In this document: in pieces, positions 1 through 64,000 of the stretch | Layout of the letters: each line of letters starts with the position of its first letter | Numbering within the stretch: position 1 is the first letter of the stretch | From: Escherichia phage saus132 | Length of the DNA: 64,000 nucleotides | Strand: one strand, 5' to 3' | Sequence record: NC_047884.1 | Notes under the pieces: model-generated | Told to the model about the DNA's origin: nothing | Database searches by the model: none | What the model saw: only the letters and a program-made list of their open reading frames with translations | Position numbers and translations under genes: made by a program

Positions 1-1445
1 TAGATGAAGTATTGGCTCCTTATGTTCGTAAGTCTTACGATAAGAATCATGCGTTTGCAAAACGTTGGACTAAGGATGAAGCCAAAGCATCTGTAATGGC
101 TACGGAAATGACTGAGAAAGAAGTTTACGATGCCTGTCAAGGTCTAGAGTATGAAATCAATACGATGTTCAACTCTAATGGTCAGAGTCCATTTATTACC
201 TTTGGTTTTGGTCTAGGAACTTCCTGGGAAGCACGTCTTGTACAGAAAGCAATCTTAGAAGTGCGTATGGATGGTTTGGGTATCAATAAACGTACAGCTA
301 TCTTCCCTAAACTGGTATTTGTTTTGCGTGATGGCGTAAATATGAAACCTGGTGATGTTAACTATGATATCAAGAAGTTAGCTATGAAATGTACTGCTGA
401 ACGTATGTATCCTGACTACATCAGTTATGATAAGGTTGTAGAAGTTACGGGAGACTACAAAGTCTCTATGGGCTGTCGTTCATTCCTGGCTGCTGCGGAA
501 GATGGTGAAACTTCTGGTCGTAACAACTTAGGCGTTGTTTCCGTAAACCTTCCTCGAATCGCTATCGAAGCGGAAGGAAATATTGATCTATTCTTCGATC
601 TGCTTGAGCTGCGTGTGGATACCGCGTTAAAAGCATTGGAGTGGAGGGTTGATCGCTTAAAATACATCCAAGCTAAAGCTGCGCCCATCCTCTATATGTC
701 AGGAGCCTTTGGATTACGTCTGGGGCCAGATGAATATGTGTTTGATCATTTCTACAAGCGTGCTTCTGTATCTCTAGGATATATTGGTTGCCACGAAATG
801 TTGCAGCTCATGTTTGGTAAAGATGTAGATACAATGTCTGAGTCTTGTATCAAGTTCGTTCAACGTGTGCTACAATACATGCGTGATCGTGCTGATCAGA
901 AGAAGGAAGAGACTCAATTAGGGTATAGTCTGTATGCTACACCATCTGAATCTCTATGTGATCGCTTCTGTCGTCTAGATCGTGAGTATTTCCCAGAGCA
1001 TGAAGATATTCTGGCTAAAGGATATTACACTAACTCTCATCACCTTGATGTGGAGCGTAAGGTTGCTCCGAACGTGAAGTTCGATTATGAGTCTAACTTT
1101 ACCCCAATTGCTTCTGGTGGGTGCATTTCCTATGTGGAATTGCCTGATATGAAACGATTCCCAGATGCGCTGGAGTGGGTTATTAACTATGCTGCAAGTA
1201 AAGTTCATTACTTCGGTATTAATACTCCAGTAGACTCTTGTGGGGAATGTGGATTCTTGGGTGAAACTATAGCTTCTGAGGATGGTTTCAAATGCCCAAT
1301 TTGTGGCAACCATGATCCTGAGACTCTTGAGGTAACTCGTCGAGTTTGCGGATATCTTGGAAATCCAGGTGCTCGTCCATTTAACCCAGGTAAACAACAT
1401 GAGGTTATGGGTCGAGTGAAACATCAGGACATTCGCGCTAAATAA
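1..1445 (+). CDS. nrdD: Anaerobic ribonucleoside-triphosphate reductase (class III, NrdD), 5'-truncated by window edge
   Basis: Reading frame open from window start (ORF track 12..1445); C-terminal Cys4 zinc ribbon (CGECGF...CPICG) followed by glycyl-radical motif RRVCGYLG. Confidence 0.85.
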   Translation, partial: DEVLAPYVRKSYDKNHAFAKRWTKDEAKASVMATEMTEKEVYDACQGLEYEINTMFNSNGQSPFITFGFGLGTSWEARLVQKAILEVRMDGLGINKRTAIFPKLVFVLRDGVNMKPGDVNYDIKKLAMKCTAERMYPDYISYDKVVEVTGDYKVSMGCRSFLAAAEDGETSGRNNLGVVSVNLPRIAIEAEGNIDLFFDLLELRVDTALKALEWRVDRLKYIQAKAAPILYMSGAFGLRLGPDEYVFDHFYKRASVSLGYIGCHEMLQLMFGKDVDTMSESCIKFVQRVLQYMRDRADQKKEETQLGYSLYATPSESLCDRFCRLDREYFPEHEDILAKGYYTNSHHLDVERKVAPNVKFDYESNFTPIASGGCISYVELPDMKRFPDALEWVINYAASKVHYFGINTPVDSCGECGFLGETIASEDGFKCPICGNHDPETLEVTRRVCGYLGNPGARPFNPGKQHEVMGRVKHQDIRAK

Positions 1446-1450
1446 TGAAT

Positions 1451-1484
1451 CAGCCAGGTTGCTAGTCGACCTGGCTTTTATTTT
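1451..1484 (+). terminator. Rho-independent terminator after nrdD
   Basis: Hairpin CAGCCAGGT-loop-ACCTGGCTT followed by a T-rich run. Confidence 0.6.
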
Positions 1485-1486
1485 AT

Positions 1487-1515
1487 TTGCTTTCGAGCTA
1501 AAACTTAGGTATAAT
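1487..1515 (+). promoter_or_regulatory. Early sigma70-type promoter
   Basis: TTGCTT, 17 bp spacer, TATAAT; upstream TTTATTTGCTTTC resembles the PN25 -35 region; RBS AAGGAGGG before ATG 1533. Confidence 0.5.
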
Positions 1516-1532
1516 TGTACAAGGAGGGCTAA

Positions 1533-2219
1533 ATGGTACGAAGGAAGTTAGATAAAGACACTATCAATAAAGATTTAGAGCCTAGAAGAATTAAGCTAAT
1601 AAGTGAGTATTCTGGAATCCTTAATAAAGGCACATTCATATGTAGTGTAGGTCATACATGGGAAGCTACTGTTAATAATGTAAGGAATAGCAAATCTGGC
1701 TGTCCAATATGCGCAGGTACTTTTAAACTTACTAAAGATTCGGTAAATGAAGGGTTACGTAGTAGGGGTATTACTCTTATTGGAGAGTATAAAAATAATG
1801 CTACTAAAACTCTTTTTGAATGTGAGCATGGGCATAGGTGGGAAGCCACAGTAGGCAATGTAAAGAATAAAAATTCTGGGTGTCCTGTGTGCGATACTGA
1901 TTGGAATACCCCTGGTTTTATATACATTATGTGTAGTAGTATGGGAACTAAAATAGGAATTAGTATCTCTCCTGAAAGACGGTGGAAAGAGATAGTTAAA
2001 AGCTCCAATATACTAGATTTATATATTTTTGGTGTCTATTCAATAGATTCTGGTACCAAATCTAAAAGTAGGTCTATCGAGAAACAGACTCATGAATATT
2101 TTTCAGAATATAGATTAAAGTATACAGGATTTGCTGGATGTACTGAATTCTTTGATATATCTCCCATAGCCGTAGAAAAGCACTTAATTAATAATGGGTG
2201 TATAAAGGTAGAAAAATAA
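1533..2219 (+). CDS. Putative GIY-YIG-like (T5orf172-type) nuclease with two N-terminal zinc-ribbon repeats
   Basis: Duplicated HxWEATVxNV...SGCPxC repeat; C-terminal GFIYIM...KIGIS segment; very AT-rich island. Confidence 0.5.
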   Translation: MVRRKLDKDTINKDLEPRRIKLISEYSGILNKGTFICSVGHTWEATVNNVRNSKSGCPICAGTFKLTKDSVNEGLRSRGITLIGEYKNNATKTLFECEHGHRWEATVGNVKNKNSGCPVCDTDWNTPGFIYIMCSSMGTKIGISISPERRWKEIVKSSNILDLYIFGVYSIDSGTKSKSRSIEKQTHEYFSEYRLKYTGFAGCTEFFDISPIAVEKHLINNGCIKVEK

Positions 2220-2284
2220 ATAAAGTACTTGCTTATATTACTTTTATTTGATATTATATTATTATAAATTAGAGAGGAGGGTGT

Positions 2285-2644
2285 ATGAAATTAAAACCAT
2301 TTATTGTTGTATCTAAACTAGGGCATTATCACGTAGGAGTAGATACAATTCAGGAAGCTATTTTTGCTGCTACAGGTGATTACTCATTACTAGAAGGTAT
2401 TGGGTATCCTACATTACTAGGAGACTTCGTAGAGCAAGAACTAGATATTACTGTCTATAATCCTATATATGAAGAACCTGAAGACTTAAAAGAGACTCTA
2501 GAATTTGTATACTGGAACCACTTACAAGTATTTAATGTTACCTCTAATGGCACAGAGGATTTCTCTTCTGCTATTAAGTATTATATTAAACAAGTTTACT
2601 ATGATTATTTCTATGAGGATATTGGAGCGGAGCTAAAAGTATGA
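2285..2644 (+). CDS. Hypothetical protein
   Basis: ORF with strong RBS GAGAGGAGGG upstream. Confidence 0.6.
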   Translation: MKLKPFIVVSKLGHYHVGVDTIQEAIFAATGDYSLLEGIGYPTLLGDFVEQELDITVYNPIYEEPEDLKETLEFVYWNHLQVFNVTSNGTEDFSSAIKYYIKQVYYDYFYEDIGAELKV

Positions 2645-2844
2645 AAAACGTAAAACATCTTAAGTATCGCTTAATTTACAACGGACGTATGGAAATAGAA
2701 GATCTAGCTCAGCTAGCGATCAATTCAGATGAAGTTACAGTTCGTGCTTTGTCCATCGAGAAGCTGCGTGCTTCTTACGAAAATCGTATTATGGAATTAG
2801 AGGAGAAACTTTATGGCATTCTCGAGTCAGAAGCTACCAGGTGA
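2641..2844 (+). CDS. Hypothetical small protein
   Basis: ORF start overlaps upstream stop (ATGA). Confidence 0.45.
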   Translation: MKNVKHLKYRLIYNGRMEIEDLAQLAINSDEVTVRALSIEKLRASYENRIMELEEKLYGILESEATR

Positions 2845-3058
2845 AAATGTTAGTCTTATTGATCTGAATAAGCTCAATCAAGAGTTTCAGGGAGTTTTAA
2901 TGAAGCACTGGGAAACTGGTTATAAGGATGGTGTTGAATCCTGTGCTACTATGCTAGAAGTTCTTGCTGATAACCTAGTGGAGAAAGGCAATAAAGAATT
3001 AGCTGAGCTGTTAGACAGTATTGGGCAAAACTTTAGAGAACAGGTGAAAAATGCGTAG
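2813..3058 (+). CDS. Hypothetical small protein (start uncertain)
   Basis: ORF in operon context; no motif recognised. Confidence 0.4.
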   Translation: MAFSSQKLPGENVSLIDLNKLNQEFQGVLMKHWETGYKDGVESCATMLEVLADNLVEKGNKELAELLDSIGQNFREQVKNA

Positions 3059-3902
3059 ACTAATCGTTGTTAGTGGTGCAGGTTTGAGTGTAGATAGTGG
3101 TGTTCGTGCTTTCCGTACTGATACTGCTAGTGGGAAATCCTTGTGGGATGAGTACGATCTAGAGGAAGTATGTAGCTTGCCTAACTTTGAAGCTGGCTTC
3201 CGTCGCTTCTGTGGTGAAGATGATCCTAACTACTTCAGTGCTCGTTTCCCTGGCATTGATGAAGATGGTAACGATCTGTATCTCAAGACTCATGAGTTCT
3301 ACAACATGCGTCGTCAGGAATTACAGACTGTTGAGCCTAACATTGCCCATCTGCGAATTGCAGAATGGTTCCAGCGTTATGGTGCGGATAGCGTGAAGAA
3401 CTTCACTACTAACGTTGATGACCTTCTGGAGCGCGCTGGTATCCCTCGTGATGAAATCATCCATGCTCACGGATACTTGAAAGAGGTGATCTATCGTCGG
3501 GGTCGCAATCAAATCATCGAAGATGTTGGATACACTGCAATTGTTCCTGAAGATTACGAATGGGTAAAACCAAACGTGGTGTTCTTTGGTGAAACAGCTC
3601 CGTGGTACATGGGTCAGATCAACCTGTTTGATACGCTTACTAGCAATGATATGGTTATTGTGGTGGGTTGTAGCAACCAAGTTATCAACTTCAACTGGGA
3701 ATTATTCCCTGCTGTATGTCGTGGAACTAAGATGATGGTTGTTAACCCTCAAGTTCGTTATGATGAACAGCTTGAGTATGAGAAACGTGGTGTTACTGTA
3801 TGGCGGGCTGGAGCTGCCGAAGTTTTTGGTAACAAGAATTTCATTGGTCAAGTAGAAGCCTTTATGGAAGGAACTATTTATGCACCGCAAGAGCATGTGT
3901 GA
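3051..3902 (+). CDS. Sir2-family (sirtuin-like) NAD-dependent enzyme lacking the zinc-ribbon cysteines
   Basis: Motifs VVSGAGLSVDSGVRAFR (GAGxS), TTNVD, catalytic HG, VVFFGE, VVGCS; no CxxC pairs between HG and FGE. Confidence 0.7.
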   Translation: MRRLIVVSGAGLSVDSGVRAFRTDTASGKSLWDEYDLEEVCSLPNFEAGFRRFCGEDDPNYFSARFPGIDEDGNDLYLKTHEFYNMRRQELQTVEPNIAHLRIAEWFQRYGADSVKNFTTNVDDLLERAGIPRDEIIHAHGYLKEVIYRRGRNQIIEDVGYTAIVPEDYEWVKPNVVFFGETAPWYMGQINLFDTLTSNDMVIVVGCSNQVINFNWELFPAVCRGTKMMVVNPQVRYDEQLEYEKRGVTVWRAGAAEVFGNKNFIGQVEAFMEGTIYAPQEHV

Positions 3903-4042
3903 TCTTTTAGTATGGCCGGACGGTAGTTGGTGCTACCGTTTCGAATTTGCTACCGATGACTTCTCATGGAAGAGTGATGATTTCTGCGTTATCTATGAGG
4001 ATACAGCAGAATGGAAAGAGTTCCTTATTAAGGAGGGAGAAT

Positions 4043-4228
4043 ATGGTGAAGAAGATTTTTAAGGGTATCTGGAAGGGTCTAGTATGGTTTGTCAACCTAA
4101 TTGGTATGATTACCATTTATTCTCTGTTCCTATCTGTTATGTGGGGTAAAGGTGAGCTGAAGGTTCCGGTTCCTTTTACTGATGAAGTTAAAGTCTGGAC
4201 GTGGGATGCTACTGGTGGAAATAAGTAA
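4043..4228 (+). CDS. Small membrane protein (61 aa)
   Basis: Strong RBS AAGGAGGGAGA before ATG 4043; single hydrophobic helix VWFVNLIGMITIYSLFLSVMW. Confidence 0.4.
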   Translation: MVKKIFKGIWKGLVWFVNLIGMITIYSLFLSVMWGKGELKVPVPFTDEVKVWTWDATGGNK

Positions 4229-4721
4229 TACTCCTGTGATTTTCCTGGATATTGATGGGGTACTCAATTCGAGCATCTCTCACCATCATGCTCTAGACAG
4301 TGAAAAGCTGTTCTTTGGCAGTGATTGGGTTTATAAGCCATTACTCCAGGTTTTTCAGAACTTTCTTAAACCCTCCCCAATAATGATTGTTGGGGTCTCT
4401 TCATGGTTTTCTGTACGAAATGAAATGGAGAACGTTCAGATTATGACCGGACTCGGTTTGATCGATCGTTTCCTTGGTACAACAGATTTTACTGGAGGTG
4501 GTTTATATCGGGGTAATTCTGTTTTACGTTTCGTCGAAAAACATAAGCTCAAGCATTGGTGTGTCTTAGACGATGCTGGTGCTATGATGTATCAATTTCC
4601 TACTGTTATTGTAAATGGCAGGACTGGAGTAAACCTTCAAGATTTAAATGCTATAAGCTATATGCTGGAATTTAGTCCAGATCTTGAAATGTGTAAGGCT
4701 CTTCAGAAACTTAAGGTATAA
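4206..4721 (+). CDS. HAD-superfamily phosphatase-like protein (start uncertain)
   Basis: N-terminal FLDIDGVLN (DxDGx motif I), later VLDD motif. Confidence 0.5.
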   Translation: MLLVEISNTPVIFLDIDGVLNSSISHHHALDSEKLFFGSDWVYKPLLQVFQNFLKPSPIMIVGVSSWFSVRNEMENVQIMTGLGLIDRFLGTTDFTGGGLYRGNSVLRFVEKHKLKHWCVLDDAGAMMYQFPTVIVNGRTGVNLQDLNAISYMLEFSPDLEMCKALQKLKV

Positions 4722-4723
4722 GC

Positions 4724-5152
4724 ATGTTCAATAATATTTTCATGAAAGAGGTAAATCCTATGCTCCTCAACTTCTGGCGTTCTCTCCCTAATGGTATGTA
4801 TAATGAAACCATCAATCTGCTTAAGATTTGGTGTGAGAATAATGATATCTTCTTATCCTTTAAAGGCCCACTAGAGGAAGCTCCATGTATTGGAGTTAGT
4901 GTGGATTTAGGTGAGGGAGTAGAAGAGATTGTAGACTGGAAAGAACTCGATGAAATGGGTCTGGTTTTTGCCTTAAATCATAAGCTGTTTATGCCTGCAA
5001 ATCACCGTCTTATTGTAAATTATCGCACTGGTGAAGCTCCTGCTTTCCAGGTAAATGAACGTGAGGGCTGGTCATATTCGCCCGAGGAAGTAAATGAGGG
5101 GATTCAGAAACTTCGTCGTTTCGGGTATATGATCCCAGGTTTAACTGCTTAA
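4724..5152 (+). CDS. Hypothetical protein, paralog A of a tandem pair
   Basis: Shares MGLVFALN...P...TGE...PGL pattern with the next ORF. Confidence 0.6.
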   Translation: MFNNIFMKEVNPMLLNFWRSLPNGMYNETINLLKIWCENNDIFLSFKGPLEEAPCIGVSVDLGEGVEEIVDWKELDEMGLVFALNHKLFMPANHRLIVNYRTGEAPAFQVNEREGWSYSPEEVNEGIQKLRRFGYMIPGLTA

Positions 5153-5161
5153 GGAGGCAGA

Positions 5162-5557
5162 ATGGAACAAGTATTTTGGCGTCAGATAGATCCTAGTTTG
5201 GTAGAGCGTGCTGAGGGGCTCCTTGCACGTTGGTTGGGGGTTGACAAGGTTAGTGTAACATTTCCGTTTACTTCTGTAACAGACCCTAGTGTAGGTGTCT
5301 TTGTGGACGAAGATGAAGATGATGGTTGGGAAGCTGACTGGAATGAATTGTCCAGTATGGGCTTGATTGTTGCCCTCAACTTCTCTATATTCCATCCACG
5401 TGGCTTAGCCATTACACGTGACCCCGAAACTGGTGAATCCCCTTATCTTTTGCAAGTAGAAGATGATATTTGGGAGTACACCGAAGATATTCTCGAAGAA
5501 GCTAAAGGTCAATTAAATCGCATTGGGATCTATGTTCCAGGCCTAAATGATGATTGA
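5162..5557 (+). CDS. Hypothetical protein, paralog B of a tandem pair
   Basis: MGLIVALNFSIFHP...TGESPY...VPGL aligns with the preceding ORF. Confidence 0.6.
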   Translation: MEQVFWRQIDPSLVERAEGLLARWLGVDKVSVTFPFTSVTDPSVGVFVDEDEDDGWEADWNELSSMGLIVALNFSIFHPRGLAITRDPETGESPYLLQVEDDIWEYTEDILEEAKGQLNRIGIYVPGLNDD

Positions 5558-5648
5558 TTTTCATTAGTCCAATCCTGATTACCGAGTCATTTTGGCTCGG
5601 TTTTCTCTGTGCTCAAAGACACTGATAGCACCTTCGGAAAAATTTTAC

Positions 5649-5678
5649 TTGCAGGATGCTCAAAATCTTGATATAATA
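5649..5678 (+). promoter_or_regulatory. Early promoter with extended -10
   Basis: TTGCAG, 18 bp spacer, TGaTATAAT, followed by conserved ATTTATATTGAATTGAGAGA downstream block. Confidence 0.5.
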
Positions 5679-6173
5679 TTTATATTGAATTGAGAGACAT
5701 TAGTAAAAATTGATTTTGCTAATTTTTCTTGTTTACAATCCGCAATACGGAACAGTTAGGCTGCCCCATTAAGGGTTGTTTTAACTATTACTAGTGTTTA
5801 TACTGCATTAGTTAATTATCAATTAAGTGATCTGCGTACCCTGAATTCGGAAAGGTAAATCCAAACCGTGCATATTTAGCTCGTTATATAGGCAGAGCTT
5901 TATATGGGGGTGCGAACGAAAAGAGCAGCGAATGGTGACACGTCCAGTAGCCACCTACCAATAGGATAGTGAGGGCAATCAGAATCGGCTTAGCGGCCAA
6001 TGACCTAGGTTCTGATCTGGATAAGAGTTAAGAGAGCGCAGCACTGAGGTATGATAACTTATTCATACTGCTTGATGATGATTAATGTTTGTGTAAATGG
6101 TAGTAATAGTTGTTCTATTCTTTTGAATAGTCCTAAAGAAAGATATCCGAATAACCAACATAGGAGTATTGTT

Positions 6174-8963
6174 GTGTTCTCAATCCTACAAGGTCACGCA
6201 GGATTTTCCAGAGATAAAGCCACTGGCATCTGGAAAGAGATCAAAGTGGAAGACTACACCTTTGCAAAGCGATTCTCTAAAGAGCATCCAGAAGGTAAAC
6301 CAGCTTCCATGCCCTTCAAATTTGATGTACTTGAAGAACTTGACCCGCAAAACCTTGCTGAAATGTTACCTATCATGCGTCGTCTTACCAAAGACCCGCA
6401 TATTGTAGCTATTCGTGGTAAATGTTTAGCTCCAAAAGATAATGTGCGTCGTACCAGAGGAAACTTTAATGTATCCAATCCTAGTCATATTATTGCTATG
6501 GACGTGGATGGTATTGTAGATACTGGTGGCTATGACAAGTTTAATCTTGTCGGCATGGCACGTCATATTATTAAGATGTTGAATAGTATTAGTGAGGATA
6601 TGTTTCCTCTTGATGCAGGGTTTATTGCTCATGCATCGTCTTCGGCTGGCTTAAAACCAGGTATCCGAATGCACTTAATGCTAGAATCTAATGTCAAGGT
6701 AACGCAGGGGCAATTAAAATTCCTATTTACATCCATCAATGACAGTAGTAAGCAAAAGTATGGCTTTGATATTGCTGACTTAGCTTATTATTCTTCTGTT
6801 CAGCTTCACTATTTCGCAGATCCCTTATTTGATGATGGTATAGTCGATCCGTTTAAAGCGGAGAATAAACCACGTCTTGTGTATGTTAAGGGTTCGAAAG
6901 TGAATCTACCCAATAACCTAGTTGACTTTGAAACAACTAGAGGTGAGTTTAAAGAAGAATTCTACTCCTTACTTGACCAAATTAAAGGCAAGAAGGCTGC
7001 ATCTGATAAAGTGGAAGAAACCATCAGCGAACTAGAAGAAGCTGAGGATGGGGTGTACCTGCGTATTATCCCAAAACTTTATCACAGAGCGTTAGAAGAT
7101 GGTGTTGACTTTACGTGGTTAGAACGTGAGATTAAACCAGCTTTATCTGAGTATATTGCGACTAAAGATAATAGTCGTAATATTCAAGATTACTTTAATA
7201 ACGGTCGTAAGCAGGCTCTCAAAGCCTTTGTAAATAACTCCAAACGTGAGATTCCACCAAACTTAAAAGGTGTACCATTAAAACGTCTAGACACAGATTC
7301 TCCACCAGAAGTTCCATACCTGAAAATTAACATTGTACCACCAAAAGGACATTTAACATTTGTTAAGGCAAGTCTTGGTACGGGTAAAACTACAGCAGTA
7401 ACTAAGTGGCTAGATGCAGGTGTTCTTCCAGGGAACTTTATTGCAATCACAAATACTAGGGCACTTGTATCTTCTAACGCGAAGAAATTCGGTGCTGGCC
7501 AGTATGATAAGTCAGTTGATATGCTGAACTTCAAACGTGGTGCTATTGATCGTATGTCTTCAACTATTCACTCTATCCATAAGTTCAAGAGCTTTGTGGG
7601 TCAGATTGATACGATCTTTATTGATGAATGTGATGCAGTAATGAACGATCTGTTATTCGCTCCGGTTGTTAAAAACCGTCGTGAATGTATTCAGGTTCTT
7701 CGTGATATTCTTATTACTGCAAAAACGGTGATCTTATCTGATGGGGATATCAGTGCAGAAACGATTGAAGCCTATGGTTCTTTGATTGATTTTGATAAAC
7801 CGGTTGCGTTCTATAATCATCACCGTAAAATGCTGGCAAAAGCTCATGCTTATGAATTCCCTGACGAATCCAGTATTTGGGTTGCACTTCAAACATCTCT
7901 AGAGATGGGTGAGAAGTCAATCCTAGTATCTGACTGTGGACCAGATGAACTGAATGAAAAGGGAATGGCATTACGTCGTAATACGGGTGCGTTAGTTAAA
8001 GAAATTCACTCAAACTCTACGTCTGATGTAGATATCCGTCGTATTCTGGATTATACAACTAATGAGCTAATTGATCAACAGATTGATTGTTTGTTATGTA
8101 GTCCATCTGTAACGAGTGGTGTTGACTTTAACTATTTTGATAACGTATTCGTAATCACTAGAACCTCAAACCAAGCGCCAAACATGCGTTTTCAAGCAAT
8201 CAGGCGCGACCGTGGTGCTCAGAACATTTATTATTTTATTGATAAATCTACGAGTGGATTTTCTGCGGGTTCCGAGCAATATAATATTGACGAAGGTTGG
8301 ATTGAGTTAGCCCAACAACTGTACGCACGTCGCCGTGAGCTGGAATCTAGAAACTATACCAGTACTTTGCGTTATTATCTTCTCGATCAAGGTGCAACTA
8401 TCGATATTTTCAGCGAAAGCTGGGGAACTATCGAAGGTGCAGGCAAAGAGTATATAGAAGAGCGAATCAAAGCTATTTTGCACTCAACTCCTGAATATTG
8501 CGCACCACGTCATGCAGACGCCTATGAAGCCAAGTTACTTCTGGTTCGCTATTATCATCTGGATTCTATTAAAGATGTAATAGTGGAACACGTTGAACAG
8601 TATATTAAGGATAAACCAAACGATAGAGCTGCATTCTTCCATAAGATGCACGACATGTTCTGGGAAGATATTAAAAAGTGTTCAAACGTAACAATCAAAC
8701 CGTTTATCGAAGCTCTTAAGAATAAGAAGAAGGATTTCTTCCTTAAGACAGGTCAGAGCGCTAACCCAAAATATGCTCGTATGTATCTTGGCATGATGGG
8801 TATCGGTAAAGATCTGGATACGGAAAAGATTGTGGACTGGTACAGAACTTACTGTAAGATCGAATGTATGCCGATTCCAGTTAAGTTTATGACAGATGAA
8901 GAACGTCAGATGCATGAGGAAGCTCTTGCTGAATTGGGGGCTAGAAATGACAGCGAAGAATAA
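6174..8963 (+). CDS. Putative replication initiator / origin-binding-type helicase-like ATPase
   Basis: Walker A SLGTGKTT, Walker B FIDECD; start placed at GTG 6174 (RBS AGGAG 7 nt upstream) instead of track start 6051. Confidence 0.6.
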   Translation: MFSILQGHAGFSRDKATGIWKEIKVEDYTFAKRFSKEHPEGKPASMPFKFDVLEELDPQNLAEMLPIMRRLTKDPHIVAIRGKCLAPKDNVRRTRGNFNVSNPSHIIAMDVDGIVDTGGYDKFNLVGMARHIIKMLNSISEDMFPLDAGFIAHASSSAGLKPGIRMHLMLESNVKVTQGQLKFLFTSINDSSKQKYGFDIADLAYYSSVQLHYFADPLFDDGIVDPFKAENKPRLVYVKGSKVNLPNNLVDFETTRGEFKEEFYSLLDQIKGKKAASDKVEETISELEEAEDGVYLRIIPKLYHRALEDGVDFTWLEREIKPALSEYIATKDNSRNIQDYFNNGRKQALKAFVNNSKREIPPNLKGVPLKRLDTDSPPEVPYLKINIVPPKGHLTFVKASLGTGKTTAVTKWLDAGVLPGNFIAITNTRALVSSNAKKFGAGQYDKSVDMLNFKRGAIDRMSSTIHSIHKFKSFVGQIDTIFIDECDAVMNDLLFAPVVKNRRECIQVLRDILITAKTVILSDGDISAETIEAYGSLIDFDKPVAFYNHHRKMLAKAHAYEFPDESSIWVALQTSLEMGEKSILVSDCGPDELNEKGMALRRNTGALVKEIHSNSTSDVDIRRILDYTTNELIDQQIDCLLCSPSVTSGVDFNYFDNVFVITRTSNQAPNMRFQAIRRDRGAQNIYYFIDKSTSGFSAGSEQYNIDEGWIELAQQLYARRRELESRNYTSTLRYYLLDQGATIDIFSESWGTIEGAGKEYIEERIKAILHSTPEYCAPRHADAYEAKLLLVRYYHLDSIKDVIVEHVEQYIKDKPNDRAAFFHKMHDMFWEDIKKCSNVTIKPFIEALKNKKKDFFLKTGQSANPKYARMYLGMMGIGKDLDTEKIVDWYRTYCKIECMPIPVKFMTDEERQMHEEALAELGARNDSEE

Positions 8964-9180
8964 AAAGTGGGAAACAAGGAAGTTTCCCGTAAAAGAACGT
9001 AAAACTTCTGTTTACGATACTGCGGAGAAACTATGTAGGGTTGTACCACCTCGTCTCGCGGGCATCCCTAACGTCTCCATATGGTTACTTAAACAACGGA
9101 AGACTCGTGTGTCTCTTCGCATTGGCTTTGAGTTAGATAAAGTCTATGCTGAACTTGCTTCTTTGCTCAAAGAATCGTAA
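8947..9180 (+). CDS. Hypothetical small protein
   Basis: ORF overlapping end of upstream gene; start set at internal ATG. Confidence 0.35.
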   Translation: MTAKNKKWETRKFPVKERKTSVYDTAEKLCRVVPPRLAGIPNVSIWLLKQRKTRVSLRIGFELDKVYAELASLLKES

Positions 9181-9188
9181 AAATTTAT

Positions 9189-9217
9189 TTGCTTTCAGAA
9201 AAATTTTTCTGTATAAT
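9189..9217 (+). promoter_or_regulatory. PN25-like strong early promoter
   Basis: AAATTTATTTGCTTTCAG-AAAATTTTTCTGTATAATAGATTCATAAATTTGAGAGAGGAG matches the published T5 PN25 sequence (from memory) almost base for base. Confidence 0.8.
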
Positions 9218-9248
9218 AGATTCATAAATTTGAGAGAGGAGTTTAAAT

Positions 9249-9953
9249 ATGGCTGGTTCTCGTAGAAAGAAACTTATCCATGAAATCCCTGATGAAACCT
9301 TTAAAAAGGTTATTGAACATCTAGAGAATGGTGGTACTAAGAAAGCAGCATGTGAAATGCTCGGCGTTTCTTCTAACCCAACTATGGAACGAATGATCGA
9401 GGAATGGAGAGATCGTCAGGTTCAAGTTGCGGAAATGAAAAAGAAGAAGCGCGGAACACTGATTGAAGGTGTTGAGCTTGCAAACGTAATTGAACAGTAT
9501 CTTTCTGGTGATTCTTTTGAAGAAATCGCTGATCGTAATTATCGTTCTGTAGCGATGATTAAATCTGTTCTAGAACGTTACGGTGCTCTGCTTCGTTTAA
9601 ATGATACTGTTGATCCATTGAATCCTCCATTGATTCCTGATGATGCAATGGCAGAGGAATTTGAAGTTGGTGAACTTGTTTGGGTTCCTGGCTATCAGTG
9701 TATTGGTGAAATCAAGAAAGCAATGACTAACCCAGTTGGTTGCTATCGTGTTTGGTTGTTATCAGAAGGTAAACAACAGAACGTTCACTATATGCACTAC
9801 GAATTAGCTTCTGTTAAACATCTGGAAAAGCTGGGAGTTGATGTTAAAGCTCTTGGCTTTAAATGGAGCCGTGAAGAAGTTATCACGTTGGTTAATGAAG
9901 CTGTTAAAGCTGCACTGAAACTCGATAAAGAGAAAGGAAAACGCCGTGAGTAA
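9249..9953 (+). CDS. Putative DNA-binding protein (N-terminal HTH)
   Basis: GGTKKAACEMLGVSSNPTMERMIEEW helix-turn-helix-like segment; directly downstream of PN25-like promoter. Confidence 0.55.
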   Translation: MAGSRRKKLIHEIPDETFKKVIEHLENGGTKKAACEMLGVSSNPTMERMIEEWRDRQVQVAEMKKKKRGTLIEGVELANVIEQYLSGDSFEEIADRNYRSVAMIKSVLERYGALLRLNDTVDPLNPPLIPDDAMAEEFEVGELVWVPGYQCIGEIKKAMTNPVGCYRVWLLSEGKQQNVHYMHYELASVKHLEKLGVDVKALGFKWSREEVITLVNEAVKAALKLDKEKGKRRE

Positions 9954-10200
9954 ACTAACTGATCTGTTAAAAGCTGGAGACGTAAAATATCTCCAGCGAG
10001 ATAGCTGGGAAAATAATACTTATTCTACCACTATCATCAAAGTAGATGTTGATAATAACAACATTATAGAATTTACTTGGTGGTGGTCTAAAGATGGGCG
10101 CACTAAACCCACGCTAGACGATGCATCGTGGAAAACCACTGAGCTAACTCTAGACGAAGCCCTAGCTGACGATTGGGAGATCGTTGAACTAGATGTGTAG
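9946..10200 (+). CDS. Hypothetical protein
   Basis: ORF overlapping upstream stop. Confidence 0.5.
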   Translation: MSKLTDLLKAGDVKYLQRDSWENNTYSTTIIKVDVDNNNIIEFTWWWSKDGRTKPTLDDASWKTTELTLDEALADDWEIVELDV

Positions 10201-10220
10201 CAGTTACTGAAAAATTTCAG

Positions 10221-10249
10221 TTGCTCAATCCTATAATTCTTGATATAAT
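10221..10249 (+). promoter_or_regulatory. Early promoter
   Basis: TTGCTC, 17 bp spacer, TGaTATAAT. Confidence 0.45.
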
Positions 10250-10307
10250 ATTCTCATAGTTTGAAAGAACTATTCTGTTTAATTCTTAATTAAGGAAATT
10301 CAAAAAT

Positions 10308-10718
10308 ATGACTACTCCAACTCAGTGGACTGATGAACTGTTCGAAAAAATGTCTTCCGATTACGTTGCTCGTATGGAGCAATTCCCAGAAGATGAGCGT
10401 CCGGGCGTTAGCATGGAAATTGTTAGCGAAATTGCTCAGGAAAATGGTGTAACTCCGAACGGTTTCCGTATGAAGCTGACCAAAGCAGGTCTGTATATCA
10501 AGAAAGCTGCTGGCTCTACTTCTAAATCAAGCGCATCTACTGGAGAAAAAGCTTCTGGTGGTTCTCGTACTTCCAAAGCTCAGGCTCACTCCGATCTTCG
10601 CTCTGCATTCTCTGATGCTGGCTTAGCACCGGACTTCCTGGACGACGCAATCATCGACAAGCTGACTGGTAAAGCAGCTGCTCATCTGGCAGAAGCTATC
10701 AGAGCTATCACTAAGTAA
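10308..10718 (+). CDS. Hypothetical abundant early protein
   Basis: Codon usage of highly expressed host genes (ctg, cgt, gct, tct), distinct from AT-rich neighbours. Confidence 0.6.
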   Translation: MTTPTQWTDELFEKMSSDYVARMEQFPEDERPGVSMEIVSEIAQENGVTPNGFRMKLTKAGLYIKKAAGSTSKSSASTGEKASGGSRTSKAQAHSDLRSAFSDAGLAPDFLDDAIIDKLTGKAAAHLAEAIRAITK

Positions 10719-10754
10719 TTCTTAGATAAATCCACCAACACAAGGAATACAGTT

Positions 10755-11051
10755 ATGAATAAAGCTGAAATTATTGCTCAATGCGAAAAATTTGGTGAGT
10801 TTTATCTTCATTACGAAAAACTTCGTCAGAAAGGAACCACGTATCTTCAGGGTACGATGGAATTTGATCCAGCTCAGGATAAATACCTGGCTGAGCGTAT
10901 TAAACGTGAGCGCATCCGTAAGCCGAAAGAGGATGAAATCCTCGTTTTCTCTCGTACTAACGATAGCTTCCGTTTCATTCCTGTTGCGAAAGTTCGCCGT
11001 GTGACGAGCCTCCAGTCAGAGTTAGATCGTGCTTCTCCAGTAGGCCGATAA
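10755..11051 (+). CDS. Hypothetical protein
   Basis: ORF with RBS AAGGAA; followed by terminator. Confidence 0.55.
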   Translation: MNKAEIIAQCEKFGEFYLHYEKLRQKGTTYLQGTMEFDPAQDKYLAERIKRERIRKPKEDEILVFSRTNDSFRFIPVAKVRRVTSLQSELDRASPVGR

Positions 11052-11061
11052 GAAACCAATT

Positions 11062-11083
11062 AGCCCCTATATGGGGCTTTTTG
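11062..11083 (+). terminator. Rho-independent terminator
   Basis: AGCCCC-tatat-GGGGCT followed by TTTTT. Confidence 0.6.
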
Positions 11084-11101
11084 TGTATTTGGGATATGTA
11101 A

Positions 11102-11410
11102 ATGAGCGATCAGGTAAATCAAAACTATGAAGGACACGTTGACGACCAGTCCATCATGCTTTGGGAGAAGGAGGGGGAACAAGTAAGACTAACCGTATCT
11201 GAATTTCGTGGGAATCTATACATGGGAATTCGTTACTGGCTCCAAGATATTACTGGAGAGTGGTTTCCAACGAAATCCGGCTTCTCTTTTCCTTATACCC
11301 TAGAAACTACATCACAGCTATTCTACGCTTTTACGCAAATCCTCAGTGAATCCGAGGTCTTGCATGAAGTACAGAAACGAGCTGAAGAACTCAAAGCCAA
11401 GAATGCCTAG
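11102..11410 (+). CDS. PC4-like single-stranded DNA-binding protein
   Basis: VRLTVSEFRGNLYMGIRYWLQD...PTKSGFSF resembles the PC4/Sub1 ssDNA-binding fold signature. Confidence 0.6.
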   Translation: MSDQVNQNYEGHVDDQSIMLWEKEGEQVRLTVSEFRGNLYMGIRYWLQDITGEWFPTKSGFSFPYTLETTSQLFYAFTQILSESEVLHEVQKRAEELKAKNA

Positions 11411-11423
11411 TTCTTGGCTTTTT
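11395..11423 (+). terminator. Rho-independent terminator
   Basis: GCCAAGAA-tgcctag-TTCTTGGC followed by TTTTT. Confidence 0.55.
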
Positions 11424-11438
11424 CTTTATAAATGTACT

Positions 11439-11466
11439 TGCTTTCATCCCTATTTTCTTATATAAT
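11439..11466 (+). promoter_or_regulatory. Early promoter
   Basis: TTGCTT, 16 bp spacer, TATAAT, then TAGTTATATAAATTAATGAGAGGGG block. Confidence 0.5.
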
Positions 11467-11495
11467 AGTTATATAAATTAATGAGAGGGGTGAAT

Positions 11496-11768
11496 ATGAA
11501 AAAGATAAAAATAAGTCCACTTAAACCTTTACCGTACATAGGACAGTCTTTAGTTCTTTCCTGGGAAGAAAAGCTCAATGGAGAGAAGGTACGTATGGTT
11601 CGACAGGGGTATAAACTTATATCTCTCGCTTACGAAGCAAACACATTAGTTGCTGATATTTACTCTCCAATAACTCAAAGAGTGGGAAGTACTACCTATC
11701 TTTGCTTATGTAAGAACTTTACATGGCAGGGGGATACTATTCAGCCTAAAGCATATGAGGTACAGTAA
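11496..11768 (+). CDS. Hypothetical protein
   Basis: ATG 11496 behind RBS GAGAGGGG (track start 11481). Confidence 0.5.
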   Translation: MKKIKISPLKPLPYIGQSLVLSWEEKLNGEKVRMVRQGYKLISLAYEANTLVADIYSPITQRVGSTTYLCLCKNFTWQGDTIQPKAYEVQ

Positions 11769-11963
11769 ATGGCAATAACACTTCCAAAGATTCAAGCAAA
11801 ACTTAATTTGCTCTCCATAGCAAGAATCAATTACCAGGATAGTATCGGCACTCCAAACCAGAAAGCGTACAAAGATGCGTGGTTGAAAGAAGCTGCTGAT
11901 TTAGCTGGTATGGCTGCGCAGTATAGTAAAGAACTCAAAATGGAAATCGCAGATGATGAATAA
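11769..11963 (+). CDS. Hypothetical small protein
   Basis: ORF abutting upstream stop. Confidence 0.45.
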   Translation: MAITLPKIQAKLNLLSIARINYQDSIGTPNQKAYKDAWLKEAADLAGMAAQYSKELKMEIADDE

Positions 11964-12927
11964 TGTAAAAGACTTTATTAAACGTTGTCAAGAAGCGTAC
12001 TACCAGGGAATGAGTCTTATTTCCGATGAAGAATATGATCGTCTGATTAAAAGATTCCCACTAGAGGAAGAAATCGGACCGAAAGGTGATATCCCTCATT
12101 TGTATCGTATGTATTCTTTGCAGAAAGTCTATTACGATCGTGGTGATAAAGCTCCATTCAACCCACTTGGTCAGGTTGAAACTGATAAGTTAGATGGTTG
12201 TGCGATTTCTCTATTATATATTAATGGTGAATTTATTCAAGCGTTAACTCGTGGTAACGGTATTCTAGGGAATGATGTAACGCATAATGTTAAAATGCTG
12301 AACATCCCTAAAACTATCTCCCAAAAAGTTCCAACTCAAATCACTGGTGAAGTTCTCATCACTAAAGAAGTAGAGAACAAACGTAACTATGCTTCCGGTG
12401 CTATTAACTTGAAAGATAGTGATGATTTCATGCAACGTATTGGTGAAGGTGGTTTAATCTTCGTTGCATATGGTATCCAGTGTTCAGCGGAAACAGTCGG
12501 TATTACAGAAGCCTATTTAAAAGATATGCTTTGGCTAGAGAATGAGAACTTCTTGACAGTTGTTAATGTTCGTTCCTTCTTTAAGTGGATTCCGACGGAT
12601 GGTAAAGTTGTTCGTATTAATGATAACAACAAATTCTTCCGTGAAGGTTGGACTAATAAATTTCCTCGCGGTGCATTTGCTATTAAAGAGGATGAAGAAG
12701 GCGAAATTACCACACTTGTTAAAGTTGAATGGCAAGTAGGGGCTTCTGGTAAAGTAACTCCAGTTGGTTATTTCGAACCGGTGATTATTGATGATGCCAC
12801 AATCGTTAAAGCAACTCTTAATAACGTTGATTATATTAACGCTCTCGATTTAGAGATCGGTTGCCAGATTCGAGTGATTCGTGCTGGTGGTGTAATCCCT
12901 TGTATAGTAGAGCGAGTATACGACTAA
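11953..12927 (+). CDS. NAD-dependent DNA ligase, N-terminal (adenylation) part of a split gene
   Basis: Adenylation motif KLDGCAISLLY (KxDG) in LigA-like context. Confidence 0.85.
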   Translation: MMNNVKDFIKRCQEAYYQGMSLISDEEYDRLIKRFPLEEEIGPKGDIPHLYRMYSLQKVYYDRGDKAPFNPLGQVETDKLDGCAISLLYINGEFIQALTRGNGILGNDVTHNVKMLNIPKTISQKVPTQITGEVLITKEVENKRNYASGAINLKDSDDFMQRIGEGGLIFVAYGIQCSAETVGITEAYLKDMLWLENENFLTVVNVRSFFKWIPTDGKVVRINDNNKFFREGWTNKFPRGAFAIKEDEEGEITTLVKVEWQVGASGKVTPVGYFEPVIIDDATIVKATLNNVDYINALDLEIGCQIRVIRAGGVIPCIVERVYD

Positions 12928-12977
12928 TTCGTAACCCTTTGCTACCCGTTTACCATGTCGGAATTATAAAGTGGTTA

Positions 12978-13006
12978 TTGACATTTTCGCCGCTTAGGTA
13001 TATACT
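12978..13006 (+). promoter_or_regulatory. Near-consensus sigma70 promoter between the two ligase ORFs
   Basis: TTGACA, 17 bp spacer, TATACT. Confidence 0.55.
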
Positions 13007-13070
13007 ATTATCATTCAGTTGAGGGATAGAAAGTTATGGCGAGGGTAAGCAAAGTTAGTTAAAATTGTAG

Positions 13071-13099
13071 TTGCTAAATGCTTAAATACTTGCTATAAT
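13071..13099 (+). promoter_or_regulatory. Early promoter before ligase C-terminal ORF
   Basis: TTGCTA, 17 bp spacer, TGcTATAAT, then ATTTATATAAATTGATAAGGAAG. Confidence 0.5.
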
Positions 13100-13129
13100 A
13101 TTTATATAAATTGATAAGGAAGAAATTTG

Positions 13130-13909
13130 ATGAAAATCGAAATTCCAACACAATGTCCCTCTTGTGGTTCTAAGCTAGATCTTGTCAACGGGCAATTATT
13201 CTGTAGGAATAAGTCCAACTGTCCAGCACAATCAAGTAAGTTAATCGAGAACTTCTGCACAAAAATGAAGTTAAAGGGCTTTGGCCCGAAAACTATTGAG
13301 AAGCTGGAACTGACTAAGATCTCAGAACTGTTTTACCTGACCGAAGAAGATTTGGTCGGAGCTGTGGGTAGCAAGGTTGCCGCTAAGTTGATTAGCGAGT
13401 TAAATACTAAGGTTCGCGGAGACATTGACTTTGGTTCGGTTCTCGGTTCTTTAGGAATTCCTCTTATTGGAGAGGTTGCAGCAAAGAAACTGTCCCAAAA
13501 TTGCACTAGCTTCCACGATGTGAAGGCTGACGGCAAGGCTGGAGAAAATTACAAAACCTGGCTAAATTCCCCACAAGGCAAGGATGTTATTGAATTACCA
13601 TGGAAATTCTCAACTGGTATTCGAGGTACTAAAGCTGATATCATCATTACGGATGATTTAGTTGCCCAGCCAAATGGAATCACGATCTGTATTACCGGAT
13701 CTTTGCAAGATTTTGCAAATCGAACGGATGCAACAAACTATTTAGAAAGTCTAGGATATACGGTTAAGAAATCCGTTACCAAAGACGTCAAATACCTAAT
13801 CTGTGAGGATGAATCAAAACGTTCTTCCTCATCTTATAAGAAAGCCGAAACGAATGGGATAGAAATCCTGTCGATTAAAGAACTATTGGAGAAAAATAAT
13901 AATGTCTAA
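13130..13909 (+). CDS. NAD-dependent DNA ligase, C-terminal part (zinc finger, HhH, BRCT-like)
   Basis: CPSCGSKL...CRNKSNCPAQ Cys4 zinc finger; GIPLIGEVAAKKL HhH-like; C-terminal BRCT-like region. Confidence 0.85.
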   Translation: MKIEIPTQCPSCGSKLDLVNGQLFCRNKSNCPAQSSKLIENFCTKMKLKGFGPKTIEKLELTKISELFYLTEEDLVGAVGSKVAAKLISELNTKVRGDIDFGSVLGSLGIPLIGEVAAKKLSQNCTSFHDVKADGKAGENYKTWLNSPQGKDVIELPWKFSTGIRGTKADIIITDDLVAQPNGITICITGSLQDFANRTDATNYLESLGYTVKKSVTKDVKYLICEDESKRSSSSYKKAETNGIEILSIKELLEKNNNV

Positions 13910-14669
13910 ACTGAACTGGAACGTAGAAGGTGTAACCGAGTCTCTGAAAGCAAAAGCCACTGCTCTGGGTGTTGCTGTAATCTCTCAAGAACAAGTAGCT
14001 GCTATCGCTGCTGAACTGGCTACCGAGACTGGTAAAGACGTTACCGCTCGCTCTGTTGGCTCTAAGCTGCGTAAAGAAGGTTTCGAAGTACAGAAAGCTA
14101 ACGAAGTACAGAAATCCCCGTGGACTCCTGAGCAGGAAGCTGAACTAGTTGATTTCCTGAACGCTCATGCTGGTCAGTATACTTACGCTGAAATCGCTGC
14201 TGCTGTAGCTGGTGGTCAGTTCGGTGCTAAGCAGGTACAGGGTAAGATCCTGAGTCTGGAAATGACTGCTTCTGTTAAGCCAACTGAAAAAGCTGCTGCT
14301 GTTCGTTCCTTCACTCCTGACGAAGAAACTGATTTCGTTAATCAGGTTGTTGCTGGTGCTACTATTGAAGCTATCGCTGCTCACTTCGGTCGTAATATTA
14401 AGCAGATCCGTGGTAAAGCTCTGAGCCTGCTTCGTGAAGGTCGTATCGCTGCTATGCCGGTACAGGAAACATCAAGTGCTAAGACTCGTGAAGATCTGTT
14501 AGAAGGTCTGGATCTGGCTTCCATGACTGTTGCAGAAGTTGCTGAGAAAACTGGTAAGTCTGAGCGCGGTGTTAAATCTATGCTGTCTCGTCGTGGTCTG
14601 GTTGCTAAGGACTATGATGGTGCTGCTAAGCGTGCTAAACTGGATGCAAAAGCTGCGGCTGCTGAATAA
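13902..14669 (+). CDS. Alanine-rich protein with three HTH-like repeats; likely abundant DNA-binding protein
   Basis: Three repeats of the pattern aEIAAxxG...KQIxGKxLSL; high-expression codon usage. Confidence 0.55.
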   Translation: MSKLNWNVEGVTESLKAKATALGVAVISQEQVAAIAAELATETGKDVTARSVGSKLRKEGFEVQKANEVQKSPWTPEQEAELVDFLNAHAGQYTYAEIAAAVAGGQFGAKQVQGKILSLEMTASVKPTEKAAAVRSFTPDEETDFVNQVVAGATIEAIAAHFGRNIKQIRGKALSLLREGRIAAMPVQETSSAKTREDLLEGLDLASMTVAEVAEKTGKSERGVKSMLSRRGLVAKDYDGAAKRAKLDAKAAAAE

Positions 14670-14684
14670 TCTGGTAAATTAAAC

Positions 14685-14720
14685 CTAAGGGGAGGGGGCT
14701 ATGCTCCTTCCCCTTTTTGC
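14685..14720 (+). terminator. Rho-independent terminator
   Basis: AAGGGGAGGGGG-cta-tgCTCCTTCCCCTT followed by TTTTT. Confidence 0.6.
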
Positions 14721-14751
14721 ATTTAGAAGGCACGAAAGCGTGCAAAGGAGA

Positions 14752-16224
14752 ATGACCTTGTTTAACGTGCAAGCTGTAGTGTTGAAGATGCTTCTCGCTT
14801 CTGAACAGAAGCAAATAGCATTGGAAACATTCTCAAAACTGCATAAAGATCATTTTAATGACGCTTTCTCCTCAATTTACCAAGCCGTCCAGAATTATTA
14901 TAAGAAATATAACGCAATGCCGTCCATTGACGCACTGATGCTTGAGGCCAATAGGAACGCCCGCCTTTCTCAAGCTCTTGTCGTCTTAGCTAACACTCAA
15001 ATTCCAGAAGTGAGCATGGAACAGGCACTTGAAGTCCTAGAAGCTGAATATACACAGGATCTATTCCTGAAACTTCTAGAAACAGACGTGCTTCAAGATT
15101 TAACAATGCTGGATCAGGGAGAAATTCTCAATCGAGTTGCCTCCCTTCACTTAAAATTAGAAGAGAAAGTAACGAATACTGGAAAGGTATTCAACGCAGA
15201 CACAATGCGTATTTTCCAGAGAGAAGAAGATACCAAACTGAACTTGATCGCTCTTGGTATTTGTAATGAGTTCGACGCTCAAATTGGTTTAGCTCGCACA
15301 GAAACGTTACTGCTTGGTGGTTGGCGTGGTACTGGTAAATCCATTATCTGTTCAAACATACAGGTTCAGCAATATTTGAATGGAGACATTGCTCCATATT
15401 TCTCAATTGAGATGAAAGAGCACGAAGTGTTTAGACGTAATCTGGCTATGTTAGCTGGAGTATCTGCATTAGCAATGCGTAATAACACTCTTGAAGGTGC
15501 TGCTCTGTTGAGATTAGCCAGAACTAGGGCTAGAATGTTTAATGGTGGTGAAGAGCTTTTCGATAGTTTCGTTAAGCAATACACTATGGCTAAAATGAGT
15601 GACTTCTATGATATGGAAAGTAAACTCCTTGAAGGCTATGAGCTTCACACTCCTATGATCATCGTTTACGATCCTGAACTGTCTATTACGACGGTTGACG
15701 TAGAATTAAATAAACTAGTTGCTAAGTATGGTGATAAGGTTACTGTAGCTCTTCTAGACTATATTAACCAAACAAGACTTCCAGATTCAAAGACCATTGA
15801 CATGTATGACTGGAAAGAACAGATGGTTGTTAGTTCGTCTTTCAAATCTATCTGCCAGAAACATAACGTGGCTGGTGTTGCTCCTTACCAGATTGACCAA
15901 GATGGTAGAACGCGTATGTCTAAAGGGATTCTTGATTCCGCAGATATGGCTGCTAATCTTAATGCTGCAAAAGCTGATAATGGTCAAGGTGCTATTATGT
16001 TTGACTTCGTTAAGACTCGTTCCTCTGATAGTGTGAAGTTTATGCCTAAGATGAACTGGGAAACTCTGCGAATGGATAACACTACCAACCTAGCAATGGA
16101 AGATATTGCGCAAATGGAAGCTGAGTTCGTTATTCCTATTGAAAAGGATAAACCAGCTCAACCTAAACGTGCTAAGAAAGACAAAGCTGAAAATTCAACA
16201 GGTGAACAGGCCAGCGATATATGA
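14752..16224 (+). CDS. DnaB-like replicative helicase (RecA-fold ATPase)
   Basis: Walker A GGWRGTGKS; track start 14701 lies inside the upstream terminator hairpin so start moved to ATG 14752 (or TTG 14758). Confidence 0.7.
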   Translation: MTLFNVQAVVLKMLLASEQKQIALETFSKLHKDHFNDAFSSIYQAVQNYYKKYNAMPSIDALMLEANRNARLSQALVVLANTQIPEVSMEQALEVLEAEYTQDLFLKLLETDVLQDLTMLDQGEILNRVASLHLKLEEKVTNTGKVFNADTMRIFQREEDTKLNLIALGICNEFDAQIGLARTETLLLGGWRGTGKSIICSNIQVQQYLNGDIAPYFSIEMKEHEVFRRNLAMLAGVSALAMRNNTLEGAALLRLARTRARMFNGGEELFDSFVKQYTMAKMSDFYDMESKLLEGYELHTPMIIVYDPELSITTVDVELNKLVAKYGDKVTVALLDYINQTRLPDSKTIDMYDWKEQMVVSSSFKSICQKHNVAGVAPYQIDQDGRTRMSKGILDSADMAANLNAAKADNGQGAIMFDFVKTRSSDSVKFMPKMNWETLRMDNTTNLAMEDIAQMEAEFVIPIEKDKPAQPKRAKKDKAENSTGEQASDI

Positions 16225-17111
16225 GTAGAATAACAGAACTACTTGATCTGAAAGGCATTGAATACAAAGACACAGGTGGGGACATCCTCATCTGTTGTCT
16301 CAATCCAGATCATGATGATAAACACCCAAGCTTGCGTATTGATCCTGAATCAGGTATTATGCATTGCTTGAGCTGTGGCTTCGGTAGAGGAATACCGAGC
16401 ATTTACCATTATTTTAATGAGACTCAGTACAGACAGTCCCCAAGATTGTCACAAGTACATAAAAAGATTTCAGAGATTAGGAATGGATCTACGAATCTTG
16501 CAATTCCTGAATCTGCTTACCTTTTCGAAGGTGATTTCCGAGGTATCAGTTCTAAGACCTTGAAGAAATATTTTGCTTTCCAACATCAAGCAGACTGGGA
16601 AGGCAGAATTGTATTCCCAATAACAGATGCTGTTGGACGCAATATCCTATTCCTGGGACGTTCTATAAACAGTTCTGCCCCTCCTAAATACTTAGTAAAA
16701 CCAAAACAAGTTTCACCACCGATTTTCCCTGTACGATATAATACACCAGTTCTTGTTCTAGTTGAAGGTATCTTTGATATGTTAAATCTAGAAGACAATG
16801 GTGTAGATTATGCTTCTTGCTGCTTTGGTACACATCAGTTTACATCTGATAACATTGCGGATAAGTTTAGTCCTTACATTATTGCTGGAGTAAGAGTAGT
16901 TGTTATCTTGCTAGATAATGATGCCTCTGGTAATAAAGCTGCCCAAGCACTAGCGAAGCTAATTCGTACAAAAACACGTTTAACACCTGTAGTTGGTAAC
17001 TTCCTTCTTCCAGAAGGCAAAGACCCAGGTGACTTAAATAAAGAAGAGATCGATATGTTGGCTCAACGTATTGAAATTTTAGTTGCCGAATCGCTCAAAG
17101 ATTTGGTATAA
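16221..17111 (+). CDS. DNA primase (zinc finger plus TOPRIM)
   Basis: CCLNPDH...HCLSCG zinc-binding segment; TOPRIM-like VLVEGIFD and ILLDNDASG. Confidence 0.8.
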   Translation: MSRITELLDLKGIEYKDTGGDILICCLNPDHDDKHPSLRIDPESGIMHCLSCGFGRGIPSIYHYFNETQYRQSPRLSQVHKKISEIRNGSTNLAIPESAYLFEGDFRGISSKTLKKYFAFQHQADWEGRIVFPITDAVGRNILFLGRSINSSAPPKYLVKPKQVSPPIFPVRYNTPVLVLVEGIFDMLNLEDNGVDYASCCFGTHQFTSDNIADKFSPYIIAGVRVVVILLDNDASGNKAAQALAKLIRTKTRLTPVVGNFLLPEGKDPGDLNKEEIDMLAQRIEILVAESLKDLV

Positions 17112-17112
17112 T
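17083..17112 (+). promoter_or_regulatory. Promoter upstream of DNA polymerase, -10 overlapping primase stop
   Basis: TTGCCG, 18 bp spacer, TATAAT (contains the primase TAA). Confidence 0.45.
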
Positions 17113-17173
17113 ATATTGGTAAGTTAGAGAAGAAACACTGAAGTTATACTTACTTACCAAAAGGAGACTAAAT

Positions 17174-19741
17174 TTGAAAATTGCAGTAGTTGATAAAGCT
17201 CTAAATAACACTCGTTATGATAAACACTTCCAGCTTTATGGTGAGGAAGTTGATGTATTCCATATGTGTAACGAGAAGTTATCTGGCCGTTTGCTGAAAA
17301 AGCATATTACAATCGGAACTCCAGATAACCCGTTCGATCCGAACGATTACGATTTTGTTGTACTAGTTGGTGCTGAACCTTTCCTGTATTTCGCAGGTAA
17401 GAAAGGTATCGGTGATTATACTGGTAAACGTGTAGAGCATGGAGGCTATGCCAACTGGATTGCAAGTATTAGTCCAGCTCAGCTACACTTTAAACCTGAA
17501 ATGAAACCAGTTTTCGATGCAACTGTTGAAAGTATTCATGACATTATTAATGGTCGTGAGAAGATTGCAAAAGCTGGTGATTATCGTCCTATTACTGATC
17601 CAGATGAAGCTGAAGAATACATCAAGATGGTGTATAATATGGTTATCGGACCTATCGCATTCGACTCCGAAACCTCAGCTCTGTATGCTCGTGATGGTTA
17701 TCTTCTTGGTGTTTCTATGTCTCACCAAGAGTATCAGGGTGTCTATATTGACTCTGACAGCATTACCGAAGTAGCTGTACATTATCTCCAGAAAATTCTG
17801 GATAGCAAGAATCATCAGATCGTTTTTCATAACTTGAAGTTCGATATGCACTTTTACTCCTATCATCTAGGACTTTCCTTCGAGAAAGCACATAAAGAGC
17901 GTAGACTTCATGATACCATGTTGCAACACTATGTTCTTGATGAACGTCGTGGTACTCACGGCTTGAAATCTCTGGCTATGAAGTATACTGACATGGGCGA
18001 TTATGACTTTGAACTGGATAAGTTCAAGGATGATTATTGCAAGGCACATAAGATCAAAAAAGAGGATTTCAGCTATGATCTGATTCCTTTTGATATTATG
18101 TGGCCATATGCTGCAAAAGATACCGATGCTACTCTGCGTCTGCATAACTTCTTCTTACCAAAAATTGAGAAGAACGAAAAGCTTTGCAGTCTATACTACG
18201 AAGTTCTGATGCCTGGTTGTGTATTCCTGCAACGTGTTGAAGATCGTGGTGTACCGATTTCCGTTGATCGCTTGAAAGAAGCTCAGTATCAGTTGACACA
18301 TCGATTAAATATGGCTCGTGAGAAGCTGTATACTTATCCAGAAGTCGTTCAGCTGGAGAAGAATCAGAACGAAGCGTTTAACCCGAACTCTGTTAAGCAA
18401 CTCCGTGTTCTTCTGTTTGATTATGTTGGTTTGACTCCAACTGGTAAACTGACGGATACAGGTGCAGATTCTACAAATGCAGAAGCTCTGAATGAACTGG
18501 CTACTCAGCACCCGATTGCTAAAACTCTGCTAGAGATTCGTAAGCTGACTAAGCTGATCTCTACTTATGTTGAGAAGATTCTTCTGAGCATCGATGCAGA
18601 TGGTTGCATTCGTACCGGTTTCCACGAACACATGACTACTTCTGGTCGTCTGAGTTCTTCTGGTAAGCTAAACCTGCAACAGTTACCACGTGATGAATCT
18701 ATTATCAAGGGTTGTGTAGTAGCTCCCCCTGGATATCGTGTAATCGCATGGGACTTAACAACTGCGGAAGTTTATTACGCTGCTGTACTGTCTGGTGACA
18801 GAAACATGCAACAAGTATTTATCAACATGAAGAATGAGCCGGATAAATACCCTGACTTCCACTCAAACATCGCACACATGGTATTTAAACTGACCTGTGA
18901 ACCACGTGATGTTAAAAAGCTGTTCCCAGCTCTGCGTCAGGCTGCTAAGGCAATTACCTTCGGTATTCTGTATGGTTCTGGCCCAGCGAAAGTAGCTCAT
19001 TCTGTTAACGAAGCTCTTCTGGAACAGGCTGCTAAGACAGGTGAACCGTTTGTTGAATGTACCGTTGCAGATGCTAAGGACTATATCGAAACTTACTTCG
19101 GTCAGTTCCCTCAGCTTAAGCGTTGGATTGATAAGTGCCACGATCAGATCAAGAACTTTGGATTCATCTATAGTCACTTTGGTCGTAAGCGTCGTCTGCA
19201 CAACATCCATTCCGAAGATCGTGGTGTTCAGGGTGAAGAAATCCGTTCTGGATTTAACGCAATCATTCAGTCTGCATCTTCTGATAGCCTGTTGTTAGGT
19301 GCTATTGATGCTGATGAAGAAATCCTGTCACTGGGTCTAGGAAAAGAGATGAAGATCGTCATGTTGGTTCACGACTCCGTGGTTGCCATTGTACGTGAAG
19401 ATCTGATCGATCAGTATAACGAGATTCTGATTCGTAACATCCAGAAGGATCGTGGTATTAGTATCCCTGGCTGCCCAATCGGTATTGATTCTGATTCTGA
19501 GAAAGGTGGTTCTCGCGACTACTCTTGTGGTAAGATGAAGAAACAGCACCCATCAATCGCTTGTATTGATGATGATGAATATACTCGTTATGTTAAGGGT
19601 GTATTACTCGATGCAGATTTCGAGTATAAGAAGTTAGCTGCAATGGATAAAGAGCATCCAGACCACAGCAAGTACAAGGATGATAAGTTTATTGCTGTAT
19701 GTAAAGATCTGGATAATGTGAAAAGGATTTTAGGTGCTTGA
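17174..19741 (+). CDS. Family A DNA polymerase with 3'-5' exonuclease domain
   Basis: 855 aa, the size remembered for T5 DNA polymerase; Exo I IAFDSET; motif B RQAAKAITFGILYG; motif C LVHDS; TTG start behind RBS AAGGAGA. Confidence 0.95.
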   Translation: MKIAVVDKALNNTRYDKHFQLYGEEVDVFHMCNEKLSGRLLKKHITIGTPDNPFDPNDYDFVVLVGAEPFLYFAGKKGIGDYTGKRVEHGGYANWIASISPAQLHFKPEMKPVFDATVESIHDIINGREKIAKAGDYRPITDPDEAEEYIKMVYNMVIGPIAFDSETSALYARDGYLLGVSMSHQEYQGVYIDSDSITEVAVHYLQKILDSKNHQIVFHNLKFDMHFYSYHLGLSFEKAHKERRLHDTMLQHYVLDERRGTHGLKSLAMKYTDMGDYDFELDKFKDDYCKAHKIKKEDFSYDLIPFDIMWPYAAKDTDATLRLHNFFLPKIEKNEKLCSLYYEVLMPGCVFLQRVEDRGVPISVDRLKEAQYQLTHRLNMAREKLYTYPEVVQLEKNQNEAFNPNSVKQLRVLLFDYVGLTPTGKLTDTGADSTNAEALNELATQHPIAKTLLEIRKLTKLISTYVEKILLSIDADGCIRTGFHEHMTTSGRLSSSGKLNLQQLPRDESIIKGCVVAPPGYRVIAWDLTTAEVYYAAVLSGDRNMQQVFINMKNEPDKYPDFHSNIAHMVFKLTCEPRDVKKLFPALRQAAKAITFGILYGSGPAKVAHSVNEALLEQAAKTGEPFVECTVADAKDYIETYFGQFPQLKRWIDKCHDQIKNFGFIYSHFGRKRRLHNIHSEDRGVQGEEIRSGFNAIIQSASSDSLLLGAIDADEEILSLGLGKEMKIVMLVHDSVVAIVREDLIDQYNEILIRNIQKDRGISIPGCPIGIDSDSEKGGSRDYSCGKMKKQHPSIACIDDDEYTRYVKGVLLDADFEYKKLAAMDKEHPDHSKYKDDKFIAVCKDLDNVKRILGA

Positions 19742-20231
19742 TTTCAAATTGCCCGTATATGCTTTACGGGCGTTTGTATCAATTGAGCAGGAAGGTGATT
19801 ATTCCGTAATTACAACAAGATATAATAAATATGTGCTAGATAACAGGAAGTTGCCTGGCACATTCTCTCAACGTAGATTAGACCTATTCGAGAAGCGGAA
19901 AGAATTACCTTATAAGCTCTATCCTATTCGTGGTAGAATATCAATGTTGTCCCAATTAGTTGGGTCAAAGCGTAGCCAGTTCATAGATTCTGATGGAAAT
20001 CTTATTAATTGGAAGAAAACTACGTTCTATGATGTTATCACGTCTAAAGTTCTGCATTCTGCAAGAATTTATAATGGAAAGTATCAATGTTATGTGGCCA
20101 AAGTTCCATATCCATTCGTACTATCCTATGTTCCAGCTTATATAAGCTATATTCTGGTAAATAATAGCCCTGTTATTTACCAAGTCCATCAAGAGGAGCC
20201 TGAAATTCCTAGACTTAGAATAAAATTATGA
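19734..20231 (+). CDS. Hypothetical protein
   Basis: GTG start behind RBS AAAAGGA; AT-rich. Confidence 0.5.
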   Translation: MLDFKLPVYALRAFVSIEQEGDYSVITTRYNKYVLDNRKLPGTFSQRRLDLFEKRKELPYKLYPIRGRISMLSQLVGSKRSQFIDSDGNLINWKKTTFYDVITSKVLHSARIYNGKYQCYVAKVPYPFVLSYVPAYISYILVNNSPVIYQVHQEEPEIPRLRIKL

Positions 20232-21574
20232 AGGTTGTTATATCTAATAAAGCCTATTTCAAGCCCGATGATGAACTCTGGGATTACTGTAGTAAACAAA
20301 CTACTTATCACATCGAGACAATGACTAGTAAATACCCTATTATGTATAAGAATAGTGGTGTTGTTGCTAAAGAGATTAAGTGGATTCCCGTTACGCGTCT
20401 GGATTTACTAGAGGCTAAGGGAGTAAAATACGAATTAGTTGATAAACGCACGTTATCTCCGGTAGAAATACCAGAACCTCAGTTCAAGCTACGTGAAGAA
20501 GATCAGCTTCCTATATATGAAGAGTGTGATGATACTTGTATTATCAATGGTAAGCCTGGATTTGGTAAAACTATCTTAGCTCTAGCTCTTGCGTATAAGT
20601 TTGGTCAGAAAACTCTGGTAATCTGCACTAACACATCCATTCGTGAAATGTGGGCTGCAGAAGTTCGTAAATGGTTTGGGTTCGAGCCTGGTATTATAGG
20701 TTCTGGAAAGTATAATATTGATCCACCAATCGTGGTCAGTAATATACAAACAGTGAACAAACATGCGAATAATCTTTCTAAGGTATTCGGTACTGTTATA
20801 GTTGATGAAGTTCACCACTGTGTAGCTACAACTTTCACTAATTTCCTAGAGATCTCATGTGCTCGCTACAAGATCGGTCTATCAGGTACATTAAAACGTA
20901 AAGATGGGCTACAAGTTATGTTCAAAGATTTCTTTGGATATAAGATCTTTAGTCCCCCTGTTAATAACACTGTTCCACCCACAATCCATAGGTACTCCGT
21001 ACCTGTCGAGTTATCAGGAAACCAGAACGTACCGTGGGCACTACGTGCTAATGATGTATATAATCATCCTGAATATCGGGAAACTATTATAAACCTAGCA
21101 CATTTATATGTGTCTATGGGGCATAAGGTTCTCTTTGTAAGTGATAGGACGGAACTAATCCAAACAATATTAGAAGCTCTCGCACAACGTGGTGTTACAA
21201 CCTATGAGATTATAGGTGCAACTCCTTTGGATGACCGATTGAGAATCCAGAAAGATGTAGCGGAGGGCGGACCCTGTGTGCTTGCAGCAGCTCAGAGTAT
21301 CTTCTCAGAAGGTATTTCTCTTAACGAGCTGTCTTGTTTAATAATGGGAAGTCTCATTAATAATGAATCTCTCATAGAACAGTTAGCAGGCCGCGTTCAA
21401 CGTATTGTTGACGGAAAGTTAGATCCGATTGTTGTAGATTTAATTATGAAAGGAGGTACTGGTTTAAGACAGGCTTCTGGACGTATGGCCGTGTATCGCA
21501 ATAATGCATGGAAAACTATTACTATGACTCCGGAGAAAGCAGTTAGATTAGCCCAGGAAGTATTTAAGGCATAA
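20228..21574 (+). CDS. SF2 DNA helicase (T5 D10-like)
   Basis: Walker A GKPGFGKT, DEAH-type box VIVDEVHH; position after polymerase as for T5 D10. Confidence 0.8.
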   Translation: MKVVISNKAYFKPDDELWDYCSKQTTYHIETMTSKYPIMYKNSGVVAKEIKWIPVTRLDLLEAKGVKYELVDKRTLSPVEIPEPQFKLREEDQLPIYEECDDTCIINGKPGFGKTILALALAYKFGQKTLVICTNTSIREMWAAEVRKWFGFEPGIIGSGKYNIDPPIVVSNIQTVNKHANNLSKVFGTVIVDEVHHCVATTFTNFLEISCARYKIGLSGTLKRKDGLQVMFKDFFGYKIFSPPVNNTVPPTIHRYSVPVELSGNQNVPWALRANDVYNHPEYRETIINLAHLYVSMGHKVLFVSDRTELIQTILEALAQRGVTTYEIIGATPLDDRLRIQKDVAEGGPCVLAAAQSIFSEGISLNELSCLIMGSLINNESLIEQLAGRVQRIVDGKLDPIVVDLIMKGGTGLRQASGRMAVYRNNAWKTITMTPEKAVRLAQEVFKA

Positions 21575-21575
21575 A

Positions 21576-22106
21576 ATGATAACACAAGATAAGCTCAAAG
21601 AACTTTTCGAGTATAACCCAGATACAGGTGATTTTACTCGTAGAGTAGCTAAAGGTAGAGCTGCAAAAGGAAGTATTGCTGGATCTCGTAACTCTAATGG
21701 TTATGTCTATATAAAAATAGATAAAATATCTTATCCTGCACATAGGCTTGCCTTCCTATACGTGGAAGGCAGGCTTCCTGAAGAGATAGACCATATTAAT
21801 CGTATAAGATGGGATAATAGGTGGAATAACTTGCGAGAGACCACACATCAACAAAACTGCAGAAATAGAAACACTAGAAGTACTTCTGGATATTTAGGCG
21901 TACATTGGGATAATAATTCTTCTAAATGGAAGGTAGAGATAACTAACTGTATAGGTGTTAAAATATACGGTGGGTTATTCCCTTATGAGGAATTAGAGTT
22001 AGCTATAGATAAAGCTAATGAACTTAGAGCACAGCATCTAGGCATGGATTCCAGACAAGAACTATTCAAAGGATATATTTGTCGACGTGAGGACTTAGAT
22101 AAGTAA
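21576..22106 (+). CDS. HNH homing endonuclease with AP2-type DNA-binding domain
   Basis: EIDHINRIRWDNRWNNLRETTHQQN (HNH_3-like) then SGYLGVHWDNNSSKWKVEI (AP2-like). Confidence 0.75.
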   Translation: MITQDKLKELFEYNPDTGDFTRRVAKGRAAKGSIAGSRNSNGYVYIKIDKISYPAHRLAFLYVEGRLPEEIDHINRIRWDNRWNNLRETTHQQNCRNRNTRSTSGYLGVHWDNNSSKWKVEITNCIGVKIYGGLFPYEELELAIDKANELRAQHLGMDSRQELFKGYICRREDLDK

Positions 22107-22114
22107 AATTGCAT

Positions 22115-22143
22115 TTGGCAACTGCTCATAATTATTGTATAAT
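22115..22143 (+). promoter_or_regulatory. Early promoter (first of a tandem pair)
   Basis: TTGGCA, 17 bp spacer, TGTATAAT, then ATACACATAAATTTGAGAGAGAAAG. Confidence 0.45.
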
Positions 22144-22214
22144 ATACACATAAATTTGAGAGAGAAAGTTTCGGATTGATAAGAAAGTCCGAAGCAGAAA
22201 AATAAAAATTGTAC

Positions 22215-22244
22215 TTGTCAAATCCTCCCGATTTAATGTATAAT
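22215..22244 (+). promoter_or_regulatory. Early promoter (second of a tandem pair)
   Basis: TTGTCA, 18 bp spacer, TGTATAAT, then ATATACATAAATTGATGAGAGA. Confidence 0.45.
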
Positions 22245-22271
22245 ATATACATAAATTGATGAGAGACAAAA

Positions 22272-22634
22272 ATGAAATTCTTTGATTACGAGAGAATTTA
22301 CCTCTTAGCTAGAGGAAACTCCGACCTGATTGTCAAGCTATTTAATAGAATGCTTGCAGAGCCTGATGCTCACCAGTTACTGGTCGGTTCTTCATTCATC
22401 TTGAATGAATCAACTATTGTTGATAACCCTTACAAATTGTCTAATAGACAACTGGCAGAATATCTAGGAATTCTAAGTCTACGAAATTATGCCGAATATA
22501 AGTTTACAAACGATCCGAGTTTGGACATGCAATATGTCCCCATATGGATACCACGTTCTGTAATCGACACTAACCCACTAATTGCAATCAATAAATCGAA
22601 GATAATCTTTAAAGAGGAAATAAAATATGGCTAA
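22272..22634 (+). CDS. Hypothetical protein
   Basis: ORF downstream of tandem promoters. Confidence 0.55.
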   Translation: MKFFDYERIYLLARGNSDLIVKLFNRMLAEPDAHQLLVGSSFILNESTIVDNPYKLSNRQLAEYLGILSLRNYAEYKFTNDPSLDMQYVPIWIPRSVIDTNPLIAINKSKIIFKEEIKYG

Positions 22635-23400
22635 GTCTTGGGGCGAAACTACTGGCGGTTCTAACGATAAAATCGACTTCCTGAAATTCAACAACGGTGT
22701 AACTCGTGTTCGTATCGTTTCTGGTGTTCTTCCACGTTATGTCTACTGGCTGACTAACAAAGATGGTAATGCAGCTCCGTTTGAGTGCCTGCGTTTCAAC
22801 CGTACTAAAGAGAGCTTCGTTCGCGGTAAAGCTGACCCGATTCACGAAATGGGCTTCTTCGAGAAAGAGCTGGACAAAGATGGTAATCGTGTTCCGCTGA
22901 AACCGAAGAAAAACTACATCGCTTTCGTTATCGACCGTTCTGATAACAAACTGAAAGTTATGGAAGTTAAAGCTACGATCCTGAAAGGCATCCAGTCTAT
23001 CATGAAGCAGCTGAAACTGTCCGACCCGTTCGATATCGATATTTCTATCGAGAAGAAAGGTAAAGGCTTCGATACTGAGTACGATGTACAGCAGATCGCA
23101 GCAATGCAGTTCCAGATGGCTCTGAAAGATCCTACTAGCGCAGAAGCTAAACTGCACGCCGCAGATGCCGATATCCTCGGTGAAGCTATGTGTGATGATA
23201 CTGGTGAGTTCATCAAGTTTGAAAAAGTTCCTTCTCTGGAAGAAACCTACCCGGTTCCGTCCTACGAAGAGCAGAAAGAAGCTATTCTCGCCTTCATGGA
23301 AGGTCGTGAGAAGCAAGACGGCGGTGACGCTAAGTCTGGTGGTGATGCTGGTTCTCAGAAAGGCATCGACGCTGAAGCTGCTAGCGATCTGGACGACTAA
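22627..23400 (+). CDS. Abundant early protein, possibly ssDNA-binding (acidic C-terminal tail)
   Basis: High-expression codon usage; acidic C-terminus ...EAASDLDD; RBS AAGAGGAAA; followed by terminator. Confidence 0.5.
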   Translation: MAKSWGETTGGSNDKIDFLKFNNGVTRVRIVSGVLPRYVYWLTNKDGNAAPFECLRFNRTKESFVRGKADPIHEMGFFEKELDKDGNRVPLKPKKNYIAFVIDRSDNKLKVMEVKATILKGIQSIMKQLKLSDPFDIDISIEKKGKGFDTEYDVQQIAAMQFQMALKDPTSAEAKLHAADADILGEAMCDDTGEFIKFEKVPSLEETYPVPSYEEQKEAILAFMEGREKQDGGDAKSGGDAGSQKGIDAEAASDLDD

Positions 23401-23405
23401 TAAAC

Positions 23406-23435
23406 CAAGGGGAGCTACGGCTCCCTTTCTTTTTA
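23406..23435 (+). terminator. Rho-independent terminator
   Basis: AAGGGGAGC-tacg-GCTCCCTT followed by TCTTTTT. Confidence 0.6.
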
Positions 23436-23439
23436 ACTT

Positions 23440-24417
23440 ATGAGAATACTATTTAGTGCTGATCATCATATCAAATTAGGACAAGATAAAGTTCCAAAGG
23501 AATGGCAGAAGCGTCGCTTCCTGATGCTAGGAGAACGGTTAAATGACATATTCCATAATCATAACTGTGATCTGCATATTGCTGGTGGTGATATTCTTGA
23601 TGTTGCCGACCCATCGTCGGAAGAAATAGAACTTCTTGAACAGTTCATGTCAAGACTTGACCATTCAGGCAAGATCTTCACTGGGAACCATGAAATGTTA
23701 ACTAAAACTATTTCATGTCTGTATCATTATGCAGGAGTTATTAATAAAGTAACAAACGGAAATTGGGAAGTCATTACTAAACCATATCGTTCTCCTGAAT
23801 TTGATATTATCCCTTATGATGAAATCCACAAACCAAAGTGGAAACCATCTGAGTCAAAACTATGTTTCACGCATGTTCGTGGTGAAATCCCTCCACATGT
23901 AAAACCAGAGATTGATCTAACGAGGTATAACTGTTATGACACTGTAATTGCTGGCGATTTACATTCTTATACTAATAGTCAAACTGTTGGTTCTACTAGA
24001 CTTCTTTATCCAGGATCTCCATTAACTACATCGTTCCATAGAGAACGAACAAAAGGTACAAATGGTTGTTTTATCATTGATACCGACACATTAAAAGTAG
24101 AATGGATTGAACTTGGTGACTTACCACAACTGATTCGTAAAACAATCGGAGTTGGTGAGGAAATGGAGCCTAGTGACTATGACCGTGTAATTTATGAAGT
24201 CACTGGTGACGTCGTTCAGTTAAAGTCTATTAAAGATTCTGATCTCTTAGATAAAAAGATTAACCATCGAGTTACTAAAGATGCTAAGTTAAATCTTGTT
24301 GATCTTGATATGTTAGGCGAGCTTGAGCTTTACTTCCGTGAAGTTGAAAAGCTGTCTCAAGACGACATTGATAGAATCTTGGCTAGAGCTGCTAAATATG
24401 TCAAAGATTATAATTAA
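23440..24417 (+). CDS. SbcD/Mre11-like metallophosphatase nuclease
   Basis: Motifs ADHH, AGGDILD, GNHE. Confidence 0.85.
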   Translation: MRILFSADHHIKLGQDKVPKEWQKRRFLMLGERLNDIFHNHNCDLHIAGGDILDVADPSSEEIELLEQFMSRLDHSGKIFTGNHEMLTKTISCLYHYAGVINKVTNGNWEVITKPYRSPEFDIIPYDEIHKPKWKPSESKLCFTHVRGEIPPHVKPEIDLTRYNCYDTVIAGDLHSYTNSQTVGSTRLLYPGSPLTTSFHRERTKGTNGCFIIDTDTLKVEWIELGDLPQLIRKTIGVGEEMEPSDYDRVIYEVTGDVVQLKSIKDSDLLDKKINHRVTKDAKLNLVDLDMLGELELYFREVEKLSQDDIDRILARAAKYVKDYN

Positions 24418-26236
24418 GACACTAAAATTCAGCAACGTTATGTCTTACGGTAAGGATACCGTAATTCATTTCGATAAGAATCCAGTTACTCAGTTAATCG
24501 GAGGAAACGGTCTAGGGAAGTCCACTATTGCTACTGTTATTGAGGAATTGTTTTATAACAAGAACTCACGTGGTATCAAGAAGGACGCCCTATTCTCTTG
24601 GGGTTCTCCGAAGAAAGAGTATGATATGCATGCTTACTTCTCGAAAGATGAAGATGAGTATGAATTGCATAAAGTAGTTAAATCAACTGCTAAGGTTACA
24701 CTGATTAAGAATGGAGAAGATATCAGTGGACACACAGCAACTCAAACGTACAAGATGATTGAAGAGATTATGGGTGGTGACTTCCAAACATTCACTAAAC
24801 TAATCTATCAATCTGTTGGTTCCAATCTAGACTTCCTCAAAGCAACTGATGCAACACGTAAAGCTTTTCTTGTTAATCTGTTCAATCAGGAACAGTATAA
24901 AGAGATGTCAGAAACTATTAAGGCTGATCGTAAAGAAGTGGCAAGTACGTTAAGTAACTTGCAAGGCCAGATGGCCGTAATTACGAAGATCCTCAATGGA
25001 AAAGGTAATCTCGGAAGTTTACAGGAGCCAGTTGAAGTTCCAGAATTTGATGAAGAACCGTTAGCACAAGAACTTACTGAATCGAAAATTAAGGCGGCAT
25101 TAGCCAAGTCACAAGAGGCTAATATTACTAAACTCCGTAATTTGGACAAAGCTGTACAAGTTGCCGAACAATCTTTCGAGCCTTTCAAAAATTTCCCTGC
25201 GCCCACCGACCAATCTGAAGAGATCTCAAGTGTTACGCGTGACTTAACGATTGTTGCCTCACGTGCGGGAGAAGTCAAGAAACGTTATCAGAAGTTTAAG
25301 CAAGAGGCTTCAAATACTGAATGTCCTACTTGTGGTACGCATCTTGATACAACTGCTGCTCAAAAAGCAATGGATATGGCTAGAACAGAATATGATCCTC
25401 TGTTTAAAGAGAAACAATCTCTTGAAGCTACATTGGAGCAGTTGAAGAAAGAACAAGTCGAGTACACTGCGTATACTAGAGCTAAGGATGCTTTGGATAA
25501 GGCAATAGAAGCTAGGGACGAGTTCAAAAATTCAATGAGTGATGCTTCTTTTGAAGAACTCAATGTGCAAATCCTACAGGTGCAAATCCGACAATTAGAA
25601 CAGGAAATCGCTGATGGCCGTTCTAAAGTTGCAATTGCCAAAGAGCATAATGTAAATGTCGAATTAGCCAATGCAAAATATAAAGCGAAACTAGAACAGA
25701 TTGAAAAAGCTGAGGCAGAAATGTCTGAGATAACGTCCAAACTGGATGGAGTATCAGAAGCTGTTGCTGATCTTGATATTCTGATCGCTGCATTGAAAAA
25801 TCTGGTAGGATATAAACTAGAGCATAGTGTGAAAGTATTTGAGGAATTGATTAATAAATATCTTTCTATTATGACTGGTGGTAAGTTCGCACTTGGATTT
25901 GAACTTGATGAAACTAAATTACAAGTAGTAATCTTCAATGATGGAAACCGCACCAGTATGGAGAACTGCTCTACAGGTCAGCAAAGTAGAATTAACCTAG
26001 CAACTCTGTTAGCAATTCGAATGCTGTTAACATCTATTAGTAAAGTTAATATTAATCTTCTGTTCCTTGACGAAGTTATTAGCTTTATTGATACGAAAGG
26101 ACTTGATACTCTCGTTGAATTATTAAATGAGGAGGATAGTCTGAATTCTATCATTGTTTCTCATGGGCATACGCATCCATTAGCCCATAAGATTACTGTC
26201 AAAAAAGATGCAGAAGGATTTTCCTACTTAGAATAA
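24398..26236 (+). CDS. SbcC/Rad50-like ATPase
   Basis: Walker A GGNGLGKST, CPTCG zinc hook, signature CSTGQQSRINLA, Walker B LLFLDEV; start at ATG 24398 (track start 24323 overlaps SbcD). Confidence 0.85.
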   Translation: MSKIIIKTLKFSNVMSYGKDTVIHFDKNPVTQLIGGNGLGKSTIATVIEELFYNKNSRGIKKDALFSWGSPKKEYDMHAYFSKDEDEYELHKVVKSTAKVTLIKNGEDISGHTATQTYKMIEEIMGGDFQTFTKLIYQSVGSNLDFLKATDATRKAFLVNLFNQEQYKEMSETIKADRKEVASTLSNLQGQMAVITKILNGKGNLGSLQEPVEVPEFDEEPLAQELTESKIKAALAKSQEANITKLRNLDKAVQVAEQSFEPFKNFPAPTDQSEEISSVTRDLTIVASRAGEVKKRYQKFKQEASNTECPTCGTHLDTTAAQKAMDMARTEYDPLFKEKQSLEATLEQLKKEQVEYTAYTRAKDALDKAIEARDEFKNSMSDASFEELNVQILQVQIRQLEQEIADGRSKVAIAKEHNVNVELANAKYKAKLEQIEKAEAEMSEITSKLDGVSEAVADLDILIAALKNLVGYKLEHSVKVFEELINKYLSIMTGGKFALGFELDETKLQVVIFNDGNRTSMENCSTGQQSRINLATLLAIRMLLTSISKVNINLLFLDEVISFIDTKGLDTLVELLNEEDSLNSIIVSHGHTHPLAHKITVKKDAEGFSYLE

Positions 26237-26239
26237 AAC

Positions 26240-26722
26240 ATGGCCGTAGATAGTAGAGAGAAAGGTAAACGTGGTGAATATCAGGTAAGAGATATACTGC
26301 GTGAACGTACAGGTCTTGAGTGGGAACGTGTTCCAGGTTCTGGTGCTTTTGGCCAGAGCCATGGACTGAAAGGTGACATCTACCTTCCACCACAAAGCGG
26401 ACACATTAGTAAATACTGCTTCGAAGTTAAGTGGTATAAAGATGATAACATATCAAGTAATTTATTTAACGTTGGTGAATCCACTCTAGAGAAGTGGTGG
26501 CAGCAGTGTTCCCGTGAAGGTGAACAGATGAACTCCAAACCAGCTTTAATATTCAAGAAAGACAGAGGACAGTGGTTAATTGCTTTGGATAGCTCAGACC
26601 CGATGGTCGACAACTTAATGAGTCGTACCCATATGGTGTTAAATAAGAAAGACATGGAAATCGTAATCGGGTTATTCGAACCGTGGTTACATCACGCATC
26701 TGTTGAGGACTTAATTAAATAA
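26240..26722 (+). CDS. Putative PD-(D/E)XK-type nuclease (resolvase-like)
   Basis: GDIY...FEVKWYK fits a D...ExK arrangement. Confidence 0.45.
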   Translation: MAVDSREKGKRGEYQVRDILRERTGLEWERVPGSGAFGQSHGLKGDIYLPPQSGHISKYCFEVKWYKDDNISSNLFNVGESTLEKWWQQCSREGEQMNSKPALIFKKDRGQWLIALDSSDPMVDNLMSRTHMVLNKKDMEIVIGLFEPWLHHASVEDLIK

Positions 26723-27597
26723 TGAGTAAATCCTGGGGAAAATTTATTGAAGAGGAAGAAGCTGAGCTGGCTTCTCGTCGCAACCTAATGATTGTTGATG
26801 GAACTAACTTAGGCTTCCGCTTCAAACATAATAATAGTAAGAAACCATTCGCTTCAAGTTATGTTTCTACAATTCAATCTTTAGCAAAATCCTATTCAGC
26901 TAGAACTACAATCGTTCTCGGCGATAAAGGAAAGTCTGTATTCCGTTTAGAACATCTTCCCGATTACAAAGGGAACCGTGACGAAAAGTATGCACAACGT
27001 ACAGAAGAAGAGAAAGCACTAGATGAACAGTTCTTCGAGTATCTTCGTGATGCTTTCGAGTTGTGTGAAACCACATTCCCAACTTTCACTATTCGTGGTG
27101 TAGAAGCAGACGATATGGCAGCTTATATTGTTAAGCTCATTGGTCATTTATATGATCACGTTTGGCTGATCTCTACTGATGGTGACTGGGATACTCTATT
27201 AACTGATCGAGTTTCTCGCTTCTCCTTCACCACACGTCGTGAGTACCATCTTCGTGATATGTATGAACATCATAACGTTGATGATGTAGATCAGTTTATC
27301 TCTCTGAAAGCAATTATGGGAGATCTTGGTGATAACATCCGTGGTGTTGAAGGCATCGGTGCAAAACGTGGTTATAATATTATCCGTGAATTTGGTAATG
27401 TTCTGGATATTATTGATCAACTCCCTCTGCCTGGGAAACAGAAATATATACAGAATCTAAATGCATCGGAGGAGTTGCTTTTCCGAAATTTGATTCTGGT
27501 TGATTTACCGACCTATTGTATAGATGCTATTGCTGCTGTGGGTCAAGACGTACTAGATAAGTTTACGAAAGATATTTTGGAGATCGCAGGACAATGA
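26722..27597 (+). CDS. 5'-3' exonuclease / flap endonuclease (T5 D15-like)
   Basis: 291 aa; MIVDGTNLGFR, GVEADD, ISTDGDWDTL, GDLGDNIRGVEGIGAKRG (FEN/PIN plus H3TH motifs). Confidence 0.95.
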   Translation: MSKSWGKFIEEEEAELASRRNLMIVDGTNLGFRFKHNNSKKPFASSYVSTIQSLAKSYSARTTIVLGDKGKSVFRLEHLPDYKGNRDEKYAQRTEEEKALDEQFFEYLRDAFELCETTFPTFTIRGVEADDMAAYIVKLIGHLYDHVWLISTDGDWDTLLTDRVSRFSFTTRREYHLRDMYEHHNVDDVDQFISLKAIMGDLGDNIRGVEGIGAKRGYNIIREFGNVLDIIDQLPLPGKQKYIQNLNASEELLFRNLILVDLPTYCIDAIAAVGQDVLDKFTKDILEIAGQ

Positions 27598-28040
27598 TTA
27601 AAATTAAACTAACTCATCCAGATTGCATGCCAAAGATTGGTTCTAATGATGCCGCAGGTATGGATCTGCGTGCATTCTTTGGTACTAACCTTGCAGCAGA
27701 TTTACGTGCTATTGCACCAGGCAAATCCCTTATGATTGACACCGGTGTCGCGGTGGAAATTCCGCGAGGTTGGTTTGGTCTGGTAGTTCCTCGCAGCTCT
27801 TTAGGTAAGCGTAAACTGATGATCGCAAACACCGCAGGAGTGATCGACTCAGACTACCGTGGTACTATTAAGATGAACCTTTATAACTATGGTTCTGAAA
27901 TGCAAACTCTGGAGAATTTCGAGAGACTTTGTCAGCTAGTAGTACTACCACACTACTCAACTCATCATTTTGAAATCGTTGACGAACTAGAGGAGACTGA
28001 TCGTGGAGAAGGCGGCTTTGGAAGCTCAGGAAGTAAGTAA
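27594..28040 (+). CDS. dut: dUTPase
   Basis: dUTPase motifs AAGMDLRA, VVPRSSLG, GVIDSDYRG, RGEGGFGSSG. Confidence 0.95.
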   Translation: MIKIKLTHPDCMPKIGSNDAAGMDLRAFFGTNLAADLRAIAPGKSLMIDTGVAVEIPRGWFGLVVPRSSLGKRKLMIANTAGVIDSDYRGTIKMNLYNYGSEMQTLENFERLCQLVVLPHYSTHHFEIVDELEETDRGEGGFGSSGSK

Positions 28041-28269
28041 TTTTGTTGGTCCTACTATGGTAGGAGTAGGCGTAGATCAATCTAACTTTTACAAGATTGA
28101 CGTTAAATACGTTGAACCTGAGAAAATAGTACTGAGAGTTGGTGCATCTGGTGTAGTAGAACAGTGGGATGAAGAAGGATTTATCGCACTTTGCACTGAA
28201 TCTCAAGATCCTATGCTTAAAGCCATGCTAGCAGTATATAACTTAGGTAGTATTGCAGGTAGTAGATAA
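28003..28269 (+). CDS. Hypothetical protein (doubtful)
   Basis: ORF overlapping dut 3' end; no motif. Confidence 0.3.
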   Translation: MEKAALEAQEVSNFVGPTMVGVGVDQSNFYKIDVKYVEPEKIVLRVGASGVVEQWDEEGFIALCTESQDPMLKAMLAVYNLGSIAGSR

Positions 28270-28272
28270 TAA

Positions 28273-28303
28273 GAAACCCCAGTGGACAATCCACTGGGGT
28301 TTC
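28273..28303. terminator. Bidirectional terminator at early/late boundary
   Basis: GAAACCCCAGTGG-acaa-TCCACTGGGGTTTC with T/A runs on both sides; convergent genes meet here. Confidence 0.6.
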
Positions 28304-28328
28304 TTTATATTACGTATATATATATATA

Positions 28329-29654
28329 TTATGAGTTATCTGGCGTAATGAGCTCGCTCACAAGTTTTTTCAGTTCGTCTAGCTCTTGTTCTAAAGTAGC
28401 AACTTTTAGTTTCAATTCGTCTGTTTCCTTCTGTTGCTTATCATTATCCTCAATTATTTCTTTAATTGCGTTGGTGAGTAACGCCGTCACACCTGCATAG
28501 TTAATTGAAAGATAATCCGTGTCTGCTACTTTGTAGACAGCTTCTGGTAAAACAGTTACAACGTCTTGAGCAATTAAACCAGCTTCTTCCGTGTAAAAAG
28601 AATGTTCGTTTTCCTCTAAGCTATTACGTTTGAAGTAGGTGTATCCCTGTAAGACTTTAACTTTATCTTTTGCGGATACTATTTCTTTTAACTGAGCTTT
28701 AAGGCGTATATCAGATGTGCTTTGCCATGCGACGGCCGTAGCTTGTCCCGCGCTATTGAAACCATAAGATGTATTTCCAACTAGAAGACGCTGGTAGGGG
28801 TTCCCATCCCCATAAATAACAACATCAGCGCCAGATGCAAAAGTATCACCCCATCTAACTGATTTCCAAATATTTACACCGCCGTCCCTAGACGGGATTT
28901 CCACTAACAGACCAGCCGCCCGATCTCGCCATTCACCATGACCGCCAGCTTGCACTTGACCCGCTATAAGCGCACTACCGGCCCCAGCACGAACACCGTA
29001 TACATACATACCACGAGAGTCATTAGGCGCTGAACTGGAGATAGCGCGTAGGGTGGAAAATCCATTCCCATTAAAAGTACAGAGATTAAGTGAATCGGTA
29101 TAAACATCTAAAACACCATCACTACGCTGTGCAAATCCAGTGTCACTATCACCAATAGCAATAGATCGAGCACCTAAACCCTGTGCGTCACCCGGAGTAC
29201 CAATTGACATACGATCGGTTACTGCTAATGTTGCTGTACGGGATTTGCCAGAAACACCCAAAGCGTTAATAGATAAAAGCCCTGAATTATTGAACGTACA
29301 ATATGATTCTATATTATTTGATAGATTCTTAGTGTGAATTACGGTTTGGGTTTCACCAGTGGCACCATTAATCGCATTATAAAAACGCGATTGGGAACGT
29401 GCCGAGCCTGACGTAGAATATAATGTACTATGATAGATCCCACCATTAGTAGATTCAATATCATAACGAGTAAGAGCATTAACACCGCTAAAGGTAACAG
29501 TTTGACCTTCGCCTAATCGAAGATTAGTACGAGCACCGTTTACATCTGTTGCACCTGTACCGCCAGCACCAATAGGAAGAGCTGATGTAGCGTTATCGCT
29601 ATTTCTAGCAACTCGCCAATCGCCATTATTAGCAATCCGGAGTTCATATGTGGC
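28329..29654 (-). CDS. ltf: L-shaped tail fibre, C-terminal part in frame with upstream ORF (no own start); ends in intramolecular-chaperone (S74) domain
   Basis: Frame open and in phase from the TAA at 29655-29657 down to 28329 (2928 nt overall, divisible by 3); no ATG/GTG before the track's TTG at 29261; C-terminal LKAQLKEIVSAKDKVKVLQGYTYFKRNS is S74 chaperone-like. Confidence 0.7.
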   Translation of the reverse strand, partial: ATYELRIANNGDWRVARNSDNATSALPIGAGGTGATDVNGARTNLRLGEGQTVTFSGVNALTRYDIESTNGGIYHSTLYSTSGSARSQSRFYNAINGATGETQTVIHTKNLSNNIESYCTFNNSGLLSINALGVSGKSRTATLAVTDRMSIGTPGDAQGLGARSIAIGDSDTGFAQRSDGVLDVYTDSLNLCTFNGNGFSTLRAISSSAPNDSRGMYVYGVRAGAGSALIAGQVQAGGHGEWRDRAAGLLVEIPSRDGGVNIWKSVRWGDTFASGADVVIYGDGNPYQRLLVGNTSYGFNSAGQATAVAWQSTSDIRLKAQLKEIVSAKDKVKVLQGYTYFKRNSLEENEHSFYTEEAGLIAQDVVTVLPEAVYKVADTDYLSINYAGVTALLTNAIKEIIEDNDKQQKETDELKLKVATLEQELDELKKLVSELITPDNS

Positions 29655-31256
29655 TTATGGGTTAGTAAATGCGTTATAATCACCTAAAGTAGTTCCAGTT
29701 GTTTGTCTAACAGAATCAACGCCGAGATTCCCTCGAGCTGAAACTTTATCTGTAAGGTCCGCGAGGTTCTGGTCCTTTTTCAAAGACGCTTGCATAACCT
29801 GTGCTGCAGATGCAGCCGCTGTCTCCGCTCTATCTGCTGCACTGGTGGCGTTAGTAGCTTTCTCACTTGCCGTTGTAGCGCTACCAGCGGCCTCTGTAGC
29901 CTTTTGCGTAGCTGTGGTAGCCTTTTGTGTAGCTAAAGCCGCAGCATCTTCTGCTGCTTCTCTCAGCGGTGTCATTGCGTTCAGTGATTCAGTTTTAGCA
30001 GTATTAATAGCGTTAACACCAGCGACCTTGGCTGTGTTAACACCACCAATCGCGCTAGATTTAGCACTTCCTATTGCCGTTAACGCTGCGTCTTTTGACT
30101 GGGTAATGCTGGTTGTTGCATCCGTTTTAGCGGTATTAATTTCTCCAACAGCACCGTCTTTAATAGTTTGCGTGTCGCTCTTTAACTGCTCAACGTCGGA
30201 CTTAAGATTCTGTACTGTGATCACAGCTTGCATAGCAGTACTCGCGCTACCTGATGCAGCTTGTTGAGCTAACTTAGCAGCGTCTTCACTAGCTTTTGAG
30301 TTAATTTCGCTAGTCTTTGCATTAGTTTCTGAATTTTTTGCTGCTAATGCTGATGTAGAGGCTTGTGTAGCGAATGTTTCTGCTTCATCTCTGAATCCTT
30401 TGGATTCAGAGGCAGAGGCAGCGGATAGGGCAGCATTAGTCTCACTATTTTTTGCTGCTGCTGCATATGCTGCTGCATTAGTCTCACTAGTTTTTGCCTT
30501 AGTCTCACTAGTTTTTGCATTAGTCTCACTAGTTTTTGCATTAGTCTCACTAGTTTTTGCCTTAGTCTCACTAGTTTTTGCATTAGTCTCACTAGTTTTT
30601 GCTGCTATTTGTGATGTAGCAGCAGCATTTTTACTTGCTAATGCATTAGTTTCGCTAGTAGCAGCATTCATAGCCGAAGTAGCTGCCGCTAATTCGGAAG
30701 CTTTAGCGTTAGTCTCTGAAACTTCAGCGTTAGTCTCAGAAGTTTTTGCTGCTGTTTGTGAAGCTGCTGCCGCATTTTTACTTGCTAATGCATTAGTTTC
30801 AGAAGTCTTGGCATTAGTCTCAGAAGTTTTTGCGTTAGTTTCAGAAGTTTTTGCTGCGTTTTTGCTTGCTAAAGCTGCTATTTCAGAAGCCTTAGCACTA
30901 GTTTCAGAAGTCTTGGCATTAGTTTCTGAAGTTTTAGCATTTGTAGCAGAAGTTGCTGCGGCTGTTTGAGAGGCGGCAGCTGCATTTTTACTAGTTAATG
31001 CATTAGTCTCGGAAGTCTTAGCGTTTGTCTCAGAAGTTTTTGCATTGATTTCTGATGTTTTTGCAGCATTCTCAGAATCTTTTGCTGCCGCAGCAGAAGC
31101 AGCAGAGGCCTCAACAGCCGCTGTTAGTTGACCAGCAGTAATAGAACTAATAGAATTACCTAAAACTACTGTATATTTAGGATACTTACTAGCAGTAGTT
31201 GTAGTGTCATCTATGTTCAGAGTCTGCTGTACAATAATTTTAGTTTTAAGTGCCAT
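29655..31256 (-). CDS. ltf: L-shaped tail fibre (pb1-like), N-terminal 533 codons ending at an in-frame TAA
   Basis: N-terminus [17 protein letters not shown]...; about 30 heptads of AKTSETN type; fibre motif NLADLTDKVSARGNLG. Confidence 0.8.
   Translation of the reverse strand: MALKTKIIVQQTLNIDDTTTTASKYPKYTVVLGNSISSITAGQLTAAVEASAASAAAAKDSENAAKTSEINAKTSETNAKTSETNALTSKNAAAASQTAAATSATNAKTSETNAKTSETSAKASEIAALASKNAAKTSETNAKTSETNAKTSETNALASKNAAAASQTAAKTSETNAEVSETNAKASELAAATSAMNAATSETNALASKNAAATSQIAAKTSETNAKTSETKAKTSETNAKTSETNAKTSETKAKTSETNAAAYAAAAKNSETNAALSAASASESKGFRDEAETFATQASTSALAAKNSETNAKTSEINSKASEDAAKLAQQAASGSASTAMQAVITVQNLKSDVEQLKSDTQTIKDGAVGEINTAKTDATTSITQSKDAALTAIGSAKSSAIGGVNTAKVAGVNAINTAKTESLNAMTPLREAAEDAAALATQKATTATQKATEAAGSATTASEKATNATSAADRAETAAASAAQVMQASLKKDQNLADLTDKVSARGNLGVDSVRQTTGTTLGDYNAFTNP
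30300..31080. repeat. Tandem 21-bp repeats inside the tail fibre gene
   Basis: Perfect copies of ATTAGTCTCACTAGTTTTTGC around 30476-30603 with degenerate copies on both sides. Confidence 0.85.
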
Positions 31257-31678
31257 TATTTAGTTACTCCATCGCTGATGTATACTTTACCTTCCATAAT
31301 ACGGAAAGAATTGACTTCAGAGCCAATCACATCACGAGTCATTAGGATATCATAATAACCAGCAAAACGTTGTCTTGGGTTATACTTATCACGTTCTTTA
31401 GATGCTTTTTCACCAATATTAGTAGTGTCTACAATGGAAAGACTAATTGCAGCAGCACCTTGAGCAGCATCAATAACATGAGTTTTAAAGTTAGCTAGAA
31501 CCTCGGCGTTCTCATCTAGACTAGATTTAATAGTTCCTCGGAGTGAATATCCGGTTAAGTTAATAGGAACTTCTGTTGGTGGATATACACTGTCGTCAAC
31601 ATCCATAAACTGCATGATAAGACCATAAGGCACTTTCTCATCAACAATAATATCAATAACTCGGTTTTCTGTACTCAT
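31256..31678 (-). CDS. Tail-tip collar protein (T5 p132-like)
   Basis: 140 aa, position between baseplate genes and fibre; stop overlaps fibre start (TAATG). Confidence 0.55.
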
Positions 31679-31683
31679 TATAA

Positions 31684-33741
31684 TTACCTTATATGGATAT
31701 ACCCACTATTTAGGTCTATCTTCATCTTGTAGTATGCTTCAGGGTTTCCTGATAACGCAGCATTTCTATCGTATATTATATTAACACCTATTTGTGATAA
31801 GAAGGCATTTCCTGCCACAATCTTATCAGCAGTTACAGTTCCATTAACAATCATGTTGCCATGAAGAACCATTGCAGGGTTAATCCATCCACCCCCGTTC
31901 CATTGGCGGGTAAATGCTGTTTGTGGAGCATTACTGTTAAATTGTGTTAAGACATCGTATTTAACTGGAGGTTTTCCAAAGTTATTTTGGAAGAATGCAT
32001 TAGCCTGTCCATCATCCCAACCACCTAATCCAGGAATACCCATGGAGTACATCCCAGGACCACGCTGTCCATCACGCCCTATAGTACCTTCAGTACCACT
32101 CCACTGAACCACATCAGACCAGCTAGTACCTTCAAGAAGTTTGTTAGTAACTGGATCAAGTGTACCAGTAGTAGTATAGATATTTTGTGTCATATCTGTA
32201 CGATTAGGTGGAGTTTTTGACCAACCAGGAGGTGGATAATCTTGTTCTAGCGGTTTGGTGGGTAGAGATGTTGCTAACTTATAAACAAATACTGTTTGTT
32301 TACCCTGTAATCCAGTACCAATATCTACGTCACCATTTGGTGTTCCAATTACTACACCACTAGAAATACGTAGGGTAGTACCATCATAACGTATCCATTG
32401 TGTAGCATTACCAATATCTAATTTAGCTTTGGCAGAGGTATTATCCATGCCCATCCAAATACCAGAGTTATTATCTCCCCAAGATTTACCTTGAGTGTAA
32501 ATTGCTGGATTATCTTTACCAGACAAGTTAGTCATAATAAAGTTTGCAGCATTAATATCTCTAGTGATTACTTTACCATCAACGTTAACAACACGGTTTA
32601 TAGGGTCGAAAGAAATAGGTGCTTTACCTTCTCTATCTAGCAGACCAATGTTAATAGCACCAGTAGCTGCATCAATTAGGAATGTTTGTCTCCATATTTC
32701 CCCATCTTTCATACTACCCTTAATAAAGGCATAGTTAACATCAATACCCGTCTCATTGACAAAACTATTATCTAGAGGAGTATCTTCATTCAGAATAAAT
32801 GTTACAGGAGCTGATTCTGTTATATCTTGTTTGTTTGGTCCCCAGGCAATTGATGAAACCTTAAAGGTATGTTCAACTTTCCATGGGAATGATATAATCG
32901 TTGCAGCTCTAGCAGCACCCACGTTTATCTTTTGAGCTTTAGCCCATCCGGTTTTAGCGTATTCCTCGGAGTTTATATAAGTAACCAAGAACTCACGAAC
33001 ATTAGCACCAGCACCGCGTTCCCAATCCCACTCAATTCTAACATCATATCGTTCTTTACCATCAGCAATTCGTGCAGCTTTAAAAACAATATCGATAGGT
33101 GCAGTAGGAGGAACAAAATTATAAGCTACAGTTAGAATACTAGGGGACTCATAGTAACCAGAAGAATCAACTGTAACACCATCAGGCATAGTTACTTGAC
33201 CAGATATTCTGATCTTATAATCTCCGATAGGAACTCCACCAAATTTAATAGTAGAACCTAAAGCCCCAATGTAATACTTAGTCCAAGGACTATCTTCCGT
33301 GGCTGTACTTTTTAACTCAATAGTACAGTAACTTGCTTCACCAGTAGTTTCCACAACAACTATCGGTGCGCCCACCCCAACATCCACTGGTTCTGACTCA
33401 GACCTTGCTGTAACAATTATTGGCTTCTCTTTTGTTTTAAAGTTAGTTTCATTAGAGAGGTTAATACCAATTTTTGCATTTAAAAGTTCTGAGTCAATAA
33501 TTGAGTCATAAAAAGCTCCCTGAACCTGATAGGTAGTTGAGGGAGTTAAATTATTGATCATAACAAAGAAAGTGTCGATCCCAGTGAAATCTCTTCTATC
33601 CACTTCTTCGCCAAGTTTAAGCCAGAATGATCTACCGATAACATCGTAGTCGGTATAGATAGAATGCTGGATATACGCCATCGTATACCCAGTCATAATA
33701 CTATTTAAGACCATCTTGGCTGGTGCATTATTAGAAATCAT
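31684..33741 (-). CDS. Baseplate/central fibre protein (T5 pb4-like)
   Basis: 685 aa; synteny downstream of hub protein; size close to remembered T5 pb4. Confidence 0.6.
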
Positions 33742-36591
33742 TTAAATAGATGCCCAATCCACAGATTGCTCGCCATTATCACCTTCTGCTCTTATACGGA
33801 AGCGTAACTTCCTATTAATACCTAGAGCATCCTCGTTATGAAGAGCATAGTCTGCCTTATTGTATATCAGTAGATAATCGTAGACATACTGATCTTCAAT
33901 TCGTACACTTCTTAATAAACGATCTAGGTTATCGTAGATTTCGAGAGTGTAGAAGATTCCATCAATGATATCTTCTTCTGGAATTCTATCCCAGGCCAAC
34001 TTAACGTCTGGTCCTACAAACTCCGATGCATCTCCTGAAGCTGTATTAGTAACCCTGAAATTACTAACGACGCTTAAGTTTTTAGCAGAGTTAAGTTCTA
34101 CCGATAGTGTTACAGGAGAACTTCGTCTACCATTAATATCTACAGCTCTAATCTCAAAGACTGCTAAACCAGCAGGTTCTCCAATAATTTCTTGGATCAT
34201 TCGTAGATTTGGATTAGTTTCTAGTTGCTGTACGATATAAGGATCAGCATGTCCAGAATGAACGATGGAGTAATAAACAACGTTATTAGTTAAGCTAGGA
34301 AGCCAAGATAGCTCACCATTCTTACCAATAGATCCTACTTGTCCACCCGGTGTTGGTGTGTACATAAAGTCTCTAGGGGGCAGTACGTTATTACTAACAT
34401 CAGGGATATCGTTACCACTATTATCAACCTGCTCGGAGTTAATGAATACATCCTCACCATACTCTTGCAGTGTAATATTAATCTTACCTTCTCTAGAGTT
34501 TTCAACTTCATCAACTAGGAAGTATTTCTTATCCCAACCATAACGACCATATGTAAAAGCAACCGGATCGTTAGGCTCAATACCTATGAAATGATATGGT
34601 AATGAGAATGTGAGAGTTCGTGAGTAACGAGATTTTTTCAGTTCTCTATCTGCAAAGCTACGTGCAGTATAATAGTTAGTGATGTTTGCAAAAGAAAGCT
34701 GAAGTTTTTTATCTAATCCTTTATCTTGTTCTTTAAATACAGAATTAAAGAATGTGATAGAGTTAGTTTTCCAACTTAATGCAGGATCTAATATAGAGGC
34801 TTGTACTGAGTTGAATTTATTTCTGCCAGTAGTATCTGACAATTCCAGATCACCATAGGTATCTAAGAAGTCAATCTCCAGTGGAGTATTCGAGAACTTC
34901 TCAACAGTTATTCTATACTGACCAGATAAGTTGTTGATAGCACCCCCATAAGACTCTATTAATCCCTGCACGTTTTTAAATACTGACTCAGAGGTATCGA
35001 GAATAGTGTTCATTTGAACTATTTGTCTATTCTCTCCTACAGCATCAGTCCATCCAACGTATCTCCAGTAGGGTTGCCAAGAAACCTGATAGGATTCATC
35101 AATTATATCCAGAATAGCTGCTTCTTGAATAAGTTGCTGGAGAGGGAACTGATCAATAGTGATATTAGCACCATAGCGATCAGAGGTTAGGTAGTCCAGA
35201 GTTTGCCAGATACCATTTAAGCTAGTCTTATCAGCAGTTACTCTACCATCTGAATGATAGATCTTAATCTTCTTACCTTGAACTTCAGCGCTAACTTCTG
35301 GAATTTCTGTTCTGTTTTCATTAATAGTAAAGCGAACAATAGCGTAAGCAGTATCTAACAGTTTATAACGAGAGTCCCAGTATTCTGGTCCATTCTCATT
35401 CATGTTCTGTAGGTAGAAACCTTTCTCTTTTGCAATGTTAACTAGAACATCCGCAGCAGATTGGTCTGCTTTACCATGATAAGTCCAGATACGTATATCG
35501 CCATTACCATCGTTATACCTATATTCCTGTCCATGAACAGAGGGTTCAGAGCTTGATTGACCAGAAGCAATACGTTGCATGGTATCTCCAGCTACTTTCT
35601 TAGTACCAAAGCAAGTACGAGACTTACTATCGTTAGGATCAATACAGATCATTGGTACATCACCAAAGTAGAAATCTAGAAATCCATCAATCTCACCCTC
35701 ACAGAAGGCGTATACTATATATACGATATTAGGGTTATGCAGCTCAGTATCCGCAAATACGGGGATTCCAGGGATTTTCTGAGTTCCATACACTACTGGA
35801 AGGAACTTAGCCGCTAAGTTAAAATCGATGTCAACTTCCTTAGTCACAGTCTCATAGTATTTCTTTAGGCTATAGCTTCTAGAAAGACCAAATAACTTTT
35901 TCTTAGACTGTAACTTGTAACGCTCTTCCTGAACCTGATATTTAGCAAGAATAGAAATACTCTTGTTAGCGTGGAAGAATCCATAGTCCTCTTGATATTC
36001 AGGTCGCTTAGCACCATTAGATGGAACTAATTGGCCAGCAACAATCTCAAGTCCCCTATGGTCAGCATCGTCTGTGAAACGTCCGTTTACTCTATCAAAG
36101 TCGTAAAACTGGTTCGAACAGTTCCATGTGATAGTGGATGTGCTAATTCCAGAAGTACCAATGTTATCCTTAATACCACCACCAGTGATTTTACCACGGA
36201 AGTAAAGTAAAGGACCATTAGTGTCTGGATCTACAGGAAGAATGTTACCTTCTTCATCAATAACCGCTTGATGGATTGAGATGGATCTATCTAGGAATGA
36301 TACACCATTTTGGACTAGTTTTAATACTTCATCCTCAGCAGTACCTGTGATAGTAAAAGAAAGACTACCAATGGAAAGATCTCTATTTTGTTTATGTGTT
36401 GTTATAGACTTAACCTTACCGGATGTATAAAGAATCCCATTATATCTTACATCTCTAAAATAATCTGTAAGATATATGTAGGCAGAACTTGATCCAGTAG
36501 AGCTTGGCAATTCAAGAGTAATAAGGCATGCAGTTTTTATTTTATTATTAGTTCTTAAATACTCTCTTGCACTGTCAAGAATTTTCTTCAT
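33742..36591 (-). CDS. Baseplate hub protein (T5 pb3-like)
   Basis: 949 aa, matching remembered pb3 size; lies between distal tail protein and pb4-like gene. Confidence 0.7.
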   Translation of the reverse strand: MKKILDSAREYLRTNNKIKTACLITLELPSSTGSSSAYIYLTDYFRDVRYNGILYTSGKVKSITTHKQNRDLSIGSLSFTITGTAEDEVLKLVQNGVSFLDRSISIHQAVIDEEGNILPVDPDTNGPLLYFRGKITGGGIKDNIGTSGISTSTITWNCSNQFYDFDRVNGRFTDDADHRGLEIVAGQLVPSNGAKRPEYQEDYGFFHANKSISILAKYQVQEERYKLQSKKKLFGLSRSYSLKKYYETVTKEVDIDFNLAAKFLPVVYGTQKIPGIPVFADTELHNPNIVYIVYAFCEGEIDGFLDFYFGDVPMICIDPNDSKSRTCFGTKKVAGDTMQRIASGQSSSEPSVHGQEYRYNDGNGDIRIWTYHGKADQSAADVLVNIAKEKGFYLQNMNENGPEYWDSRYKLLDTAYAIVRFTINENRTEIPEVSAEVQGKKIKIYHSDGRVTADKTSLNGIWQTLDYLTSDRYGANITIDQFPLQQLIQEAAILDIIDESYQVSWQPYWRYVGWTDAVGENRQIVQMNTILDTSESVFKNVQGLIESYGGAINNLSGQYRITVEKFSNTPLEIDFLDTYGDLELSDTTGRNKFNSVQASILDPALSWKTNSITFFNSVFKEQDKGLDKKLQLSFANITNYYTARSFADRELKKSRYSRTLTFSLPYHFIGIEPNDPVAFTYGRYGWDKKYFLVDEVENSREGKINITLQEYGEDVFINSEQVDNSGNDIPDVSNNVLPPRDFMYTPTPGGQVGSIGKNGELSWLPSLTNNVVYYSIVHSGHADPYIVQQLETNPNLRMIQEIIGEPAGLAVFEIRAVDINGRRSSPVTLSVELNSAKNLSVVSNFRVTNTASGDASEFVGPDVKLAWDRIPEEDIIDGIFYTLEIYDNLDRLLRSVRIEDQYVYDYLLIYNKADYALHNEDALGINRKLRFRIRAEGDNGEQSVDWASI

Positions 36592-37202
36592 AGACTTTCC
36601 CTCAAGGAAAGTGAAATACCAGTATATGTACCATTGCTATTTAACGTAGAGCCGAAGCTATCTCCATTCATTAATTTAGTTCTAAATAGAATACCATTAA
36701 ATACCGGTTTCTCACTACCCGTAGTAGTAATGAATAGATCAGGATAAACACTTATATTCCAAGTATTTCCTGCTGTGTTGATAGAAGTGATTTTATACAC
36801 TTTTGGATGATTGGACAACTTAAATAAATCGCCTGGTTTAGGCAGTCCACGAAGTGTACCTTTAGTGTACATAATAACTGTTGAACCTTTTTGTCCAGCA
36901 GGAATATTTACAGCACTAGTATCACCACGAACTCGGAAAGCCTCATATTGTGGTAATAACACATCAATATAGCTACCTGTTCTTTTATAATCTAGGATGA
37001 ATGAGTCTAATTTAGCAAATTCATCTGGGAATAATTCTGGATAAGAGATATTAATACCCCAATATTGAGCAGACACCTTAACCTCCCTAACTTTACCATT
37101 GGGTAATTCATCACGAATCATAGGGTCATTGTCTACTAAGTTAACGCTTTCAAAACCTAACCCTGATAGCTCTGGGTTCGTGTATGGGTCTGGTAGTCTC
37201 AT
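36588..37202 (-). CDS. Distal tail protein (T5 pb9-like)
   Basis: 204 aa, immediately downstream of tape measure gene. Confidence 0.7.
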   Translation of the reverse strand: MRLPDPYTNPELSGLGFESVNLVDNDPMIRDELPNGKVREVKVSAQYWGINISYPELFPDEFAKLDSFILDYKRTGSYIDVLLPQYEAFRVRGDTSAVNIPAGQKGSTVIMYTKGTLRGLPKPGDLFKLSNHPKVYKITSINTAGNTWNISVYPDLFITTTGSEKPVFNGILFRTKLMNGDSFGSTLNSNGTYTGISLSLRESL

Positions 37203-37227
37203 AGTTAATTTCTCCTCTTAATAACAA

Positions 37228-37256
37228 TATTATAATAGGATTGGAAAATTTTATCA
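37228..37256 (-). promoter_or_regulatory. Sigma70-like promoter upstream of distal tail protein gene
   Basis: Minus strand TTGATA, 17 bp spacer, TATAAT, then RBS AAGAGGAG. Confidence 0.4.
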
Positions 37257-37284
37257 AGAAATTTTTATTTTTCCATAAAGAAAA

Positions 37285-37305
37285 GGAGGACATAAAGTCC
37301 TCCTC
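37285..37305 (-). terminator. Terminator-like hairpin after tape measure gene
   Basis: Minus strand GGAGGAC-tttat-GTCCTCC followed by TTTTCTTT. Confidence 0.5.
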
Positions 37306-37310
37306 CAGTA

Positions 37311-40300
37311 TTAAGAATTACCAAGTGATTTCAGGGTGGTTCCATTCTCATTAAGAGCCTGTTCCACGGCATCCCTGAAAGCAGCACTGTTACTCGAAGC
37401 AAAGTCTCGGAAGCTAGCCGCATCCATCGTACTGATGTTCAGCACAATAGGTCTACCCGATGTACTCTTTGAAGATCCTTTGAGTTCATCAGTAGGAGTA
37501 GCCTTCATCGGAACCATAGGAGTGATTACTTCGGTACCATGCTCACCCATCTGGTAACTAACTCCAGGGTACATATTACCACCTTCTGCACGAGGTACGA
37601 AAGAGTTCGCATTACCAATCCCTTGATCTCCTCTAATATAAGAAAGTTCTCCTGCGTTAGCCGACATAGAAACGTCCACGTTCTTCTGGCGCTCTCCAAG
37701 AGACAAGTATTGAGCTGTATCAGTACCCGAGTCTCCAATAGAAGACATACCAGATGCAGAGGATGCTTGTGCAAGAGACAATGCACCTGCAACACCTGCG
37801 GCAATCATAAGAGGAATAGACCAGGGGTAGGGAACAGCTGTTGCTGCTTGCATCACCGCTACTGCCGTCTGAATAATGATTTGCTTCTTAGCTGCATCCT
37901 GCTGGATCTTAACCTTTTCCGCTTCCAGTTTCTTGAGCTTAGCTTTAGATGCTTCGGATTTACCGTCACGTTTTTGCTCTGCTGCAATAGCCTGATCAAT
38001 AGCGGATACTTGATTACTTACTCCCATAGCGATCATTGAAGAAACCATCTGCATACCCGCTGCCACAGTGCTAACAGTATCTAAAGATCCCTGAGAGAAC
38101 TGCATCATGGCATTAGTAAGATTGCCTATACTCTGGCCAACTTCCGTTGCTTGGCTATTTAATGCTCCAAGCTTAGAAATAGCTTCGTCGTAAGAGGCCA
38201 TCTGGTTCTGCATATCAGCATACTTCTTATCATCCCCGGATAAACCAGTCGTAGGAGTATAAGTAGCTCCAACAGAAGAACCTACCTGTTGCTGCATCTG
38301 AGCATCTCTCTGTTTTTTAAGCTGTTCTAGGGCTGCTGAAGTTTTATAAATCTCATTACGATATTTAATTTCTTCTTCAGTATTGTCTTTGGATAACTCT
38401 AACTGCTTTTCTGAAATCGATAACCTTTCAGTAAGAATCTGAGACTGGCCAGTGACATTTCTCTCAGTTTGACTAACCTCTAAGGCATCCATGAGAGCTG
38501 ATACATGAGTAGCGGTAGCTTGTTTCTCTGCTTCCACGAGTTCTCTATTTATCTGTGCTTGAGCACGCCTAGATTGTTCAGCCTCTTTCTGTTTACCAGC
38601 TTGTCTAGAGTACCACGCATACTTTTCTTTCTCAATAGTCAGTTCTAGTTTTAACTGTGCTAAACGATACTGGGTATCTGTCATAGTACGGTTATTCAGG
38701 AGAGCAATTTCACGATCAACACCAAGAATCTTATCCGTATAGTCCTTAACTTTCTTCTGAGCTTCCATGTCCTGGTTAGTAATTTTGATACGTTCTAACT
38801 GAACCTTAGCTATTTCATTCTCAATTGCCTTGTTACCCTTGTTAGTTTCTAGGACACGCTTAAGGGCTGCTTCCTGTTCTTCTAACTGTTGGATTTCTAG
38901 ACGTCTACCCGCTTCCTGTGCTTTCTCTTTATCCTTGGTCTGGTTGTACACTTCGGCAATCTTTTGCTGAACTTCTAACTGATTTTTAGTCTCATTACTA
39001 GTTAATTTTACATAACCAGCAAGAGCTTGTGAGGCAGTCTTCATCTCACTAAGAGTATTATACCCTAAGTTCAGACTCTTAACATACTCATCAGCATTTT
39101 TACCAGTACCAGCAGATAGAGACTCAATAGTCTTAATCGTATCTGATAGGGATGCACTAGTTTTAGCCGCAGTATTAGTATTCTGAGCGATGTTCTGTAT
39201 ATCGTTAGCTAAATCACTAGCAGTTTTCTTAGCCTGATCATATGCTTTCTGCTGTTCCGTCAGTCCTTTCAGAGTTGCGGAGTTAAAGTCATAAACCGCA
39301 TCAGGGTCATTCATATCCTTCTGCAGATTAATCTGCTTCTGAAATTCTGGATTAGTCTTAGCAGCCGCAGCACCAGCAGCTTGATACGCAGATTTCCAAG
39401 CATTAAGGTTTTCAGTAGAGTCATCAACTTCTTTACCTAACCTTGCTACCTGTAGTCCCATAGCTGCGGTTTCTTCTACAAACTTTTTGTTAGCTTCGGA
39501 AGAACCTATGCGCACTCCCCCTACTTCAAATCCCCCAGCAGCTAATCCAACAGGCATCCCCTCACCCACTAATCTAATAGCGGCAGCAGTACTAGCATCT
39601 GCTTGGGACATACGTTTATCAAACTCAGTCTTTAGTTTATTACGCTTATCCAGAGACTCTTTATACATATCAAGAGCTTTATTATATCCTTCCTCGGAAG
39701 CGGAAAGACTTAAAGCTACAGCACCAACGTTAGTTGGGTCAATCTGACGGTTAGTTTCTTCTTGTGCTCTAGCAGCAGAAGCCGAGATAGATGCTTGAGA
39801 AGTATAGAATACTGCGTTAATAGAATCAATTACCGGCCCTAAATACTTAGCAGCAGCCTGTTGAACCTTTCTTAGTGCAGCATCAGCGTTAGCAGCAAAC
39901 TGTTCCCATGGAGTTGCACGGAGTACGTCATCCAAGTAGCCGAAACGTTTAGTAGATTCAGCAATTACTGCGTTAGCATATGCTTGTTGCTTTTGGAAAG
40001 TGGAAAGACTATTGACGTTATATGTGATACCTGTGTTAGCAGCATTTAACTGTTTAACGTAGTCAGCGTAAGCATCATTAAGACGAATAGTAACACCAAG
40101 TTCGTCCAGAAGTTCGATTTCTTGTTTAGATACACCTTTGATTACACGGTTAAGTGCATCAGTCATATCAACACCAAGAACAGCAGCAGCACGACGAGCT
40201 ACTAGACCAAATTTATTAAGTTGTTCAGCATCGAATCCATATGCAGAAGCAGAGGATGCCTGTCTCATTGCTTCTTCGAAGGAGATTGCATAACCAGCAG

Positions 40301-41018
40301 CCTCTTGTAGAGATCTAGCTAGAGTTTGTACCGGAGTACCTGTTTGAGTACCTACAATAGTACCGAACTTCTCCAGACGGTTTAACTGGTCACCCATCTT
40401 AAGTTGTTCGAATGCAGATTGTAGAACGAACACGTTAGATGCGATAGCAGCATACATAAGAGGTAGAGAACCACCAACTTTAGCCATTGCTGCGAAGTCA
40501 CGAGTAGCACCACGTGCAGAACCAGATGTATTACCTAGAGCACGACTAGCACGACCTGCGGATGTGGTAGTATCATTGAAGCCTCTAGTAGTACCCGACA
40601 AAACACGGTTTGTATCGTATAATCTATCTTGAACTTTTTCAGTTGCAGCAGCTACATCGTTACCCATCGCCTTAACAGATTTACCAACATGTGTAAATCC
40701 AGACTCTAGCTTATCGGATACCTCAATCATAGCAATAGCAAGGTCATCTAACTTAGCACCAATACTATCTATAGATTTGGTGATACCCATCATACCTCTG
40801 CTAGCCTGCATTTTAGTTAGGCTTTTAGCTGCTCTATCCGCTGCCCTCTCAATGGAGTAAAGAGTTTTGGGCATTTTTCCTAGCTGCTCATTAGTCAGTT
40901 CGGAAGCGGCAGCAGCATTTTCTAACGCATCGGAAACGTTCTCAATAGATTTTGCAGTACGGGTTGCCCCTTTCTGCTTTACATCTATAAGTAGTTCTCG
41001 TATTAGCTTATCAGTCAT
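37311..41018 (-). CDS. Tail tape measure protein (T5 pb2-like)
   Basis: 1235 aa, largely helical/coiled-coil; between chaperone ORFs and distal tail protein. Confidence 0.85.
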   Translation of the reverse strand: MTDKLIRELLIDVKQKGATRTAKSIENVSDALENAAAASELTNEQLGKMPKTLYSIERAADRAAKSLTKMQASRGMMGITKSIDSIGAKLDDLAIAMIEVSDKLESGFTHVGKSVKAMGNDVAAATEKVQDRLYDTNRVLSGTTRGFNDTTTSAGRASRALGNTSGSARGATRDFAAMAKVGGSLPLMYAAIASNVFVLQSAFEQLKMGDQLNRLEKFGTIVGTQTGTPVQTLARSLQEAAGYAISFEEAMRQASSASAYGFDAEQLNKFGLVARRAAAVLGVDMTDALNRVIKGVSKQEIELLDELGVTIRLNDAYADYVKQLNAANTGITYNVNSLSTFQKQQAYANAVIAESTKRFGYLDDVLRATPWEQFAANADAALRKVQQAAAKYLGPVIDSINAVFYTSQASISASAARAQEETNRQIDPTNVGAVALSLSASEEGYNKALDMYKESLDKRNKLKTEFDKRMSQADASTAAAIRLVGEGMPVGLAAGGFEVGGVRIGSSEANKKFVEETAAMGLQVARLGKEVDDSTENLNAWKSAYQAAGAAAAKTNPEFQKQINLQKDMNDPDAVYDFNSATLKGLTEQQKAYDQAKKTASDLANDIQNIAQNTNTAAKTSASLSDTIKTIESLSAGTGKNADEYVKSLNLGYNTLSEMKTASQALAGYVKLTSNETKNQLEVQQKIAEVYNQTKDKEKAQEAGRRLEIQQLEEQEAALKRVLETNKGNKAIENEIAKVQLERIKITNQDMEAQKKVKDYTDKILGVDREIALLNNRTMTDTQYRLAQLKLELTIEKEKYAWYSRQAGKQKEAEQSRRAQAQINRELVEAEKQATATHVSALMDALEVSQTERNVTGQSQILTERLSISEKQLELSKDNTEEEIKYRNEIYKTSAALEQLKKQRDAQMQQQVGSSVGATYTPTTGLSGDDKKYADMQNQMASYDEAISKLGALNSQATEVGQSIGNLTNAMMQFSQGSLDTVSTVAAGMQMVSSMIAMGVSNQVSAIDQAIAAEQKRDGKSEASKAKLKKLEAEKVKIQQDAAKKQIIIQTAVAVMQAATAVPYPWSIPLMIAAGVAGALSLAQASSASGMSSIGDSGTDTAQYLSLGERQKNVDVSMSANAGELSYIRGDQGIGNANSFVPRAEGGNMYPGVSYQMGEHGTEVITPMVPMKATPTDELKGSSKSTSGRPIVLNISTMDAASFRDFASSNSAAFRDAVEQALNENGTTLKSLGNS

Positions 41019-41039
41019 TTATTTTTCCCAATAAAAAAG

Positions 41040-41064
41040 GCTCTGGGCAAATCACCCAGAGCCA
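41040..41064 (-). terminator. Hairpin plus T-run immediately upstream of tape measure start
   Basis: Minus strand GGCTCTGGGTGATTTGCCCAGAGCC followed by TTTTTTATTGGGAAAAATAAATG. Confidence 0.55.
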
Positions 41065-41098
41065 AGCCTCATCGTGGAACGCCCATTGGAGGAAACTT

Positions 41099-41467
41099 TT
41101 ACTGAGCTCGAGATCTAGCATGCGGTTTAATGTTCGGAGTGCGACCATTTTGTTTACCATGCTTCTCGGCTCTCTTACGAGCTGCATCTACAGCTTTCGA
41201 ATCAAATATATTGATTATGTGTAGAACAAACTCTTTCTCTATGGGATCAGTAATCCCATAGATATCAAATAAAACACCTAGTGCACTTTTATCTTTTCCT
41301 ATAAAAATAGGAAAGTCACCTGGTATGAAACAGTCAATAAGACTGTTATAAATATTCATACTAGTAGATACAATAGGTGGAAAATCTTCGAGTTCAACAG
41401 GCATTGCCTTAGGATCAGGTTCAATACCTAGCGACTCACAAAGCATTAAATATTGTTGTTTTGTCAT
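41099..41467 (-). CDS. Putative tail assembly chaperone (second ORF)
   Basis: Small ORF directly upstream of tape measure gene. Confidence 0.45.
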   Translation of the reverse strand: MTKQQYLMLCESLGIEPDPKAMPVELEDFPPIVSTSMNIYNSLIDCFIPGDFPIFIGKDKSALGVLFDIYGITDPIEKEFVLHIINIFDSKAVDAARKRAEKHGKQNGRTPNIKPHARSRAQ

Positions 41468-41528
41468 TTTAGATGCTGATGATTTAATGCATTTATCAGC
41501 AAAATCGGCAACAGCATCTAGTAACTGC

Positions 41529-41933
41529 TTACGCTTTTGAGCTACGAAAAGTGTCTAAGTGGAACACTGTCTGGTTGATCCAAGAATCAAACGCAGCAGA
41601 GTTCTGCATAAGCATGATAGCGTTATCGCGACTAAATGGAACTTCAGTAGTAGGATCAGCTTCAGTTTCGATAAGCATCAGTTTCTCAACGTCTCCAATA
41701 GTCAAGCCAGTCCAGCCAGCAATTGCAGTATCAACGAAAGCTTCAATAAACTTATCATCGTCCTGAACTTGAATCATAGTACCGTTAACCCACTCGTCAC
41801 GCTTAGCGGAAGAGATAACACGCTTAGATGCAGCACGAGACATGTAGTTCAGTTGCAGCTTGAAGTTAGGCATACCTGGGTAAGCCAGCTCAATAGTACG
41901 AGTTTCAAGGGTAATATCTTTTAAATTGATCAT
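41529..41933 (-). CDS. Putative tail assembly chaperone (first ORF)
   Basis: Small ORF between tail tube region and tape measure gene. Confidence 0.45.
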   Translation of the reverse strand: MINLKDITLETRTIELAYPGMPNFKLQLNYMSRAASKRVISSAKRDEWVNGTMIQVQDDDKFIEAFVDTAIAGWTGLTIGDVEKLMLIETEADPTTEVPFSRDNAIMLMQNSAAFDSWINQTVFHLDTFRSSKA

Positions 41934-42829
41934 TTCTTTATTTCTCCAAAGAAGTCGATTCTTACCGGATCAGAGTCTGCAGTAGGGATTACATCCCATT
42001 CAACTCTGTATATATCCGAGAATTGTAGGCGTTTTGTTATACGTGCTGAAGGGAAGTCAATCGAAATATGTCCATTCCGGATGGTTAATGGTATGTCAGT
42101 TTCGGGTTCAATATTATAAAACATATCACCAGCAAATCGCTTAGTGTAGTAAAATGCAATTGTTGCCGAAGCATTCATTTCATTAACATAAGCTCTCTTA
42201 TTATTATATATTTTGTTTATGTCAAATACGCTTTTATCTTCTCTCCAAGAACATTGTTGCTGGAATGACATAGAAGCGGATAAAAGAGCTGGTAAAACAT
42301 TACTGTTGGTAGATACTCTAGGAGGACTATATGACATAACTTCACCCTGAACAATAGAACCAGCAGGAGTAAAAGTAGACACCTCAGAGAACTTACCAGA
42401 TTCAATTCCTACGTTTAGGATAGGAACGCTTTTGTCTAGAGAAAAGTCTACAGTAGATACATAGCAATTCTCAAAGTACACACAGTTATTATTTTTATTA
42501 ACTATGTATATATTAAACATTGTTGGCTCAATATTTGTACTATAAAGTGGTAGTAAGAATGTGTTACCCTCTCGGTCAAAGCCCATCCATTCAAAGAAGT
42601 TAGCTTCAGTAAGGGTATTACTAAAATTTATAGCCAGCGATATTGAAGATGGAGTTTGTGCATTAATAATAGAGTCAGCATAGTTGGTTCTACGATGGAT
42701 AGTCCTACGAAGAGTTTTAAATTCCTCATAGGACGTATTGATATCGTAATTTGACAGGGCATCAAAATGATAAGCCCTGCCATCATACTCAACTATAACT
42801 TTTGACTCCCTCATTAGAGAGTAGTACAT
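41930..42829 (-). CDS. Minor tail protein (T5 p140-like)
   Basis: 299 aa ORF directly downstream of tail tube gene. Confidence 0.5.
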   Translation of the reverse strand: MYYSLMRESKVIVEYDGRAYHFDALSNYDINTSYEEFKTLRRTIHRRTNYADSIINAQTPSSISLAINFSNTLTEANFFEWMGFDREGNTFLLPLYSTNIEPTMFNIYIVNKNNNCVYFENCYVSTVDFSLDKSVPILNVGIESGKFSEVSTFTPAGSIVQGEVMSYSPPRVSTNSNVLPALLSASMSFQQQCSWREDKSVFDINKIYNNKRAYVNEMNASATIAFYYTKRFAGDMFYNIEPETDIPLTIRNGHISIDFPSARITKRLQFSDIYRVEWDVIPTADSDPVRIDFFGEIKK

Positions 42830-42833
42830 TTAA

Positions 42834-44243
42834 TTAGCCACCAGAAGCAGTAACTGTAATGCTCTTAGTACCTTCTACACCAGAACCATCTTTAGCTACA
42901 GCTTTCACAGTAACTGCACCAGTCTTAGAAGCATCAGCGGTCAGTAAACCAGAAGTTGCATCAATAGTAGCAGCAGTACCAGAGGAAATAGACCAAGTTA
43001 CTTCCTTATTAGTAGCTTCAGCAGGTAAAACGTCTACAGTCATCTGAAGAGTTGCGCTATTCTTAACGGAAGTTGCATCGCCCGCAGATTTAACAGTAAT
43101 ACCTGTTACCTTAACCGGAGCTGCTTTACCACCGTCACCAGTTGCAATCAGATTTGCAATAGTAGTTTTGGTGTACTTATTAGAGAAACCAAGATAACCT
43201 TCATCACCAGTATCCAGATCAGTAGGAATTGCTTTGAACTCTACAGAAGTACCAAGTACATCGTCAGTCTCAATAGTTGGGATGTTAACGTGAGCTTGCT
43301 TAGCAACTAGAACAGCGGCTGGGCGCTCATCATCATATTCACCGCCAAGTACTAGAGCGATTTCGAAACGGTTAACTACCTTCAGGGTCTTAATCAGATC
43401 TTTATACAGATCCATAGAACCTAGAGCTTTATCGTTAAGATACGCAGTTAGAGAACCAGTTAATTCGAATGCACCAGTAAATGAACCGATTGGGATGTTA
43501 ACACGGGACATGACGTTAGGAGTCAGATAGGTGATGTTGTTGTTAATTGTAAAACTACCACCAGTGATCGGAATGTCATATGCCTTACCAGTATCCATAT
43601 CCTTAATTTTGAGGATAGTCAGTTTGTTCTTGATGTAAGAACCCTGGATAGTCATGTAAGTTTCATCATCAATACCTACAGTATCAGGATCAAATGGAGC
43701 AGCGTCCAGAGGGATCAGCTGGTTACCATTACCAGACCAAGTTACACGACCAATATCCTCAATATCAACGTTAACTTCTGCCTGGTTGATCTGGCAAGAG
43801 TCAATATAGCTCCATGCTTTGTCAGTAAGAATGTAGATGTGCAGCATAGCCAACTCATGATAAGAGTTATCTTTAAAGTTAACCATGAAGTTAGCTTCAT
43901 TATTATGCGCACCTGTGTCTCCCTCAAGGTTTAACGCTTTACCACTAGAAAGAGCATGCCATAACATGTAGTCGGGAACAATCTGTTTATTAGAGGTTTT
44001 ATCCTTGTATGGCAGAATATAAGTAGAAAAACTCCACTCAGCCGCATTCAAGGAATCGTTAAAACGTTTAGAACCACGAGTAGGACGCGGACCAGCTTCG
44101 TTAACAGTAATATCTGTTGAGTTACTGTCCTGACCCCAAGAAATATCATCCTGAACTAGAATCTCTTGCGTGTTGGTCTTATCGTGACCAGTCTTAACCG
44201 TAGACACGAAGATTCGAGTATTACGTAATAGTTGTAAAGACAT
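42834..44243 (-). CDS. Major tail tube protein with C-terminal Ig-like domain (T5 pb6-like)
   Basis: 469 aa; C-terminal KVTGITVKSAGDATSV...VTWSISSG...VTVKAVAKDG is Big_2/Ig-like. Confidence 0.8.
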   Translation of the reverse strand: MSLQLLRNTRIFVSTVKTGHDKTNTQEILVQDDISWGQDSNSTDITVNEAGPRPTRGSKRFNDSLNAAEWSFSTYILPYKDKTSNKQIVPDYMLWHALSSGKALNLEGDTGAHNNEANFMVNFKDNSYHELAMLHIYILTDKAWSYIDSCQINQAEVNVDIEDIGRVTWSGNGNQLIPLDAAPFDPDTVGIDDETYMTIQGSYIKNKLTILKIKDMDTGKAYDIPITGGSFTINNNITYLTPNVMSRVNIPIGSFTGAFELTGSLTAYLNDKALGSMDLYKDLIKTLKVVNRFEIALVLGGEYDDERPAAVLVAKQAHVNIPTIETDDVLGTSVEFKAIPTDLDTGDEGYLGFSNKYTKTTIANLIATGDGGKAAPVKVTGITVKSAGDATSVKNSATLQMTVDVLPAEATNKEVTWSISSGTAATIDATSGLLTADASKTGAVTVKAVAKDGSGVEGTKSITVTASGG

Positions 44244-44269
44244 TTAATTATTTTCTCCTAATCTGTAAC

Positions 44270-44755
44270 TTATCTGCGAAGTGACCTACGTGGAGGCTGA
44301 TACCTCACTGTTACATTTATTTCTGCTAAACCATATGGGGCCAGTAGACCCTCATCTGTACTAACTGATGTAATGCTCATATCAGTCGCCTCACATGGGA
44401 AGGTCGATCCATTAGGTTTACTAACAGTATATTCTAAATTTCCACCTGTGTCAATAACGGTTTTTATATCCGCTACGAGTTTTTCAAGTTGCTCTTGAAT
44501 GTCTGTTTTCTCTTTATCGTACACCAGGATTGGAAGTTCTAAAAACATCCACTGTTGGCCTGAAGGAAGATACTGCCCAGTTTCAGTTCCGATATGGACT
44601 GCCACATAAGGAAATTCTCGGATTTCCTCGAATTTATAAGTTTGACGAGAAACGTTTCCATAAAGGTTATTGAAATACTCATCAGGTTGTGAACCATCCA
44701 TTTGTGTGGCGATTCGGTCAACCACTGCTTGTGCAATACTTGTTCTGTGATCCAT
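44270..44755 (-). CDS. Tail terminator protein (T5 p142-like)
   Basis: 161 aa ORF immediately upstream of tail tube gene. Confidence 0.5.
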   Translation of the reverse strand: MDHRTSIAQAVVDRIATQMDGSQPDEYFNNLYGNVSRQTYKFEEIREFPYVAVHIGTETGQYLPSGQQWMFLELPILVYDKEKTDIQEQLEKLVADIKTVIDTGGNLEYTVSKPNGSTFPCEATDMSITSVSTDEGLLAPYGLAEINVTVRYQPPRRSLRR

Positions 44756-44758
44756 TTA

Positions 44759-45526
44759 TTAGGTTCCTTGATTAACCTTGATTTTATATCTAGAGTGAAT
44801 CAGGTCTCTTGCAGCTTTTGCGATTGCTTCCCCAATAAGTTTTTGAGGGTTTCGAGCGCCAGGGTAAGGTCGTAGAGAAAGTCTTCGATATGTAGAAACT
44901 GCGGGGTTGAACACAGAGTAAGGACGAACCATATAGTTATACGTCACATTCAGCTCTGGAGCACCTTTACTAGTTTCTGCATCACGTAACATAACATCTT
45001 TAATCTTTAAGGAGTTAGCAAAGCGACCAGTTCTGAACTTCAATGGTGCCCCTGCTTTTTTCATATCCTTGATTAAGTATTCCTTAGCTACTATCTCAAG
45101 AATAGCACGCATGTTACTATTTGATACGAAACGACCGGAAGCACCTGTTACTGCACCTGAATAGCCATCTTCAGTATCTCTAGGATCTCCAAAGTTTACC
45201 TGAACTCTACCGGTAGAACGTTTTTTACCTACAGCAGAACGTTTACCTGCGGTTGCTTGAATTAACTTCTCTAGAGCGCCTAAATCACCAGAAAGATCTA
45301 AGTTAGAAGAAACAGCCTTCAGTATAGATGCTGTCCTAACATTTAATAAGTCTTGTGATACTGGTTTTGAGAATTTGAAAGATACCTGTGCAACTGTGCC
45401 ATCTCTTGTGGGATCCTTCAAACCAGTCTCAACTGTATATACAACAGTATTCTTATTATTCTCAGATCGTCCTGCAGTATCTAGCTGCTCTTTAATAATT
45501 TGTCTAGCTAGATCAGAAAGAGCCAT
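44759..45526 (-). CDS. Neck / tail completion protein
   Basis: 255 aa ORF in head-tail joining region. Confidence 0.45.
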   Translation of the reverse strand: MALSDLARQIIKEQLDTAGRSENNKNTVVYTVETGLKDPTRDGTVAQVSFKFSKPVSQDLLNVRTASILKAVSSNLDLSGDLGALEKLIQATAGKRSAVGKKRSTGRVQVNFGDPRDTEDGYSGAVTGASGRFVSNSNMRAILEIVAKEYLIKDMKKAGAPLKFRTGRFANSLKIKDVMLRDAETSKGAPELNVTYNYMVRPYSVFNPAVSTYRRLSLRPYPGARNPQKLIGEAIAKAARDLIHSRYKIKVNQGT

Positions 45527-46038
45527 TACACTCTCCTATAGACTTCGATGATTGTACGAATATGTTCTGGAATACCAGACTTAGTATTGTTAAACGTAAC
45601 TGTCTCACCACCAATAGTCTTGGCTTGACGATAATCTTGCTTATGCCAGTGATCTACTAACAGACATGCTGCCAGCTTAAGATCTTCAGGCATTGGATTG
45701 AAACCACCTTGGGTATATTCTACATCCATATACCCTTCAGGAGGATTAAACTTAAGAAGAATAACACCATCAGGGTACAATTTAAACTGTTCCGGGTCTA
45801 TTTCATTCTCGTTAATAGTCATTTTTGTAATAGATGTGGCTGAGGGGGAACTCAGAAAATATTTCCTACGGCTAGGTTTTGTAGTGATTAATTGATCTAC
45901 CGCATCTGCATCATCCATACCTAGAAGGCTTGTAATCAGCGTATTGGCAGCTTTAATCATCATCTCAACCTGAGTTTCCATATCAGGTCGCTTTGCATTA
46001 GCATATAGTCTGTAGTCTTCAACAGTGATGATTTGCAT
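45526..46038 (-). CDS. Head completion / head-tail adaptor protein
   Basis: 170 aa ORF after capsid gene; preceded by hairpin-ATTGGGAAAAATAAATG module. Confidence 0.45.
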   Translation of the reverse strand: MQIITVEDYRLYANAKRPDMETQVEMMIKAANTLITSLLGMDDADAVDQLITTKPSRRKYFLSSPSATSITKMTINENEIDPEQFKLYPDGVILLKFNPPEGYMDVEYTQGGFNPMPEDLKLAACLLVDHWHKQDYRQAKTIGGETVTFNNTKSGIPEHIRTIIEVYRRV

Positions 46039-46057
46039 TTATTTTTCCCAATAAAAA

Positions 46058-46079
46058 AGGAGAGCCGAAGCTCTCCTTA
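46058..46079 (-). terminator. Hairpin plus T-run after major capsid gene
   Basis: Minus strand AAGGAGAGC-ttcg-GCTCTCCTT followed by TTTTTTATTGGGAAAAATAAATG. Confidence 0.55.
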
Positions 46080-46097
46080 TCGGCTGAAAAGCCTGTA

Positions 46098-47474
46098 TTA
46101 AGATGCAGCGTAAGTACCGGATACAACGCCATTTGCAAAGTAACGTTGCAGGTTAACACGCTGAGTAACGTAGTATGCGTCACGCTGTTTGCCAGCTTGG
46201 CGCTCACGTTCAACAGTAACAGCACGCTGACGCGGCATTACGAAGTTATCTTTATAAACAATAACTGCGAATTCTGCAGAAGCAGCCTTAGCTGGGAAGT
46301 ACTCAGAAACTACAACTGGCAGACCGTAAATACGACCAACCTGACCCTGCAGTTTAACAGCATCGTTACCAACCTGGGCAACATCCTGCCATTCTTCATC
46401 TTCCAGCAGATCGTAGTAAGCATCCATAGATACGATCAGTACCAGTTTGCTCAGTTTCAGACCGTGACGGCCCAGTTTACGACGCAGCTTGGAGATAGTT
46501 TTAGCAGTTACCAGAACAGAACCGTCAGCTTTAGCTTCGGTAACAACCTTAGCACCATCATCAGCAGCCAGTTTCAGCAGACCCTTAGGCTGACCAGTAC
46601 CATTACCGGACATGAAAGCTTCTTCGATAGAAACAGCGTGTGCTTCGATCAGACGCTTACGCAGCAGAGGCAGCAGGGAGAAGATTGCATCTTCTTCAGT
46701 TTCATCAGTGATGAAGGATTTAGCAGCCAGCTTGTAAGTTTTGAAGCTGATTTCAGTCAGTTGACCTTTAACTTCGTCACCAACAGTTTCGTCAGTACCG
46801 AATTTGGAAGCATCTACCCAAGTAGCACGACCAGCTTCTGGTTCAACGAGCATAGTAAGGATTTTGCTGGACATTGGCAGTTCATCGAACAGTGCACCAA
46901 CTACCAGTTCCTTCTGCAGGTCACGGATAATACGGGTAGAGAAGATAGTTTCGTATGCTTCGCTAGACATGGAAACGGAAGAAGAACCGTTAACAGCTTT
47001 AACGTGAGCCTTACCGTGTTCAGTTTCGAATACGTCCTTCTCCATCATATAAGACAGAAGAACCAGTTTCTCAACTTCATCTTCGAAAGCATCCTGAGTG
47101 CCATAAAGAGCTTTAGCTACGCTATCACCAACGAAGGAACGACCTTCACGAGCTGCTAACAGAGACTTAATTTCGTCCTGAAGACCAACGATGGTTTCCT
47201 GCTGCTTTTCTACAGTCTGTGCAAACAGTTCTGCGCTCTTCTTAGACTTCTCGTCCAGGTTCTTAACCAGATCCAGAGCTTCTTCCAGACGCTTACGGTC
47301 TTCACCAACAGCTTTAGATACTAGGTCATTCATACGAGACAGTTCTTTTTCTTCCTGCTCTTCACGCAGACGCTTAGCTTCCGCAGCTTTCTGAGCAGCA
47401 GTCAGACCTTCCAGAGATTTAGCCAGATCACCCAGACCAAGTTCTTCCTTCAGCTTATTAATATCAATAGTCAT
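46098..47474 (-). CDS. Major capsid protein with N-terminal scaffolding (delta) domain (T5 pb8-like)
   Basis: 458 aa; coiled-coil-rich N-terminal ~160 aa then HK97-fold-like body; precedes protease in transcription order. Confidence 0.85.
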   Translation of the reverse strand: MTIDINKLKEELGLGDLAKSLEGLTAAQKAAEAKRLREEQEEKELSRMNDLVSKAVGEDRKRLEEALDLVKNLDEKSKKSAELFAQTVEKQQETIVGLQDEIKSLLAAREGRSFVGDSVAKALYGTQDAFEDEVEKLVLLSYMMEKDVFETEHGKAHVKAVNGSSSVSMSSEAYETIFSTRIIRDLQKELVVGALFDELPMSSKILTMLVEPEAGRATWVDASKFGTDETVGDEVKGQLTEISFKTYKLAAKSFITDETEEDAIFSLLPLLRKRLIEAHAVSIEEAFMSGNGTGQPKGLLKLAADDGAKVVTEAKADGSVLVTAKTISKLRRKLGRHGLKLSKLVLIVSMDAYYDLLEDEEWQDVAQVGNDAVKLQGQVGRIYGLPVVVSEYFPAKAASAEFAVIVYKDNFVMPRQRAVTVERERQAGKQRDAYYVTQRVNLQRYFANGVVSGTYAAS

Positions 47475-47491
47475 TTTTAAATAATTCTCCG

Positions 47492-48124
47492 TTATTCTTT
47501 AACGTAGCCTAAAGCTATCGCAAGTTTTTCTAGTTCAGAAAGATTACGTTCTTGAGCTGGGACAGCCTTAGAACTTATTGCAGTAAAAGATTTGCGCCAT
47601 TCAGTATAATCGTGGCCATTCATACTCTTAGCGAGGTTGAACGTTGAGTCCTGATTACAGGGTACAGAAACTACCGAAACTTCGTATAGTTCTAAATCTT
47701 TAATAATAAATATGTCAGTAGCTTCATCCCATTCTGCATCTAGGCAGCGGAATCCGATACTAAAAGTTTTCAGTACACCGTTTTTAATTAGTGAAAAGAT
47801 AGCCGGGTCAGAACTTTCATAGATCTCGCATTCGATTTCGAGACCCATTTCAGTAGGGTTAAGATCAATACACTTACCGATTGGACGACGATGATCGTGT
47901 CCGAAAAGAATAATCGGGTTTTTCATATAGTTAGCAAGTGCATTAGATGTTTTCCACGCAGAAGCAGGAATTACATCACCAGCGCGATCTTTACTAATTG
48001 TATTAGCGAATCCACGGATTTTTACAACACCCTCTTTGGATTCGCTATCAATAGATTTAATATAAGCATCTAAATGAACGGGTGCTGATTTTAACTTGTT
48101 ATAGTCAATAGCAGCTTGTGTCAT
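47492..48124 (-). CDS. Prohead maturation protease
   Basis: 210 aa between decoration and capsid genes; size matches remembered T5 protease. Confidence 0.7.
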   Translation of the reverse strand: MTQAAIDYNKLKSAPVHLDAYIKSIDSESKEGVVKIRGFANTISKDRAGDVIPASAWKTSNALANYMKNPIILFGHDHRRPIGKCIDLNPTEMGLEIECEIYESSDPAIFSLIKNGVLKTFSIGFRCLDAEWDEATDIFIIKDLELYEVSVVSVPCNQDSTFNLAKSMNGHDYTEWRKSFTAISSKAVPAQERNLSELEKLAIALGYVKE

Positions 48125-48127
48125 TTA

Positions 48128-48610
48128 TTAGCCTCCAACACCAGGGTTAATTGTAGTTACACACTCGTTAGAAGTAATAGAAGTAGATTTACTATCCGTT
48201 ACAACAACTTTGTAAGTACCAGCATCTTCTGCAGCAGCTGTAGCTTTGTTGAAATTAGGGCCAGTAACACCACTTAGTGGAGAACCGTCTTTAGTCCAAG
48301 CATAAGTATATGGTGCAGTACCACCAGTAACTGTTACGCCCAGATTAATTGCTGCACCAGTATCAACAGCTAGAGTTTTAGCCAGATTCTTCGTGAAAGC
48401 TAGAGCCGGAACAACCGGAGCAGTAACTTCGTATGCTTCTTTGAACTTATTCCAAACCTTGCGGTTGGTATGTGCAGTGGTCATTCCAAACTCTTTACGT
48501 AGAGTAGCGTAGTTTGGAACGAACTTGTGTGCTGCAACCGTAGCAAAGAAGATATGAGATTCTGGCAGCTTTTCACCAAAAATGGCCTTTAGACCATCAT
48601 AATCAATCAT
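48128..48610 (-). CDS. Capsid decoration protein with C-terminal Ig-like domain (T5 pb10-like)
   Basis: 160 aa; C-terminal GGTAPYTYAWTKDGSPL...AGTYKVVVTD Ig-like segment. Confidence 0.7.
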   Translation of the reverse strand: MIDYDGLKAIFGEKLPESHIFFATVAAHKFVPNYATLRKEFGMTTAHTNRKVWNKFKEAYEVTAPVVPALAFTKNLAKTLAVDTGAAINLGVTVTGGTAPYTYAWTKDGSPLSGVTGPNFNKATAAAEDAGTYKVVVTDSKSTSITSNECVTTINPGVGG

Positions 48611-49824
48611 TCTTTATCCCCATCGGCAGTGCCTTGCGGTCTACCACCTTCTTGACCAGATACACCTGTTGCAGAACCAGCAACGTTAGCAGGAATACGA
48701 ATCTTATTCATCTGCTCATCATCTAAAGGTTCAAGGTTAAGCTCTTCACGAGCCTCGTTACCAGTCATGATACCGTTATTAACCAAAGAGGTTAAATGTT
48801 TAGCCTCAGCTTCTTTATCTGGCGTCAGTGCAGCTACTTCCTTAGTATTAGGAGTAACCTTGTAGCCAAAGAAGAAAGTAAGAGAACTAGTCAGCTTGTT
48901 CAGCATAGGAATGATAGTCATGTAATAGAACAATTCGATGTTTGGTCGAATGTTAGCATTATTACCACCATCAAGTAACACTTGCGGAACACCAAAGGCA
49001 AGACAGATGGATTTATTAAATCCTTCGATATCTTCCTTGAAGTCTAGATCTTTAAAAGAGGATATTTGGGAGTACGGTTTTGCTTTCATACCACCATCTA
49101 GAATCAGGACAGTAGACTGACCCGTACTAGGATTATAATCGAGTTGTAATTCTTCTTGTTTACGCTCACGCAATTTCTTGTTCAGGATTTCATCCGTCTC
49201 AAGAATAAGACCAATCACTGTGCCGTTATCGAGGAACTTCTCTTTAAAGTTAAGCATTTTAGAACGCTTCTCAAGAGAGTCAATAACTGTAGCAACACGA
49301 GATTGTCCAGAAATTTGGGAGTTTGTGCCACACACGTAACTGTTATCCTTTATAAAGATAATCTCATCTACGCGATAGTCTATCTGGTTATTAAATATGA
49401 ATTTTTTGATAAACTTATTGGCATCTGCCTCTACTTGCATTAGTGCAGCAGGGACATGGTAAAGTGCTGTGCCATCCCAATAGATGTATGCACAACCCTC
49501 AAAAAGTAGGTCAGTGACTACAAGTCTACGGAATGTGCTTATATCCATGAATGGATTAGGTCGTACATTTAAGAGAGTGTCTAGAGTCTTTGCCTTGACG
49601 CCATTAGCGTACGTGACAATATTATATTTATCTCCGACAGTATAAGAACACTCCGCCGCACTATCAATAACCATGTTAGCAGTTCGGTTGAGAATCTCAA
49701 TCTTACTGTAGGCTTGTCCAGTGGTAAAGGGCTTACGGTTAGTGCGATGACTAACTGGTTCCATGTCTCTTATAATACGTTGACCCGGATTTAGCTTTTC
49801 AGTAATCCAGCTTTTTAAACCCAT
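48607..49824 (-). CDS. Portal protein
   Basis: 405 aa ORF between terminase region and head genes. Confidence 0.75.
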   Translation of the reverse strand: MGLKSWITEKLNPGQRIIRDMEPVSHRTNRKPFTTGQAYSKIEILNRTANMVIDSAAECSYTVGDKYNIVTYANGVKAKTLDTLLNVRPNPFMDISTFRRLVVTDLLFEGCAYIYWDGTALYHVPAALMQVEADANKFIKKFIFNNQIDYRVDEIIFIKDNSYVCGTNSQISGQSRVATVIDSLEKRSKMLNFKEKFLDNGTVIGLILETDEILNKKLRERKQEELQLDYNPSTGQSTVLILDGGMKAKPYSQISSFKDLDFKEDIEGFNKSICLAFGVPQVLLDGGNNANIRPNIELFYYMTIIPMLNKLTSSLTFFFGYKVTPNTKEVAALTPDKEAEAKHLTSLVNNGIMTGNEAREELNLEPLDDEQMNKIRIPANVAGSATGVSGQEGGRPQGTADGDKE

Positions 49825-50348
49825 TATAAGAACCTTGCGAATCCTGATTTAGTTTCAGTCTTGACTTGTGTCTTTTCTTGAGGATTCTGTAGCTTTTCCT
49901 TTTGTTTAAGAACCCATGCCTTCTGCTTATTAGCAGAAAAAAGGGGAGGTTCCTTAGTGTACACCTTATGTAATAGTTGGTGATGGTGGACACAAAGGGT
50001 AACAGTGTCATCTACTAGCTCATGCCTATATCTTTCATAGAATGCCGTCCTATTTGAGAGGACTGTTTCTTCGTCAGTGAAATCCAATTGGAGTTCTTTA
50101 GCAAATTTTTTAACTAGTAGAGACACTGTATGGTAATGATGAAGCTCTAATTCTTCACCACAACCACAGATTTCGCAGCGATCGGCTTTTTTATATTGAC
50201 TTTTTATACCGTCTCGCATGAGTGATATAGCATCACGTTTATATTTTACATTTCCTGCCACAGTATTCTCCTCAACTGTATGAATATAGTATACATAATC
50301 ATGTCGAATTTGTAAAGGGGATTTTAAAATGCAGGAATGGGATACCAA
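49824..50348 (-). CDS. HNH-type endonuclease-like protein between terminase and portal (start uncertain)
   Basis: CEICGCGEELELHHYH...CVHHHQLLH Cys/His cluster. Confidence 0.5.
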   Translation of the reverse strand: MVSHSCILKSPLQIRHDYVYYIHTVEENTVAGNVKYKRDAISLMRDGIKSQYKKADRCEICGCGEELELHHYHTVSLLVKKFAKELQLDFTDEETVLSNRTAFYERYRHELVDDTVTLCVHHHQLLHKVYTKEPPLFSANKQKAWVLKQKEKLQNPQEKTQVKTETKSGFARFL

Positions 50349-50375
50349 CTGAGTAGTATCCCATCCTATACTTAT

Positions 50376-51692
50376 TTATTTCCCACGGGAAATTGAGTAA
50401 ATTCCATAACGCAGTGCGTCACAAAGGTGAGAGTTCGCATCATGACGTGGTTTTTCACGTGATAATTTCTCTTCGCCCTCCTGGAAGTCCCACTTGTAGT
50501 TCGCTAGGGCGTGGATCAGTGAGGTACATGAAGCATCTACGATGATCTTACCTTGCTGGAACAGTGCTTGTAGGCATGCCAGACCATCTAGGACAGATTT
50601 CTTAGCAGGAGCAGAAGCGATTTCATGTTCATATGCTAAGTCCTGACGGAACTGAGCAGCAGCGGAGTCTACAAATATACGATCAACGTTATAACGATCT
50701 ATACAGTGCTGTATGTAAGCAGCGTGTTGAGCTGTAGTCTTTTCAGCCTGCTGATACTCTTCTAATACGTAATAAACATCAGTATCATAGTGGTACTTGA
50801 TAGTAAGAACTGCTGTAGGATCACGATAACCAACGTCGATACCAAGTAATGTTTCGAAAGCCTCATCATCTTTAAAGAAGTGACGCATACCCTTGAGGTC
50901 TTTAACATGTTCGATAGCATTGAAGGTGTCAAAGATCTGACCTTCGAATACGGAGAAATCAGCCTCATATTCTTGACGAAAATAGTTTTTACTAACAGTA
51001 CGACGCGCTTCTTCGATATCGTTCAGGTCAGCGCGTGGGTTATCACGATATGTACCATGAATAGATACCCAGTTAGGTAACGTTTCATTAAATCCTTTCT
51101 CGTAGAACTCTTTGAACCAGTTACCACCACGAGGTGTAGAAATAAATAGAGCTTTAGAGTTTGGTTTATCTAGGGTAGGACGTAACTGAATATCGAAAGC
51201 TGCACCACCAACGTCGGAAATCGCTGCTTCGTCAAAAATGATGAAGTCATATGAACGACCAACCGCGGAGTCAGCCTGTGCCGCAGAAGCCAGCTTAAAG
51301 AGAGAACCATTCGCTAGTTCAATCTCCTTATCTTTGGCGTTCTCACGTTCAGTCTGTAGTCCATATTTCTTAATAAGACCACGAATCTGAGACCAACCGA
51401 TGTTAGCCAGTGAGTAGTTAGGTGCAACTACTAGCACCTTCACATTAGGCTCCAGAAGCTTCAGGAACCCAAGTGTATATGCGATGAATGACTTACCTAC
51501 ACGACGTGATACACATGCAGTTACGAAACGGTGTCTAGGATCTTCCAGCGCGTTAATAATTGCAACCTGAGGGGCATTAGGTGTAATTCCCTCTTGTGCT
51601 AGGATGCTAGAGACTGGTAGACGAAAGAATCGTTTGTCAATACCAAAGTCAATAACATCTGTGGTGTTAATATAATCTCTAGAGACTTTCAT
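50376..51692 (-). CDS. Terminase large subunit
   Basis: 438 aa; Walker A CVSRRVGKSF; C-terminal nuclease acidic motifs DVGYRDPT and DSAAAQ. Confidence 0.9.
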   Translation of the reverse strand: MKVSRDYINTTDVIDFGIDKRFFRLPVSSILAQEGITPNAPQVAIINALEDPRHRFVTACVSRRVGKSFIAYTLGFLKLLEPNVKVLVVAPNYSLANIGWSQIRGLIKKYGLQTERENAKDKEIELANGSLFKLASAAQADSAVGRSYDFIIFDEAAISDVGGAAFDIQLRPTLDKPNSKALFISTPRGGNWFKEFYEKGFNETLPNWVSIHGTYRDNPRADLNDIEEARRTVSKNYFRQEYEADFSVFEGQIFDTFNAIEHVKDLKGMRHFFKDDEAFETLLGIDVGYRDPTAVLTIKYHYDTDVYYVLEEYQQAEKTTAQHAAYIQHCIDRYNVDRIFVDSAAAQFRQDLAYEHEIASAPAKKSVLDGLACLQALFQQGKIIVDASCTSLIHALANYKWDFQEGEEKLSREKPRHDANSHLCDALRYGIYSISRGK

Positions 51693-52174
51693 TATCTCTT
51701 ACCTCCTCCTGCTAGAGCGGTAATAAGATTCATATAGTTTTCGTCACCACTTCCAGCAATAATATTATTCTGAATATTAGTCTGGTTAGCCGGAGTACGG
51801 GCTGCTGCCTTCACTTTCTCCAGTTCTACCATCATTTTCATTTCTTCCATCTTCATCTTGTGCGCCTTCCAGAGAATATCCATGATATCCTGGTCAGAAC
51901 CCATGCCAGTTTCTTCGAGTTCTTCCAACTTGCGTTTGATAACTTCATCAAGAACTCCGAATAAGCGGTCACGATTACGGAAGCCGCTTTCCATAAAGAT
52001 ATCGTTGAGATAGTTTTTAACTTCCCCACGATTCATTATATCACGAAATGCAATCTCGGACATTCCAAGACTACGAGCGGCGGCAGGAACATCACTACCA
52101 CACTGTAAATAGGCTTCAATAACATCCATGCCTTCGGGAGACATGAGATCGGGAACTAATACATCATTTGCCAT
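51692..52174 (-). CDS. Putative terminase small subunit
   Basis: 160 aa ORF coupled upstream of TerL; HTH-like [16 protein letters not shown]. Confidence 0.55.
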
Positions 52175-52184
52175 ATATCCTCCT

Positions 52185-53966
52185 TTAGGTTAGGCGTTGA
52201 ACTGTTACACGTAGTCTTGGCAAGAAAACAGCTGCCGCTTCTGCAGCGTGAATGATAACACCCAACTCAACGTTGCCATTACCAAGGTTTTTAATAGTAT
52301 AAATATATCCGTTCCTACGGAAAGCAAACTCATCAGGCCTACTAGCCCAAGTTTGTGTATAACTATAGGAAGTTGTACTGTGATAAGGTACTAGATATCC
52401 AGGTGGCAGAGTAAGAATCTGGTGGAATACACCATCACCAGCAGTATAACTTTGTTGCCGTCTACCTTGTACCTGCCAAGCACTACCTCCGTAAGTACGC
52501 ACAGGCATTCCAGCAGTATTAAGATTACCCATAATAACTTCAGTAGTTAATATAACAGTAGAGTGAGCATTCGGTAATCCCAACCAAACTGTGGCCAAAG
52601 GTGTGTAGAAGTCACCAGCACCAGGGTAGGATGGAGTTATATCGTCCCCTACATAAGTACTTGCAACGTTGCCTGGGAATAACCTGAGGGGTACAGTACT
52701 AGGACTCCAGACAGGTCCATGTTCATTACCAATGGAGTTGGTATTAGTATCTACATACCATTGTTTACCTACACCAAATTTATATAAGCTAATTTGAGAA
52801 GCTGCACCCCCATAGTTAACAGGAGACCACAATCCGCCATTACTAGAGCCGATAAATTCACATCGTGCAGTATTATCACCAAAAACTCCGGTATACGCAG
52901 CGTTATTACCAACATACTCCATATCAGGGCGATAGCCTAAGTTTCCGAAAGCATTCTGGTTAATAAATTTATAGCCTGTATTTGGTAGGCTAACACCTTT
53001 AATAGTAAAGTTAGATGGAGATATTAAGATATCTGAACCGGTAAATGGATTACCAGAAACTCCCATACTACCATTAGAATAGCGCAGATTTAGTACATAC
53101 CAAATAACCTTAGTTGGCGTAACGTTGTACCAGTCCTGTACATATACCTTTCTAGTGGCTTGCGCAGCCATATTAGTTGTAGAACCCCTACAAACGTATA
53201 CTTTAGTAGGAAAGGAGGGGGATTGGTAGTTAATGTTTACGTTATCTGGTAGTACGCCTTTTTTACCTGCGAAGCCACGAATATTAGAACTACAAACATA
53301 AAACCAATCATGGCCTCTACCAGCAGAACCAATAGGCGCCTGCCAGTTAGGATCCCAATAATCAGCGTTACCACCATCTAAAGGAACAGTAGAGACACCA
53401 GTTGGAAAACCCATAAGACTCCAGGCTCTGGCAATGGCTTCACCAGCAGGAACACCACCAGGTCTAAAGATCTGGAAACCAGAGGACTGTAGTAAACTGC
53501 CTCCAGAACCTTGCCTAGCAATAGATTCCTCATGACCAAGACCACCATTATAGATATAAGTACCATGAGCTAAACTATCCCCGATCGCAAAAGCAGATGT
53601 TACAGATAATTCAGCACCAGCACGTGGTGGGTCTTCAAAAAATGATAAGAACTGGCCAACCTGAGATTGAGTACCATTGAGGAATCCTCTATGAGTACCG
53701 TTTATCTCAATAGCAGTTAATATAACTCTACCTGGATCATTGGATTTAATATTTATAATATCCCAAGGCATCTGAGTAACAAAGTATCCATTACCTGCAT
53801 TACCTAGGGCTGCTTCATAAGTCCCATCAACCAGGACGAAAGGCATATCGGAGTGGAAAATACTATTAGTATTTGGAGAATAGTGCTCACCAGTATCACC
53901 ACCATTAGCAGCATTTAGAGATAATACAGTTTTACCATCACTAAATTTTCCTGCGAAAAAACTCAT
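52185..53966 (-). CDS. Receptor-binding protein (T5 pb5/oad-like)
   Basis: N-terminus MSFFAGKF...[20 protein letters not shown] resembles remembered pb5 start; Gly/Asn/Tyr-rich; divergent lipoprotein gene alongside. Confidence 0.7.
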
Positions 53967-53991
53967 ACAATCTCCTTCTTTAAAAATGTAT

Positions 53992-54020
53992 TTGCTTAGA
54001 TCCCTCTATTTTGCTATAAT
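53992..54020 (+). promoter_or_regulatory. Early-type promoter driving the lipoprotein gene
   Basis: TTGCTT, 17 bp spacer, TGCTATAAT, then ATATTTATAAATTAAACAGAGGAAC. Confidence 0.55.
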
Positions 54021-54049
54021 ATATTTATAAATTAAACAGAGGAACGATT

Positions 54050-54316
54050 ATGAAAAAGTTACTAGCTATCGTAGTTGCAGCAGTAGTGTTGACTGGTTGT
54101 GTACCAGCTCCCGAGCCATTCTGTAAGGCATACGTGAAGTCTTATGGACATGTTGGTGAAGAACACTACGCTTTAGATATTCGAGAAGCACGTACTGTGG
54201 GCTACCGATTCCCTAAAACTCAGTTACGCACTAAGTTTGGGTGGTGGGATTTGTCACAGTTTGATCTCAAATATGGTGATTGCAAATTTAAACTAGAACA
54301 ATCTGGTCACTTGTAA
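54050..54316 (+). CDS. llp: Lipoprotein, putative receptor-blocking superinfection-exclusion protein (Llp-like)
   Basis: Signal peptide with lipobox MKKLLAIVVAAVVLTGC; small size; divergent from the receptor-binding protein gene. Confidence 0.7.
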   Translation: MKKLLAIVVAAVVLTGCVPAPEPFCKAYVKSYGHVGEEHYALDIREARTVGYRFPKTQLRTKFGWWDLSQFDLKYGDCKFKLEQSGHL

Positions 54317-54389
54317 TTAGTATAAAGTAAAAAGATCTCGAAGTAAACAAAAATTTTTATTTCTGGGATGAGGTACAGGTAGCAAACAC

Positions 54390-54600
54390 AATGCAAGATG
54401 AAGAAAAGTCCTTTCAGGAACCTGTTAACTTTGAAATAAATCCCAGGAATAAAAAGCAATACATGATGCAATTGATGAAATCATTCAAGACGTCATAGAA
54501 GATACAGTAGAAGACGTGATGGAACATCCTTCTTACTAGAAGAATCCGGCTTCGACGAAGTAATGGATCTAATCGGGACAGTCGTAATGGTTCGTGCAAT
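54390..54600 (+). pseudogene. Possible decayed gene remnant
   Basis: Three consecutive short protein-like frames (MQDEEKSFQEPVNFEINP..., ...AIHDAIDEIIQDVIEDTVEDVMEHPSY, ...EESGFDEVMDLIGTVVMVRAIARVFQ) separated by frame changes. Confidence 0.3.
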
Positions 54601-54779
54601 TGCTAGGGTATTCCAAATACCAAGACTATAGGAGAAGCAAAGAGATGTCAGAAGACAACAGAAGAAAGAACAGACGTGGGGAAGTGTACGAAAGTTGGAT
54701 AAATAGTTTCGGATTCGGAACTGTATTATTCTTTATCTTTGTACTCTTTTGGTTAGCGGCTATGGCGGGGTGGTTATAA
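54594..54779 (+). CDS. Small membrane protein
   Basis: C-terminal hydrophobic helix FGFGTVLFFIFVLFWLAAMAGWL. Confidence 0.4.
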   Translation: MQLLGYSKYQDYRRSKEMSEDNRRKNRRGEVYESWINSFGFGTVLFFIFVLFWLAAMAGWL

Positions 54780-54882
54780 TGGAAGTAATAATTATTGCTT
54801 TACTAGTTGTGGTAATTATAGAGCAGTGCATCTTAGATAACCACTTAGCTCGTATCGAACGTAAGCTGCGGGGAGACAAGTA

Positions 54883-55128
54883 ATGTTTAGTTTTGTAGCT
54901 ATCTTCATTATCGGGGTACTTGCGGGAATCTTCGGAACACTCGGGGCTATTAACAAACATCGTGAATATATTGCGGGAGTATCGCGGGAGCTTTCGGAAA
55001 GGGAGCGGAAGTTTGCGGAGAAACGTGCGGAGTTTGAGCGAGAATGGTCTGATGGATCTCGGGCGTCGCGGAGGAGGTTTCGTATGTCAGAATCAGGAGA
55101 CAAGCCAGTAGACCGGTGTTCTTCCTAA
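54883..55128 (+). CDS. Small membrane-anchored protein
   Basis: N-terminal helix FSFVAIFIIGVLAGIFGTLGAI then charged tail. Confidence 0.45.
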   Translation: MFSFVAIFIIGVLAGIFGTLGAINKHREYIAGVSRELSERERKFAEKRAEFEREWSDGSRASRRRFRMSESGDKPVDRCSS

Positions 55129-55243
55129 GTTAGCGCTAATTACCAATTCTCGAAATTTCATAAGATTACACATGCGGGTGGGCCCAGAGGTTCCCCAGAT
55201 GAGAATGAGTCTCATTACCGCCCCGGTACTTAGCAAGCTAATA

Positions 55244-55286
55244 GTCACACCATGTTATCATTACACAGTGTGACTATTTTATTTTT
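55244..55286 (+). terminator. Rho-independent terminator
   Basis: GTCACAC-17 nt loop-GTGTGAC followed by TATTTTATTTTT. Confidence 0.55.
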
Positions 55287-55291
55287 AATTG

Positions 55292-56026
55292 TTAGGCAAC
55301 TTTTAATTTATCAATGAATTGTTGCGGAGTGGTACTATATTCCGCGCGTTCTTCCTCGGTCATACCTTCCCAACACATTTTTAAACGTTCGGCTAGGAAT
55401 TGATAATCGTTATCATCATCAAGCGATTCATCAATAAAGGTTTCACCGATCAATGTTACGCCGATTGATAGGATATCATTAACGGCTTGAGCGTCCAGCG
55501 TTTTAAATCCAGCACTTGCCGCCGCCGATAATACACCTTTATGATCATCAATCATTGTAAAATCAGCGTTAGGATATAGCTGTTTAAACAGTTCAAAGTA
55601 ATAAGATTTATATACAGCGTCTTTGCTGTGATATATTTCGCTAACCTTATTTGCATCAAAGTATTTATGTAATGTATCGCGGGAAAATACGCGAATATTA
55701 CTATTTCCGCGCCCTCGCAAGCCTTGTTTACGCAAATAAAAGTAATCGCTTTTAGACATTAAGCGAGCGGTACAAATAATATTTAAAGTATTTGCATCAT
55801 TCATGCACTGGCGCATATATTCAACCAACGGCAATAAAGAATCCTGCATAATTAAATCATGTTTACAGGCTTCGCGGAAATACTTATTTAAATCTAAATT
55901 CCCGTTATCATCAAAGCAAGGCGCTACACGGTGGAAAGAATTAATGATAGTTCCGTCTAAGTCCCAAATCATAACGCGGGAAATATGCGGGAAAGTGCGG
56001 GTAATATTCATATTGACTTGATTCAT
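55292..56026 (-). CDS. dmp: Deoxynucleoside-5'-monophosphatase (HAD family, T5 Dmp-like)
   Basis: 244 aa; N-terminal MIWDLDGTIIN (DxDGT). Confidence 0.75.
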   Translation of the reverse strand: MNQVNMNITRTFPHISRVMIWDLDGTIINSFHRVAPCFDDNGNLDLNKYFREACKHDLIMQDSLLPLVEYMRQCMNDANTLNIICTARLMSKSDYFYLRKQGLRGRGNSNIRVFSRDTLHKYFDANKVSEIYHSKDAVYKSYYFELFKQLYPNADFTMIDDHKGVLSAAASAGFKTLDAQAVNDILSIGVTLIGETFIDESLDDDNDYQFLAERLKMCWEGMTEEERAEYSTTPQQFIDKLKVA

Positions 56027-56113
56027 TTGTTACATTCTCCATTTAAGGGATTTAGGTTAATTCAATCTTGCCAGCTAATTATATTAGATTAGCTGGCAAT
56101 GTTCAATTAACTA

Positions 56114-56506
56114 TTAATTAGTGAGGCCATACGCTAGCGCGTCACCGATAAAGGAAAGATCTTCACCATGTACGCTAGAACGGATACCCGCGCAAGTGTA
56201 AACCATCGCGCTAGCTTCTGGATTGCAGACCGGACACGGCTTAACAACTGCAAACGCTAGACCGGATTTAAGCGCATCAATAATAATTGTTTGCACTGTC
56301 AAAGTATCAGCGTAAACTCCTTTTGCTTTTGTATGGCTTGCCACTTTGCCGGTATCATAAGCAAAGGTAGTAACCTGCAAAGCGTCGTTATAATTCAGCA
56401 AATCGAAATTAACTTGCCCCGCCTCGACGTGATAACGTTCGCCATTAGAATAAACTAGAACGATGGAAGAAGTAGCACGATCAAAAGGAATGTTTTGGTT
56501 TTTCAT
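56114..56506 (-). CDS. Hypothetical pre-early-region protein
   Basis: ORF with GC-richer codon usage typical of this block. Confidence 0.55.
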   Translation of the reverse strand: MKNQNIPFDRATSSIVLVYSNGERYHVEAGQVNFDLLNYNDALQVTTFAYDTGKVASHTKAKGVYADTLTVQTIIIDALKSGLAFAVVKPCPVCNPEASAMVYTCAGIRSSVHGEDLSFIGDALAYGLTN

Positions 56507-56538
56507 GTTTATGACTCCAGATTATTTAATTACGGGAT

Positions 56539-56817
56539 TTATTGAAAAAATACATTTAAAGATAAATCAGTTTTACGAAAATATGTTTCGTCGCCGTCTT
56601 TCCTTTCTTGATTAAGGTAATCGCCTGTCATTACCTGAATAGAATCTTTTCCGAAAAAGATCATATTTTCGCCAATATTACTATCCCATACGGCATACAT
56701 TCCCGCGTACATTCCACGGGTAACTAAATAAACGCAACTATCAAAAGACATTTCAGACCATGCAATATCTTCTAAACAATTGCTATCAGGGATAGATATA
56801 TTAATTTTACTAGCCAT
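56539..56817 (-). CDS. Hypothetical pre-early-region protein
   Basis: ORF between A1-like and dmp-like genes. Confidence 0.5.
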   Translation of the reverse strand: MASKINISIPDSNCLEDIAWSEMSFDSCVYLVTRGMYAGMYAVWDSNIGENMIFFGKDSIQVMTGDYLNQERKDGDETYFRKTDLSLNVFFQ

Positions 56818-56869
56818 TTAATAAACCTTTTATTAATGGCGGTATATTTCAACCGCCGATTAAATTTAA

Positions 56870-58534
56870 TTATGCAAAGAATTTTCCATTCTTAAAGTCA
56901 ATCAAAGTACGCTGCCCGTTTGCGTATGTAATTAAATGGGTTTGCGTCCAGCTACTAGCGCCAACGTTGTAACCCATATCGAGACTACCAGCAACGCCAG
57001 CGGTATAAACGCCGCCATAAATACTAGCCGTGTGAGTGTGGCCAGTATTGAGGCGTCCCAACTTTTTGAACTGTTTTGGATTGCCCCGACTGCCATTAAT
57101 GCCGTTGTGACCATGAACACCGCATTCAATTCCTGCAATCTTGAAAGATTGGTCAGTGGTTAGGAAAATGGCGTTAAATTCGCAACCTGCAACGTTTCTA
57201 AGCGCGTAATCCAATACGTTAAAGGTATCATCTTGTTTTGCAATAGCTGCATAAATCGCGGCGTTTAGGCTGTGATACAGTTCGGCGTTTGCGGGGTCGT
57301 CTTTAATGTTAGCGTTGCGATCATCAAGCCAACGGGATAACGCCAAATCATGATTGGATTCCACGATGATTGTTTGAGAAAAATCGCGCTCCATTGACTC
57401 CAACACGCGACCGGTATCAATGAGATCGTCAATAACTTTGTCACGTCCGGCGGCGTACTGTTTAGCTAGGAATACACCAGAGGCACGATTATGATGATTG
57501 CGGGATGTAAAATCGTGTACGTCATGGATAAACTGATATTTCGGTTTAAGAATATCAAGCAAGCTATTTTCGCCCACCCATGATGCAACGGCGCAATCAT
57601 CATCTAATTTTTCGGCGTGAATATCGCCATATTGCAAGCCTAAAACATGATCAGATGTTTTGAAACATCCGGTGGGCACAGCGCAAACGTTCAAATCGTA
57701 GAACATCCCGCTTTCGTCCATAGTTTCAAGCTGGCGAACAAAAAATTCTCCGTCGTCGTCAAATTCTACCAGTAAAGCACCGAAATTATGCAGCGCCTCG
57801 GCCTTTTGTCCTGCCTTTTGCTGAATATAGTTTTTAAGTGTAGCCGTTCCGGTGGAGTACATACGGCGCACTACTTCACCTTTTAACGCTGGCACACTTT
57901 CAGCGGTAATTTTTGCGTGACCAATTGCCAGACCTTCGATGTTTAAAGCCGTTGCAGTTTCTGCGAATCCAGAAAGCGGATAATCTGCCGTTGGTAATAC
58001 ATTAATTTCAGCCATGAAAGCAAAACGGCGATTATTCAAAAACACGTTTTTCTCACAAATATATTTATCAAATGCGGGATCATATTTGATTTTTTCGCCG
58101 CCTTCCCCGTTCTGAAATCCGTTTTTGTTGTAAATGAATTTGCTAACAAGTAATTCAGCGCCGTAATAACTAGCGTACTGCTCAAGCGCTTTCAAAAAGT
58201 TTTTATGCGGGAAAGTATTGTTTTGAATCGACGTTAGAATAAAACGGCGACCGGATTTAACTTCCCACTGTTCAACGGTGCTAGAAACAATCCCCGCCGC
58301 TTCTGGGCGATCATCGTTTTTAATGGCTTTTACTGCCTTCGCTGCCTTCGGTTTCGCTGGCTTATTTGCTTCCAACCAGTCACAAATTGCCGTTGAATGT
58401 TTCGGCGTATCATAAACAGCTTTTGAAATATCGTCGCAAACTTCCAATTTAGTAGCGCGTAAACGCTTACCGTAGAAGTTAAAATCTGCGGCCATTTTCA
58501 AAATTTGAGCTTGTTTTTCTGCGGAAATATTCAT
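56870..58534 (-). CDS. A1: A1-like pre-early protein (calcineurin-type metallophosphatase motifs)
   Basis: 554 aa; motifs GDIHAEK, GHNGINGSRGNP, GHTHTASIY; size matches remembered T5 A1. Confidence 0.75.
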   Translation of the reverse strand: MNISAEKQAQILKMAADFNFYGKRLRATKLEVCDDISKAVYDTPKHSTAICDWLEANKPAKPKAAKAVKAIKNDDRPEAAGIVSSTVEQWEVKSGRRFILTSIQNNTFPHKNFLKALEQYASYYGAELLVSKFIYNKNGFQNGEGGEKIKYDPAFDKYICEKNVFLNNRRFAFMAEINVLPTADYPLSGFAETATALNIEGLAIGHAKITAESVPALKGEVVRRMYSTGTATLKNYIQQKAGQKAEALHNFGALLVEFDDDGEFFVRQLETMDESGMFYDLNVCAVPTGCFKTSDHVLGLQYGDIHAEKLDDDCAVASWVGENSLLDILKPKYQFIHDVHDFTSRNHHNRASGVFLAKQYAAGRDKVIDDLIDTGRVLESMERDFSQTIIVESNHDLALSRWLDDRNANIKDDPANAELYHSLNAAIYAAIAKQDDTFNVLDYALRNVAGCEFNAIFLTTDQSFKIAGIECGVHGHNGINGSRGNPKQFKKLGRLNTGHTHTASIYGGVYTAGVAGSLDMGYNVGASSWTQTHLITYANGQRTLIDFKNGKFFA

Positions 58535-58642
58535 AACTAAATCAACTCCTATAAAGGGATAAATATTAATACTGGCAATATTGCCAAATATAACGCCTTA
58601 CCTGAAGTGAGGACAATTTAAAAGGCGTTATAATTTGCAATA

Positions 58643-58888
58643 TTATTCTAGAATTGGCATAAGACTAGAACTAAAACCGCAACTAATAGCCAGCGTTAAA
58701 AATATAATCGCCAGATATTTTTGTTTATTAGCTTGACGTTTAAACATATCAGCGGCATAAGCTGAATTAATGCCGATAATAGAAATTATATATTTGCCGT
58801 AATTAAATATAAATATAGCGGCAACTATAAATAAACCTAAAATAAACGCTTCACTAGGGAAGAAGATCATTTTAATAACTCCGGTCAA
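58643..58888 (-). CDS. Small integral membrane protein
   Basis: Two hydrophobic helices (FILGLFIVAAIFIFNY and YLAIIFLTLAISCGF). Confidence 0.45.
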   Translation of the reverse strand: MTGVIKMIFFPSEAFILGLFIVAAIFIFNYGKYIISIIGINSAYAADMFKRQANKQKYLAIIFLTLAISCGFSSSLMPILE

Positions 58889-58928
58889 AGGGAAATTATA
58901 GCGGGGAATAATCCCCGCTAATTAAAAT

Positions 58929-59345
58929 TTATTCACCTGCGGCCTGTTTTACTTCCTCCGCTACGCCTAACAATTGCGCTACGGCTTCCAGCGTTTCCAG
59001 TTTTGCACTTTCCAGACTTGCCAGATCATCAGCGTCTTTGATAACGCCAGCATCAATGGCATGTTTAGCCATAACGCGCACATAGTGAGCTTTACGGACA
59101 CTAGACCCGCCGCCAACTTTACGCGGTTTATCACTTTTCTGGTACGCTTTTGCGCTTGTCAGTTTAGAACGTACAGAAACAGGGCTTGCAGCGCCAACGG
59201 CGGCGGCAATTTCTTTCAGGCCGTCACTGTTAGCAAATTCAATTCCGCTTTTAGCGACCATTTCAGAATACATAGAAACAGCCTTTTCGGTGTTTTCTTC
59301 GTTCCAAGAGAATTTTGCGGTTTTTTCGGTTTTAACGTTAGACAT
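58929..59345 (-). CDS. Putative A2-like pre-early DNA-binding protein
   Basis: 138 aa ORF upstream of A1-like gene in transcription order; assignment by position and size only. Confidence 0.4.
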   Translation of the reverse strand: MSNVKTEKTAKFSWNEENTEKAVSMYSEMVAKSGIEFANSDGLKEIAAAVGAASPVSVRSKLTSAKAYQKSDKPRKVGGGSSVRKAHYVRVMAKHAIDAGVIKDADDLASLESAKLETLEAVAQLLGVAEEVKQAAGE

Positions 59346-59631
59346 AATTTAATACTCCATTCAATTATTAATTAAGGGATTATGATTAACTAAATGTTAA
59401 TCGCTATATATTCTATTAGCTAGAATATATAACGGAAACATTTTATTTTTATTTCCAGTTTCAAGCGGTTTATTAATTCCCGAATATATTTATATTCTCA
59501 CCTTATCCGGCTTGCCAGAGAATTAATAAGGCAACATTGTATTTATACGCTGTTTATTATTCCGTTCACGCTAGGAATATTTCGAGTTATCTTTATTGCC
59601 TAACTAAGCATGATATGTAAGGCGCATTAAT

Positions 59632-59883
59632 TTATGCGATAGCTTGCCATTTATCATCTTTCTGAATGATTTTTACAACGTCGCCAGATTTAACACGGAC
59701 GTTATAAATAGGCTTGCCGTGGTTACTGCGTTCCGTTTCCGCATAGACCGCTTCAATCTTATCAAAGGGATCAAGCGCCGCACCTTTAATACGTTCGGCT
59801 TTTCCGGTTAATTCATCCGTTTTAGTTACAAAAGGAATGAATACAGATTGACCTACTTTCGGCGCGGTAATAACGTTTTGCAT
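59632..59883 (-). CDS. Hypothetical protein
   Basis: ORF in pre-early block. Confidence 0.5.
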   Translation of the reverse strand: MQNVITAPKVGQSVFIPFVTKTDELTGKAERIKGAALDPFDKIEAVYAETERSNHGKPIYNVRVKSGDVVKIIQKDDKWQAIA

Positions 59884-60047
59884 TTTTAATACTCCGGTTT
59901 ATTGGGGATTATTCCACAATAGCGCCTCGATACTTTGAAACGCTATTAGATTATAATCCGCTAGGAGTTAGCCTAAACATTACCGTTATCCAAATTGTTA
60001 AAGAGCAGTTACTACGGGGAACATCTTAAAACCTATCGGCTAGCGTG

Positions 60048-60257
60048 TCAAGCGTTTTTTAAACTTTTTTCGATTTGATGTGAGTTATATAAATCAATCA
60101 TTATATTACGCCACACCATTTCCAGACCTTGCTGCTTACCTTTCTTGTATTGCTTGAATCTGTATTTTACAGATCTTTGCGCTACTGTCAACAAATTTTT
60201 TGTTCTGCTATCAAGTGACTTGATAGGCTTGCCAGTGATCAAAAGCGTTTGTTTCAT
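60048..60257 (-). CDS. Hypothetical basic protein
   Basis: Lys/Arg-rich ORF; an upstream 52-codon ORF (60260-60418) overlaps its start by ATGA. Confidence 0.45.
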   Translation of the reverse strand: MKQTLLITGKPIKSLDSRTKNLLTVAQRSVKYRFKQYKKGKQQGLEMVWRNIMIDLYNSHQIEKSLKNA

Positions 60258-60749
60258 TTGAGATCCTCCAAAGCATATAAACCATCCCCATCATTGCAGA
60301 TTATTACCGCTTCCGAATGATTAGCATAGTATTCATTTGCAGTCTTTACCCATTGTTCGATTTTTTCGATAGTGTCGTGGGTAGCTGGATGATCGTTAAA
60401 TATTATTGTCATATCGTCGATTCCTTATAATGTATAAGTTTACCGCCGATAGGCTTTAAGATGTTCCCTAGTTTTTAAAGAGCATGGCGGTAAACTTCCC
60501 CGCCGTGTAGTTCGTCATTGCCGCCCTACGTGATAAATATTAGGGGAATACCGAAAAGGGCGCAACCATATTTTTGTAAAGAAACGTAAAGACAAACGCC
60601 ACCGCACCACGTCCAGCGGCGCACTAAATTTAATGAAACGGGCGCGCGAATAACACCAAAACAACCATTTTAGCAAGTAATTTTTTCATTTATATCTGCT
60701 CTAGGGTACTTGACAAAATCTAAAATCCTCGTGGTGAGGTTTTCTCGGT

Positions 60750-60830
60750 GTGCCCCTTATGGTTGCCTATCTTTTCCTTTGAGGCGCTTAGAATGCGTTA
60801 CAGAGCGTTTTAGACCCTGTTAATAACTTA
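60750..60830 (+). repeat. Direct repeat copy 1 (core TTAGAATGCGTTACAGAGCGTTTTAGA)
   Basis: 27-bp core at 60786-60812 identical to 63363-63389, degenerate similarity on both flanks. Confidence 0.85.
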
Positions 60831-60859
60831 TACAAAAAGCAAAAATGAAATTTAATGAG

Positions 60860-61201
60860 TTATCCACTTGATTTTTCAAAAAAGTATTTTCTGCTATTAT
60901 TTTTCATTGACAAATAAGTTTAGACGTGCATTGATTGGTTAGCAGACTAACAATCGCTAGGATGATAATCACGCTGGTGGATTGTAACAGCTGAAACAGT
61001 TAGCAGACTATTAATACTCTAAAAACCTATTAGCCAACTAACTATTTCATATTATATAATATACTTATAAATTAAAGAGAAATAATAACTATAAGAAACT
61101 ATCGGCTAAGTGAGAACCACTATCATTTAGGTTATTCACAAAGTTATCCACAGCACAAAATAACTTGACGCAATAGGCGACGTTTTGGCGACTTATCCAC
61201 A
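60860..61201. promoter_or_regulatory. Cluster of DnaA-box-like 9-mers
   Basis: TTATCCACT at 60860; TTATCCACA at 61144 and 61193; weaker GGTGGATTG at 60976. Confidence 0.6.
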
Positions 61202-61247
61202 GACTTATATACAGGTTATCCTACTGTATAAATATACAGGGTAGAAT
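61192..61247. repeat. Left arm of long inverted repeat (contains DnaA box and palindrome CTGTATAAATATACAG)
   Basis: About 90 percent identical to reverse complement of 63418-63472. Confidence 0.85.
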
Positions 61248-61519
61248 GGTAGCAGTAACAACCGCAATCAAATTTAAGCGGCCTAGAACACGCTATACGG
61301 CGTTTTCTCACTGCTACCCTTATTATAATAAAGCCTTGTGTACGCTTACAGAGAACTAGAAATAGAAAACGCGCGGCAATGGAAGCGGCAATGTTGGAAA
61401 TGGTACAAAGTTTCAATATTGCTGAAATGATCGATGAAATGGTAAAAGGTATTGACATTTCAACCTTTACCCAAAATGCTGAAAGCGAGTAATAATTAGT
61501 CTAATGTAAAGTTTTGTAA

Positions 61520-61546
61520 AGGTCGCCCTAATCGGCGGCCTTTTTT
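61520..61546 (+). terminator. Terminator-like hairpin
   Basis: GGTCGCC-ctaatc-GGCGGCC followed by TTTTTT. Confidence 0.45.
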
Positions 61547-61548
61547 GT

Positions 61549-61554
61549 TATAAT
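61549..61554 (+). promoter_or_regulatory. Extended -10 promoter element
   Basis: TGtTATAAT followed by RBS TAGGAGG and ATG 61612. Confidence 0.4.
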
Positions 61555-61611
61555 GCCTTTACACCGAAACGGTGGATTGAAAATTTTCCCCTGATTTCTA
61601 GGAGGCGTTAA

Positions 61612-61839
61612 ATGGTACATTCATCATCTTCTGCAATTTTTAACGGTATGGAATGGGTATCCGTTCCCGCTATTGTCAGCGTTATGGTTTCTGAGTTCGG
61701 CATAGGTAAAACTTATGTTACCATTCAGGGGCTTTACGACAATGACAAGATTGACCAGCAAACCGCCGGATTTTTGCTGGATGAATTGAAAGCTAACCAT
61801 TGCACTAAAAAGCAAGCGGCAAAAATTGTTTTAATGTAA
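61612..61839 (+). CDS. Hypothetical small protein
   Basis: RBS context ATTTCTAGGAGG. Confidence 0.55.
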   Translation: MVHSSSSAIFNGMEWVSVPAIVSVMVSEFGIGKTYVTIQGLYDNDKIDQQTAGFLLDELKANHCTKKQAAKIVLM

Positions 61840-61885
61840 TTATTAAAGGGGATATATTATCCCCTAATTTCTAGGAGCTAATAAA

Positions 61886-62035
61886 ATGGTTATTTTTCGA
61901 TCTATTCTGGCTAGTATCTTGGGCGCTATTTTATCGTTGTTTGCAATAGCTTTCGGTGTTCATGCCGTTATTATCGGAGCAGGTATCGCGGGGTTTTCTT
62001 ACTTGTTAGGCTGTATGACTGGTAAAGGGGAATAA
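61886..62035 (+). CDS. Small membrane peptide (49 aa, below ORF-track size cutoff)
   Basis: RBS context ATTTCTAGGAG; hydrophobic ILASILGAILSLFAIAFGVHAVIIGAGIAGF. Confidence 0.4.
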   Translation: MVIFRSILASILGAILSLFAIAFGVHAVIIGAGIAGFSYLLGCMTGKGE

Positions 62036-62037
62036 AA

Positions 62038-62250
62038 ATGTTAAAGAATGTTTCCCTTGCCCGTTCCAAAGGTTTTAAGCTGGTGGATGTTAACACGTTC
62101 GAGCGTCCAGATTGTAAAATTGAATATGTAGCACGCAACAAAAACGCTTTCCGTGTCACTGAAAAGAAATTTGACAAGCGCGGCAATTTGGTAGCCGAAA
62201 CGGTTAAACACTTTGCCACTTTTTACGCTGCATTTCGTGGGGTATTATGA
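62038..62250 (+). CDS. Hypothetical small protein
   Basis: ORF in tightly packed operon. Confidence 0.5.
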   Translation: MLKNVSLARSKGFKLVDVNTFERPDCKIEYVARNKNAFRVTEKKFDKRGNLVAETVKHFATFYAAFRGVL

Positions 62251-62387
62251 AAACTTTATTTTCTATTTTGCTCGGTGCTGCTGGTGGCTTTATTGCTACC
62301 TGCTTTAAAAGTGATCCTGCACTGTTAGGCGTTTATTCGATTTGTTTTGGCTATTTGCTAGGGAGGCTGGCAGATGGTTATTTATGA
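62247..62387 (+). CDS. Small membrane peptide (46 aa, below ORF-track size cutoff)
   Basis: MKTLFSILLGAAGGFIATCF...; start overlaps upstream stop. Confidence 0.35.
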   Translation: MKTLFSILLGAAGGFIATCFKSDPALLGVYSICFGYLLGRLADGYL

Positions 62388-62718
62388 GGGCAATCGCTTT
62401 GTTACTAATTGCCGTCCGGCATTATTAGCAAACTATTTAAACCAGCTTTCACCAGTTTATAAAGGCGTAATTAATATCTATGAGGGCAAAGCACATTATA
62501 AGATTAATGCCATTGTTGCCCGTGAACTAGCGTTTCAATTTTTAACTTTTGGATCTTGTGACGTTCAGGTTATGGGGGAAGCGTTAATAGCAGAAAATGA
62601 AAATGAATTTATCGACATTTTCCGCAAAGTATGTACAGAGCGCCTGATTATGAAAGGCGCGTATATTCAATCAACCGCTGAAAGTATAGAAACAGCGTTT
62701 CGAAAGGTGGCGCAATGA
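62374..62718 (+). CDS. Hypothetical protein
   Basis: ORF in operon. Confidence 0.55.
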   Translation: MVIYEGNRFVTNCRPALLANYLNQLSPVYKGVINIYEGKAHYKINAIVARELAFQFLTFGSCDVQVMGEALIAENENEFIDIFRKVCTERLIMKGAYIQSTAESIETAFRKVAQ

Positions 62719-62912
62719 CTAAAGATGAAGCACTAGAAAAAATGAAACAAGGTTTCAAAGTTCGTCAAGAATACTTCACTAGTGAGGAATTTTTGTACAT
62801 GAAAAATGGCGTGATCATGTCAGAAGATGGATATACTTTTAATGACTGGTTTTTCAAGATTACCCCTGCTACACGTTGGAAGCTAGACGGTTGGAGCGTC
62901 TACCGTGAATAG
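62715..62912 (+). CDS. Hypothetical small protein
   Basis: ORF overlapping upstream stop (ATGA). Confidence 0.5.
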   Translation: MTKDEALEKMKQGFKVRQEYFTSEEFLYMKNGVIMSEDGYTFNDWFFKITPATRWKLDGWSVYRE

Positions 62913-63035
62913 CTGGTGGCGAAAAACACAAAGCCATAAATCTAATAATACCGCTGGGAAACATTCCCAGCGTTTACGATTTAGTAGCGGGCTTGTAATG
63001 GTAATAATAATCATTCTCATTCTAGGAGCGATGGC

Positions 63036-63275
63036 ATGGCTGTAAGAATTTTACGATATGTGGAACGTAAAGAAACCGATATTATGCAACATCATTTAAC
63101 TGATGCGCAATACGCGCAATTTTTAGAAATGCAGAAAAGCGGAGCTGATACGGCAACGCTAGGAGCGTGGATCAACTCAGTTTCAACGTGTACGCATTTT
63201 GATTCATACGGGTATACGCCAGCCGAAACCGTCCAGATCTTTGATGACTACGAGAAAGAATACATAGCAGACTAA
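63036..63275 (+). CDS. Hypothetical small protein
   Basis: RBS TCTAGGAGCGATGGC-ATG; followed by terminator. Confidence 0.55.
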   Translation: MAVRILRYVERKETDIMQHHLTDAQYAQFLEMQKSGADTATLGAWINSVSTCTHFDSYGYTPAETVQIFDDYEKEYIAD

Positions 63276-63281
63276 TAATAA

Positions 63282-63309
63282 CGGGGCGCAACTATCGGCC
63301 CCGCTTTTT
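63282..63309 (+). terminator. Rho-independent terminator
   Basis: CGGGGC-gcaactatcg-GCCCCG followed by CTTTTT. Confidence 0.6.
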
Positions 63310-63324
63310 CTGGCCTTCCTCAAA

Positions 63325-63405
63325 TTTCCCCTTATTAAAATACCTCCTCCAAAAATAAACGCGTTAGAATGCGTTACAGAGCGTTTTAGAGCTATATTAG
63401 AGTTA
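63325..63405 (+). repeat. Direct repeat copy 2 (core TTAGAATGCGTTACAGAGCGTTTTAGA)
   Basis: 27-bp core at 63363-63389 identical to 60786-60812. Confidence 0.85.
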
Positions 63406-63417
63406 TTCACTACGCAG

Positions 63418-63472
63418 GAATACTGTATAAATATACAGTAGAATAACCTGTTGATAAGTCTGTGGATAACGC
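63418..63472. repeat. Right arm of long inverted repeat (contains DnaA box TGTGGATAA and palindrome)
   Basis: Reverse complement matches 61192-61247 at about 90 percent; further GGTGGATAA at 63522. Confidence 0.85.
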
Positions 63473-63562
63473 CTCAAAATCGCTAGGATTTTGTCAAGTC
63501 AAATCGTGCTGTTAATAAACCGGTGGATAACTTAAATAACAGTGTTTCTCACTTCGCTTTGT

Positions 63563-63706
63563 AAATGCGAGTCACTCTCATTATCATTCGCGTTTCCCTT
63601 CCTAAATGCAAATCATTCTCATTCGTATTCCGGTAGTCAAATGATAACTATTCTCATTCGCATTCAACTTCTCAAATGCGAATCAATCTCATTATCATTT
63701 GCATTT
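63563..63706 (+). repeat. Iteron array 1: four tandem ~36-bp units each containing an inverted pair AAATGCGAAT...ATTCGCATTT
   Basis: Units start at 63563, 63604, 63639, 63674. Confidence 0.8.
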
Positions 63707-63743
63707 CGGCAGGCAGGGCATTTTCTATTTGCCCTGCGCTTTT

Positions 63744-63966
63744 GTGCAAATCCGACATTTGCCCCCACGGATTACGTGCCAGCGTGCATGTGCGAATCCG
63801 ACAATTTTTGGTAGTGTGCAAATCCGATGGCAAATATTTTTTATATGTGCGAATCCGACAATGAATTTTCCTAAAAACTCCAGCAATCCGCAACTGCGAT
63901 GCAATCCAGCTGGGTTTACTAGAGTATGTGCAAATTCGACAAGTGTTAAGGTGTGCGAATCCGACA
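63744..63966 (+). repeat. Iteron array 2: six same-orientation copies of GTGCRAATYCGAYR (array may continue beyond window)
   Basis: Copies at 63744, 63790, 63816, 63847, 63929, 63953; shares core TGCGAATC with array 1; perfect hairpin GCAGGGC/GCCCTGC at 63713-63737 between arrays. Confidence 0.8.
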
Positions 63967-64000
63967 AGATTTTTGTGACTTCGATGAGAGGGTGTGTGAT

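Follow-up and report, generated by a model that had tools for sequence, protein, structure and literature searches.

The side fibre of phage T5 is built from pb1, a homotrimer in which a C-terminal intramolecular chaperone serves folding and is autoproteolysed after correct trimerisation, and the tip of this fibre binds the O-antigen (PMC4690869). Fibre-less T5, namely T5hd1 and another laboratory-adapted T5, still plaques efficiently, as is mentioned in PMC11313276 with reference to Saigo 1978. For the T5-like phages DT57C and DT571/2, it was reported that the fibres are dispensable on laboratory strains and that fibre-less mutants presumably arise at high rate and/or are favoured on C600 (Golomidova et al. 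2016, PMC4728585). Engineered nonsense mutants in ltf were devoid of fibres in the electron microscope, and their growth on rough strains was normal (PMC4728585).

The DNA analysed here (the window) is a stretch of 64,000 nucleotides that is 100% identical to positions 57987-121986 of record MF431738.1, the T5-like phage poul149 (Epseptimavirus saus132). The explanation that we consider very probable is that the ltf gene of this phage was knocked out by a C-to-T change, by which the CAA codon of Gln534 became the ochre codon TAA, and that this is a case of fibre loss linked to K-12. The features of the locus are as follows.

31256..31678, minus strand: collar protein for L-shaped fibre attachment, p132-like, 140 aa (phrog_34807, E = 2e-25)
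31256..29655, minus strand: upstream open reading frame, 533 aa and stop
29658..31256, minus strand: translated N-terminal 533 codons of ltf (GenBank P149_0131), N-terminal region and Ala/Ser/Thr-rich shaft
29655..29657, minus strand: premature ochre codon TAA, C-to-T of the ancestral CAA (Gln534); the siblings have C
28329..29654, minus strand: stranded C-terminal 441 codons and natural stop, no start codon with a ribosome-binding site (RBS)
28958 and 28964, minus strand: other variable ltf sites, CAA-to-TAA (Q767*) in chee158 and A765T in cott162, respectively; the window is ancestral at both
28332..28715, minus strand: C-terminal intramolecular chaperone of Peptidase_S74 type, residues 848-975
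28271..28305, minus strand: hairpin followed by a U-rich stretch, directly after the natural ltf stop (-28.1 kcal/mol, z = -7.9)
52185-53966: separate tail-tip receptor-binding protein gene

The slot is recognised as the ltf locus because its upstream neighbour is the p132-like collar protein, whose profile phrog_34807 is labelled 'collar tail protein for L-shaped tail fibre attachment'. The fibre gene closes the late tail operon, directly after this collar gene and a straight-fibre/pb4-like gene. The same order is found in Shivani, SE3 and OSY-STA: the straight-fibre (pb4-like) gene comes first, the collar protein of 140 aa, annotated in the same way, comes next, and one fibre gene of 961-983 aa follows in this slot, with a convergent dUTPase gene beyond it. 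The hairpin behind the natural stop lies between convergent transcription units; it was absent from a simple consensus terminator scan and its high stability was seen by folding. A polar effect of the nonsense codon on other genes was considered and rejected, and no such cost would be expected, because ltf is the last gene before this strong hairpin and the convergent genes.

L-shaped fibres of the T5 type are trimers, three to a virion, that bind a surface polysaccharide, and the protein itself has the sequence parts of such a fibre. The first ~1040-1110 nt of the gene share 89-96% identity with 'L-shaped fiber' genes of Salmonella T5-like phages, and residues 3-76 match positions 2-75 of phrog_24369 (E = 2e-68), a tail-fibre profile of 1396 positions which, going by its length only, would represent T5 pb1. 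The shaft carries 7-residue (21-nt) tandem repeats of the KTSETNA type at 30433-31046. The part stranded behind the premature stop spans the conserved junction motif YELRIANNGDWRVARNSDNATSAL, the receptor-binding region and the intramolecular chaperone. Over its 441 residues it shares 45-51% identity with the C-terminal ends of fibres known as lateral or L-shaped in other T5-like and in T1-like phages, always within single genes, and its only sequence match in the PDB is 6f45, a long tail fibre distal subunit. The chaperone begins at an autocleavage-type motif S-T-S|DIRLK (SDIRLK at residue 848), downstream of the premature stop, and the C-terminal S74 domain named in the original prediction proved to be real, with the Pfam core PF13884 at residues 848-908 of the repaired protein (28533-28715, E = 8e-10). 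Against phrog_5481, which has 1043 positions, the upstream half covers positions 133-529 (E = 2e-145) and the downstream half positions 719-1042, collinearly. Given the gene order, the collinear PHROG matches and the single-gene homologues of the C-terminal part, this is, as far as sequence comparison can assign it, a single gene for the L-shaped (lateral) tail fibre, ltf, rather than an LtfA/LtfB pair.

As compared to T5, the gene occupies the same locus, directly downstream of the p132-like collar gene where the late tail operon ends, and the two fibres have a homologous N-terminal region and a C-terminal Peptidase_S74 chaperone with a cleavage motif of the S|D-x-R-x-K type. The T5 fibre, likewise dispensable on K-12 with fibre-less mutants that still plaque, is longer (1396 aa versus 975 aa in poul149), its 'bullet' domain is unrelated in sequence to the receptor-binding region of poul149, and the lesion of poul149 is a defined single ochre codon. 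DT57C and DT571/2 are also T5-like; on C600 they lost fibre function in about 30% of clones, and their nonsense ltf mutants were fully infective on rough strains. They differ in having a branched fibre of two genes, LtfA/LtfB, whereas poul149 has a single ltf, and in that their phenotypes come from electron microscopy and host-range tests, whereas that of poul149 is predicted from sequence. A further parallel is phage lambda PaPa, in which Hendrix and Duda are said to have found in 1992 that the side-fibre gene stf is split by a frameshift, so that laboratory lambda lacks side tail fibres. There too, a point lesion divides the side-fibre gene of a laboratory siphophage into two open reading frames and the fibres are dispensable on K-12, but the lesion shifts the reading frame where that of poul149 is a nonsense codon, and the two fibres belong to unrelated families.

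The minus strand reads ...AAC CCA TAA GCC ACA TAT GAA CTC... around the lesion, with the TAA at 29657-29655, and the whole frame extends from 31256 to 28329 on this strand, ending in the natural TAA at 28331-28329. On the plus strand, the C-to-T change of the coding strand is a G-to-A change at 29657, where our base call is that of the deposited Illumina/SPAdes assembly. The original prediction had described a tail-fibre frame of 976 codons split by an ochre codon. The split was borne out, while the figure of 976 counts both the internal and the terminal stop and the intact protein, with the stop replaced by Gln, has 975 aa. Re-reading of the sequence agreed with the prediction that the 131 codons past the TAA are open and contain no in-frame ATG or GTG, the first start-type codon being the TTG at 29261, and that a Shine-Dalgarno sequence is missing downstream; none was found in the 20 nt before any in-frame ATG, GTG or TTG. 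The frame was also said to be open beyond chance. With the composition of the window (40.1% GC) and a probability of 0.062 that a codon is a stop, 131 codons in a row would be open by chance with P = 2.3e-4, and 442 codons with P = 5e-13.

Five near-identical genomes of 121,986 bp (poul149, chee130_1, saus176N, cott162 and chee158) were compared base by base. Codon 534 is TAA in poul149 and CAA (Gln) in the other four, three of which (chee130_1, saus176N and cott162) have an intact ltf; an intact 975-aa 'tail fibers protein' is annotated as one gene in three of the four siblings. In a MAFFT protein alignment, Shivani, SE3 and OSY-STA read Asn, Asn and Ala at the stop position, which falls within the conserved block GDYNxFTxP-X-xxYELRIANNGDWRVARNSDNATSAL. 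The sibling CAA with its single 975-aa gene, the single genes of the relatives and the collinear PHROG matches showed that both open reading frames are parts of one fibre gene. The comparison with T5-like relatives proposed at that time gave one gene with a sense codon at the site in all three, and two separately initiated genes, the arrangement that would have spoken against a single gene, occurred in none of the genomes compared. The poul149 record gives two 'tail fibers protein' genes, the second of which starts from an internal ATG at 29210, 148 codons past the stop and with no RBS, and looks like an annotation artefact. In poul149, the stranded C-terminal part should remain untranslated.

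The nonsense SNP is already known, as it was published by the authors of the genome (Sváb et al. 2018, Front Microbiol 9:202, PMC5816814). Their Table 3B lists position 87643 in ORF133 'Phage tail fibers', where chee130_1 has G but both saus132 and poul149 have A, as 'Q443*', and position 86944 in chee158 as 'Q210*' (PMC5816814). Record position 87643 is 29657 of the window. The residue labels of that table count from the low-coordinate end of the minus-strand gene, and when relabelled 'Q443*' is Q534*, 'Q210*' is Q767* and 'A212T' is A765T. The allele of saus132 was taken from the same table. Sváb et al. thus treated the same genome and the same position and reached the same conclusion, a premature stop in ORF133; the gene was not named ltf in their report, and selection on K-12 and loss of the chaperone were not discussed. 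They stated that the premature tail-fibre stops of saus132, poul149 and chee158 seemingly left host specificity unaffected ('data not shown'), and that E. coli K-12 C600 and MG1655 served both for isolating the phages and for at least three rounds of re-propagation (PMC5816814). A 32-mer across the site, with C or T allowed, had no match in viral_contigs, and the exact 533-aa product had none in the protein collection searched.

The variable sites of the sibling genomes are unevenly distributed. The five genomes differ at 9 sites over 64 kb, and three of these lie in the 2.9-kb ltf: Q534* in poul149, Q767* in chee158 and A765T in cott162, two of the three being independent CAA-to-TAA changes. 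The probability of at least three changes in ltf is 0.0024, calculated from the 11 genome-wide variable positions listed by Sváb et al. 2018. Since only 3.9% of the possible ltf substitutions, and 1.8% of the transitions, create a stop, at least two nonsense changes out of three would be expected under random substitution with P = 0.004, or 0.0009 when transitions only are counted. This clustering in ltf and the share of nonsense changes point to selection for loss of function, and not to error or drift. In the sister chee24 group, two of the five SNPs were likewise listed in the tail-fibre gene (PMC5816814, Table 3A). Within the sibling set, the loci that change first in a K-12-passaged wild T5-like phage would be ltf and the pre-early A1 region. 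A literature search on the cause of the A1 mutation cluster found nothing relevant.

A sequencing or assembly error, or a consensus drawn from a mixed stock, would mean that the real phage or most of its population has CAA and an intact fibre gene. The sequencing was done by Illumina NextSeq with SPAdes assembly, and the SNPs came from BLAST comparison of the assemblies, the description of which mentions no validation against reads (PMC5816814); the left and right terminal repeats of poul149 differ at one base, which hints at heterogeneity or at a choice made in assembly. However, the change is a substitution (context CCA[C/T]AAG) and not a homopolymer indel, and the same base is reported for the independently assembled saus132, which is of the same lineage as poul149 and shares two further SNPs with it, at positions 595 and 50473 (PMC5816814). 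The concentration of SNPs in ltf (P = 0.0024) with two of three being nonsense (P = 0.004) is also unlike random errors, and we regard such an error as unlikely. A pair of fibre genes that are each expressed on their own, as for the branched LtfA/LtfB fibre of DT57C, would agree with the two tail-fibre genes given in GenBank for poul149 and with the two-gene ltf loci that exist in T5-like phages (PMC4728585). But the second of the annotated genes starts at the internal ATG (29210) without a Shine-Dalgarno sequence, the stretch of 131 codons that separates the stop from the first possible start encodes conserved protein sequence, siblings one base apart have a single open reading frame, and both halves align collinearly to one family profile. 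A fibre of the LtfA/LtfB type was rejected in view of the single genes in the siblings (975 aa) and the relatives (961-983 aa) and the lack of an RBS for a second gene, and we give it almost no credence.

Readthrough or suppression of the UAA, e.g., by the phage tRNA-Gln(UUG), would give some full-length fibre. With its anticodon UUG this tRNA is near-cognate to UAA, and the residue inserted would be the ancestral Gln; the 100 nt past the stop fold moderately better than shuffled sequence (z = -2.8). This downstream sequence and its structure are, however, identical in the siblings, where they follow a sense codon, so the structure is no evidence of a dedicated readthrough signal. Nor is the stop conserved as a recoding site would be, being absent from four siblings and all relatives examined. 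ARAGORN found 28 phage tRNA genes in the tRNA cluster, including two tRNA-Gln with the anticodons UUG and CUG, and no tRNA genes within the 64-kb window. None of the 28 carries a stop-reading anticodon (UUA, CUA or UCA), and a phage suppressor tRNA was rejected. On the host side, the supE44 (glnV44) suppressor of C600 reads UAG and not UAA, and MG1655 has no suppressor. Of the 59 annotated genes in the window, 45 end in TAA, and the tetranucleotide TAAG occurs as a terminator 6 times. We consider a leaky stop very unlikely, and hold it equally improbable that the ochre codon of poul149 is slightly leaky, with a small fraction of wild-type fibres, and is an allele that reduces dosage rather than a null. 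If this were true, a leaky ochre with an abundantly expressed tRNA-Gln(UUG) would explain the reported unchanged host range and, together with the ochre of chee158, would suggest that CAA-to-TAA changes tune the number of fibres.

The original prediction had left a sequencing error, a genuine nonsense mutation and readthrough side by side. The genuine nonsense mutation is favoured here because the SNP was reported in a second isolate, an independent ochre exists in chee158 and nonsense changes are enriched; readthrough is disfavoured by the lack of a suppressor tRNA among the phage tRNAs, by TAA being the stop with which genes here usually end, and by the missing conservation of this stop. Since no downstream start has an RBS, no suppressor tRNA was found and TAA is a common terminator, this is most probably a real loss-of-function ochre mutation, and not recoding or a two-gene fibre.

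For a knocked-out ltf, translation would end after 533 residues, and the N-terminal region and the repeat-rich shaft would be kept. The truncated product would lack the receptor-binding region and the Peptidase_S74 chaperone, which such fibres use to fold as a trimer, and because of this we infer that the virions should be without functional side fibres. The alpha-helical, repeat-rich fragment of 533 aa might still trimerise and attach as a stub. The phage would stay viable because infection would proceed via the separate tail-tip receptor-binding protein (52185-53966), while the side fibres would only speed adsorption to O-antigen-bearing hosts and be dispensable on rough K-12 strains. The allele most likely arose, or rose in frequency, while the phage was being enriched and propagated on E. 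coli K-12 C600 and MG1655, with a timing and a cause of selection that we infer. Poul149 and saus132 were isolated from different foods, so the nonsense allele may be older than laboratory passage or these two isolates may not be independent. An inactivating lesion set against intact alleles in three near-identical siblings was found here, the history of propagation on K-12 comes from PMC5816814, and by this analysis the poul149 allele would fit the loss of dispensable side fibres on laboratory K-12.

The finding adds little new biology, as the SNP was published with the genome and side-fibre loss on K-12 is textbook knowledge for T5, lambda and DT57C-like phages. In the annotation, P149_0131 and P149_0130 would better be joined into a single disrupted ltf, and chee158 calls for the same treatment. 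For biocontrol in food, the siblings with an intact ltf (chee130_1, saus176N and cott162) should be preferred, since poor adsorption to wild strains with O-antigen is to be expected of variants that lack fibres. These near-identical isolates may serve as a small natural experiment on the first loci to change under K-12 passage.

The C-terminal part of the L-shaped tail-fibre gene (ltf) of poul149, stranded behind the premature ochre stop, carries a coding sequence of its own in GenBank, which together with two other segments of the fibre gene is listed here.

28329-29210, minus strand: P149_0130, GenBank CDS, second 'tail fibers protein', 293 aa
29610-29654, minus strand: first residues after the stop
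30433-31046, minus strand: 21-nt (7-residue, KTSETNA-like) tandem repeats in the N-terminal fibre shaft

P149_0130 starts at an internal ATG without a ribosome-binding site, 148 codons past the premature stop, and is most likely an artefact of automatic annotation that should be merged into one disrupted ltf. A split annotation of the same kind is found in the sibling chee158, at the stop of that phage's own ltf. The C-terminal module resembles fibres of unrelated siphophages, namely T1-like and Dhillonvirus-type Stf proteins such as those of tiwna, Sazh and Stevie. The stranded part shows this homology from its residue 1-2 onwards, and nucleotide homology of the N-terminal part to other Epseptimaviruses stops near codon 350-500, which places the stop near a module-exchange junction, marked by a conserved YELRIANNGDWRVARN motif; the closeness of the two is probably a coincidence. 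The repeat array of the shaft has higher-order periods of 42, 84 and 105 nt, and repeat_regions are annotated at this position in related phages. Slippage or recombination in such arrays could change the length of the fibre.

The window positions 28958, 28964, 29657, 55878, 57784 and 57990 were checked against the published SNP list (Table 3B of PMC5816814), whose amino-acid labels appear to be incorrect for genes on the minus strand. In ltf the residues were counted from the wrong end of the gene, and the corrected labels are Q534* for Q443*, Q767* for Q210* and A765T for A212T. Positions 595 and 2501 are given as synonymous in the same table; position 595 is a change at the second codon position (S50F) and position 2501 a change at the first codon position (F251L). 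Position 2707, published as R182W, was T182M by our translation.

A second mutation cluster among the sibling genomes, stronger than that in ltf, was observed in the right terminal repeat at 55878-58588, a stretch that takes in dmp, A1 and the sequence upstream of A1. Each isolate among the genomes compared has a private change there.

55878: SNP in poul149, dmp S50F
57057: SNP in chee158, A1 G493A
57202: SNP in cott162, A1 L445F
57990: SNP in saus176N, A1 T182M
58585 and 58588: SNPs in chee130_1, upstream of A1

With position 2501 of the left terminal repeat counted, six of the 11 genome-wide SNPs lie in A1 and the sequence upstream of it, a length of about 2.1 kb (P = 1.5e-8). The coding changes of the cluster were all non-synonymous when translated in this analysis, and no explanation for the clustering of mutations in the A1 region was found in the literature.

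The terminal repeats of T5-type phages are expected to be identical. Those of the deposited poul149 record (MF431738) differ, with G at position 2501 of the left repeat and A at the equivalent position of the right repeat, window 57784, so that one copy of A1 has CTC (Leu) at codon 251 and the other TTC (Phe), which points to polymorphism in the stock or to a choice made during assembly. Elsewhere in the window, two neighbouring CDSs are separated by about 200 bp.

11956-12927, plus strand: CDS annotated 'DNA ligase'
13130-13909, plus strand: CDS annotated 'DNA ligase'

This pair (11956-13909) is possibly the arrangement known from T5-like phages, in which the ligase has two subunits or is split.

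Different foods were the sources of the six phages MF431736-MF431741, of which five are from Ukraine and one is from Hungary. All six genomes have the same length, 121,986 bp, and differ from chee130_1, the type phage of the group, at only 2-5 positions per genome. They are clonal to a degree that is unusual for independent environmental isolates, and a common laboratory or enrichment source is a possibility, which is relevant to when the ltf mutations arose.

Follow-up and report, generated by a model that had tools for sequence, protein, structure and literature searches.

The best described counterparts of the fibre analysed here are LtfA of phage DT57C and pb1 of T5 (PMC10713586, PMC10038345, PMC4690869), both of which share with it the position of the gene after ltfC/p132, an N-terminal anchor, a long helix from about residue 40 (predicted in the fibre analysed here) and an S74 chaperone. 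In the cryo-EM structure of DT57C, the N-terminal segment of LtfA is woven into the LtfC collar, and its helix begins at T40 and joins a coiled coil of three helices that extends outwards from the collar; the solved model reaches only the first turns of this helix (PMC10713586). These fibres are not always required: the lateral fibres of T5 are dispensable, truncation of pb1 in T5-hd1 results in a fibreless phage in which the collar is also missing (PMC10038345), and the fibres of DT57C are unneeded on rough hosts such as C600 (PMC10713586). Tandem duplication within LtfA has been described in DT571/2, where a tandem 19-aa motif, VDSALADKADIATTYTKME, occupies aa 478-542 and its duplication accompanied a rearrangement of the fibre (Golomidova et al. 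2016, PMC4728585).

In this study we analysed a window of 64,000 nucleotides from Escherichia phage saus132 (NC_047884.1), corresponding to the final 64 kb of a 121,986-bp record (window position 28300 is record position 86286), whose lateral tail fibre gene carries a long run of heptads including a 21-bp tandem array. AKTSETN-type heptads are also carried by T5 pb1 itself (locus L029 in our comparison); the run in the window is longer and more repetitive than that of T5, with a 20-heptad cassette and a young six-unit array. Its distal receptor-binding part differs from those of DT57C LtfA and T5 pb1, and its gene is truncated by a nonsense codon. The window and DT571/2 both present, within the shaft of their T5-like lateral fibres, an in-frame tandem repeat of varying copy number; in DT571/2, however, the 19-aa unit is not a heptad and lies at another position, and its change was observed directly in a laboratory mutant, whereas copy-number change in the window is deduced from the comparison of natural genomes only.

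Fibritin (gpwac), a trimeric coiled coil divided into segments, reportedly varies in length among T4-type phages. Like the fibre of the window, it is heptad-based and differs in length through gain or loss of coiled-coil segments, but it has a conventional hydrophobic core, segments separated by loops and a C-terminal foldon, and it lacks a near-perfect tandem array at the DNA level. The neuO gene of prophage CUS-3 carries a tandem heptanucleotide repeat that encodes a heptad coiled coil (NeuO) and varies in copy number, as in the window; its unit is 7 nt and copy number also switches the reading frame, whereas the unit in the window is 21 nt and changes length only. In size-variable surface fibres of bacteria such as the streptococcal M protein, intragenic recombination between tandem heptad-based repeat blocks gives rise to coiled-coil length variants; the M protein is bacterial and dimeric, and immune selection acts on it.

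Screening of a phage collection with megablast returned, for the region 28300-31700 of the window, a full-length match of 100.0% to the T5-like phage poul149 (MF431738, Epseptimavirus saus132) and matches of 99.9-100% to its siblings chee130_1, saus176N, chee158 and cott162, together with partial matches to 328 T5-like phages, mostly of Salmonella and Escherichia. The heptad region (30300-31080) falls inside a minus-strand ORF of 533 aa (29655..31256), located directly downstream of ltfC/p132 in a tail-tip module of the order pb3-pb4-p132-ltf, which annotated relatives share (Table 1). The product of the collar gene also matches the PHROG 'collar tail protein for L-shaped tail fibre attachment', while PHROG tail-fibre families match both halves of the fibre frame, the 533-aa ORF strongly. 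Furthermore, residues 1-60 of the fibre are near-identical to DT57C LtfA (PDB 8hqz chain d, E=1e-34, phmmer against PDB), and the N-termini align across 28 IMG/VR homologues, T5 included. The ORF encodes the homologue of T5 pb1, the L-shaped (lateral) tail fibre; a first-pass annotation of this DNA, made from the sequence alone, had already recognised a tail fibre, and the ltfC/pb4/pb3 context, the PHROG families and the match to DT57C LtfA bear it out. Because a Pfam scan of the 533-aa product yielded zero families at E<=0.01, the heptad run is without a curated domain model.

Table 1. Features of the lateral tail fibre locus, with positions in the 64-kb window.
Feature	Position	Strand	Basis and remarks
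pb3-like gene, 949 aa	33742..36591		Homologue
pb4-like gene, 685 aa	31684..33741		Homologue
ltfC / p132 collar gene, fibre attachment ring, 140 aa	31256..31678	-	Pfam PF23926 LtfC, E=7.7e-14
L-shaped (lateral) tail fibre gene, T5 pb1 / DT57C LtfA homologue	28329..31256	-	976-codon frame with one internal TAA at codon 534; intact 975-aa allele in chee130_1
N-terminal anchor, aa 1-40, putatively inserting into the LtfC/p132 collar	31137..31256	-	Near-identity to DT57C LtfA, cryo-EM (PMC10713586); non-helical in AlphaFold
33-heptad AKTSETN-type run, aa 58-288, predicted part of a coiled-coil shaft	30393..31085	-	Single register; predicted helix 41-334; 21/84/105-bp periods
Lineage-specific 20-heptad cassette, aa 78-217	30606..31027	-	blastn block boundaries against 12 relatives; heptad-wrapped sequences
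Young six-unit 21-bp array, aa 219-260, AKTSETN/K x6	30477..30602	-	Four exact and two one-mismatch units; copy number varies here, from 1 to 6 units among relatives
Second shaft segment predicted as helix, aa 340-519, shifted heptad register	29700..30239	-	AlphaFold helix; heptad wrap
In-frame ochre stop TAA, codon 534	29655..29657	-	CAA (Gln) in sibling isolates; SNP table (PMC5816814)
Distal fibre, codons 535-975, with C-terminal Peptidase_S74 intramolecular chaperone at ~28533-28715	28332..29654	-	PF13884, E=2.7e-10; PHROG tail-fibre families
Antisense ORF, 189 aa, TTG start, (A)LVSLVF repeats; by-product, not a gene	30400..30969	+	ORF listing; codon shuffles

The fibre frame does not end with the 533-aa ORF, but runs on past the TAA at 29655 to 28329, so that the S74 domain lies in the same frame as the N-terminal 533 aa, yet is cut off from them by codon 534. 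Frameshifts between the two annotated ORFs were first suspected and were rejected, the frame being continuous across this single TAA. The sibling chee130_1, which differs by one base, has CAA at this codon and an intact gene with S74, and chee158 carries a separate Gln-to-stop change at codon 767. Both changes are listed by Svab et al. 2018, whose phages were isolated and propagated on E. coli K-12 C600 and MG1655 (PMC5816814). The window thus carries a nonsense-mutant allele of a member of the T5-type L-shaped tail fibre family. Unless the TAA is read through, the isolate most likely makes only an anchor-plus-shaft fragment of 533 aa and has no functional fibres, by analogy with truncated pb1 in T5-hd1. 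The receptor-binding tip and the folding chaperone would thus have been lost, probably because rough K-12 propagation hosts can be infected without the fibre. The phage of the window (poul149/saus132 type) is then probably fibreless or equipped with shaft stubs only, and its host range on smooth strains should not be equated with that of the intact allele of chee130_1. The stop at codon 534 had no place in the first-pass reading of the fibre gene.

At the DNA level, Tandem Repeats Finder identified, as the first-pass annotation had anticipated, a repeat with a period of 21 bp (30474-30602; 6.1 copies, 96% matches, score 244), and degenerate 21-, 84- and 105-bp periods covering 30697-31046; with a score cut-off of 60, the 64-kb window contains just one further tandem repeat, a weak one with a 35-bp unit at its very end (63604-63693). 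The 21-mer ATTAGTCTCACTAGTTTTTGC occurs exactly at 30477, 30519, 30540 and 30582 (n=4), and with one mismatch, an A to C change by which Lys replaces Asn, at 30498 and 30561. Three additional copies carry 1-3 mismatches, and 0 matches to the 21-mer were obtained in dinucleotide shuffles. The six-unit array described earlier at 30476-30603 is consequently real, but not all of its units are exact as had been claimed: four are, and two have one mismatch each. The six units consist of a 63-bp block of three heptads (N-K-N) that is perfectly duplicated in tandem, with exact period-63 identity across 30474-30602. Arranged head-to-tail, near-identical and of a length divisible by 3, they have the unit structure of a VNTR-type array.

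On the minus strand, 33 heptads follow one another in the same register, amounting to 231 aa, in line with an earlier estimate of about 30 heptads and ~210 aa. Position 1 (a) is Ala in all 33 heptads and position 4 (d) is Ser in 32 of the 33, while the types present include AKTSETN (11), ALASKNA (3), AKTSETK (2) and AAASQTA (2). An AlphaFold model, run as a monomer on the single sequence without alignment (mean pLDDT 64.8, pTM 0.25), left residues 1-40 without structure and predicted an unbroken helix over residues 41-334, followed, after a short break at aa 335-339, by a second helix over residues 340-519; pLDDT within the heptad run was mostly 65-83, falling below 50 at residues 183-202. In this single-chain model the heptad region thus lies within one long helix. 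Because the homologous fibre of DT57C starts as three helices, a helix is predicted here and the a and d positions are invariant, the heptad run most likely forms a trimeric coiled-coil shaft whose core is made up of the small residues Ala and Ser. The rise of a coiled coil is ~0.148 nm per residue, at which the 33 heptads would measure about 34 nm and one unit would contribute about 1 nm of rod.

A core of Ala and Ser is unusually small and polar for a coiled coil, which counts against this model. Among the structural matches, those in PDB to the C-terminal heptads of RNA polymerase II RPB1 were discarded as low-complexity noise, and those to Klebsiella depolymerases (7vyv, 7vz3, 7lzj) were not taken as structural evidence, the similar segment being unresolved in Depo32.

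The copy number of the array was compared among 28 homologous IMG/VR loci, found via the neighbouring collar gene, and 13 annotated phage records, by counting units back from the conserved AAAYAAAAK junction, just 5' of which the array sits. Across 15 fibre genes of varied sources and countries the array contains 1, 3, 4, 5 or 6 units: one in ZBSTP12; three in bobsandoy, L004, SE20, vaffelhjerte, rutana and L022; four in MET_P1_137_112; five in PMBT31, 1Sgal2PP and misterkot; and six in the window, S114, CitS1 and GRNsp8. All of these alleles are in frame, and the flanks on either side of the array are conserved at the DNA level within groups. Repeat number is therefore not invariant across relatives, and the proposal that the repeat could vary shaft length between isolates holds for the comparison between phages. 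The array is identical among the siblings compared: chee130_1 and chee158 differ from the window by point mutations only in a base-by-base comparison, and saus176N and cott162 match it over the full 3401 nt in one ungapped piece. There is likewise no copy-number difference among the four closest lineages, with six units each. Since the siblings are identical and these four lineages agree, the rate of turnover may be low.

Beyond the array itself, the compared fibres share the N-terminal anchor, which is followed by a heptad-periodic region differing greatly in length and sequence, from a few heptads in L028 through roughly 25 in T5 to over 50 in L030. When fibres of related groups were aligned in pairs, indels in the domain proved to be mostly of whole heptads (7, 14, 21, 28, 35, 56, 77, 91, 98, 105 and 112 aa), these counts being pairwise and hence not independent, and some gaps of 1-4 aa being edge or alignment artefacts. 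Few gaps are not divisible by 7, the notable case being a 10-aa deletion in L019. A regex-based strict heptad counter undercounted diverged heptads, and the anchored array count and pairwise gap lengths were used instead.

The four six-unit phages differ in the order of their unit variants, which are distinguished by the Ser codon (AGT or TCT) and by the final residue (Asn, Lys or Ser). The Ser codon is AGT in 6/6 units of the window and TCT in some of the positionally equivalent units of S114, CitS1 and GRNsp8; distinct units number two in the window array, as opposed to five in each of the other three. Between the window and S114, 8.7% of positions differ in the array, compared with 1.0% in the 300 nt upstream. 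The array of the window is homogenised, and the pattern of variants is the mark left by recurrent loss and gain of units, or by conversion, inside the array, with slippage or unequal recombination as the probable mechanism.

The heptad domain is mosaic as well. In blastn comparisons with 12 relatives, homology to other Epseptimavirus fibres stops at gene nt ~229 and is regained precisely at the array's 5' border (gene nt 652-655, window 30602-30605). The 20-heptad cassette is common only to the window, S114, CitS1 and GRNsp8, and its 3' boundary abuts the six-unit array; it holds an older 8-heptad duplication, ~79% identical at an offset of 210 nt. The domain is thus a record of nested duplications that differ in age, with the young array at a module boundary.

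These observations suggest the following scenario. An anchor of ~40 residues would thread into the LtfC/p132 collar and lead into a very long alpha-helix, three copies of which most likely pack as a trimeric coiled coil with Ala (a) and Ser (d) in the core. The shaft probably grew as whole heptads were duplicated in tandem in a nested fashion, the diverged multi-heptad blocks, with their 84- and 105-bp periods and the 8-heptad duplication, being the older products, and the exact 63-bp, three-heptad duplication the last event in the young array. Replication slippage or unequal recombination would add or remove 21-bp units, and since 21 bp make up seven codons and thus one coiled-coil heptad, gain or loss of a unit maintains both the reading frame and the helical register. 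The structure of the fibre should tolerate such gains and losses, and the copy number of the array would drift. We consider it very probable that the locus as a whole is explained by a drifting heptad array in the proximal shaft of a lateral fibre, combined with a nonsense allele.

A bolder reading takes the AKTSETN units as recombination linkers for swapping or resizing shaft cassettes, given that homology returns right at the array's 5' border, with shaft length, which indels elsewhere change by up to 16 heptads, selected to match the depth of the host's O-antigen or capsule layer. This reading seems to us doubtful, although, if true, shaft length would be a tunable determinant of host range separate from the receptor-binding tip.

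A full-text search of the literature for AKTSETN and its shifted forms found no mention of the motif or of its copy-number series, and literature on heptad or tandem-repeat tail fibres in general yielded nothing specific; repeat regions in the fibre gene are already flagged in the GenBank records of related phages. The feature is of an ordinary, already known kind, length-variable fibre repeats being usual in phages, and the tabulation of copy numbers is a small descriptive addition rather than a new kind of feature. Its importance beyond annotation is small. A shaft that changes length in whole-heptad steps helps to align, annotate and engineer T5-like lateral fibres, and the six-unit array with the adjoining mosaic boundary offers natural junctions for the design of chimeric fibres. 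If length affects adsorption on hosts bearing O-antigen, it would add a modest new parameter for host-range engineering.

Other explanations might account for parts of these data. Rich in Ala, Ser, Thr, Asn, Lys and Glu, the heptad run could be a flexible, disordered low-complexity linker in which copy number sets tether length only. Hydrophobic residues are indeed scarce, the would-be core consisting of Ala and Ser only; AlphaFold confidence is moderate and falls below 50 at residues 183-202, and a similar helical-bundle segment of the Klebsiella phage depolymerase Depo32 is invisible in cryo-EM. A disordered tether, however, would not be expected to keep 33 units strictly on a period of seven residues and unchanged at a and d, indels respect the heptad, and AlphaFold predicts an unbroken helix from the single sequence, while the homologous helix of DT57C is resolved as a three-helix bundle at the exit of the collar. 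We therefore regard disorder as unlikely and prefer the coiled-coil shaft. Short-read assembly is another conceivable source of the variation in copy number, and perhaps of the perfect array as well, since exact tandem repeats can be collapsed or miscounted in such assemblies, and the window phage and its siblings were assembled with SPAdes from 2x150 Illumina reads (PMC5816814). But the whole array measures 126 bp and is thus shorter than a single read, identical counts are found in independent genomes of varied sources and countries (three units in six genomes, five in three, six in four lineages), the flanks are conserved, and internally distinct units make each array unambiguous, which leaves an artefact very improbable.

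A near-perfect tandem repeat within a host-recognition gene also calls to mind a phase-variation (contingency) switch turning the fibre on and off. With a unit of 21 bp, divisible by three, the frame never shifts, as the in-frame alleles of 1-6 units attest, and inactivation in the window isolate is due to a point nonsense mutation elsewhere in the gene; we give such a switch practically no credence, and retain the drifting array of whole heptads. Only slightly less implausible is the reading of the antisense ORF as a real overlapping gene for a hydrophobic repeat protein. The antisense frame is open in S114, CitS1 and GRNsp8, and its ratio of synonymous to non-synonymous changes is similar to that of the fibre frame. 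These three relatives, however, are 93-96% identical, and counts of synonymous and non-synonymous changes cannot separate the two frames because the antisense frame shares its wobble positions with the fibre frame. A synonymous-shuffle test consequently took the place of substitution counting: when the fibre codons were reshuffled synonymously, a stop-free antisense stretch of at least 189 codons arose in 22% of trials and one of at least 150 codons in 52%. Besides that, the ORF begins with TTG and its sequence is merely the complement of the heptads. The earlier dismissal of this ORF as spurious is hence upheld by the shuffles that are equally open, a long antisense ORF being expected here because the heptads are poor in Tyr, His and Gln.

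The gene for the L-shaped tail fibre is interrupted by an in-frame TAA at codon 534, where the sibling isolate chee130_1 has CAA, and a second sibling, chee158, carries a separate change from Gln to stop at codon 767 (sibling-equivalent window position 28958) that is independent of the first. Because two parallel nonsense mutations have thus arisen in sibling isolates propagated on K-12, our results suggest that loss of the fibre is selected for, or tolerated, in these isolates. The fibre gene of Salmonella phage GRNsp8 (locus L002, 2637-5512), the closest relative spanning the proximal half of the gene, is disrupted as well; it is annotated as frameshifted in GenBank, and the last residues of the 827-aa translation are read out of frame.

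The shaft is also mosaic. Similarity to most other Epseptimavirus fibres is lost at about nucleotide 229 of the gene and returns precisely at the 5' limit of the array of six 21-bp repeats, and the 20 heptads enclosed by both boundaries are specific to the lineage comprising the window, S114, CitS1 and GRNsp8. An additional ORF on the fibre strand looks like a by-product of the repeats, as does the antisense ORF.

Features of the fibre gene and of the end of the record (window coordinates)
Feature	Position	Remarks
Nonsense codon 534	29655-29657	
Second predicted helical shaft segment	29700-30239	LKSDVEQLKSDTQTIK-type motifs
Second repeat-derived ORF, 82 aa (MRLMQKLVRLRQKLVRL...)	30344..30592 (-)	fibre strand, different frame
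Mosaic boundaries	30602-30606 and 31027-31028	homology breaks vs most other Epseptimavirus fibres
Repeat-rich stretch	63440-63980	end of record, apparently non-coding

The motifs of the second shaft segment presumably resemble the heptads of Braun's lipoprotein. Units of this type, of 18/36 aa, also vary in number in the related fibre genes of loci L016-L021, at roughly aa 250-400; L021, for example, carries a duplication of 36 aa when compared with L018.

In the repeat-rich stretch, TGTGCGAATCCGACAA-like 21-mers occur five times and the DnaA-box-like motif TGTGGATAA twice; there are also three to four 35-bp AATGC.AATCATTCTCATT units, for which inverted-repeat partners are present. The stretch is probably part of the terminal-repeat region of T5 type, which has been described as the signal that stops injection.

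Follow-up and report, generated by a model that had tools for sequence, protein, structure and literature searches.

The intergenic region described here has a close counterpart in bacteriophage T5. In the T5 records NC_005859 and AY543070, a 'promoter P-G 25' is annotated at 92013-92087, between T5.140 (pb2) and T5.139 (pb9), and a 'putative rho-independent transcription terminator' lies at 92087-92113, in the same gap between the tape-measure protein (TMP) and distal tail protein (Dit) genes. The record of Salmonella phage S114 lists a 'T5st0mutant P-G 25 like promoter'; at the TMP/Dit gap, a promoter and a TransTerm terminator are annotated for AKFV33, and a terminator for Stitch, VAH1 and BB1. 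The activity of PG25 during infection has been followed by applying multiplex primer extension to RNA of E. coli cells infected with T5 (Klimuk 2020); the promoters tested were already known from in vitro transcription assays with the E. coli enzyme (PMC7472727). Transcripts from PG25 and PJ5 were seen from 30 min and those from PG25 kept accumulating, which places both promoters in the late class; the level of PG25 transcripts was down about five-fold in a gpT5.026 mutant, parallel to the phage yield (PMC7472727). Promoter activity and late timing in T5 have therefore been demonstrated by others. Away from the phage, Pg25 has been put to use on its own in Cupriavidus necator, as a constitutive promoter.

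We analysed a stretch of 64,000 nucleotides from Escherichia phage saus132 (NC_047884.1), hereafter the window, for which a sequence-only reading had proposed an internal terminator and promoter between the tape-measure and distal tail genes. Five 'Bacteriophage T5-like' isolates (Epseptimavirus, Demerecviridae) match a 1.5-kb query around the gap at 100% identity, and over 400 T5-like phages match it at 76-99%. The gap itself can be linked to PG25 because of the T5 GenBank annotation and the sequence identity; a full-text literature search with the promoter sequence gave no match. The two gaps separate orthologous genes, are 97% identical and share the hairpin, the -35 and -10 hexamers, the spacer length and the A/T-rich upstream region. 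Three positions differ: one base after the stop codon (C for T), one base in the spacer (C for A), and one A fewer in the window just upstream of the Shine-Dalgarno sequence. The phages themselves belong to different genera, Epseptimavirus for the window phage and Tequintavirus for T5, and differ in host range. The proposal of an internal terminator and promoter is thus borne out by the annotation of the orthologous gap in T5, and the check it suggested, start-site mapping late in infection, has in effect been carried out there, since primer extension was positive for PG25 (PMC7472727). The feature is already known, a textbook element of T5 that has here been found again. Functional statements about the window phage are carried over from T5 on account of the near-identity of the gaps, and with that qualification we consider it very probable that the gap is the orthologue of the T5 terminator and PG25 module and works as proposed below.

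Layout of the intergenic region

In this part of the window the minus strand is the coding strand, and it carries all elements of the gap. The gap measures 108 nt (37310..37203) and is preceded by the TMP gene (37311..41018, minus strand), which encodes a T5 pb2-like protein of 1235 aa and ends with the stop codon TAA at 37313..37311. The protein matches PHROG 3779 'tail length tape measure protein' (E = 0), and related records annotate it likewise. The gap is followed by the Dit gene (36588..37202, minus strand), encoding a T5 pb9-like protein of 204 aa that matches PHROG 1302 'distal tail protein' (E = 1e-65), again in agreement with related records; it would be the first gene of a PG25-like transcription unit.

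About 5 nt after the TMP stop codon (four bases lie between), a hairpin begins that occupies 37282..37306 on the minus strand. Its 5' arm GGAGGAGGAC (37306..37297) and 3' arm GTCCTCCTTT (37291..37282) form 10 pairs, 5 G-C among them, around the 5-nt loop TTTAT (37296..37292), and the consensus scan identified a U-run behind it, TTTTCTTTAT (37275..37284), of which the first three T (37284..37282) double as the base of the stem. RNAfold assigns about -15 to -17 kcal/mol to the local fold, and its MFE and centroid structures both include the hairpin. With a G+C-rich stem-loop and a U-run after a stop codon on the transcribed strand, the sequence has the form of an intrinsic (Rho-independent) terminator. 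Known structured RNAs were considered and set aside. An Rfam scan of 36900..37600 with a permissive E-value returned no family at the gathering threshold, the only two hits being ctRNA_pND324 (25 bits vs 45) and SraG (20 vs 50). A function on the plus strand was likewise rejected: the hairpin lacks a T-run on that strand and credible plus-strand genes are absent nearby.

The T-run is followed by an A/T-rich region, GGAAAAATAAAAATTTC (37258..37274, minus strand), located directly upstream of the -35 hexamer. This '-43 region', of a kind that is typical of T5 promoters, resembles an UP element and may act as one. An AAAAATT motif upstream of the -35 has been reported for T5-like promoters (PMC3326045). 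The -35 hexamer TTGATA (37252..37257) and the -10 hexamer TATAAT (37229..37234), both on the minus strand and both the same in T5 PG25, are separated by a 17-nt spacer (37251..37235). An inverted repeat around the -35, GGAAAA...TTTTCC, was examined as a candidate operator and discarded, being not kept even within Tequintavirus, where several phages have TTTTCT. T5 promoters in general carry A/T tracts in their spacers. Between the -10 and the Shine-Dalgarno sequence, the minus strand reads ATTGTTATT. From promoter geometry only, we infer that transcription starts at the A at 37222 (minus strand), 7 nt past the -10, which implies a leader of 20 nt. The Shine-Dalgarno sequence AAGAGGAGA (37211..37219, minus strand) stands 8 nt (37210..37203) before the ATG at 37202..37200, and the record of phage Stitch annotates an RBS at the matching position. 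Both halves of the original description, a hairpin with a T-run after the tape-measure stop and a TTGATA-17-TATAAT promoter with a strong RBS ahead of the distal tail gene, are therefore found in place. The strand, which had been left unstated, is the minus strand, and the span given (37228-37305) runs from the hairpin through the -10, with the RBS just outside it.

Conservation across the Demerecviridae

Between Epseptimavirus and Tequintavirus the gap is 92-99% identical, compared with 74-88% for the flanking coding DNA (600 nt of the TMP gene upstream, the distal tail gene and the start of the hub gene). Since it is more identical than the neighbouring genes, the non-coding gap is under tighter constraint than the proteins encoded on either side. 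Beyond these two genera, we compared the gap between TMP and Dit in about 14 separate lineages of the Demerecviridae, in which Dit identity falls as low as 42%; phages of Klebsiella, Serratia and Proteus are represented, as are several groups of Vibrio phages. The sampled gaps are all 107-171 nt long, and in every one a hairpin with a T-run (-10 to -18 kcal/mol) begins 3-11 nt past the stop codon. The hairpin is followed, at a distance of 20-27 nt, by a -35/-10 pair with a score of 9-12 of 12 and a spacer of 16 or 17 nt; the -10 is TATAAT in all lineages but one, in which it is TATAGT. Spacers and leaders cannot be aligned among these lineages although the hexamers are kept, and the stems are unrelated (GGAGGAC, GGGAAGAC, GCCTCC, CCCTGC, GGGGC, CCCGAC, GGGCTACC and others). 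When nine hairpins were aligned with MAFFT, an alignment that is imperfect where the most remote of them are concerned, 7 of the 10 predicted pairs showed double changes that preserve pairing. Such a pattern looks like conserved function without conserved sequence, and it supports the putative terminator as well as the promoter.

We found no statement of this family-wide terminator-promoter architecture, with its fixed distance from hairpin to -35, in the literature examined, and regard it as a small addition. The pair might represent an ancestral, family-wide 'expression reset' of the Demerecviridae, with two terminators isolating TMP as an island of low expression, and the distance of 20-27 nt could have been kept because the T-tract and A-tract double as an UP element. 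We offer this idea tentatively, as possible rather than probable.

Several further observations were made in passing. In Vibrio phage Ceto-like and related lineages the leader from the -10 to the distal tail ATG is about 90 nt, as opposed to about 25 nt, and contains further inverted repeats, for example CCATTGA...TCAATGG, that might form an additional regulatory structure. The record of Salmonella phage SP3 (MG387042) lacks 24 nt at about 1480..1500 of the locus, including the distal tail Shine-Dalgarno sequence and ATG (TATAATATTGTT|AGATTACCA), probably as a result of an assembly error or a deletion. Finally, records named 'Listeria phage LM 4-14-1' and 'Corynebacterium phage CPphiVTCCBPA_418' are 92-98% identical to the T5-like region, and 'Campylobacter' records are also among the sequence matches; these labels are likely host misattributions or contaminants.

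Alternative explanations

Could promoter and hairpin be functionless chance matches in an A/T-rich gap? Weak promoter-like sites are as frequent as in shuffled sequence: over 30-45 kb (15 kb), a simple scan returned 44 sites of at least 9/12, compared with 42.5 in shuffles, so that in a genome of 40% GC the pattern alone proves little. The site in the gap, however, scores 11/12 in a consensus scan for sigma-70 promoters (TTGACA / TATAAT, 16-18 nt spacing). When the 108-nt gap was shuffled 5000 times with its dinucleotides preserved, only 0.3% of the shuffles attained such a match, and the energy of the hairpin was matched by 0.05% of 2000 gap shuffles. Sites of at least 11/12 number six in the whole window, against 2.4 +/- 1.7 in Markov-simulated sequence, and four of them fall in the non-coding 11%. 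Moreover, the gap is conserved above its flanking genes, about 14 lineages share its architecture despite unrelated sequences, and the T5 orthologue of the promoter is active in vivo. The elements are non-random, and we give coincidence practically no credence. Just as negligible is the possibility that the site binds RNA polymerase in vitro or on plasmids and is irrelevant in infection, with the tail-tip genes using late promoters far upstream. It would be in keeping with the history of the PG25 series, whose members were originally described from cloning and transcription in vitro, and with the fact that primer extension on infected cells yielded products for just 11 of the 19 promoters known from in vitro work (PMC7472727). 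Yet PG25 is explicitly among the in vivo positives, with late kinetics and a drop in the gpT5.026 mutant (PMC7472727).

The one live alternative accepts the promoter and concerns the hairpin, which may be mainly a 3'-end or RNase barrier that stabilises the TMP mRNA, or a leaky attenuator. The tail-tip genes would then be fed by read-through and by PG25 together, and their expression boosted rather than uncoupled. Consistent with this, the terminator is labelled 'putative' in every record, the U-tract TTTTCTTTAT is interrupted, and the tail is poorer in some lineages (for example ATAATATCT in Vibrio phage Ceto). Literature searches found no usable T5-like transcriptome, TSS or 3'-end datasets. 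On the other hand, a GC-rich stem of 8-10 bp with a short loop and a U-run just after the stop codon is the canonical form of an intrinsic terminator, and hairpin and T-run are retained in all sampled lineages, with compensatory changes. We therefore judge a leaky or merely protective hairpin to be improbable, and it departs from our preferred explanation, a terminator followed by PG25, only in degree. Drawn from sequence and comparative evidence only, the terminator role is a putative one and its efficiency is presumed.

Expression of the tape-measure and tail-tip genes

The TMP gene appears to be flanked by terminators on both sides. A second terminator-like hairpin, GGCTCTGGGTG-ATT-TGCCCAGAGCC followed by TTTTTTATTG, lies at 41039..41063 on the minus strand, between the tail-assembly-chaperone and TMP genes; in a terminator scan it has 11 pairs, 7 of them G-C. 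T5 has a putative rho-independent terminator annotated at the equivalent place, and differs from the window in that the HNH endonuclease gene T5.141 is inserted at the chaperone/TMP junction. The consensus scan found no promoter-like site between this hairpin (41063..41039) and the TMP ATG. With a terminator-like hairpin upstream and no promoter-like site behind it, TMP is apparently transcribed by read-through only; its Shine-Dalgarno sequence, GGGAAAAATAAATG, is weak.

Downstream of the Dit gene, and likewise on the minus strand, PHROGs identify a pb3-like baseplate hub (36591..33742), a pb4-like central fibre (33741..31684), a collar protein of 140 aa (31678..31256) and an L-shaped-fibre-like gene (31256..28329). 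The junctions between these genes are tight or overlapping, and the genes in 28329..36591 are therefore presumably served by the PG25-like promoter as one transcription unit, whose extent, like the exact start at 37222, we infer. Between 37200 and 31256, the only terminator-like site returned by a simple scan was a weaker one with a tail of just 5 T, at 33692..33667 within the pb4-like gene. In a separate observation, the L-shaped-tail-fibre-like gene is interrupted by an in-frame ochre stop (CAA->TAA) at codon 534 (29657..29655), where the sibling chee130_1 has a single CDS of 975 aa. Over 14.5 kb nothing but this stop sets the window apart from chee130_1. Among the five near-identical isolates the stop is found in poul149 (MF431738.1) only, and by this single base the window is matched to the last 64 kb of that record. 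The stop probably reflects an error in sequencing or else a variant without the fibre, such as laboratory stocks of T5 give rise to.

Taken together, these elements suggest how the region may operate. Late transcripts from the head and tail-tube genes would be thinned by the strong terminator ahead of the TMP gene, and those remaining would be halted, at least partly, by the intrinsic terminator just past the TMP stop. Host sigma-70 RNA polymerase would re-initiate about 25 nt further on, at the near-consensus promoter with its A/T-rich upstream region, and a leader of roughly 20 nt with a very strong Shine-Dalgarno sequence would lead into the distal tail gene and then the hub, central fibre, collar and side fibre. 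The level of tail-tip expression could in this way be set independently of the upstream tail genes, and the TMP gene, with 3 copies of its product per virion, would form a low-expression island between two terminators. The sequence-only reading had suggested that tail-tip expression is uncoupled from the upstream tail genes. As regards the level of expression this is a reasonable interpretation; as regards timing it does not hold, because the genes on both sides are late, so that any uncoupling concerns amounts.

The T5 virion contains 3 copies of TMP, 6 of Dit, 3 of the hub, 3 of pb4, 12 of the collar protein p132 and three side fibres (PMC10038345). The tube protein encoded upstream is present as many trimeric rings in a long stack. 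A scheme in which TMP depends on read-through and the tail-tip genes on PG25 would fit these copy numbers and could account for the stoichiometry. One would expect a near-consensus sigma-70 promoter to be active from the moment of DNA entry, yet PG25 is late in T5 (PMC7472727), and the mechanistic account of this behaviour is incomplete. More speculatively, the fixed geometry of hairpin and promoter might carry a signal that silences the promoter until late infection.

PG25 is a classical strong T5 promoter that has been annotated and validated as late in vivo, and as a discovery the present locus carries little weight. What our analysis adds is that the module is more constrained than its neighbouring genes and that, across the Demerecviridae, its architecture is kept rather than its sequence. 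The placement of TMP between two putative terminators, with no promoter of its own, offers a simple and testable rationale for the ratios of structural proteins. The locus also bears on the question of how near-consensus sigma-70 promoters stay late in T5, although it brings that question no nearer to a test.

Comparison with known systems

Within T5, the nearest parallel to PG25 is PJ5, the other late promoter validated in vivo, which is also internal to the late tail gene block. Unlike PG25, PJ5 lies within coding sequence and has neither a preceding terminator nor a dedicated strong RBS. The window holds a counterpart of PJ5 at 44454..44426 on the minus strand (TTGACA-17-TATACT, 11/12), inside the ORF 44755..44270, a T5.146-like tail gene. 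Three more sigma-70-like promoters of at least 11/12 were noted on the plus strand in intergenic positions of the early gene block (22115..22244 and 12978..13006); they are presumably the counterparts of known T5 early promoters.

The leader of PG25 is familiar from another context. The T5 pb9 leader, ATTAAAGAGGAGAAATTAACTATG, is letter for letter the ribosome-binding leader of 'T5 promoter' vectors of the pCA24N/pQE type, from which the leader of the window (37203..37222, minus strand; ATTAAGAGG...) differs by one missing A. In these vectors the leader is joined to a different T5 promoter, which carries lac operators. We take the vector RBS ('RBSII') of the pQE type to be derived from the PG25 region; a literature search for documentation of this origin found none.

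Lambda-like siphoviruses share the order of these genes, with chaperones, tape measure, distal tail protein, hub and fibres following one another. In lambda, the late genes form one antiterminated transcript without known internal promoters. The Demerecviridae differ in that the late block is split by a terminator-promoter pair, exactly at the junction between the TMP and Dit genes.

Follow-up and report, generated by a model that had tools for sequence, protein, structure and literature searches.

Leaky terminators that balance phage gene expression have been documented in T7, phiX174 (T_J, T_F, T_G and T_H) and LUZ7, where read-through is step-wise; in T7, the terminator T-phi lies after capsid gene 10. 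The late region of the T5-like phage (Epseptimavirus) analyzed here resembles these systems in that a hairpin and U-tract follow the gene of an abundant structural protein, that downstream genes are predicted to be reached by read-through, and that mRNA levels are predicted to be graded along one operon. It differs from T7 in relying on host sigma70 polymerase, where T7 has a phage enzyme, and from all three in that the ribosome-binding site abuts the U-tract without a spacer, the same tail occurs at two places, and a conserved intragenic promoter is predicted to restore transcription between two terminators. Putative terminators have been annotated at the same two positions, the capsid/head-completion and the small ORF/tape-measure junctions, in Escherichia phage vB_EcoS_HdH2 (MK373796) and in Klebsiella phage Shiner (PQ283208), where both also carry annotated ribosome-binding sites. 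These records are silent on the near-identity of the tails and on their family-wide conservation, and the record of the present phage, MF431736, annotates neither terminator.

We analyzed a stretch of 64,000 nucleotides (the window), which is the last 64 kb of, and 100% identical to, the 121,986-bp genome taken from MF431736.1 (chee130_1). A first-pass annotation had pointed to an identical 25-nt module, CATTTATTTTTCCCAATAAAAAAGG, preceding two late genes, and this description was confirmed: both copies are exact, the order hairpin, TTTTTT and start codon reads the same on the minus strand at both sites, and the ORF positions place the copies directly before the tape-measure (site A) and head-completion (site B) starts (Table 1). 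No other match was found at three or fewer mismatches, and dinucleotide-preserving shuffles gave an expectation of 0.00 matches. When the rest of the genome was searched, as that annotation had proposed, there were still only two copies, and the next-nearest matches carried 6/25 mismatches. At site A, the hairpin GGCTCTGGGTGATTTGCCCAGAGCC is followed by TTTTTT, ATTGGGAAAAATAA and the ATG of the tape-measure ORF. At site B, the hairpin (AA)GGAGAGCTTCGGCTCTCC(TT) leads into the same tail and the ATG of the head-completion ORF, 59 nt after the capsid gene stop. The GGGA and its 7-nt A-rich spacer thus stand before the ATG of Pfam-confirmed genes (matches were obtained for the capsid, the head completion protein, the tape-measure N and C domains, and p140) as expected of a ribosome-binding site, and relatives carry clearer Shine-Dalgarno (SD) sequences at the same place, namely GGAG/GAGG in My1 and Vibrio phages and AGGAGG in 70E37-4. 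An Rfam covariance-model search of window positions 40800-46400 (E ≤ 5) gave no relevant match. A dispersed repeat or mobile element of the REP or MITE kind was rejected, as there are only two copies per genome; outside T5-like phages, the 21-mer occurred at background rate (35 matches in 596 Gb of bacterial genomes).

Table 1. Features around the two module copies (+ strand coordinates of the window; terminators and promoters are predictions)
Feature	Coordinates	Strand	Details
Module copy A	41016..41040	-	CC stem end 41040-41039; TTTTTTATT U-tract 41038-41030; GGGA Shine-Dalgarno 41029-41026; AAAATAA spacer 41025-41019; ATG of tape-measure gene 41018-41016
Module copy B	46036..46060	-	CC 46060-46059; U-tract 46058-46050; GGGA 46049-46046; spacer 46045-46039; ATG of head-completion gene 46038-46036
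Terminator A hairpin	41039..41063	-	GGCUCUGGG-UGAUUUG-CCCAGAGCC, -19.1 kcal/mol
Terminator B hairpin	46057..46078	-	AAGGAGAGC-UUCG-GCUCUCCUU; C(UUCG)G tetraloop closes stem
Terminator C hairpin	37282..37306	-	After tape-measure gene; tail UUUUCUUUAUGGAAAAAUAAAAA only partly module-like (6/25 mismatches)
Major capsid protein gene	46098..47474	-	458 aa, Pfam Phage_capsid; upstream of terminator B
Head completion/adaptor gene	45526..46038	-	170 aa, Pfam PF24163; T5 p144; first after terminator B
Tape measure gene	37311..41018	-	1235 aa, Pfam TMP_N + TMP_C; T5 pb2; first after terminator A
122-aa ORF	41099..41467	-	Upstream of terminator A; Proteus phage PM135 homologue annotated "putative tape measure chaperone"
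Promoter-like site	44426..44454	-	TTGACA-17-TATACT, inside tail-terminator gene, 211 nt before tail-tube ATG
Promoter-like site, distal-tail genes	37229..37257	-	TTGATA-17-TATAAT, just downstream of terminator C
Terminator-like hairpin and promoter-like site	50288..50366	-	Hairpin 50366..50335; TTTACA-17-TATACT 50316..50288

The features of stem, U-tract and compensatory change support both sites as canonical predicted intrinsic (Rho-independent) terminators. The 9-nt U-tract UUUUUUAUU lies immediately 3' of both stems. In the predicted folds, stem A has 10-11 bp; stem B has 7 bp (18-nt core, -12.0 kcal/mol) or 9 bp with the AA..UU extension, the extended 22-nt hairpin with its tail reaching -16.1, and the z-scores of the two hairpins against shuffles were -5.2 and -4.1. 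Stem A shows compensatory changes, with UCU/AGA in the window and CUA/UAG in Shiner (GGCCUAGGG/CCCUAGGCC), and further compensated variants occur in PM135 and locus L139. The core of stem B, GGAGAGCUUCGGCUCUCC, is invariant in Epseptimavirus, T5, Sugarlandvirus, Kamaji and Novosibvirus and one G-C pair longer in Pectobacterium phage My1, and Vibrio phages carry other hairpins in its place. A search of the literature for transcript-end data on T5-like phages found none.

T5 late genes have sigma70 promoters (PMC7472727). The sigma70-type promoter-like sites of the region lie away from the modules, one intragenic (44454..44426) and one after the tape-measure gene (37257..37229). The intragenic site is the next one conserved across relatives, and its hexamers were conserved in 9/9 Demerecviridae examined, with a variable spacer. 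A further hairpin/promoter pair (50288..50366) lies upstream of the portal-protease-capsid block. A sigma70 promoter in or next to the module, with hexamers 16-18 bp apart, was also considered and rejected, as none is present and none would fit the geometry. A location of site A directly after the tail-tube gene was likewise dismissed: after the tail-tube and p140 genes come two small ORFs, and it is the second of these, the 122-aa ORF, that precedes the site, which thus lies between putative tape-measure chaperone genes and the tape-measure gene. Between the stop of this ORF and terminator A lies a conserved non-coding block, UUUCCUCCAAUGGGCGUUCCACGAUGAGG (41067..41095, minus strand), which is shared all the way from T5-like to Vibrio phages and occurs once in the genome.

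For the abundant shell and tube proteins, terminators and promoters are arranged in step with the copy numbers in the virion. A virion contains 775 capsid copies and 12 copies of the adaptor p144, and its tail tube consists of 120 subunits in 40 trimeric rings (PMC11313276). Terminator B is located at the step down from 775 to 12, where an attenuator would be expected, and terminator A at that from the 120 tail-tube subunits to the tape measure, which fills one tube lumen. The exception is p140 (3 copies per virion), whose gene lies upstream of terminator A; because it shares one transcription unit with the tail-tube gene (120), the ratios are not a matter of transcription level alone. A putative attenuator role for both sites is supported by the logic of the sequence.

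We then compared the junctions among relatives. Both are present in 29 T5-like IMG/VR loci; the 23-nt core CCTTTTTTATTGGGAAAAATAAA was present at both sites in 16 of the 29, and the exact 25-mer at both sites in three. In most Tequintavirus genomes, 3 additional nt precede the tape-measure ATG, and most Tequintavirus loci read AAAACATG or AAAATATG at site A. The 25/25 identity is specific to this Epseptimavirus lineage, the 23-nt core being more widely shared. At both junctions, a terminator with a similar ribosome-binding site behind it recurs in Sugarlandvirus, Serratia phage Kamaji, Novosibvirus, Pectobacterium phage My1 and Vibrio phages. When late-gene upstream regions were compared pairwise within a genome (105-120 pairs), the two post-terminator sites were the most similar pair in 6/7 genomes. 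In a comparison of 14 such regions across four genera, the 22 nt before the head-completion and tape-measure starts were the best conserved (19.7 and 17.3 matches; 9.8-14.8 for the others), and when only the SD and spacer (13 nt) were compared across genera, the tape-measure site was mid-range and the head-completion site ranked top of the 14. In Proteus phage VTCCBPA139, the sole megablast match was a 59-nt tract from the first head-completion codons through the module and terminator B. Both predicted terminators, with the similar ribosome-binding sites that adjoin them, are kept across Demerecviridae, Vibrio phages among them.

We consider it likely that the 25-mer marks an overlap of terminator end, ribosome-binding site and start codon belonging to a leaky-terminator mechanism, with tails that are old and under purifying selection. 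It would then be no separate element; the last two stem pairs and U-tract, GGGA with its 7-nt spacer, and ATG would be packed in maximally compact form. Late sigma70 transcription would run leftward (minus strand) through the portal, protease and capsid genes, and terminator B would halt most polymerases, yielding plentiful capsid mRNA that ends in a stable UUCG hairpin. A read-through minority would transcribe the head-completion, tail-completion and tail-terminator genes, with ribosomes loading just after the U-tract. The promoter inside the tail-terminator gene would boost transcription for the tail-tube gene, p140 and the two small ORFs, terminator A would lower it again before the tape-measure gene, and terminator C and a new promoter would follow that gene. 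Because only 14 nt separate U-tract and ATG and no promoter-like site was found there at either site, the genes downstream would be transcribed solely by read-through, and leaky termination is thereby implied; we infer both partial termination and the size of the drop. The tails may be near-identical through a common origin or because they converged early, with purifying selection on U-tract, SD and spacing then keeping them so. Against this explanation, both terminators look strong on paper, and if termination were nearly complete, the essential downstream genes would need antitermination or another transcript supply. In addition, constraints on the U-tract, SD and A-rich spacer alone leave identity at all 25 positions unexplained.

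That identity could instead stem from recent copying of one junction onto the other in this lineage, and would otherwise mean nothing beyond generic terminators and ribosome-binding sites. In fact, exact 25/25 identity is confined to the window's clade (the window, L004-L006 and L024) and stops exactly at the beginning of the two different stems. However, Tequintavirus too has the 23-nt core at both sites, the two sites of Kamaji, Sugarlandvirus and Novosibvirus likewise have near-identical tails, and A-versus-B scores across genera equal those within genomes. The A/B similarity must be older than these genera, because site A of Kamaji is identical to site B of PM135. A 23-nt tract between non-homologous stems and genes is also a poor conversion substrate. 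Recent copying is therefore unlikely, and the cross-genus comparison favors old shared sequence, probably under purifying selection, over ongoing gene conversion. Alternatively, the common tail UUAUUGGGAAAAAUAAAUG might bind a single factor acting in trans, for instance a translational repressor or activator of the phage, an RNA chaperone or an RNase; co-regulation of the head-completion and tape-measure genes would account for the sites staying alike. The pair does stay alike even where the sequence has changed, with UAUGGAGAA at both sites in Vibrio phage VPT02 and AUUUGGAG and AUUUGAGG in My1, and the top rank of the head-completion SD and spacer fits as well. Within the tail there is also a short inverted repeat, UUUAUU-GGGAAA-AAUAAA, whose loop holds the SD, and an equivalent is kept in My1 and in site B of VPT02 (UUGUU/AACAA), but a T-run followed by an A-rich spacer yields such repeats automatically. 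We consider this shared operator quite unlikely: no candidate factor is known, T5 is viable although an insertion has removed the SD half of the module from its site A, and, because site A of one genus resembles site B of another as much as its own, lineage-specific co-evolution with a factor is unneeded in the enterobacterial genera.

The insertion in T5 bears on another explanation, in which the shared sequence is, or adjoins, the recognition site of free-standing CapR/T5orf172-type genes, as would explain inserts at both sites. In T5, a ~760-nt insert splits module A right after TTTTTTATT, and in three other T5-like genomes (L014, L021 and L023) an insert of ~650 nt occupies site B. The proteins of the two inserts have CapR-homology and zinc-finger domains in common and are homologous (36% identity, E = 3e-34), the T5orf172 match of the site B protein being marginal (20.3 bits; cut-off, 20). 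The modules of the genomes with site B inserts show small changes, with GGG reduced to GG and stem B shortened in L014 and L023 (three insert-bearing loci were counted as having a shortened stem B) and ATTATTAGG in L021. Nevertheless, the L021 variant also occurs in insert-free L016, and the insert lies inside the module at A but ~45 nt upstream of it at B, where its 3' end immediately precedes the mini-hairpin and terminator. Genes of this type can generally settle safely in the intergenic gaps that follow terminators, and since the great majority of genomes, which have no insert, still conserve the module, it needs a function of its own; a recognition site is thus very unlikely. A re-initiation of transcription for the downstream gene, with the A/T-rich tail as promoter or UP element, is extremely improbable. 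It could draw on terminator C, whose tail, UAUGGAAAAAUAAAAAUUUC, resembles the module, stands just upstream of the strong TTGATA-17-TATAAT promoter and occupies the AT-rich -43 region position typical of T5 promoters. At sites A and B, however, there is no promoter-like hexamer pair, and TTGGGA plus 17 nt, as read from the sequence, gives no acceptable -10 at either. With the ATG 14 nt past the U-tract, a -10 element would fall within the coding sequence, and transcription would begin too late to include the start codon.

Of the "conserved attenuator/restart cassette" that the first-pass annotation had proposed, the family-wide conservation and the placement of a predicted terminator at a drop in copy number stand, whereas restart in the transcriptional sense does not: ATTGGGAAAAATAAATG consists of SD, spacer and start codon, with no promoter, and "restart" is translational. 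The modular theory of phage evolution describes conserved "linker" or boundary sequences between phage gene modules. The present sites resemble them in being short, non-coding, located at the head / connector-tail / tape measure and tip borders, and far better conserved than the flanking genes, but terminator and ribosome-binding function is enough to explain the conservation. The finding is ordinary in kind, and others have already annotated the sites as putative terminators in related GenBank records. The preferred reading, a leaky terminator overlapping a ribosome-binding site, would be an ordinary way to make little protein after an abundant one, here unusually well conserved.

We found that the 25-mer CATTTATTTTTCCCAATAAAAAAGG, a 25-nt module, occurs twice as an exact copy in the window, at site A before the tape-measure gene and at site B between the capsid and head-completion genes (see the table), whereas a third copy was absent from the window even at three mismatches and chance predicts none. 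The whole 121,986-bp genome was rebuilt from MF431736.1 (Bacteriophage T5-like chee130_1; Demerecviridae, Epseptimavirus), the last 64 kb of which equals the window at 100% identity. The remaining genome, which the first-pass annotation had proposed to search, added no further copy: only the two known ones were present in 121,986 bp, and the next-best matches had 6/25 mismatches. The exact repeat is therefore real and non-random. A wider dispersed motif was also considered and rejected, as a fuzzy whole-genome search returned only terminator C, behind the tape-measure gene (6 mismatches), and one intragenic site.

All genes around both sites lie on the minus strand, on which the module reads CC (the last two stem pairs), UUUUUUAUU, the Shine-Dalgarno (SD) sequence GGGA, the spacer AAAAUAA, and AUG. 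The stems of the preceding hairpins A and B are unlike in sequence, and that of hairpin B carries a C(UUCG)G tetraloop. ORFs and Pfam matches bore out the placement just upstream of the tape-measure and head-completion starts, the latter following the capsid gene: the site B AUG lies 59 nt from the end of the 458-aa capsid gene, and the site A AUG lies 80 nt from the end of a 122-aa ORF whose homologue in PM135 is annotated as a tape-measure chaperone. The order of hairpin end, U-tract, SD, spacer and AUG indicates that the repeat is an intrinsic terminator tail fused to an SD, spacer and start codon. A role as promoter was ruled out by geometry and a consensus scan, and an Rfam search gave no match to a known RNA family for the module. 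Regarding the earlier proposal of an attenuator/restart cassette, the attenuator half appears reasonable from sequence and fits both conservation and operon logic, whereas the restart half fails, since what follows the terminator is a ribosome-binding site (RBS) and not a transcriptional signal.

Features discussed in the text, with window positions unless a locus is named (L-numbers are loci retrieved from IMG/VR and other records)
Feature	Position	Strand	Details
Module, site A	41016-41040	-	
Module, site B	46036-46060	-	
Hairpin A	41063..41039	-	GGCUCUGGG-UGAUUUG-CCCAGAGCC; -19.1 kcal/mol, predicted fold
Hairpin B	46078..46057	-	(AA)GGAGAGC-UUCG-GCUCUCC(UU); 18-nt core -12.0 kcal/mol, predicted fold
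Tape-measure protein	AUG at 41018	-	1235 aa; Pfam TMP_N and TMP_C
Head-completion/adaptor protein	AUG at 46038	-	170 aa; PF24163; T5 p144
29-nt non-coding block	41067-41095	-	UUUCCUCCAAUGGGCGUUCCACGAUGAGG; between 122-aa ORF stop and terminator A
Near-consensus sigma70 promoter	44454..44426	-	TTGACA-17-TATACT, TAAAAAC upstream; inside tail-terminator gene
Terminator C region	37203-37310	-	after tape-measure gene; tail UUUUCUUUAUGGAAAAAUAAAAAUUUC, partial likeness to module
Third compact terminator-RBS-ATG junction	11064-11104 (11078)	+	GCCCCTATATGGGGC TTTTTGTGT ATTTGGGATATGTAAATG; plus-strand gene block
ORF with CxxC...HH...HH motifs (HNH-like)	49825-50262	-	between terminase and portal genes
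CapR-type insert, T5, site A	L022 9130-9974		
CapR-type insert, site B	L014 3490-4200; also L021, L023		
Extra ~250-aa gene, Vibrio Demerecviridae	L085 14414-15172; L086 14462-15223; L088 10145-10882		between terminator A and tape measure
21-mer, marine siphovirus	L038 9511-9531; L069		IMG/VR 3300032255_000005, 42.6 kb
Tails, Sugarlandvirus Shiner			site A ATTGGAAAAAATCATG; site B ATTGGGTAAAATATG
Tails, Serratia phage Kamaji			site A ATTGGGTAAAATAAATG; site B ATTGGGAAAAATTCATG
Tails, Novosibvirus PM135			site A ATAGGTGAAATTCATATG; site B ATTGGGTAAAATAAATG
Tails, Pectobacterium My1			site A ATTTGAGGTAATAAAATG; site B ATTTGGAGTAAATATG
Tails, Vibrio phage VPT02			site A CGTATGGAGAAAACAATG; site B GTTTATGGAGAACAAGATG

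Compact junctions of terminator, RBS and ATG are not confined to these two sites: besides the third one in the window, others were seen beyond it at record positions 19435 and 28068 (minus strand). The design is thus a habit of this genome, and among its compact junctions only A and B have identical tails. Terminator C is followed by TTGATA-17-TATAAT, a strong promoter for which the terminator tail acts as the AT-rich upstream region; downstream of this promoter, AGAGGAG is the SD of a 204-aa distal tail gene.

Among 29 T5-like IMG/VR loci used for close comparison, site B nearly always reads ...GGAGAGCTTCGGCTCTCC TTTTTT ATTGGGAAAAATAAATG, T5 itself included. The site A tail is the same as the site B tail in the window's clade and has 3 extra nt in most Tequintavirus (...AAATAAAA(C/T)ATG), so that the family-wide common core is 23 nt; this core was present at both sites in 16 of the 29 loci and the exact 25-mer in three. 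Some variants were seen at site B, where T13 replaces T6 in L030 and ATTATTAGG replaces ATTGGG in L016 and L021, suggesting that the SD half tolerates some change. More distant genera retained, at both places, a terminator directly followed by a similar RBS. Stem A showed compensated changes (UCU/AGA in the window vs. CUA/UAG in Shiner), and stem B was unchanged across enterobacterial genera except in My1, which has one added G-C pair. Vibrio phages have a different hairpin at the stem B position, and their terminator A precedes an extra ORF of ~250 aa (no Pfam match) rather than the tape measure, indicating that it is the terminator, rather than the tape-measure gene, with which the RBS-like tail travels. 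The extra gene inherits a site B-like RBS in VPT02 and Chester; in 70E37-4, another terminator-like hairpin stands ahead of the tape-measure gene. Others have annotated putative terminators at both positions in the record of phage HdH2, and terminators together with RBSs in that of Shiner.

The likeness between the two sites could be maintained by selection or renewed by gene conversion. The post-terminator upstream regions were the most similar pair in 6 of 7 genomes (105-120 late-gene upstream pairs each), a ranking to which the common U-tract contributes. When the 22 nt preceding each of 14 late genes were compared over four genera, those of the head-completion and tape-measure genes ranked highest in conservation (19.7 and 17.3 matches; the others scored 9.8-14.8), while for the SD and spacer alone (13 nt) the head-completion gene still came first (10.7) and the tape-measure gene fell mid-range (8.7). 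Concerted evolution should leave an excess of within-genome similarity, and none was found among the four enterobacterial genera: A and B resembled each other as much across genera as within a genome, with Kamaji A equal to PM135 B. From these comparisons we conclude that the likeness is probably old and held by selection, rather than made by continuing gene conversion; the exact 25/25 match of this lineage may be an ancestral state or stem from a small local event.

The module might also have had a significance beyond T5-like phages. The 21-mer TTTTTTATTGGGAAAAATAAA was found in 47 stretches in IMG/VR, all but three of them in contigs of ~96-122 kb that are T5-like or T5-like in look, and most overlapping confirmed T5-like loci; two permuted 21-mers of the same composition had no match there. 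Two of the three exceptions lie in one marine siphovirus contig and the third in a Paenibacillus sequence (L079, equal to L235), in which the 21-mer follows a hairpin. In the marine phage, a different hairpin, GCCGCTTTTAAGCGGC, precedes the identical 23 nt TTTTTTATTGGGAAAAATAAATG, and these lead into the phage's own, unrelated 639-aa tape-measure gene. However, unrelated bacterial genomes (596 Gb) also yielded 35 matches to the true 21-mer, of which 15 follow hairpins, meaning that this AT-rich terminator tail recurs by chance at a rate covering both outliers. Because of this background rate, we judge the marine match to be chance or convergent, and the matches outside T5-like phages were treated as background.

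A consensus scan revealed no promoter-like site between terminator A or B and its downstream ATG, so that transcription of the head-completion and tape-measure genes must depend on read-through. In the stretch from terminator B to terminator A, a promoter-like site lies inside the tail-terminator gene, 211 nt from the tail-tube ATG in the window (~200-211 overall); its hexamers were kept in 9/9 Demerecviridae examined, Vibrio phages included, with a variable spacer. Strong sigma70 promoters are known to drive the late genes of T5 (PMC7472727). The operon would accordingly run from a promoter through portal, decoration, protease and capsid genes to terminator B, then through adaptor, tail completion and tail terminator to the intragenic promoter, which would drive the tail tube, p140 and two small ORFs up to terminator A; the tape measure would follow, and then terminator C with its promoter and the distal tail genes. 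Published counts per virion are 775 capsid, 12 adaptor, 6 tail-terminator and 120 tail-tube subunits, 3 copies of p140, and one tape-measure bundle in the lumen (PMC11313276). Both step-downs, at terminators B and A, fit these copy numbers, and p140, at only 3 copies, shows translation to be a further determinant. For T7, phiX174 and LUZ7, the balancing of expression by leaky terminators has been documented. Terminators A and B both look strong on paper, as predicted folds, and we infer partial termination, and its extent; a literature search for transcript ends or coverage in T5-like phages came back empty. In the tRNA region beyond the window, a 61-aa CDS (MF431736.1, 38028-38213) is annotated as 'antitermination protein Q', probably an automatic label, which, if correct, would be relevant to how the late terminators are read through.

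Upstream of terminator A, we found a 29-nt non-coding block with two anti-SD-like motifs (UUCC/CCUCC). It was kept in T5-like phages, Sugarlandvirus, Kamaji, Novosibvirus and My1 and shortened in Vibrio phages, and its distance to the upstream stop varies by non-multiples of 3. Rfam gave no match for the block, and a loose IMG/VR pattern scan gave mostly chance matches and, among the matches listed, at least one new lineage (L139). A repeated nick or recognition site was rejected, as the block is single-copy in the genome and the BF23 paper offers no consensus for a nick site. It is improbable, in our estimation, that terminator A and the block form a larger conserved RNA element, for which two forms can be imagined. 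The block could pair with the module U-tract and SD, masking the tape-measure RBS on read-through transcripts; alternatively, it could form the main part of a small RNA that derives from the 3' UTR and has its end at terminator A. With regard to masking, the window block is predicted to pair across hairpin A with the U-tract and SD, the predicted SD unpaired probability being 0.17 at site A vs. 0.69 at site B and rising to 0.58 ± 0.13 at site A when the block was shuffled. In relatives, shuffling unmasked the SD weakly in Kamaji, but not in Shiner, PM135 or VPT02. For a 92-nt segment of the window, the minimum-energy fold contained the outer helix, as did RNAalifold with a hand-made alignment (a MAFFT alignment misplaced the hairpin and gave nothing useful), but the helix was lost on extending the sequence, and the minimum-energy folds of Shiner, Kamaji, PM135 and My1 lacked it. 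If masking did occur, it would add a second lock, at the level of translation, on a protein of which the phage needs very few copies, and the shared module could be a common 'receiver' that is masked at site A but open at site B.

Both sites have also received genes. T5 has a CapR/T5orf172-type gene at site A, where it splits the module directly after TTTTTTATT; three other T5-like genomes have homologous genes at site B, and these inserts come with a hairpin of their own as well as a long, perfect palindrome. The proteins share a CapR-homology domain and a treble-clef zinc finger (site A vs. site B, 36% identity, E = 3e-34), with a marginal T5orf172 match in the site B protein. Elsewhere in the region, the HNH-like ORF has a counterpart annotated as 'nicking endonuclease' in relatives, while at this place the window's own record annotates only a 141-nt CDS. 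Ahead of its ATG, the frame of the 122-aa ORF stays open for ~29 codons (41446-41560, minus strand), overlapping the end of a 134-aa ORF in the +1 (or -2) frame, an arrangement that might reflect a programmed frameshift of the tail-chaperone type.

Intra-operon intrinsic terminators with adjacent RBSs belong to a well-known kind of feature, and these are already annotated as putative terminators in relatives; no new kind of regulatory system is revealed. The new content is modest: the twin tails, the depth of their conservation, the intragenic promoter between them, and the conserved block at site A. T5-like phages are used in biocontrol and capsid display, and for their annotation and engineering the results point to two short sequences best left intact and to two intergenic sites that naturally accept inserted genes. 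Together, the three terminators and the two or three promoters, all conserved family-wide and one promoter lying within a gene, provide a testable map of how mRNA levels in a T5-like late operon could be set for proteins required at 775, 120, 12 and few copies per virion.
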